Assembly: GCF_037042905.1 (NCBI RefSeq)
Contig: NC_087246.1
Location: 15,376,001 to 15,440,000 of the forward strand
DNA from: Lytechinus pictus
Taxonomy: Eukaryota
DNA: 64,000 bases
Reading direction: 5' to 3'
Position numbers and translations under genes: made by a program. Under the pieces are notes generated by a model. That model searched no databases. It saw only the letters and a list, made by a program, of their open reading frames with translations, and was not told the origin of the DNA. Positions within the stretch are counted from its first letter, which is position 1; the number at the start of each line of letters is the position of its first letter. This document shows positions 1-64,000 of the stretch, piece after piece.

Positions 1-1762
1 TGTTGTTAGCTTTGTGCATATTAGACCTCTGACACTATGCATCCTGAATGAAGATATAAGAAAAGATAATACAATTTTATTGTAACTGCGAAGATACATC
101 AATATTTATGTGAAGAAAATATCAGAATATGAAATGCATTTGCATTCTCATATTTAGGATGTGGAGTGATGCAAAAGCCAGATTTCTTTCCATATTAGGA
201 CGGCATGATTCTAGATTCATTATACATGCAGCAAGTCCCCAATTTCAGTAATAAGGTAAAATGCAGGACTTTGGGGAGTGTTTTGAGCATTTCAACTCTT
301 GTATTTTGTATATAGAGAAAGAGTGGACTTATTGAAAATGGCAGCTTGTATAATGGACGTGTGAAAATTTGATTCATTGAAAAATAATGGTTTGAATGAA
401 AGGTTGATTTATTCCTGTTATAAGGAATGAAATTTTTAAAGGAGAATGGGTTGACATGCTATCTGGTATTCATCTTAGTCCAAGTTTCACAAAACTATCC
501 CAAGTTTTAATGTTTGTGTGACATCCAAAAGAAACATCAAATAAGTTTGATTTGATATGATGGTTCTTGTGAAATAGACCCTAGCTTTATACCATTAAAC
601 ATTAAAAGACACAAATAATTGCAACATGTATCATGTTGGTTTTCTTTCCTTTTTTTCTCTAGCAGCTACTACAGTTCATGTATTGTAAAATAGCATTTTA
701 TGGTTATTTAAAGTGAAAACTAGTATTGCTTTTTACCAACAATGTGTGTAACATGAAAAACAGATATTATGCCAAATATTGTACATATTGGATAAGGTAT
801 ATAAGAGCTTCGGGCATTATGTAGTAATACATGTACTCGCAGCATCAAGCCAATAGAAAATATTAAGTACCGGTACATGTTTATGGTCTGAATAGTGATT
901 TTCTATCTCTTTACATATCTATCTAATTTGTGAAATATTTTGTAGGTATAAACAGACATTTTCAAATGTAGCATGTTCAAAGATTTTGTTTGTTTGGATT
1001 AATTCTTTCATCTTTGCTGATAACAACAAAAAACATAAATGATATCCGAAACAAAATGTGTTGAATGCAGAAGATATTTGTTTTGTTATATCAAAGGTAA
1101 CACTTTGCTATGCTATTCGTTATTCAAATTAAATGTAGAATTAATCCCATATTTGAATGGATGAACATATATAACCATATATACCCCATGTTTTCCAAAA
1201 ACTTGATAGTACATAAATGGTGATTATAAATAATTACAAGTAGGCCTATAATAGGCCTTGGTTTTGAGAATGCTTTGTAAAACATATGGTACATTTTTTT
1301 AAATCGTGCTCTGAATCACAATGTGACATGTCTTGTGGTATATAGGATGTGTCATGTAATATGTTTTGAGTATTAAGACAGCAATAAAAAAAATGTATGG
1401 ACTGTATACTACCATATTACTTTTCTAGGCCTTTTCATAGAGTGCTTTATCATAGAAATCTTTTGCTCGTCATAGCTTAACAGGCATTCAAGTCAAATAT
1501 TCTCTTTGAGATAACATTATGTAATGCAAGCTTTGAGTGACGTGTGTTGTAATTACAAGTAAAGCATCCAGGAATAGCGATCAAGTACTAGTGTGAAAGG
1601 TATTACATCTTTAAAATGTCGGGTAGTAATGGAAATCTAATCTTCATACTAGATGTGTTGACATCCCGAGTGGACATGCGTTTCATTAGGATGTGGGTGT
1701 ATCTGTGAGATTTGTGAAATAATTATGACCAAGTCATTTCATGGTACACCATGTATTTTTTT

Positions 1763-1904
1763 GTTGGCATATGTTGGTCCTGAAACCACCCAAATTCGAC
1801 GTTTGTACAATTATGTTCTCGTCATCTTCCGGAGAATGCGACAAGAACACACTTGTTTTTAACATCGAGTTTGGGTGGTCGTTTTCAGGACCAACATATG
1901 CCCA
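1763..1904. repeat. Short palindromic MITE-like element
   Basis: Inverted arms ggcatatgttggtcctgaaa / tttcaggaccaacatatgcc, extending imperfectly inward. Confidence 0.6.
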
Positions 1905-2572
1905 CGAAAGAGTACATAGTGTACTGTGAAACCACTACCCTCTTCTTCTTTGCCATAGAAACCTTCAGAAGTTAGACCAAGTAATTTGCTATTTGTCTCC
2001 TTGACTATGCTGAATGTCAAAGTCACATAATTGTATAGCTTGTTTGCCATACCTTTTTGTCATGAGTAATAATGAAAACAAAGATTGCATAATCATACAA
2101 TACTTCTTTGTTTCATTCTGTCTGGCCAAAACCAATGATGAGCTGCAAGTGATATTGTTATTTCATATATACATGTATGTGAGAGTAATCATATTAAAAG
2201 GCTTGTACATAAAAGGCTGATATAGTGTGGAAATGTTGTTTCTGTTTTGAGCATTGGGTCAAATGGCTGCATGGAGGAGTAGGTAGAGATGTAATGGGGT
2301 GAAATATTGATGCTTCAGTTAATGGTGTAATATGCACAGTCAGTATAATAGAGTCAGTTTAGACAAATTTTACTTTGCACTTTGTCTGGCTTCTTTTCAC
2401 TTCATTTACATTTAATTAACATACCCATGCTGGAAATAATCCAGTTTCAAGTACATATATACAAACTAAACACAGAGTAAAACTAATACATAATGCAATC
2501 AATCCTGATGAAATCCTTAATAGGGTATATACATTATCAATAGACGGGTAGTATGCATACAGTTATTTAGAA

Positions 2573-3439
2573 CAGTGCTTCTCAACCTTTTTTTTAACGT
2601 GGAGAAGGTTTACGGTTCACCATGTAATATGAAGAAGGGAAGGAATTATAGGCAGAAAGATTGAATTTGAAGAAACGAGATAGGATGAAAAGAGGAAATT
2701 AGAAGTATTCTTTCTTGAAAGTGTGTGAAGTCCTGAAAAGGACTGTAAACCAGATGAGATAAGCTGAATATGGCTTGAGTAACCTCTTTTCACTTCATCT
2801 TCCTACTACTCAAACCATCGCTACTCAAGCCATATTCAGCTCATCTCATCTGGTTTACAGTCCTTTTTAGGACTTCACTCACTTTCAAGAAAGAATACTT
2901 CTAATTTCCTCTTTTCATCCTATCTCGTCTTTCAATTTCAATCTTTCTGCCTATAATTCCTTTCCTTCTTCATATTACATGGTGAACCGTAAACCTTCTC
3001 CACGTTACAAACTCCACCATGCAAACCTACACAGATCATCTGATTCAGCTTTTTTTTTTTTAGGCCTACCTACCAAAATTTTAAGAAAACGTCCATTTTG
3101 ATGGAAAAATGATTCGTGAAATTTGAACACAAAGCTCTGAAGCACATTCGAAACAGACAGTTTGAGAAAATCTGCATTTGAAAATGTCCGGTAAATAGGC
3201 GACAATTAACTACATACACAATATGCATGCACATGAGGTTCACATTAAAGTTAGTTCGAAACCATCATAGTGTGCATGCTTTGCAACATGCATGATACCT
3301 AAGAGTGTTTTAGTTTTGTTTGACCCATGTAGACTGATCGGACATACTATGTTCAGACAGCTCTGTGAAATATACTATAGTTTTTCTCCTATTTTTTCTC
3401 CCTCTGGAACTTCTTGCGGCCTACCTAAGAGAAGCGCTG
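2573..3439. mobile_element. Non-autonomous hAT (Charlie-like) element
   Basis: TIR CAG(T/C)GCTTCTC; flanks ATTTAGAA and ATTTAAAA (7/8 TSD match). Confidence 0.7.
2597..3005. mobile_element. Foldback MITE nested in the Charlie-like element
   Basis: Arms of about 185 bp (2597-2781 and 2822-3005), nearly identical; TA on both flanks. Confidence 0.85.
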
Positions 3440-5288
3440 ATTTAAAATATTGAATTGTTTCACTTATATTTCCTCTTCTCAGGAGATGTTTTACACAGTT
3501 GATACTTTACAAAGTAAAGTGTTTACAACCTGTGTTAAAACTTAAAGTCATCTTTTATGAGCCAATATGCACTCAGTAAGTATTCGACATCCCCCTCCCC
3601 CAGCATAATGTAGTGGTGTCCTGCACAGTAAGGAATTATATTTAGTCTAAATTATCATGATATTCAGAACCTCATTGTCATTACAGATACAGCCAAGTCT
3701 GCCATAGTCAAATTTCTTATGTACAGAAATCTGTTTGGCTTTGGCAAAATGCAATGTTACTAACAATGAAACAATTACACTTTTTTTTCAAGTAGATGTA
3801 CATAAAGTAGATATTTGTTCACATGATTCATTGCATAATTTGTATCTATATTTTCCTTGGAGTCATAAATAAAAGAAACATATTACCAGGAAACTACTCA
3901 GGATACCGAGATATTTGAGACAAAGATTAAAAATCAAGTTTTATTACTCATTTTTTGTTAATATATTGGACCTGAAACCATTACCATATGAAAATATATT
4001 ACCCACTTAACAATTGTAACAATGACATCTAGTATAAGACATGTATATCAAACTGTTTGGTAAATGTAAACATTCTAAGAGACACTTCACAAGTGTTTCA
4101 TCGCCAAAGTTAACCCTGGAATAGTTTGATGCAAACAACAAAGTTTCAATTGGTGAAGGGAAATATTTCCTTCTTGCAGTTGCCTCCTCTCAGGAAGAGT
4201 GATCATTTGGTTTGATTAATTAATGCAACGTGTTTAATCTAAGGCATTTTTAGACAAAGTATGATAAAGCTCAACAACAAAGCTCAGAAAATTCTTGTAC
4301 AGCGTCAATGGGATACAATACAACAATGAATGTTGCAGGAACGAGATACCATTCCTAGGCGGGGCGCATGAGACATCCTCTCCACCCCCCTCCCTTCAAT
4401 ATTTGATAAACATCCAATGAATATACACTTTGATATAAATTTTTAAAAAAATTCATCTGTGCCAGTTTTCATAAATTGTGGATCTGCCACTGAATGTATG
4501 CGGGTTTATGAGCATAAAGAGGGTAACTTAGATTACAATGTCTGGTCGCTTTAGAGAATGCTTCTGAGCTCTGTCTCACCATGTCCAAACAAGTCTTTAC
4601 AGAACTTTACAAAGTGCATATTCATTATATACATGAAAATAGATGTACATGTGACCTAGGAAAGTCATTGTGCCAGCTAGCCCACTGAATCTTCCTCGAG
4701 TTAATTGACACAACTAGAGTCATTGCATGTAGCAATATCAGGAAAGGGTTTCATGGAGAGTGTTACAAGTGATTTTAATGGAATAGCTTGCTCTCAGCCA
4801 ATCAGATGCAAGTATAATTCTTCATAAAATGCTCCCCAAGCGACCAGACATTTTCCCCTGTGGCACTTCTTCCTACTTTGATGACATATTGGGTTGGGAT
4901 AGGTTGTGATAACATCAATTTCAGGGGGTGTTTCATAAAGCCATTTAAAAGTTACACATAACTATGCATGACCAGTGAACCATTCTTGTGCTACATAAGA
5001 TTCTTACTAATTTGTATTCCCATTAGCTAAAGTTGAAATGCAATTTGTCCAGATTAATATCATCATCTTTAACAGGCATTTAATTTTCGAGTGTATTTAA
5101 CAAATGTCAATATTTGACTAGATTAAAGGGACCATTTTATCATTTGTTCATAACTTACAAAGAGCTTTATGAAACATCCCAAGGATAATGTGACCATTGG
5201 GGTATGGATTAGTTTTAAGGTTAGGAATAATGTGTAGATCTTCCATAGAAATGATTGTTACTTGATTAAATGACATGGAATCACCCAA

Positions 5289-38633
<33,345 letters not shown>

Positions 38634-38830
38634 ACTGATTTCTCAAATCCAACGATAGACCACAAATATAACAGGATTCCTAAACCAACATTGTGTTTTC
38701 ATGTGTATTTTCACTTTTGGTCAAAACCGATTCTTCATGGCGGCCCTATTTCGTCACGTACGCTTAATTAACATACGATTTGCATACTTGCATTAGTAGT
38801 CTACAATCAGTCGTGAATCGGTACAGAAAC
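38634..38830 (-). promoter_or_regulatory. Putative KDM2 5' UTR and core promoter
   Basis: CpG-enriched; YY1-like ATGGCGGC at 38737 and CRE-like CGTCACGT at 38752; directly upstream of exon 1. TSS not determinable. Confidence 0.45.
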
Positions 38831-38855
38831 CAAAACGAAGACACTGGGTGAAGAC

Positions 38856-38881
38856 CATAGAGATGTATATATATCTCTATG
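38856..38881. mobile_element. 26-bp hAT-type micro-element with 8-bp TSD
   Basis: GTGAAGAC|CATAGAGATGTATATATATCTCTATG|GTGAAGAC. Confidence 0.75.
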
Positions 38882-38974
38882 GTGAAGACATCGTTTTCTA
38901 CCCAATTTAATATAATGTATCACTCATAATTTTTGTCAATTAATTAATAACTTTATTTTCCACCCATTCCCTTT

Positions 38975-39273
38975 GCTCTTTGGATTTCATGAGGGAGAAA
39001 CAATCCCAAATAGCGCTTAATTGTAGGAGTGAAAAGTTATCACGGTGTATATATACCAACATGTCTTCTTTATACCGATGTTTTTTACCCGACTGCTAAG
39101 AAAGCACGTATGCCTGTGAGCAAGCAACCAGGGGACCAACGGCTTATTGTCCTTTCCGAGGGACCTGGTAATGAGGATAAATGCCAATTACCAAAGGGCA
39201 CTAGCGCACCACTTGATGGGAATCAAACCCGGTTCACCGGAATCCGAAACCCCCGCTCTACCGACTGAGCTAT
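38975..39273 (-). mobile_element. tRNA-derived SINE upstream of KDM2
   Basis: A box TAGCTCAGTCGG and degenerate B box GGTTTGATTCC on the minus strand; 3' boundary approximate. Confidence 0.65.
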
Positions 39274-39894
39274 ATATAATTCAACCTGAATTTCAACTTG
39301 GCCCAGTAGCAACCTCAGCATGCACAACCCAAGATGCAACATCACTGGGTCTTTTATCATTTTTTTAATAGCGTAACACACTTTTGAAATAAAAAAATTT
39401 ATGTGAAAAAATAAACAAAAAAAATCAAGGTAGGTGTGAAAGAGAAAAGGAATACTAGCTGATTTGGCAGCTTATAAAATGAGATAACTCTGCCTTGCAT
39501 TTCTAAGCCTACTTCTGACAAGAATATGACTTTGAGGTTTTGTCACCCCCCACCTCTATTATTTTAAATGTAGAAGTTTATGGGTGTTTCAAGAAACTTA
39601 TTTGCAATCATCAATTAAGAATTTCAATTGATAATTGAAAAGACTTTAGCAAATCCAACCAAATACTCTTAAACACCAGCTAGTAACATTTTTTTTAAAT
39701 TGCATTCTTTGGACAGATTTTTGCCAAACCTTCATCAAAAACATGTCTTTAGTTTTCTGCCCTAGCTCTTATATTGCATTAAACCTTTGTGCATGAGTGA
39801 CCTTCCCCTTATAACTAATATGAAACATTCCTTGGGTCTGCAAAAAAAATTACCCCCCCCCCTCTTGAAAAATAAACTGTTCTGTGATGCTTAA

Positions 39895-40473
39895 AGGGAT
39901 GCTCCTGGCTGAAAATATTTAGAGTAAAATTCACAGAGCAAATTGCTGAATATTTCACCAAAATCTGATAACAAATAGTTAAGTTATTGAATGTAAAATT
40001 TAGCCATATATTGTGAAAACAGTTATGTGCACGTCATCATGAATATTAATGAGATAGGATGTCACATCCCCACTTTCCTTTTTCTTGTTATTACATGAAA
40101 TAATTGTTTCATTTTTTCATACATGAGTGCAGGATACGTCTCCCTTCATAATGAAATACGTTGCAGCCATGAATATCTAATGCACTTGATCAGTTGTTAT
40201 TCCAATATTTTTGGTTCTTGAAGGAAAAAATTTGAATTAACCTAATTTCATATAATAAAATACAAAAGAACAAGTGGGAATGTGACATCATCGGTTTGCT
40301 CATTGAATATTCATGAATACAAGACCTTTTTCACAACACAGGAATAATGTAAATCTTTAAAATGCCATAACTTTGTTATTCCTTGTCCAATTTTGATCAA
40401 ATTTTTAGTGTTTTGTTTATCTGATTTTATTTAATCTGTTCAAATCATATTATTTTCAGCCTGGAATACCCCT
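39895..40473. mobile_element. Kolobok-like non-autonomous element
   Basis: TTAA|AGGGATGCTCCTGGCTGAAAAT...ATTTTCAGCCTGGAATACCCCT|TTAG. Confidence 0.7.
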
Positions 40474-43400
40474 TTAGGCGCGGTCAACAGCTCATATTTA
40501 GTAATTCACTCGGAAGCGTAAATACTGACAATTTCAGACAAAGAAAGACACAAACATATCTCAAACTTTATATACTGCAGTGTGTAATTAAATTCTTGTA
40601 TTTCATAATAATGTGGTAATAAATCAGATATAACAAAGCATAAAGTTAATAAAATAGTACTTTCAATGGCAATAAATTACATCAAGCGAGTATCACACAG
40701 AGACAAGTTTGCACCTGAAAAATAGCTAATTACTTTCAGAATCTTTTGTGAATACTTAGTAAATTATCAAGTATCATATGAAAGAGGATTTTTTCTTAAA
40801 ATTTTTGTATAATATTTTTGTATGTGATTTAATACTCACATCTTGATGAGCACACACTATTGTTTATCAAAGAGTGAAAAAGAATCAACTTTTGTATATT
40901 GATTAACAGTCACATTACAAAAAAAGCTGTTGATTAATCCCATGTACAGAGACAGTAAATGACAACATCAACTTTATGCATGGCAACACAGGTTTCAAAC
41001 AAAATTAGCATGACGTATCAAAATAATATTTTTGTGGAATCACAAATTGTCCATATTAAATGAAACAGTGATCTATGAATGATGTTCGCTGAGTGAGTCC
41101 TGTGGGAGAAACAACCCATTCACATGCTATTTATATACAAAAAATATATCACTTGATATATTTGGAATAAAACACTCTTTCATACGCTTTGTAATAATCC
41201 ATTCACAAATTATTTTTAAAGTTAGCAGTTGTCCCTGCGTAAAAAAAACCACACATACGGATGAGCAAATAATTGGCACAAAAAGATTTGTTGTTTCTAA
41301 CTACTGACAGGGAGATAAAGCTGTTCATTTGGTCAAAATGCTCATGTGTTCATCACTATGAGGTGAAAGTGAAGTTAGAAAGGGGAAAACAAAATGATTA
41401 ATCAAAGGTGTTTATAGGTCGCCTCATGGAATATGAATAAATGTGTTCATTTTTAATTTTGAAAAGATTCTGGGGGGGAGAGACAAAGTGGTATGTACAT
41501 GCATGTATGCACAAGACCGTAGACGGCACGGGAGACAAGTCTTTTGCAAAATTTTAAAGTACCAGTAATAAATAATTGTGTAAGACATTATGATTTTCAA
41601 AGTGGAGTTTGACTGAATTAAGAGACTGAGGTCTGTAGTCTGAGGTCCAGTTTAACTTAGACCATGGTCTAACTATGTGCTAAAATTATGGGAAGCCAAA
41701 AGAGTCGAAAATGTGTCGACATTAATGTTTCTGATGATCACTGTGCTCTTTCATCATGCTAATGATGCTATGATGGCAAAGAACACTTAATTCATTTATT
41801 ATTCCGAAACAGTTATATGAATGATCTAAGTAACAGAGAAGCTGATAGATCAAACCTGGGGAGCGTTTCATCAATATTTTCATCCGACAAGTTGTCAGAT
41901 CTGACATCTTTCCTTGATTCTGATTGGCTGAGAGGCACTGTTCCTATAGTAACTGTCGGATAAACTGGTACTTGTCGGATAAAATGTCCGACAAGTCCTT
42001 TCATGAAACGCCCCCCTGTACTGTTAGAGATTTGCGTGAAAAATGGCTATCCATAGTTAAACCAGAACTTTCAACCAGAGTTTAACTTAAACCCACATTC
42101 AGAATAGTGCCTTAGAGAAAAAAATCAGACCCCCCCTCCCTCGACCCACCCAACACATTAACTTTTCTTCAAAGTCAGAAGAAATCAACCACCTTTATAT
42201 GCCACCTCATTTATGAAATAATGGATCTATCCCTGAATGTGCCCTTTAAACCCTTATCCAATACATACGAAAGTAGAAAGTATTTAATAATATGAATCAA
42301 TACTTTTACCACCCCACACAAAAAGAAACAAACAAATGAACCAATTTTGAATATCCAGGTAGAAAAGAAAATGTATGACAATGACATACCAATTAATGGT
42401 ACATTACCTTATGGCAAGGAGTAACAAGCATAATCCTGCATGGTTCATATATTTACATTCTTGCTTTTTGTAATTCAAACTGGGAAGTGAATTTCTAGCT
42501 TTGGAGTTGATAAATGAATTAACATAGAGAAATAATGATAACTAGAACATTCAACATCACATGTTGAAAATAACCATACATGCACCATCCATGAAACAAC
42601 CATTCTAATCTTATTATTCTTAACTCTATGAGCAGAAGATGCATTCAGCAACATAATCTACTATTGTCCAATAATCAAGAAAATAATGTGATGTTTCATA
42701 ATGTTGTTTGTTAAAGTAAACTTATACAGCATTGCTGATTAACATGCTTTTTCACTGTGACACTTTGAAAGTTTCTAATAAAAGATATTGGGCCATGCAC
42801 TCATTCCACAGTACATACATGATCACTAACTTCTTTAACATAGAGAGGTGCCAGAAAAATCATGTTATAAAGTACATGTATATTATAGCAGTGTTTTTTT
42901 CCACAAGATTCAACTTTATGAGATCAATAACAAAATTGCAACTTGCAATATCTTGAACAGTTCCTTTTCATGAAATCAAGGCACAGACAAGGCAGTATAC
43001 AATAGAAATAACCGATTACATGTACATATACACAGTTTAGTAAATTTAACAGTGACTAATAAAATGCCTAAAAAGGTTTGCAGTTAATCACAAAGAGCAA
43101 TTGCAAAATATGATCATTTATTTGTTGATATATGCATAATGTTAACAACCCACAATGGACCTATCAGAATAACTATTAAATTTGCAATATATCATAATCC
43201 TTTGTATAATAGGACGCAGGTTAAAAGGGAAACAATTCATATCAGCTGGTATTCAATACCTGGTAGGCCCTATGTGATCCTTTTACAAGCATGTACATGG
43301 AAGCCCAACCAAGAATTTGAGTCCAATTTTAATAACCTGGTTTCTGGTTATAAACTAATTGTCAAGTGTTAAAAGAGTACTGAATATACAAGCTAATAGC

Positions 43401-43479
43401 AAATATTTCATTCAATTTCTGCATTTGATATCAGAGAAAGACTTTATGAAATTTGAACAAATGCTATATATTACACCAA

Positions 43480-43701
43480 GGGGCAATTCCATAAAATATG
43501 TATGTCCGACCTCATGTATGTGAGACCTTCATGAAATTTTCTGTCTCTGATTTCTAGTTCTTTCGACAGTCTGTAATGCTCTCAAATGATCATGACTTGG
43601 TCAGTTTATGAAGTGAAGTAAGACTTGGTAAAAATGGGGGTCAGATGTAATTTAGTCAGATGTACAAAAAGGTTATGGTAATTATTTTATGGAATTGCCC
43701 C
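43480..43701. mobile_element. MITE
   Basis: 18-bp TIR GGGGCAATTCCATAAAAT; TSD ambiguous. Confidence 0.65.
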
Positions 43702-46168
43702 AAGGTTGACTTGTGCTGCTCTTCTGTATATTGTTTTCTTTCTTTTTTTTGTGGTAAAGATTTACCAGGAGTTTTCTCATACTATTTTGTGTTATTATAA
43801 TGTGCCAATAAATCATAATTGTAAATCATTCTTCAAGCTTGATACAAGTAGAGCTTTTCTTTTGGTGAGTTGTGAATTTTGAAGAAAAAAAAACAAATCT
43901 GCTTTACACAATGCACAATGTACAGTTACTACAGTATAACTCAAAAACTTTCAATAGTACATGAGGAAAAAAAAGATTAAGGCATATTGCATATTAACTG
44001 ATTACAAACTATCAACCCATACATGTAAAATGTACCACTCTCCAATCAAAAGAGAGGAAGAAGAAAGGACCATGCCACGATTTTCTTCATAATTACCTAT
44101 ACTATTTCAATCAATTTTAGCTTTATAATGAACCTCACATTTGCAATGACAGAAATGCCATGAAAATATTATATAAAAGATTAAACTAAGGATTCTATTG
44201 CACAAATACAGAAGGAAAAACTCCTTGTCTTATAATACAACTGCTCCACTCAGTCTACACAAGTGTGAAGTGTATGCCCCCCCCCCCAAAAAAAAAAACC
44301 ATGACATCAGAAATAACGTGTACCATGTTTCTTTCCTACATCATGCTGTACAAAACAAGTGCAAATTATTAATAAACTAATGCATTTATCTCATATGTAC
44401 AAGGCTCACATCTCCAATATTCAACTTATGATCTTTAGAAAAATAAATATGTTTAACATAACATTTTTCTGCACATATTATAACCGTCTTTAAAATTTCC
44501 ACTAAAAAGGGTTAACCTACTCAGCACCTACAGAAAAACAAAAAGTGAAAGGATCAACATACTTAGCAGTTAATTTGCAGAAATTACTAACAAAAAATGT
44601 TGATAAATGGGGGACCTCTTAACCAAGGTTACATCATAGGCACTTACTTACATATTCCTACCAGGCAAATATCAAAACTCAAAATCTTATATTCTAATCC
44701 AAATGATAAACAACATGAGGAATAGCCTGACAAACATGCAAGGTTGTGCAGGAATAGGGGCAAAAATACAGCAGTTCAAATTGGTCTTCCTTCAATTCTA
44801 ATCTTAACATTACCAGTATATCAGACATGATATTGAAAAGGCAGCTTCATGCAAGAGAATGCATACTAATACACGTTATAAATACACTGTATAAATCTAT
44901 ACTTTACATATCATAGATTTCCTGACAGCCATTGCTCGATCTTGATTGTTTGTGGCATTTGTTACTTGTTTGCTTCAAATTTTTTGCTTGATTCTGCCTT
45001 CTGTTTATAATTAATACATATGTGTATTTCAAACCATATTCCATTAAAAAAAATATATTTTAAAGAATTAAATTGACTTTTCTGTATGTATATGTAATGA
45101 AATAAAAAAAAATCCAATCTGATTAAATGTTAAATATGAATCATTTAAGAAATTCCATCTTTGGCTATGTTTTTTTAAAGATTGGTTTCATGTTCACTGA
45201 TTTTGTTTCTTCAATATATATTCCTTTAAGTTACATCAAAAGTTGAAAACCAACTTAAATAATGAACATGCCTATACTGAGTGTACCTAATAGCTTAGAT
45301 TTTTAAATAGAAAATAAATAAAGGTGAAAAAATCCTTATATTTTACACATGTAATTAAAGTTGTTTGTTAGATAGTATTCTGTACAAAATAAGCTGTTTA
45401 CAAGACAACTCGATGATCTTTGTTTGAGAAATTACAAGTTTAAATGCCTTTTATATTCTTTCACTGCTTCCTGAAACCAATAATTTTGTGCTGCAAACTA
45501 GATGATAAACTGAACATTACTTTACCAACCACTTTGAATATCAAACTGAGGAGCTGTGATTTAGAAATCAGCCTCTTCAGATAGCAAGGAGTCCCTTTTA
45601 CAGGGTACAAAATTACACATAGGTCATTTCACCATGATCTACATGTAGGTCAACCAGCAGTTAGAAGTTTATAACAACCATTAATGTCACTTGTTTTAAC
45701 TGTCATGTGACATCAGAGTAATCTGCTATCCACCAATCTTAATCAGTTATACATGTAGGTTCCTGCATACACGTATCTGTCAACACACTCCAGCCTGCAA
45801 ACTTTACTTTTAACTCTAATTCTCTTCCCAGGCCTTCACCATTTTATGGTGGCAGCAGTGGGATTTGAACTGTAATTCAAAACATAAAATATACAATCAC
45901 TTACAGTACACTGTACAAGCAATTTTAGTTTGGAATTCTATGGCACATCCAAAATACAATCAATCGTAAATATTGATGTATATCTTTGTATTACAGGGCC
46001 CAGGCATGAAAATATAATCGTCTAGAAATTCAACTTTCATTTCACTTCAGCATGAATAACCTGCCATACTGCTCCAAATTGGCAAAAGGACCAACCCAAA
46101 TAGGAGTGGATGTTTTTTAATTTTACCTGATTTGTTCAATCTATCTTTGTGAAATACCCAACTCCATT

Positions 46169-49100
46169 TCACACAATCTGAATTTGGCCATTGTCCAGCT
46201 GATTGTTCATACTCTCTAACTCCTCCAGCCCTTTGGTCTGGCTCTTGGTCTTGTGCGAGACCAACCTCCGGTAAAAATGGAATGCGAAGAGGACGAGAAT
46301 GACCAGGACAGGAGCTGTGATGACGGTGGCTGCGATAGCTGCACTGTCATACTGAGCCATGCCAAACTTGACCCATGCAAGCAGGATAATCTCCACAAGG
46401 AAGAGGAAGATGCCCAAGACTGTGGAAAAGATCCATGACATTTCTATGTAGAAAGCAAGGCTGTTGTGTGGGGATTCCTGGACTGCGTTCACATTGTGCA
46501 CATTACTGACTGCTTCAATGTTCGGAAGTATGCAGGTACTGATGAGAAGCGCTGCCATGTGAACAACTACCAGGATCGTTGTGTTAATACTAAATGCTAT
46601 CATGAGGGGGTCATAAGCATTGTTCTGTTTATTCTCTGATAACTGTACTTCCACCATGGCAACCTGAAAAATGATAAAATTCCATTTAAAAATTGTCTTT
46701 TGCTTGTACTACTAGGCCATCCCTACAACTCAGCCTAAACGATTAGAAATCTAACTACATGTAAAAGAAAAGCTTTTAAACCTGGGAAATCCAACCCAAA
46801 TAAAAAGTTGTTTCTAGAGGAAAGAGAAAAATCATACAAGAAGATAGGTGAAAATTTGAAGTTTTATCAGACCAACAATAAGGAAGTCATGAATTTTTAA
46901 TGTTGGAAATACCCATGGGGACTTCAAATTGGCCTCATTTGTGATGTCATAGTGATACAAAGCAAGAGCTACTCTTCCATTTACTCCAATGGCTAAAATA
47001 TGAATTATTTTTCAAAAGTTTTTTTACCCCTTTAAATATATATTTTCTTTCAATGAATCCACTGTTAAAAAACGGTGGATAAAATGGCGTATTTAACCAT
47101 GGCAATAGGTGTCAATTTTGTGCACTGTGACAAAAGCCCATAAAATAATTACAATAATGATTATTTATAATCAAGTTTTAAATTTTATTATTTGTTAAAT
47201 AATTTTTATCTTGGGTCTATAGATTGTTCTTCAAATTGGCATTTTGTAACATTGCTTTTCGAAGCTACGTAGGGGAGACCGGGGTTAGTTGGAACGCGGG
47301 GTAAGTTGAAACTTGAAACATAGTAATTTTCTTTAACGTCTTTAAATAAATTTCTGCAATACTGCCCTCAATTTATTGTCATTATCAACAGCCATCCACC
47401 ATATTACAGGCAACACATGTGCAACAAGCCTGGTGAAGTTAGAAAGGAAGTTGTTTTTTTGACCTTCTGAGTAATTTTTTTCTCTTTCAGAAATGTTTTA
47501 TTATCTCAGAGAAGTTTACAGATCAAGTTGGCCAGTTTGGGGGTATAAAAGACACTTGTACCAAGCTACAAAATGAGGTTATTAATATGCCATGGTGAAG
47601 TCCCTTTTTGTGCTGTAAGCTTATAAACGTCAAATGGGCCTCTGGGGTTAGTTGGAACAAAATTGAAGGGGCTAGTTGGAACATGTTCCAACTTGCCCCA
47701 AACATAATTATGAATAAAAAAACATTGGATATGAGAAAAAAATATATAAGTATTTCACACTCTTCTGAACGTGTATTGTATACCATGCTTGTTTTGTTTA
47801 TCAGTTAGGTCTGAGTGTGCATTTAAGGCTTATTGTAGCCTTGTAGGCCCCTAATGCAATATTAACCCTCATCAAACTGGGGGGGTCAATTTGAGCCCCC
47901 CCCCCCTCGAGAAATTTCGTCACTACGCCGTCGCGCAAATTTTTTTGACTACACTGCTCGCTGACTTTTTTCTTTCAAGTCTTGCGCATCATTTGAGACC
48001 AAATTTGCGATTCCTGGGTGCGCGGTTTTGAAATTGCGCAACATTTTGTACGTGCATGTCGGACCCAATATTGCTCAAAAACGTTATTCCATGTACAAGG
48101 TCAATGCAAATGTATGATTATTTTTTACTTTTGTTGGTTCAAATAGATTTATTTTATGCTATTTATGATCGCAAAAGAGTCCCGACAAAGTTCATCGGAA
48201 AAAAACCAAGGCTCGAAAAAACAAAGAAATACAAATAAAAAAAACAAATACATAAGAAATTATATTTTTTGCAATTTTTGGTGGATATTTGTTATAAATG
48301 TGAAAATTGATACTCTCACCAAAAATTAGAATTCTACTAGCTTAATAACTAGAGTTAAAGGCAAAAACATTTAAAAAAAAAAAAAATTTAGGGCAAATTT
48401 CATATGCTTATTTGCATAATTAATTAATGAAAAAAAATATAAACAATTAAGTTTTGTCTTGTAAATTTGACGCAGAAGTACATGAAATTGCTGATAGTAC
48501 ACTTAATAGCGTTTAAAATCAAACGCATCCAAATATGCGGAAATCTACTACACAGTCTGCTTGCATGAGTGGCTGTATAATAGAAAACAAAGTTCAACAA
48601 ATCCACACTTTAAATATTTTGAACTTGAAAAAAATAAAGCAAATAGGCTAAAATCATGTAATATTACAATTTTAAGTATTTTTAGTATAATTCTTAATTG
48701 ACCATGCAGTGTTCCAACTTACCCCATACCATGTTCCAACTTATCCCGTTTTGGGGTAAGTTGCGATATTTGCGATGGTCTTGTTCAAGGTGGATTTTTT
48801 TTCAGTAACCATAATAGAGTTAAAATTTTATGGGGTACATTTGAAGCCCTTAGATACGGTATATGCTTCAAGCTGATATATTGTTTTCCTAATAAAATCT
48901 ATTTGGATTTTACAGCCATTTTTGTCAAAAATGTTCCAACTAACCCCGGTCTCCCCTACATGCACGTCATAACGAAGTGGTTCAAGCCTATGTGCGGCAC
49001 GTATACGAATGGATCAAGGGATCTACACAAGATTGGTCTGGTAAGAAACCTCTCATGTTGAACCATTTTGTTAAGATATTTTTGCACCTTCATACGCATT

Positions 49101-52100
49101 AGGCGTATGAAGGTGTATAGATATTAAAATGATAGAAATTTACATGATTTCTATCTTCAAAGATGGATTTCCTAGGGAAAGCCATCTTTGTTTACATGTG
49201 TCTCTTATAATGCCTATGGAAGGGGGTTCAAGGCTTCGTGATTAAGAAGGATAATATGTCAAAGTATTAAAAATGTCATCACGAAGTCCTCAAGGCTAGG
49301 TGGACTTGACCTTTAAAGAGAAATGCCAGTAGTTGCAGTAAACACTGATTTCATGAGAAAGTCTGTAAACCAGGCTTAATTGTCAGTATATCGATGATCT
49401 AGTCTCTAGATCTGGTACAGTTACATACACTGAACTTTGTGAAATCTTGAAATCTACGCTGAAAAATGTTCACACTGAAAATCACCAACACAGATAAGCG
49501 CACGTGGGACAGTGTATTATTATTGCCTTGAATGTCGGCCCGACGCTTGACCAGAATCCTGTGCTTTTTTGCTGATTTCTCAGCAATTACACAATTTCTT
49601 CCAGCATTCTTTGGCACATATGTTTTATTCATATAAACAGACACTTTGGTGGTCATTTCATTGGATTCTGTACGAACTCATTTTGATATCGTTACCACAA
49701 CTGGCATTTACCTTTAACTTAGACTTAGTTGATCAAGATCGAGAGCTTTTTTTCTTTTATTTTAATGACCAAAAATGCTATTCAATAAAGCAAAATTTTT
49801 CCCTGATTAACCAAATAGTACGAAGCCCCAAACCAAAACATTTTTGACAACGAAAAAAAAAAATTATTACGTAAGTACGTAGCATTATTACGTACGTACG
49901 TAGTATACGTAGTATTTATTACGTACGTACGTAACAAGCACCGTCGTCGAACCTTCTTGACAGAATGACAGTCGGACTAGAGTTTGACTACTTGGATGTC
50001 AATCTTTCAATTTCCACGCCTTTTGTGACTACATTAGATCTGCTGGACACTAGTTAAGGGGGGGGGGGGGGGTCACCCCTCCCATAATAGTGTTGGCATT
50101 ATAATATTTATACATTTTGTGATCGAGCTTAGTCTGTTTGTGGAGTAGAAAGAATAACAAAATTAGCATAATGTACGTTCAAAGAAGCATTGTCATTATC
50201 AACCACTTCCTAAATTTTTTTTTTAAGTGCAAGGGTCAGCATAGGCGGATCCAGGAGAAAGGGCAGCGCCCCCCCCCCCCCTTCCCCCTATTGGCGGCTT
50301 CAAAAAAAAACTTTGGGGAAAGAAAGAAAAAAAAAAGGTATTAAAGGAGAGGGTAAAAAGGAAAAATAAGAATATGATGAAGACGGGTCACGAGTGAAAA
50401 ATGACGGGGGGGTCGAAGACTTTGAAAAAAATCTTTCATGTCAATTAATAAAAGTTGATATGGAGCTAAAAAATATTCAATTTTAAGTCAATACACAAAA
50501 CATATTCCATTTCAGACATAGAGCTTTCATTATTTTGTCTGATGTGCACTCGCATTATTTGAAACGTGTAGTATAGGTCCTTCGTGTATTCAAAAAAGTT
50601 CTCAAGATGTCCCTTTTGTTCAGGTCTGATCAAGCTGATTGTAAAAAATTATCAGCTAGCACTGCGCGCTCGCATTTAGGTTAGTGAGAATACTTCTGTA
50701 TGAATTCCTAAATTTCGCGTTCTCATTCGGCCTATTTTTAAATAACAAATTTCCTTTTTATGAATTCACAATCTCATTGTCCCTTTTTTCAGATCGGAAA
50801 TCAACAATATTTTCAGCTCTCAGGTAGAGGAACTAAAATAGTTATCCTTTTCATATGACAAAATGTGCTAGAATCCGTTCCTATAGGTAAAAAAAATATA
50901 TATATATACATACATATCATATTTTACAAAACTGACATCATCAGCCCACCGAATGAATATTCATAAAGACATGCCTAGAACTGTTTCAACAAAATAATGC
51001 AATTCTTTAAAATTCAATAACTTTGTTATTTGTCATCCGATTTTAATCAAATTTTCAGCATTTTGCTATGTGAATTGTACTCTACATGTATTTCTTAAGA
51101 TAGAAATATCTCCAGCCTGGACCATCCCTTTAAGTCTTTTGTTAACCGTGCGATAACTTCTGTGGGAAACCGGTGAAAACACGTACTTTATATTTAATGA
51201 AATTATGGAAATACAAGCATTGTTTCGAGGGAACAGAACTTTTTTAATTCTTGACCGTTTTCTGTGATTAAGGTATCAAATGAAAGAGCAGATATTGAAG
51301 TTTTAAGGTATGTGATTTTCTTTTTGAAATTCAGATACCCCCGCCAAATGAGTTTTTGCACTTTTTGGTATCCTTTCTTCAAATTGTTTTTGCTCACTCA
51401 TGCCCGAATGAGGAATAATCTAAGTAGGATGGGGGGGGGGTTGGGTGTCCGGACACGTAACAGAAATGAAGCCTTGTTTTTATCTCAGGAATAAACCAAA
51501 AATATAGGTTGAATAGTTTTTTTCACCATCAATATTTGTTCTTTATAATATTTTCTTATATTCTGTGCTAAAAAGAATTAAAGACATTGCTTGTAAACTT
51601 TTCAAAATTGAGAGTAAAAGTCATGTGTCCAGACACCCAACCCGTCCGGACACACAACCACTGGGTATATGGTACATGTAATTTCAGATGAAAGATGAGA
51701 TTCTAAGCTTTACAATGGTAGGTCATTTGTCTATTGTATTTGTGATTAAGTTATGATAAATCATCGCTAAATCTCGGTTTCGTTTTGTGGGATGCACTGT
51801 ATAGTCCGACTATACAGGTTCCCCGACAGGTTCGACGCGGTGCTTATTACGTACGTATGTAATAAATACTACGTACGTACGTAATAATACTACGTACGTA
51901 CGTAATAATACTATGGTAGGGGGTCCTAATGCTGCGCGGGTCCTAAAGCTACGCACCACTCATCGCGCATGCAGTTTTTATGGCAAATGCGCACTCTGTG
52001 TGTGGAACTGTGACTGCAGAGTGACGAACAATTCCTATTAAATTTTTTCTACAGAGGCTGCAGTAAATCTCTAAATGCAGAGAAAACCCACACCTGTTTA

Positions 52101-53621
52101 GAATTTTGGAGTTATATTCGCTTAAATTTCATTTTACCCTATAATAATATGAATATATTTTAGAAATTGAGGCACAGGAAATACTATTTTTTGCATGATA
52201 AATCGAGTGCGTAGCCTTAGGACCCCTTCTACATCGGGTGGCGAAATCAAGAGGTGTTCGGAAAACACGGCGGGATTTTCGTATTAGTGAGTTTTGCGAT
52301 ATTTTCTTTTTGGTTAATGATCTTTAGAATGTTTGCTACAAATTAGTGAAAGACATTTGTTGAAATATTAAAATTGGGATAGTTCTTATTGTTTGAAAAC
52401 AAAGTGCGTAGCTTTAGGTCCCCCCTAACCCAGGTGGCAGTTTCCTGACATCTGGGCACAAACTGGAACCTCAAAAAAACGAAAAGTTCTCTCCTTCTAC
52501 CCCAGTCTCGATCGGCCATTTTGTTACAATTCATAACAAAAATGGCCGATCGAGACGGGGGTAGAAGGAGAGAACTTTTCGTCTTTTGTGGTTCCAGTCT
52601 GTGCCCAGATGTCAGGAAACTGCCACTCGTTAGACCTTCATCCATATAATCCGTGGTAAGTGCATAATTTCTGTTTTCACAATTCATTTGGAGAAATATT
52701 TAGACCATAAATCACCCTAGTCCCGTGAGTATGGTAAAATACACGGTAAGCTCCTGGGCTCCGGCCCGCACAGCGGGCCGGAGCTCCCTGGGTTAGGTCC
52801 CCCAGGCATCTAACCCAGAGAGCTCCCGCCCGCGCAGCGGGCGGGAGCCCAGAAGCTTACCGTGTATTTTACCATTGTCACCGGACTAGGGTGATTTATG
52901 GTCTAAATATTTCTCCAAATGAATTGTGAAAACAGAAAGTATACAATTACCACGATTATATGGATGAAGGTCTAACGAGTGGTAGATTCCTGACATCTGG
53001 AACTTCAAAAAAACGAAAAGTTCTCTCCTTCTACCCCGTCTCGATCGGCCATTTTTGTTAAAAATCGTAACAAAATGGCCGATCGAGACTGGGTAGGAGA
53101 GAACTTTTCGTTTTTTTGAGGTTCCAGACTGTGCCCAGATGTCAGGAATCTGCCACTCGTTAGACCTTCATCCATATAATCGTGGTAATTGTATACTTTC
53201 CGTTTTCACAATTCATTTGGAGAAATATTTAGACCATAAATCACCCTAGTCCGGTGACAATGGTAAAATACACGGTAAGCTTCTGGGCTCCCGCCCGCTG
53301 CGCGGGCGGGAGCTCTCTGGGTTACCAGGCATCATACGTACGTACGTAAATAATTTTTTTTTTTTCGTTGTCAAAAATGTCCGGTTTGGGGCTTCGTGAA
53401 ATAAAAAATAGGCACCATTTCAAAAAAGACAAAAGAAACAAACAAAAACAAAAATACATTTCATCTGTTTCATGGCTTTGGATTTCGAGGGAGAGGAATG
53501 AAGATAATACCATGGCGAAACCTGCCAGCAGCGCAGACGTTCTGCTGGAAGCCTTCAGCTTGGCTCGACTCAGGTAGAGCTTGCGCCAGTTGAGCGCCTG
53601 GGCGGAGTGCTGGTTCGACAT
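46169..53621 (-). CDS. ORAI: ORAI calcium release-activated calcium channel subunit, 2 coding exons (53621-53511, 46663-46169), 201 aa from the first AUG
   Basis: [30 protein letters not shown]|VAMVEVQL contains the selectivity-filter Glu; four TM segments; FLVEII in TM3; C-terminal LEELESM helix. The true start may lie further upstream (see findings). Confidence 0.95.
47268..48960. mobile_element. Non-autonomous TIR element (Tc1/pogo-like) carrying a truncated piggyBac-like insert from about 47866
   Basis: 27-bp TIR GTAGGGGAGACCGGGGTTAGTTGGAAC; internal TTAA|CCCT start with no matching right end. Confidence 0.75.
49317..49713. mobile_element. Kolobok-like MITE
   Basis: TTAA on both flanks; TIR AG..AAATGCCAGT. 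Confidence 0.75.
52426..52795. mobile_element. Foldback MITE copy A (left arm internally deleted), AcademH-like
   Basis: TAACCCAG...CTGGGTTA; flanks GGTCCCCCC / GGTCCCCCA. Confidence 0.75.
52811..53324. mobile_element. Foldback MITE copy B (complete), AcademH-like
   Basis: Almost fully palindromic 514 bp with TA...TA termini and a perfect 9-bp TSD CCAGGCATC (52802-52810, 53325-53333). Confidence 0.85.
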
Positions 53622-53992
53622 CTCCTTCACGTAGGATTGATAAATCCAATCCGAGTAACTAGCGTCTTGCGTTTGGGGCTGAATTTTGACTGATTTACTT
53701 CACGTCTCCCGATTAGAATCTGTTGTTCAAACAACCACACTGATCATAGAACGCCTCCTGTCAAGTTGACCTCTGATCGTCGAAGAATTTACATGCGATT
53801 CAACATTATTAACGATGATTTCTGGGTGATCTCAGGATAACACATGCACACAGTCACACCGCAGCGATACATGTTTATGCTAGCCTCGTTTCAAAATTCA
53901 ATTAATTTTATCTTGATAAGATCAGATCTAGGAGCGATGAAAGGAATCTGGGACCCCACCATTACCAAGAAAGCTCCCTTTTCCCCTTCAAT

Positions 53993-54249
53993 CACTGGCG
54001 GATCCAGGGGGGGGCACAGCGGGCACGTGCCCCCCCCCCCCCCTTTGAGAAGAAAAATTAAAATTTGTAATGTAAAAATGCCATTAAAACAGAGGTGTGC
54101 CCCCTCTAATTTTGAAATTGAAGACCTTTTTTTTTGTCAATTTTTTTTCGGGTACGAAATATCCTTAATTTGTGGTTGAAGTTTTTTGTTTTTTTCCGTG
54201 TCAAAATTTGCCCCCCCCCCCTTTTTGGAAAATCCTGGATCTGCCCCTG
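53993..54249. mobile_element. hAT MITE upstream of ORAI
   Basis: TIR similar to CAGTGGCGGATCCAGG; perfect 8-bp TSD CCTTCAAT. Confidence 0.85.
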
Positions 54250-56707
54250 CCTTCAATCTCCCACCAGCTATACTACATACGGTGTACAATCTTATAAATC
54301 ATCAATCCATAGAAGTGTCAATATTCAATCACATTCTCATCTTCTCTCCCACTAAAAGTTACAGCTAACGTTACTCTCCCAGCTTTTCTCTCTCTCCTTT
54401 TTTTCTTTCTCTCTCTCTGTCACACTTACTTTTCTTCTTCTATTCTTCAGTTTTCCTCAATCACAATCAACATTACATTGATTTAAAAAGAAAAATAAAA
54501 CACGACGGTTTATTTGTGGGGTGTGACACAAAACAGATTTGATTGTGTGAAGGGGGGGGGGGCACTCAACCCAAATGGTGCCCAAGAAGTGTTTTATATT
54601 ACATTTTAAGGTTAATCAAATTACCATCTTATTGTTCAGCCACCACCAACACCCCCCCCCCCCGGCCTTTTCCCTCAATCATTTGCACAGCACAGTATGC
54701 CTACAGTCCATTCTGCACTATATTCTAAAACTACATTTACCCTTTTTTGTATTACTGTAGGAGTTGTTAAGTAGTTCTGGCGGGGCCTGTTTCACAAAGG
54801 TTTTGATTATGGTAACTACCATGGTAACACTAACAAGACTCAGCAGCCAATCAAAGTCAAAGTTTCCATGATAATTACCAAAACAATTAATCTCTATAAA
54901 ATGGCCAGGCTCCTGTTGTGGATAGTTGACTAAAAATGTCAATGTCATCATGCAATGATATCAGACAACATTGCCCCCCCCAACAAAAAAAAAATGGTGA
55001 GCATTTCAATAATAATTAATGACATGACACAAAACAGGATAAACTGTAGGTTTCAGCTTTAAAATTTGTTTAATACATGTCATTGAAAAAAATAAAGCAC
55101 ATATCTTCAATGGGTATATATCAATCATGTAATTAGAAATAAAATCATATTCAGCTCATGATGACACTAATAAACTTGTCTTCTGATAAACACAGACAAG
55201 GAATTTTGCTAAAAATCTGAGCCATGTTTTAAAGCAGGGATTCTGCTACAGATCATAGCTAAATTCCATCATGTTTTATCAGAGAGTAAAACATGAGGAT
55301 TAGTCATGAAATGTGACACGTGGGATTCCTGCATGGGAGTTTAGACAAATTCTTTTATTTAGTTATATGTGCCCATGCAAGTCTAAATATTTGTATTTGT
55401 ATATCAGGAGTCTCAATACTAAATATCATTATCATTAGCAAATCACGCTAAATCAGTCATTCATATTGAACTTAATATAATAAATGAATAAAGAAATAGA
55501 CAGAAAAATATTTTCCACCACTGGCAGTCCTAACTCATATGCATATCAAGCAATCTTTACAGTGGAAACTGCAACATTAAAAAAAACATTTGATTGGGAC
55601 TTTAAACTTGTCTTTATTGTTGTATATCAGTTAAGTTACAATTAACCACTACAGGTCATGAAGAATTGGAATTCCCTTTATAATAACTGCAGGCTGCAGT
55701 ATAAAGAGAAATTGAAGGGAAAAAGGGGGACTATTTCATAAAACTTGTTATAAAAGCAAATTCGAATGAACAATTTATATCTACTGAAATCATTCAATTT
55801 GATTGGCTGATAGTAGAGTTGTTATAGAAATTGTACATTTGTTATTATAATAAGTCGAAATGGGACCCATGTCTGTATTTTTTATACTATAGAGAATGTC
55901 TTTCTGGTGAATGGCTGAAATAGCCTGAATAAAAACCAATCTTTTGTTAGCCAGGTGGGCTGATATTTCCTGATGTAATTCTCTTTTTTTCTCTCTCTCT
56001 CAGTCTGGATATAACTTTATTTTATTAAATTAAACATCATGACTCCACTGAAATTTTTGTTGGCATGCTTTTCATGGTTATCCTGCTTACTATGTAGCAT
56101 GACCTAATAATATATCATTCATGATCACTATATAGCGCATATTCAACCATCACGATAAGATATCAATCTATCAATCAAAATATAATGAGTTGAACCAAAA
56201 TTATTAAAATTTAATCAAACTGGGATTTAAAAAATATGTTAAACGTATTCTGTCATTCATAAATTACTGATAAAGAATGGAAGGTGAAGATCAATAGTGA
56301 TTAATCAATTCGAATTAAGTTCAATACCTTACAAGTCTGGGCCCTACTACAGTCATTTAGGCACATATATTTACCTTCATCAGAGGAACATAATCTGCAC
56401 ACACAGGTCAACATATTGCAATCCCTCTAAAAAGGTGGATATAGAGCCAGTTCCTGATTGCAGGTCCTTGAAAGGGGGAGTCACCTTCCCATGAAAATAC
56501 GAGTTTGAATTGTGCTCAGGATTTGTGCTTTCCTGGACATAATCATGAAGATCACGTTGGTTATTTATAATATAGTCTTCTAATAAAAAGAAAAGTGGTT
56601 CTTGTCACTTTTTTCTTTATTATTATTATTTGTAAATTTTTATGATTTTATTTGATTTGAAAAAAAATAGCAGATATAATTGAACCAAAAAAAAATATTT
56701 CAAACTA

Positions 56708-57451
56708 CAGTCCGACCTCTCTTATCCGGCCTCCCCTTATCCGGATCTCTCTATTATCCGGACGCACTCTTGCCGAGATTTTTTTTTTTCAATCCAATCT
56801 ATCATGTGAGGAAATGAGATTTCAATCTAAACTCAATCCTATGCGCAAACTCTCTTTGATTACATATATTTTCCAATATAGTCTACCTACAACAACAATA
56901 TTTTTAATGAAAAATTCTTCCCCAAATCACCGAAAGGACTTAGACAGTAAATCAGGGCACATCGCAAATATTTCAGCACGTTTTCTTTTTGTTTCCCGGG
57001 AAAATCAACGCATGTCTCGCTAGCTAACGTTAGGCCTCAATACGGACAGCGCCATCTATCATGTTTGAGCCTACAGTCAGTATAACAATGGCCGACATTG
57101 CGAAGCTGCGATACCCGCTGCGATGATCTAATTGTAAAACTTAGTTTTCATTGAGTCTCTCTCTTTCGTGGTATGCTCGATGTATACCTCAATCATTTTA
57201 GCAGGTAAATTATCCAACAGTTTTGGCCATCGACCGATATAATTTCCGTAAAAAATACCGCCTATAATTTGCACTGACACTGCAGTGAATACTGTCTGTA
57301 TGCCCAATACAATAGATAACATGTAGCTACCGCCGTTGGGCCGGGGAGGCAGTAGCTTCGTGTATTTAATATTGGGTCTCCCAGATCCGGATAAATCCCT
57401 TATCCGGATTGGTGCTGGTCCCAACGTGTCCGGATAAGAGAGGTCGGACTG
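56708..57451. mobile_element. pogo/Tigger-like non-autonomous element just 3' of the RNF25 stop
   Basis: Perfect 22-bp TIR CAGTCCGACCTCTCTTATCCGG with TA TSD. Confidence 0.9.
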
Positions 57452-57469
57452 TATATTAAGAAGTCAATG

Positions 57470-60400
57470 TTACGTAAATTCAAACCCAGGTGGGGGCTTG
57501 CACTTTTGAACATTGACCACAGGCTGTTGGTCGAATCCAGGAGGTGGCCGGACACTGCGTTCCTCTTCTTTCTTGCTTGCGCTTCCTGCCTTCAAACCAG
57601 CTTCCTCTACTCTCCTTTGGTAACCGTCAAGTTCCTTCCGTACTCCACCTGACCCTGCTCTATCAGCACCCCTCCCCATGTCTTGTGCAGAACCACCCCT
57701 CCGTGCCCCTCCCCTTGCACTACCATGGCCTCTCCCTGTTCTCCCTCCCCTCTCCTTATATCCAGACCTTGGATCCTCACCCTGTCTTTCAACAGAATCC
57801 TCTCTTAGGGAGCCTCCATCTGAATGATCAGATCTGGCAGGCCTCCTACGATTTTGACCATGATCAGATCTATGACCATCTTTCCTATGATCATAATTTC
57901 TATGATGGTAATTATTTCTGTGTTCCCTGTTTCTTATTGCTTTCATGTCATTGCCACTTTGGTTTTCTTTCCTTTGAGTATCCTTCCCTGTACTTGTCCT
58001 TTCTTGTTCAATCTCAACATCCTTTAATTTCTTTGTTTCTGCTTCTGATGATACCTTTGTTTCTCCTTCCTCCCCAGCTACATCTCTCTTCTTAAGTAAG
58101 TCTTTCTCATCAACACCCTCAAGATGGCCCTCCATAGTCTCTTTGGATTCAGAGGCTGATGGTGCCTGTCCTCCACTGTTTCTCTTCTCAAACTTGCTCC
58201 TCAGTTGATCACCAATCTCCTCTTCCTTCTGTTTTATGACTTTGTCACTATCTTCTTTTGATTCATTTGACTGTTTTACCTTGGATGTCCACCTCTCCCC
58301 TCTCCTTTCACCTTCTTTCTGTCCATTATTCCCTCTTCTTTCCACTTGTCTATCTCTATCACCAGTCCTTCTTTGATCAGATTTCTGATGACCTCTACTT
58401 GATCCTGGCCTCTCATCCCTCCCGGAATGTCGCGGTCCTCTCGGATGTGACCTATGATGACCCCTTCCCTCACCAAGACCTCTTGAGCCCTGGTGATGAC
58501 TGTCATGTCCTCCTCGTCGACTATGATGTTTGTTATGGACAAAAACAGGTTTTCCATCTCTGGGCTTTGTCTCAGGGTGTGATGCAGCAGACTTGGAGTT
58601 GTCTTGGGATGTCTTTGCAACAATTGCAGCTGTTGCAGAAGGTGATGAACTCCTGAGTTGCTGGGAAACCATATCATCTATTGACACATTAGGAACCTAA
58701 ACACAAGGTTGTGAACCAAAGAAAATATCATTTAACAACTACATCAACATTTCCTGTAAATCAAGTGTAACTGATTATCTTAAAGACCATGGTTAACGAA
58801 AAAGGTCTTATCTTTAAAAAATCTGAACTTTGATGTGTGTTGTATTTAATATACACCCAAGGAGGAAATGGAAATCAAATTCATGCAGATATTTTCAAGA
58901 TATCTGTGACTGAATCATTTAATTTATCAGACAATTTGTCACACTATGCCTTAAAACTAAAGAAAATATTGACCTCGGTCATGTGACCTGAAACTCACAT
59001 AGGATGTTCAGGGATATTTAATTGCTCTTATGTCTAATTTTCATAAACTAGATCCATAAAAATGTAAAGTTACGATGACAGTTCCACAAGTACCCCCAAC
59101 ATGGCCAAAGTTCGTTGACCCTTAGTGACCTTTGACCTTGGTCATGTGACCTCAAATCGGGCAGAATCTTCAGTGATACACTACTACCCTTCCATCAAAG
59201 TTTCAAGAACTAGGTTCATATACTTTCTAAGTTATGACAACATTTCAAAAATTAACCTTGGTTGAGATTTCGATACTGATTCCCCCAACATGGTCTAAGT
59301 TCATTGACAATACATGACCTTTGACATTGGTCATGTGACCAGAAACTCAGGCTTTCTAAGTTATGATGACATTTCAAAAACTTAACCTTGGTTAAGATTT
59401 CAATGTTGATGACGCCCCCACCGTCGTCGGAAAAGCAACGCCTATAGTCTCGCTCTGCTATGCAGGCAAGACAAAAATATTGGTGAATGTTTGAGGAAAA
59501 TCCATTAAAGATTAAGAAAGTTATAAGGATTTTAAGTTTGGGATTTATGATGTCATAAACGAGCAGCTGCCCCATATGTTATGTTAAATAAAATGCAAAA
59601 ATTGAACTTTTTAGTGGTCCGTGATGACTTATTTTTAATTTTCTTTCTAGGAGCAGGTGTGAAATGATTTGTGTATTGATATACTGAAGGAACAATAAAA
59701 ACCATTTTCAATCTTCTGATAAAATGACAATTGATTGATTTGTTACCAAAAGATATGTAGGAGAGCAGCTCGCACATGACATCACAAATCAAATAATTAA
59801 AATTCTAAAAAAATTCATAATCTTTAATGGATTTCCTCGAACCTTTGCCAATATTTTCTCCTTTTTTTCTGCTATTTTGACAAATTAATTTTTTTGTCAG
59901 GGTGATCTTACCCTTTAAAACAACTCTAAAAAAATTAAAACTGCAATGAAGCAGTAACATACTCTTTACATTGTGTAGCATTGGTTACACAAAAGGAGGG
60001 TTGAACCCCTAAATACAATTCTAAAATAAATTGTTGGTATTATGCCCATTATCCTGATTGGGAATAATCCTACATATAAATCACATACAAAAAAAGAAAC
60101 AGGGAGGGCATTGAAATCTGGACATTTATTTGAATATAATGACTCTGAATTTCCGATAGTACCATAAAATATACAATGTTCCTGGCATATTGACAAGGTA
60201 AATGTTAAATCGTATCACTAATAATACAGAAACTGTCATTGGGCACTTGGAACTTACATGTCTAATGCTGATAAGATGTTTATTGCTTTCTGCCTCTATA
60301 TCAATTTGGCCTCCCTTTGCTTTCTGGCGATCGAACCCGACTTTCATCTCCTCTTGCCACTGGCGCAACTCTGGTGTCATTTCAATATCAGGACAATCAT

Positions 60401-63350
60401 CATAGTTTGGTTCTGGAGCATCCTGCAGCTTCTCTAGGAGTGTGTCTTCAAGGGCTTCTCTGCAGACAGGGCATTTGGGCTGTAAAGATGTAAGATTAGG
60501 GGTGATGATTAAGCCATGATCACTGAACAACCAGAAAGAAACTAGACATTTTTTTTAAATCCATGGGCCCCATGCCTATAGCAANNNNNNNNNNNNNNNN
60601 NNNNNNNNNNNNNNNNNNNNNNNNNNNNNNNNNNNNNNNNNNNNNNNNNNNNNNNNNNNNNNNNNNNNNNNNNNNNNNNNNNNNNNNNNNNNNNNNNNNN
60701 NNNNNNNNNNNNNNNNNNNNNNNNNNNNNNNNNNNNNNNNNNNNNNNNNNNNNNNNNNNNNNNNNNNNNNNNNNNNNNNCATCTGAATTAACATAAATTG
60801 CTCAGAATAAGACCATAATCTAATAAATATGAGTATGTAAAGCTTACCTCTTCTTCCTCATTTTCCACTGAATGTTGAAGGAGCTTAGCAAGGCAAAAAT
60901 TGTGAAAGTAGTGGTAGCATGAAGTCTTGGTGAAGACTTCACTTTCCTTTACAAAATAAGACAAAAAAATAAACAGTTATACACCTCCTGGTTAGTATTG
61001 AAATGAGGAACCCAATGACATCACCCACTCACTATTTCTTTTTTATATTTACAATATGAAATATTTAACTTTCTTCTCATTACAAATGTAAATGTTTGGT
61101 TCCTCCCGGAAAATGTGTAATTGCAATTTTTGTTACCTAATGTGATTTAATGAATTTCCCTATAGTCAAATCAGAAATAAAATATAAATAAATATTGTAT
61201 AATTCACACATAAAATACAAAAGAAATAGTGAGTGAATGACATTGGGCCGTATGCATAAAGACAAGCAATTGCTTATAAGCAAATGCTTTAAGCAAAAGC
61301 AAGAGCTGGTCAAGCAAAAGGGCAAGTTCAAGCAATTGCTTAAATTCGTATGCACAAGCTTTTGCTTGTGCTGAAACCTTTTGCTTGCACTGCCTAAGCA
61401 ATTGCTTATGTGTTGGACAAAGGATCGTTACGGTTGTGCGAACATCGCACAGTAGGACAACGACGCTTCATTCCCGACCTGGCAAAAGTATTTTTTATTA
61501 CGCAAATAGGGGGAAAACAGCGCAGAGCATCAGGGGGGTTTCTGTGTAGATCGATGGACAAAAATTGCCGTAAAAAGTCTAAAATAACAGGAATTTGATT
61601 AGATATGAAATCACAACATAACCTCTGGAATATGGAGCTTGAAACGGTATGAAAATTTAATCCTTAAACGAGAATGCCATGAGTAAGCAAGAGCTCAAGC
61701 TGGTCTGGAGGTGCTTGAAAAAATGCAAGCAATTGCTTATAAGAACAAGCAAAAGGTTCGTTTTATGCATACGTTTTTAAGCAATTGCTTGATCTTTAAG
61801 CAATTGCTTGCGGACATCAAGCAATTGCTTGTGCTTGCTAGCAAAAGCATTTGCTTGCAAGCAATTGCTTATGTTTATGCATACGGATTCAAGTAAAAGG
61901 CTAGCACAAGCAATTGCTACTTTTTATGCATACGGCCCATTATCTAGTTTCTCTGTGATGTGTATATAATTGTTTTGTGAAAAATAAAATGTCTAACTTT
62001 CTTATTTTACATTGGATTTTAATGAAATTTGCAGCATCATGCATTTGCAATTTCCTCTTTTTATCCAAATTCAACTTTTTGTTTGGGTGGACTTGCCCCC
62101 TTAACATTGATAGAGTAGAGTGTAGATTTATGTTTTGACAATGGACATCTAATCCATTCTCAAAATAGTAAGTGAGATTGCTAGAGTATTACAAGGGGTG
62201 TATTACATAAATGGATGTGCTCAATATTTACAAATGATTTTAACTTTTTATACATGGTTTGCATAGACTTACAGTTCTGCTTAATTCTACAAATGATTGC
62301 ATTTTTTATGCTACAGAGCCAAGGTATGGGACTACATTTATGACTAATCTTACCTCAAATTGGCACTGACATATGGTACAAGGCAAGCTAGGTGAGTTAT
62401 TCTCAGTCAAGGAATCTTTAGCAGTCTGCAAAGAAGATAGAATGAAATCAGTCAAAGTTTCATAGCTTTTGTAATTCAAATCATCGAGATATTGTTTTCC
62501 AAGAACAATAATAATTACAATAAAGTTTTTCACCTCATCGACTTGGGAAAGAAGATCAGGGGGTGATCTTTTATGCTTTTCACACTGCACTTTTTTTCCT
62601 TAACCCCGGGAAATTGGTGGGGCTAAGGAGGGGTCTTAGCCCCACCAATTTCCCGGGGTTAAGCTTAGCCCACTTCGTTTTCACACTACGTTTTAGCAAA
62701 GTGAACTAGCACGGTAAATAGTACGGTACTATCTGGCCCTGCAAAAAAGCAGGGTTAGCCGGCTTATTGTGGTGCTAGCACCACAATTGCGGTGCTTAGA
62801 GATGCAGTGTGAAAACGAAACAGGGCTAAGGAAAGTGGGGCTAAGCATAAGCCAATCACGGAAGTCGAATTGCACGTTAATCACGCTCTGTATGGTAAAA
62901 TCATCAATATTCATGAGCTGAGGGATAGTCCGGGGTTAAGGCATTATCCCCGGCTGAGCAGATAGTATAAGGTAAAGAAAGACAGTGTAAATCGAAAAAA
63001 AGATAGTATGGGGTTAAGGATAGTCTGGGGTGAAGGATAGTATGGGGTTAAGGATAGTATGGGGTTAAGGAAATGCAGTGTGAAAAGCATATAAGGTGAC
63101 TAAAATCATACTTGATTTCCCATTTATGAATGGTGTGCATTGGTCAGATCATGGTCAGTGGTCATGCTAATGCATATTCATCTATGAGATAACATGTTTA
63201 AAAATCCACATTCCTTTATATTGATCAATTTTAATGTTAAATAAAGTGATAAATTACAACAAGAGCTTGGTTATATTTACCTGTATAAGATCGTACATCA
63301 TCTCATTTCCTCTCTTCTCTTCAGCAAGTGTCTTCAAATCTCCTGATATC
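57470..63350 (-). CDS. RNF25: E3 ubiquitin ligase RNF25 (RWD end, RING-H2, long disordered tail); 5' exons lie beyond the window
   Basis: Exons 63350-63281, 62425-62354, 60946-60848, 60479-60258, 58696-57470 splice in frame. MMYDLIQTAKDSLTENN, CTIC, FTKTSCYHYFHNFCL, CPVCREAL and RQKAKGGQIDIEAESNK match RNF25. Confidence 0.9.
58965..59477. mobile_element. Probable Helitron/Helentron-associated non-autonomous repeat
   Basis: Internal repeats tgacctt/ggtcatgtgacc; terminal stem-loop gtctcgctctgctatgcaggcaagac followed by an A run. Confidence 0.5.
60585..60779. other. Assembly gap (195 N) in an RNF25 intron
   Basis: Run of N; the flanking exons already join in phase 0. Confidence 0.99.
61245..61938. 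mobile_element. MITE with arrays of the palindrome AAGCAATTGCTT, nested in a Kolobok-like remnant
   Basis: 16-bp TIR GGGCCGTATGCATAAA; ATT on both flanks. Confidence 0.8.
62573..63090. mobile_element. Harbinger-like MITE with an internal 17-bp tandem repeat
   Basis: 17-bp TIR ATGCTTTTCACACTGCA; about 4 copies of GGATAGTATGGGGTTAA at 63001-63070. Confidence 0.75.
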
Positions 63351-64000
63351 CTGCATACAACATACAAAGAATACAGACAACCTCACTTAAGTTCGACTTG
63401 TATTGAAACTGAAATTTTGCAGAAGTCAAAATGATTCATGATCAGGGGGAGACAGTAATATCCATTCTTCTGGGGATTTATTAGCAATTCTTTACATCTT
63501 TTATTATCACCCCCAGAAGCCAACGCAGTTCAGCAGAACAACCACTTGTAAAGAGACTGAAGTTTTTTGTCTAGATCAGTGGCACTGTGGCAGATCCAGG
63601 ATTTATTACGGTAATATGACACAGTAATTCCCCAAATCTTACTACCCAAAAGAACTTTACCATATATATAGAAAGGCCATACATTTACAATATTCCTAAG
63701 TCTACATATTAATCCAGTGAGAAAGGAATGAAATATAGGGAACAACATACAAAGGAATGAAATATACGGAGCAACATACAAAATAATTTTAGGAAAAACA
63801 TACAGGGATAAAAGGACAAAAAAATATACAAAATAAAACCAAAACCAAAACTGTAACATGAATCAGCAACAATTACAAGAACAAAATAAACACAAACAAT
63901 AAAAAAAATGAAAATAAAAACAATATTATTTTTAAAGCTGGACTGACCTTTCAATTTCATCCTCTGACAACCCCCTAGGGTTTCTGAATTGGAAGTTTGC

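Follow-up and report, generated by a model that had tools for sequence, protein, structure and literature searches.

Introduction

The alpha and beta forms of human ORAI1 arise by alternative translation initiation at Met1 versus Met64/Met71, and residues 52-60, which form a predicted caveolin-binding site, fall inside or adjacent to the region that associates with AKAP79 (39-59) (PMC9735889). Conserved N-terminal extensions that begin at non-AUG codons were surveyed by Ivanov et al. in 2011, with the AUU of TEAD1 among the examples (PMC3105428), and a PTEN proteoform likewise starts at AUU (PMC4892431). Fly WDR26 has an AUU extension, and the AUU of the AZIN1 uORF is flanked by A at -3 and C at +4 (PMC3105428; PMC4892431). 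ORAI is not mentioned in PMC3105428, and no prior report of non-AUG or near-cognate ORAI initiation was found in the literature searched.

We describe the ORAI gene of the sea urchin Lytechinus pictus in a window of 64,000 nucleotides (GCF_037042905.1, NC_087246.1, positions 15,376,001-15,440,000 of the forward strand). An earlier note on this DNA had proposed that translation can begin at an ATT upstream of the annotated start codon, a reading that our comparisons of genomes, proteins and transcripts support. We consider it likely that leaky AUU initiation gives a 222-residue ORAI alongside the 201-residue form that starts at AUG.

The ORAI locus of L. pictus

The window carries the ORAI gene on the minus strand in two coding exons, and all features below are given as window positions on that strand. 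The gene belongs to the ORAI family of CRAC channel pore subunits (PF07856). Its annotated product, "protein orai-2-like" (P0151), carries PF07856 and is 100% identical to exon 2 over that exon, while exon 1 alone matches the Pfam Orai-1 profile (E=3.1e-10, 40.4 bits against a cut-off of 25) and the solved Drosophila Orai structures 4HKR and 6BBF (E~2e-9).

The NCBI-annotated protein has 201 residues and begins MSNQHS at the ATG at 53619-53621 (context aaggagATGt). The rest of coding exon 1 (53511-53618; SNQHS...AGFAM) encodes the N-terminal helix and the start of TM1, and ends at the donor GCCATG/gtatta after 53511, with gt at 53510-53509; transcript contigs break at 53509/53511. Exon 2 (46169-46663) follows the acceptor tttttcag/GTT and comprises 164 codons (VAMVEVQ...QIQIV, 46663-46172) and the stop tga at 46171-46169. 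Exon 1 ends with ...ALLAGFAM and exon 2 starts with VAMVEVQL; the columns of the N-terminal helix and TM1, a conserved segment that includes the selectivity-filter Glu, are invariant in our MAFFT alignment (A1). A genome search detected a single ORAI locus in L. pictus, so a paralogue providing an AUG-started long form was rejected.

An open frame upstream of the annotated ATG

According to the earlier note, the ORAI frame stays open upstream of MSNQH, and translation of 53511-53702 bears this out: no ATG occurs before 53621-53619, and the frame is closed by an in-frame TGA at 53702-53700 that is also present on the transcript contigs. Five codons downstream of this TGA lies the proposed start, an ATT at 53684-53682 in the context gtcAAAATTc, with A at -3. 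Both it and the in-frame ACG reported at 53672 were verified in the sequence. Once exon 2 (46663-46172) is added, the lengths predicted from ATG and from ATT come out at 201 and 222 residues, as had been stated.

Codons 2-21 of the putative extension (53622-53681) were delineated by translation, phmmer, codon comparison and alignment A1. They include the motif YSDWIYQSY (53631-53657), whose proposed resemblance to mammalian ORAI1 YPDWIGQSY holds in alignment A1, where the two are paired at mammalian residues 52-60. The same alignment places the annotated Met on the Met of SEVM, confirming its suggested equivalence to human ORAI1 Met64. When 1.8 billion proteins were searched with phmmer, many ORAI matches began at query residues 7-14, that is, 13-20 residues before the Met. 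On these matches, the upstream homology is genuine and cannot be put down to chance. A word-index query with exon 1 on its own brought up vertebrate and mollusc fragments for the most part and yielded no additional echinoderm leaders, and neither protein search returned an ORAI protein from S. purpuratus.

The ATT is conserved across invertebrate deuterostomes

We compared the region in nine genomes from sea urchins, sea stars, a sea cucumber, an acorn worm and amphioxus: L. pictus, Diadema, GCA_013332995.1, Acanthaster, Patiria, Asterias, Apostichopus, Glandiceps and Branchiostoma. The search for relatives with ATG at this position, suggested in the earlier note, found ATT in all nine, L. pictus included. 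In every genome the ATT has A at -3 and stands at the 5' edge of conservation, with an in-frame stop 5-56 codons upstream and no ATG between. The preceding codon is AAA, AAG or ACC, and at +4 amphioxus has G where the other eight genomes have C. The eight genomes other than L. pictus share [A]NN-ATT and, after it, 17-38 open codons that close with SY[SA][DE]W...Y...-ATG. On this comparison the ATT arrangement is old, being common to sea urchins, sea stars, sea cucumber, acorn worm and amphioxus.

Amino-acid similarity ends just upstream of the ATT. All that is shared there is the adjacent AAR codon (ACC in amphioxus), which would be Lys if read, and the residues preceding it are dissimilar (SKSV, ELSG, SQPA, QQPA, HQVA, TQTS, LTVT). 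In alignment A1 the ATT shares column 1 with the Met at which the annotated ORAIs of molluscs and annelids begin (MQNSYSEW, MQNRAESYQEW, MQQPETNSYEAW), and the Gln that follows the ATT aligns with the protostome Gln, molluscs and annelids having ATG-CAG (MQ) there. In Biomphalaria the DNA at the ATT-equivalent position reads taa..aaccagATGCAA. These protostome proteins ('MQ...SYxEW') are orthologous to those described here, carry the motif equally far from the start and share Gln as second residue; they differ in the start codon, which is ATG in protostomes and ATT in the invertebrate deuterostomes. Since nine genomes keep an ATT where other animals have their start ATG, the long form is probably made from AUU.

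It is unlikely, though the likeliest of the alternatives, that the extension is started from some other, lineage-specific non-AUG codon, instead of or besides the ATT. ACG is usually a better near-cognate start than AUU, and candidates exist in the ACG at 53672 in L. pictus, an AAG at -1 in the sea stars and an ATC two codons upstream in Apostichopus; with the ACG and the ATC in frame, the exact start could vary between lineages. These codons, however, are not conserved, Diadema having GCG at the position of the L. pictus ACG, and the ATT is the sole near-cognate codon common to the nine genomes, placed both at the edge of conservation and at the position of the protostome ATG.

The extension evolves as coding sequence

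Codon-level conservation, the absence of which the earlier note had named as grounds for doubt, was found in a 13-codon core that keeps S-Y-S-[DE]-W-x-Y..Y with synonymous changes. The core was compared in seven genomes, Asterias and Apostichopus being added separately. Variable sites were distributed 7/7/11 over the three codon positions, and pairwise codon differences comprised 87 synonymous and 93 nonsynonymous changes. One Ser is retained across a switch of codon family (AGY to TCA), the Trp is invariant, and indels between ATT and ATG occur in whole codons only.

These data bear on a slightly less probable alternative, in which the extension is untranslated, being either what is left of an ancestral coding N-terminus or a regulatory element conserved in the leader as RNA or DNA, and only the 201-residue protein is made. 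AUU is among the weaker near-cognate codons, uORFs precede it in L. pictus, and every public gene model uses AUG. The ORAI of the nemertean Tubulanus, annotated with a short form, has no extension upstream; it is uninformative about the start codon but indicates that an ORAI can do without the extension. Against this, a relic would not have come through the divergence of echinoderms, hemichordates and amphioxus while retaining an open frame, indels in whole codons only, third-position changes that are synonymous, a Ser preserved across two codon families and a Trp that never varies. Nor did folding of the sequence after the ATT in eight species reveal a conserved RNA structure. By the same analysis no stable hairpin was found at +4 to +63 (z = -1.3 to +0.6 relative to shuffled sequences), which means that downstream structure lends no support to near-cognate initiation.

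The extension is contiguous with the AUG on spliced mRNA

Two transcript contigs, X1 (2705 nt) and X15 (1894 nt), depart from the genome exactly at the exon-1 donor and thus represent spliced RNA. They come from separate studies, and L. pictus is the sole species in which mRNA continuity was checked. X1 matches the genome over 53509-53833 and X15 over 53509-53846, each with 0 differences and 0 gaps, so the extension is present on mature L. pictus mRNA, contiguous with the AUG. Taken with the reads, which list no variant in 53500-53850, the exact match also shows that the ATT is real. The suspicion that an assembly error, or a private variant, had turned an ATG into this ATT was rejected as having a negligible probability, because RNA from two other studies agrees with it and eight further genomes carry ATT, and nothing was found in its favour.

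A little less probable than an untranslated extension is an unseen upstream exon that carries a normal AUG and is spliced to ATTCAG/ at 53678, in which case the conserved AAAATTCAG would be an acceptor. An AG does follow the ATT codon in seven of the nine species, always in phase 0, and raw read depth upstream of about 53662 is lower by a factor of 2-5 than on the downstream side. Both contigs nevertheless cross 53678 unbroken, and raw stranded RNA depth on the minus strand, 2.2-2.9 over 53662-53842, falls to about 0.2-0.5 over 53843-54023. Contigs and stranded reads alike follow the genome without interruption from 53511 to 53833/53846, and among the joints listed none lies at 53678; the depth is low (2-9 reads) and 138 low-support loose ends lie outside those joints, which leaves room for a minor isoform of L. 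pictus spliced at this position.

The other evidence weighs against such an exon. L. pictus RNA reads show no expressed exon on the way up to the 3' UTR of RNF25: the 1.2 kb upstream have no minus-strand coverage except at repeats, and then that UTR follows. The AG is missing in GCA_013332995.1 (ATT CAC) and Apostichopus (ATT CAA). The acceptor had been called weak, and it is indeed poor, with 35% pyrimidines in the preceding 20 nt versus 60% at the true acceptor of the gene; across the species compared, this purine-rich tract has a pyrimidine content of 0.35-0.55, as against 0.60-0.80 at true acceptors. The NCBI ORAI models of eight deuterostome invertebrates all begin at the downstream Met, so that none has an upstream AUG exon. 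The ATT, moreover, lies on the protostome ATG and the next codon on the protostome Gln. Given the continuous RNA, two species without the AG and the purine-rich stretch before it, an upstream AUG exon was rejected.

A model for two ORAI forms from one exon

Most likely, the L. pictus ORAI mRNA would yield both a long and a short protein from a single first exon that is not spliced. The near-cognate AUU at 53684-53682 (AAA AUU C) would capture some of the scanning ribosomes, which would begin there with Met-tRNAi and make the long form, whose first 21 residues bear the conserved SYSDW-Y-SY motif. Most would pass the AUU by leaky scanning, a non-AUG start codon being weak by nature, and would start at the AUG at 53621 to give the annotated short form. 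The extension may act as does the homologous, ORAI1-alpha-specific segment of mammals, in membrane trafficking or partner binding.

The proposed arrangement resembles that of human ORAI1 in that one mRNA would have two in-frame starts, of which the weak first is bypassed by leaky scanning. In alignment A1 the second start is the homologous Met, and the part specific to the long form holds the homologous motif [YS]-x-D-W-I-x-Q-S-Y. The two differ at the upstream start, which is an AUG in weak Kozak context in mammalian ORAI1 and a candidate AUU in the sea urchin. They differ also in what precedes the shared Met: the mammalian alpha-specific part has 63 residues with poly-Arg/Pro, AC8-binding and phosphorylation sites, whereas the sea urchin extension has 21 residues and the conserved motif only.

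As in the extensions surveyed by Ivanov et al., coding conservation reaches upstream of the annotated AUG in many species, within a frame that is closed by a stop and lacks an AUG; its 5' edge is marked by a near-cognate codon that is itself conserved and has A at -3. The L. pictus context AAAAUUC shares A at -3 and C at +4 with the AZIN1 uORF. Unlike those cases, this is an ion-channel gene of invertebrate deuterostomes, conserved over echinoderms, hemichordates and cephalochordates, and its near-cognate codon occupies the orthologous AUG position of another superphylum.

The motif that separates human ORAI1-alpha from ORAI1-beta is ancient. More tentatively, and with somewhat less than even confidence, two-form ORAI may predate mammals and date to the deuterostome ancestor, an ancestral ATG having changed to a leaky ATT that then stayed fixed while echinoderms, hemichordates and amphioxus diverged; vertebrate ORAI1/2/3 would later have regained upstream AUGs from leader sequence. 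On this reading the ATT would rank among the most deeply conserved AUU starts known. Orthologues with ATG in protostomes and a fixed ATT in invertebrate deuterostomes offer translation research a natural experiment, and the depth of that fixation argues that the weak start was selected, not merely tolerated.

In the five animal groups compared here the motif can be reached only via a non-AUG start, so all current gene models there miss a probable long isoform; with a test for coding conservation, RefSeq-style models of at least nine species would be corrected. If the deuterostome origin is true, the ratio of long to short ORAI would be translationally tunable for store-operated calcium entry, for instance in the egg during meiosis and at fertilisation. 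The eggs of echinoderms are a classic system in the study of calcium signalling, and the motif's mammalian counterpart is linked to Orai1 internalisation during meiosis, which makes the question directly testable there.

Upstream AUGs in the 5' leader

By the collinear contigs X1 and X15, the 5' leader of exon 1 extends at minimum over 53685-53846. If the 5' end of the leader does lie at 53846 or higher, scanning ribosomes would be intercepted by four AUGs in a pair of short uORFs. The second uORF (53727-53747; ATG ATC AGT GTG GTT GTT TGA) is in the ORAI frame and ends at a TGA of its own, with the TGA at 53702 following as a further stop. Read-through from this uORF, beginning at 53747, was considered as a source of the extension and rejected, because ribosomes would have to read through two TGAs and the uORF lacks conservation. 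The first uORF (53789-53845) has three ATGs that share a frame (+1 relative to ORAI), at 53845, 53806 and 53794, and a stop at 53791-53789; the contexts of its ATGs are weak to moderate, and it is carried only by transcripts that start at or above 53846.

A reading frame without an AUG precedes the annotated ORAI start

ORAI lies on the minus strand with its annotated ATG at 53621-53619. Read from 53702 to 53511, the frame passes from the stop TGA through AGT AAA TCA GTC AAA ATT CAG CCC, CAA ACG CAA GAC GCT, AGT TAC TCG GAT TGG ATT TAT CAA TCC TAC and GTG AAG GAG to ATG TCG, and the translated exon ends AGFAM before a GT donor. As the earlier note had claimed, an in-frame TGA (53702-53700) stands upstream of MSNQH and no ATG occurs in the ORAI frame from there to 53621. 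Exon 1 matches Pfam PF07856 (E=3.1e-10) and the crystal chains of Drosophila Orai (E~2e-9). The second and last coding exon (46663-46172, minus strand) has a good acceptor and adds 164 codons; counted over both exons, a protein begun at the ATG has 201 aa and one begun at the ATT (53684-53682) has 222 aa, as predicted. The NCBI model P0151 ("protein orai-2-like [Lytechinus pictus]", 201 aa) starts MSNQHS and shows 100% identity across exon 2. Searched in six frames, the whole L. pictus assembly yielded a single ORAI locus.

The extension aligns with the N-terminus of ORAI1

Queried with the 63-aa exon peptide, a phmmer search of 1.8 billion representatives returned 298 matches, many of which begin at query residue 7-14, that is, 13-20 residues before the Met. 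In a MAFFT alignment, YSDWIYQSY was aligned with YPDWIGQSY of mammalian ORAI1 and the sea urchin Met with that of SEVM, human Met64, bearing out both previously claimed correspondences. What had been stated of human ORAI1 alpha and beta and the motif was also correct, since a review agrees with it (PMC9735889): the beta form initiates at Met64 or Met71 owing to the weak Kozak context of the first AUG, a predicted caveolin-binding site, implicated in the meiotic internalisation of Orai1, spans residues 52-60, and residues 39-59 form the AKAP79-association region.

A deuterostome ATT aligns with the protostome initiator Met

Annotated mollusc and annelid ORAIs, together with many genomic ORFs, start just a few residues ahead of the motif, as a rule with Met-Gln. 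Such starts include MQNSYSEW (Owenia), MQNRAESYQEW (Biomphalaria; DNA taa aac act tct aac cag ATG CAA AAC), MQQPETNSYEAW (Solemya) and MQGASENSYQEW (Sinanodonta), with MQSPQTTHSYQEW and MQDSSSYSEW as further examples from mollusc or annelid ORAIs or genomic ORFs. All NCBI models from invertebrate deuterostomes (Diadema, Acanthaster, Asterias, Patiria, Apostichopus, Glandiceps, Ptychodera and Branchiostoma) use the second Met.

We fetched and compared the genomic DNA upstream of the second-Met ATG in nine genomes, including L. pictus (GTC AAA ATT CAG CCC). The corresponding codons, with the peptide leading to the ATG, are GGC AAA ATT CAG CCC at two Diadema loci (...SYSDWVYQSYVRE-ATG), GCC AAA ATT CAC TCG in the echinoderm-like GCA_013332995.1 (...SYSDWIYRAYINE-ATG), GCC AAG ATT CAG CCC in Acanthaster and Patiria (...SYSDWVYRSYVTE-ATG), GCC AAA ATT CAG TCA in Asterias (...SYSDWVYRSYVTE-ATG), ATC AAG ATT CAA CCT in Apostichopus (...SYSEWIYGSYVQR-ATG), TCC AAA ATT CAG TCG plus 29 more codons in the acorn worm Glandiceps (...SYSEWVYRNYVSE-ATG) and GTC ACC ATT GAG CCG in Branchiostoma floridae (...SYADWLRESYAKV-ATG). 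An in-frame stop lies 5 to 56 codons before the ATT in 9/9 genomes, with an ATG between the two in none of the nine. Amino-acid similarity stops just 5′ of the ATT, where only the adjacent AAR codon is common (ACC in amphioxus) and the residues preceding it are unrelated between genomes. In the alignment, the Ile of the seven included deuterostome sequences shares a column with the protostome initiator Met, and a Gln follows in either group. The L. pictus frame holds other near-cognate codons besides ATT 53684, namely ACG 53672, ATT 53645, GTG 53630 and AAG 53627; that the extension starts at another near-cognate codon is, in our estimation, unlikely.

The nemertean Tubulanus polymorphus has an ORAI without a SYxxW extension 5′ of its start, so at least one protostome lineage has lost the N-terminal motif.

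Codon changes point to coding selection on the extension

The 13 codons before the ATG were compared in seven genomes. Variable sites at codon positions 1/2/3 numbered 7/7/11, and pairwise codon differences comprised 87 synonymous and 93 nonsynonymous changes. The Trp is invariant, Tyr and Asp codons swap between synonymous forms, and the first Ser is mostly AGT or AGC, with TCA in Glandiceps; in Apostichopus the codon after the ATT is CAA instead of CAG, a synonymous change. Spacing from ATT to ATG is 17, 18, 20, 21 or 38 codons, the differences always being whole codons. Constraint is stronger in the channel core (387 synonymous versus 103 nonsynonymous differences over 37 codons), and the weaker constraint on the extension fits a tail segment carrying a short linear motif. 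The earlier note had proposed a cross-species alignment, and it revealed ATT in 9/9 genomes together with synonymous changes, indicating codon-level conservation. Judged from these comparisons, such a pattern would not persist in non-coding sequence over the echinoderm-hemichordate-cephalochordate divergence; we consider it distinctly unlikely that the extension is not translated.

L. pictus transcripts run unbroken through the ATT

RNA reads and contigs were mapped to L. pictus 53300-58700 at low depth (2-9 reads). Two contigs from different studies, X1 (2705 nt) and X15 (1894 nt), represent spliced RNA, since both depart from the genome at 53509/53511, the exon-1 donor. They match the genome with 0 differences to 53833 and 53846, spanning the ATT, 53678 and the TGA. 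Raw stranded reads (X19, X20) cover 53481-53842 solely in the orientation also seen for the minus-strand RNF25, and stranded depth above 53843 falls to about 0.2-0.5. Farther 5′ there are only high-copy repeats (54024-54385), then no coverage until the RNF25 3′ UTR contigs at about 55066. Because this coverage consists of repeats only, the L. pictus intergenic space holds no expressed ORAI exon, and AUGs further 5′ on the same exon are unusable because the TGA at 53702 closes the frame.

A hidden AUG exon could instead be spliced to the candidate acceptor ATTCAG at 53678, which we hold to be very improbable. The acceptor AG is missing in two species, and the 20 nt before the AG are 35-55% pyrimidine versus 60-80% at true exon-2 acceptors. 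The proposed check for splicing at this site found L. pictus contigs and reads collinear, with no joint at 53678 among those listed, which include part of the low-support loose ends. A sequence error at the ATT is scarcely conceivable: no variant was reported for L. pictus RNA in 53500-53850, and relatives showing ATG, the other outcome watched for, were absent from the nine genomes.

A candidate AUU-initiated long form

The best explanation, and a probable one, is an AUU-initiated long form made alongside an AUG-initiated short form, and the AUU-initiation interpretation of the earlier note is supported. Scanning 43S complexes would encounter the AUU flanked as AAA-AUU-C (A at -3), and a minority of them would start there with Met-tRNAi; the long form would then begin Met-Gln, as protostome proteins do. 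The remainder would scan 63 nt further, reach the AUG (context GAG-AUG-U) and produce the 201-aa form. The long form would gain the SYSDW-Y-SY motif; its homology with the segment specific to ORAI1-alpha suggests that it may control membrane residence or partner binding. As a start codon, AUU is weak. A leader starting at 53846 would contain two short uORFs, 53845-53789 (three AUGs in one frame) and 53747-53727, and no hairpin of the kind favouring near-cognate starts was found 3′ of the ATT. These features would affect the amount of long form, not the coherence of the reading.

Human ORAI1 alpha and beta follow the same two-start logic, although the human first start is a weak-context AUG and the one proposed here a near-cognate codon. 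Conserved non-AUG N-terminal extensions have been recognised by in-frame conservation, an upstream stop, the lack of an AUG and a near-cognate codon that is conserved and in good context (PMC3105428), and all four are found in ORAI, which that paper does not mention. Known AUU-initiated cases are TEAD1, fly WDR26 and a PTEN proteoform (PTEN: PMC4892431); in antizyme inhibitor, the uORF that starts at AUU is flanked by A at -3 and C at +4 (PMC3105428), a context matched by the L. pictus AAAAUUC. A full-text literature search found no report of non-AUG or near-cognate initiation of ORAI, its matches concerning STIM2 and TRPV6. Unusual here are the depth of conservation and the orthology of a near-cognate codon to the AUG of another superphylum.

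Neighbouring genes, repeats and other loci

The direct upstream neighbour of ORAI, on the same strand, is RNF25, whose last-exon ORF (58687-57470, minus strand) ends PPPGFEFT*. Contigs and stranded reads suggest a long RNF25 3′ UTR (in the region 55066-57452), whose far end at about 55066-55218 lies some 1.2 kb away from where the ORAI transcript starts. Within it, 56706-57451 (746 bp) resembles an insertion polymorphism of a high-copy repeat: one X15 contig joins 56705 to 57452 with ends that are not GT..AG on either strand, and the segment has many loose read ends at both borders and high depth on both strands. The high-copy repeats between the two genes (54024-54385, with long G and C runs, and 55653-56014) have contig depths of hundreds to >2000, both-strand reads and many internal joints. 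ORAI intron 1 contains a large, near-perfect inverted repeat (52800-53350, arms ~250 bp, centre near 53075) that resembles a foldback or MITE-like element; what seems to be a related copy lies at about 52343-52687.

In sea stars, acorn worm, amphioxus and snail (L004, L005, L006, L007, L009, L010), the strand opposite ORAI carries a KDM2-like gene (JmjC, zf-CXXC, PHD, F-box, LRR) upstream of it; the Patiria KDM2 model spans ORAI. The L. pictus window also contains KDM2, yet RNF25 is the immediate upstream neighbour; the KDM2-ORAI linkage looks old. Two Diadema antillarum contigs (L002, L003) encode the same 207-aa ORAI with very unequal introns (gene span 14.2 kb versus 2.4 kb) and leaders differing in one codon, GAC versus GTC; the pair reflects either haplotigs separated by a large intronic indel or a recent duplication. 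At the GCA_013332995.1 locus (L001), the TGA=Trp code used by the gene caller made the database protein P0001 continue through an in-frame TGA with a Trp, and this read-through exposed the leader of the ORAI exon in the ORF-style protein.
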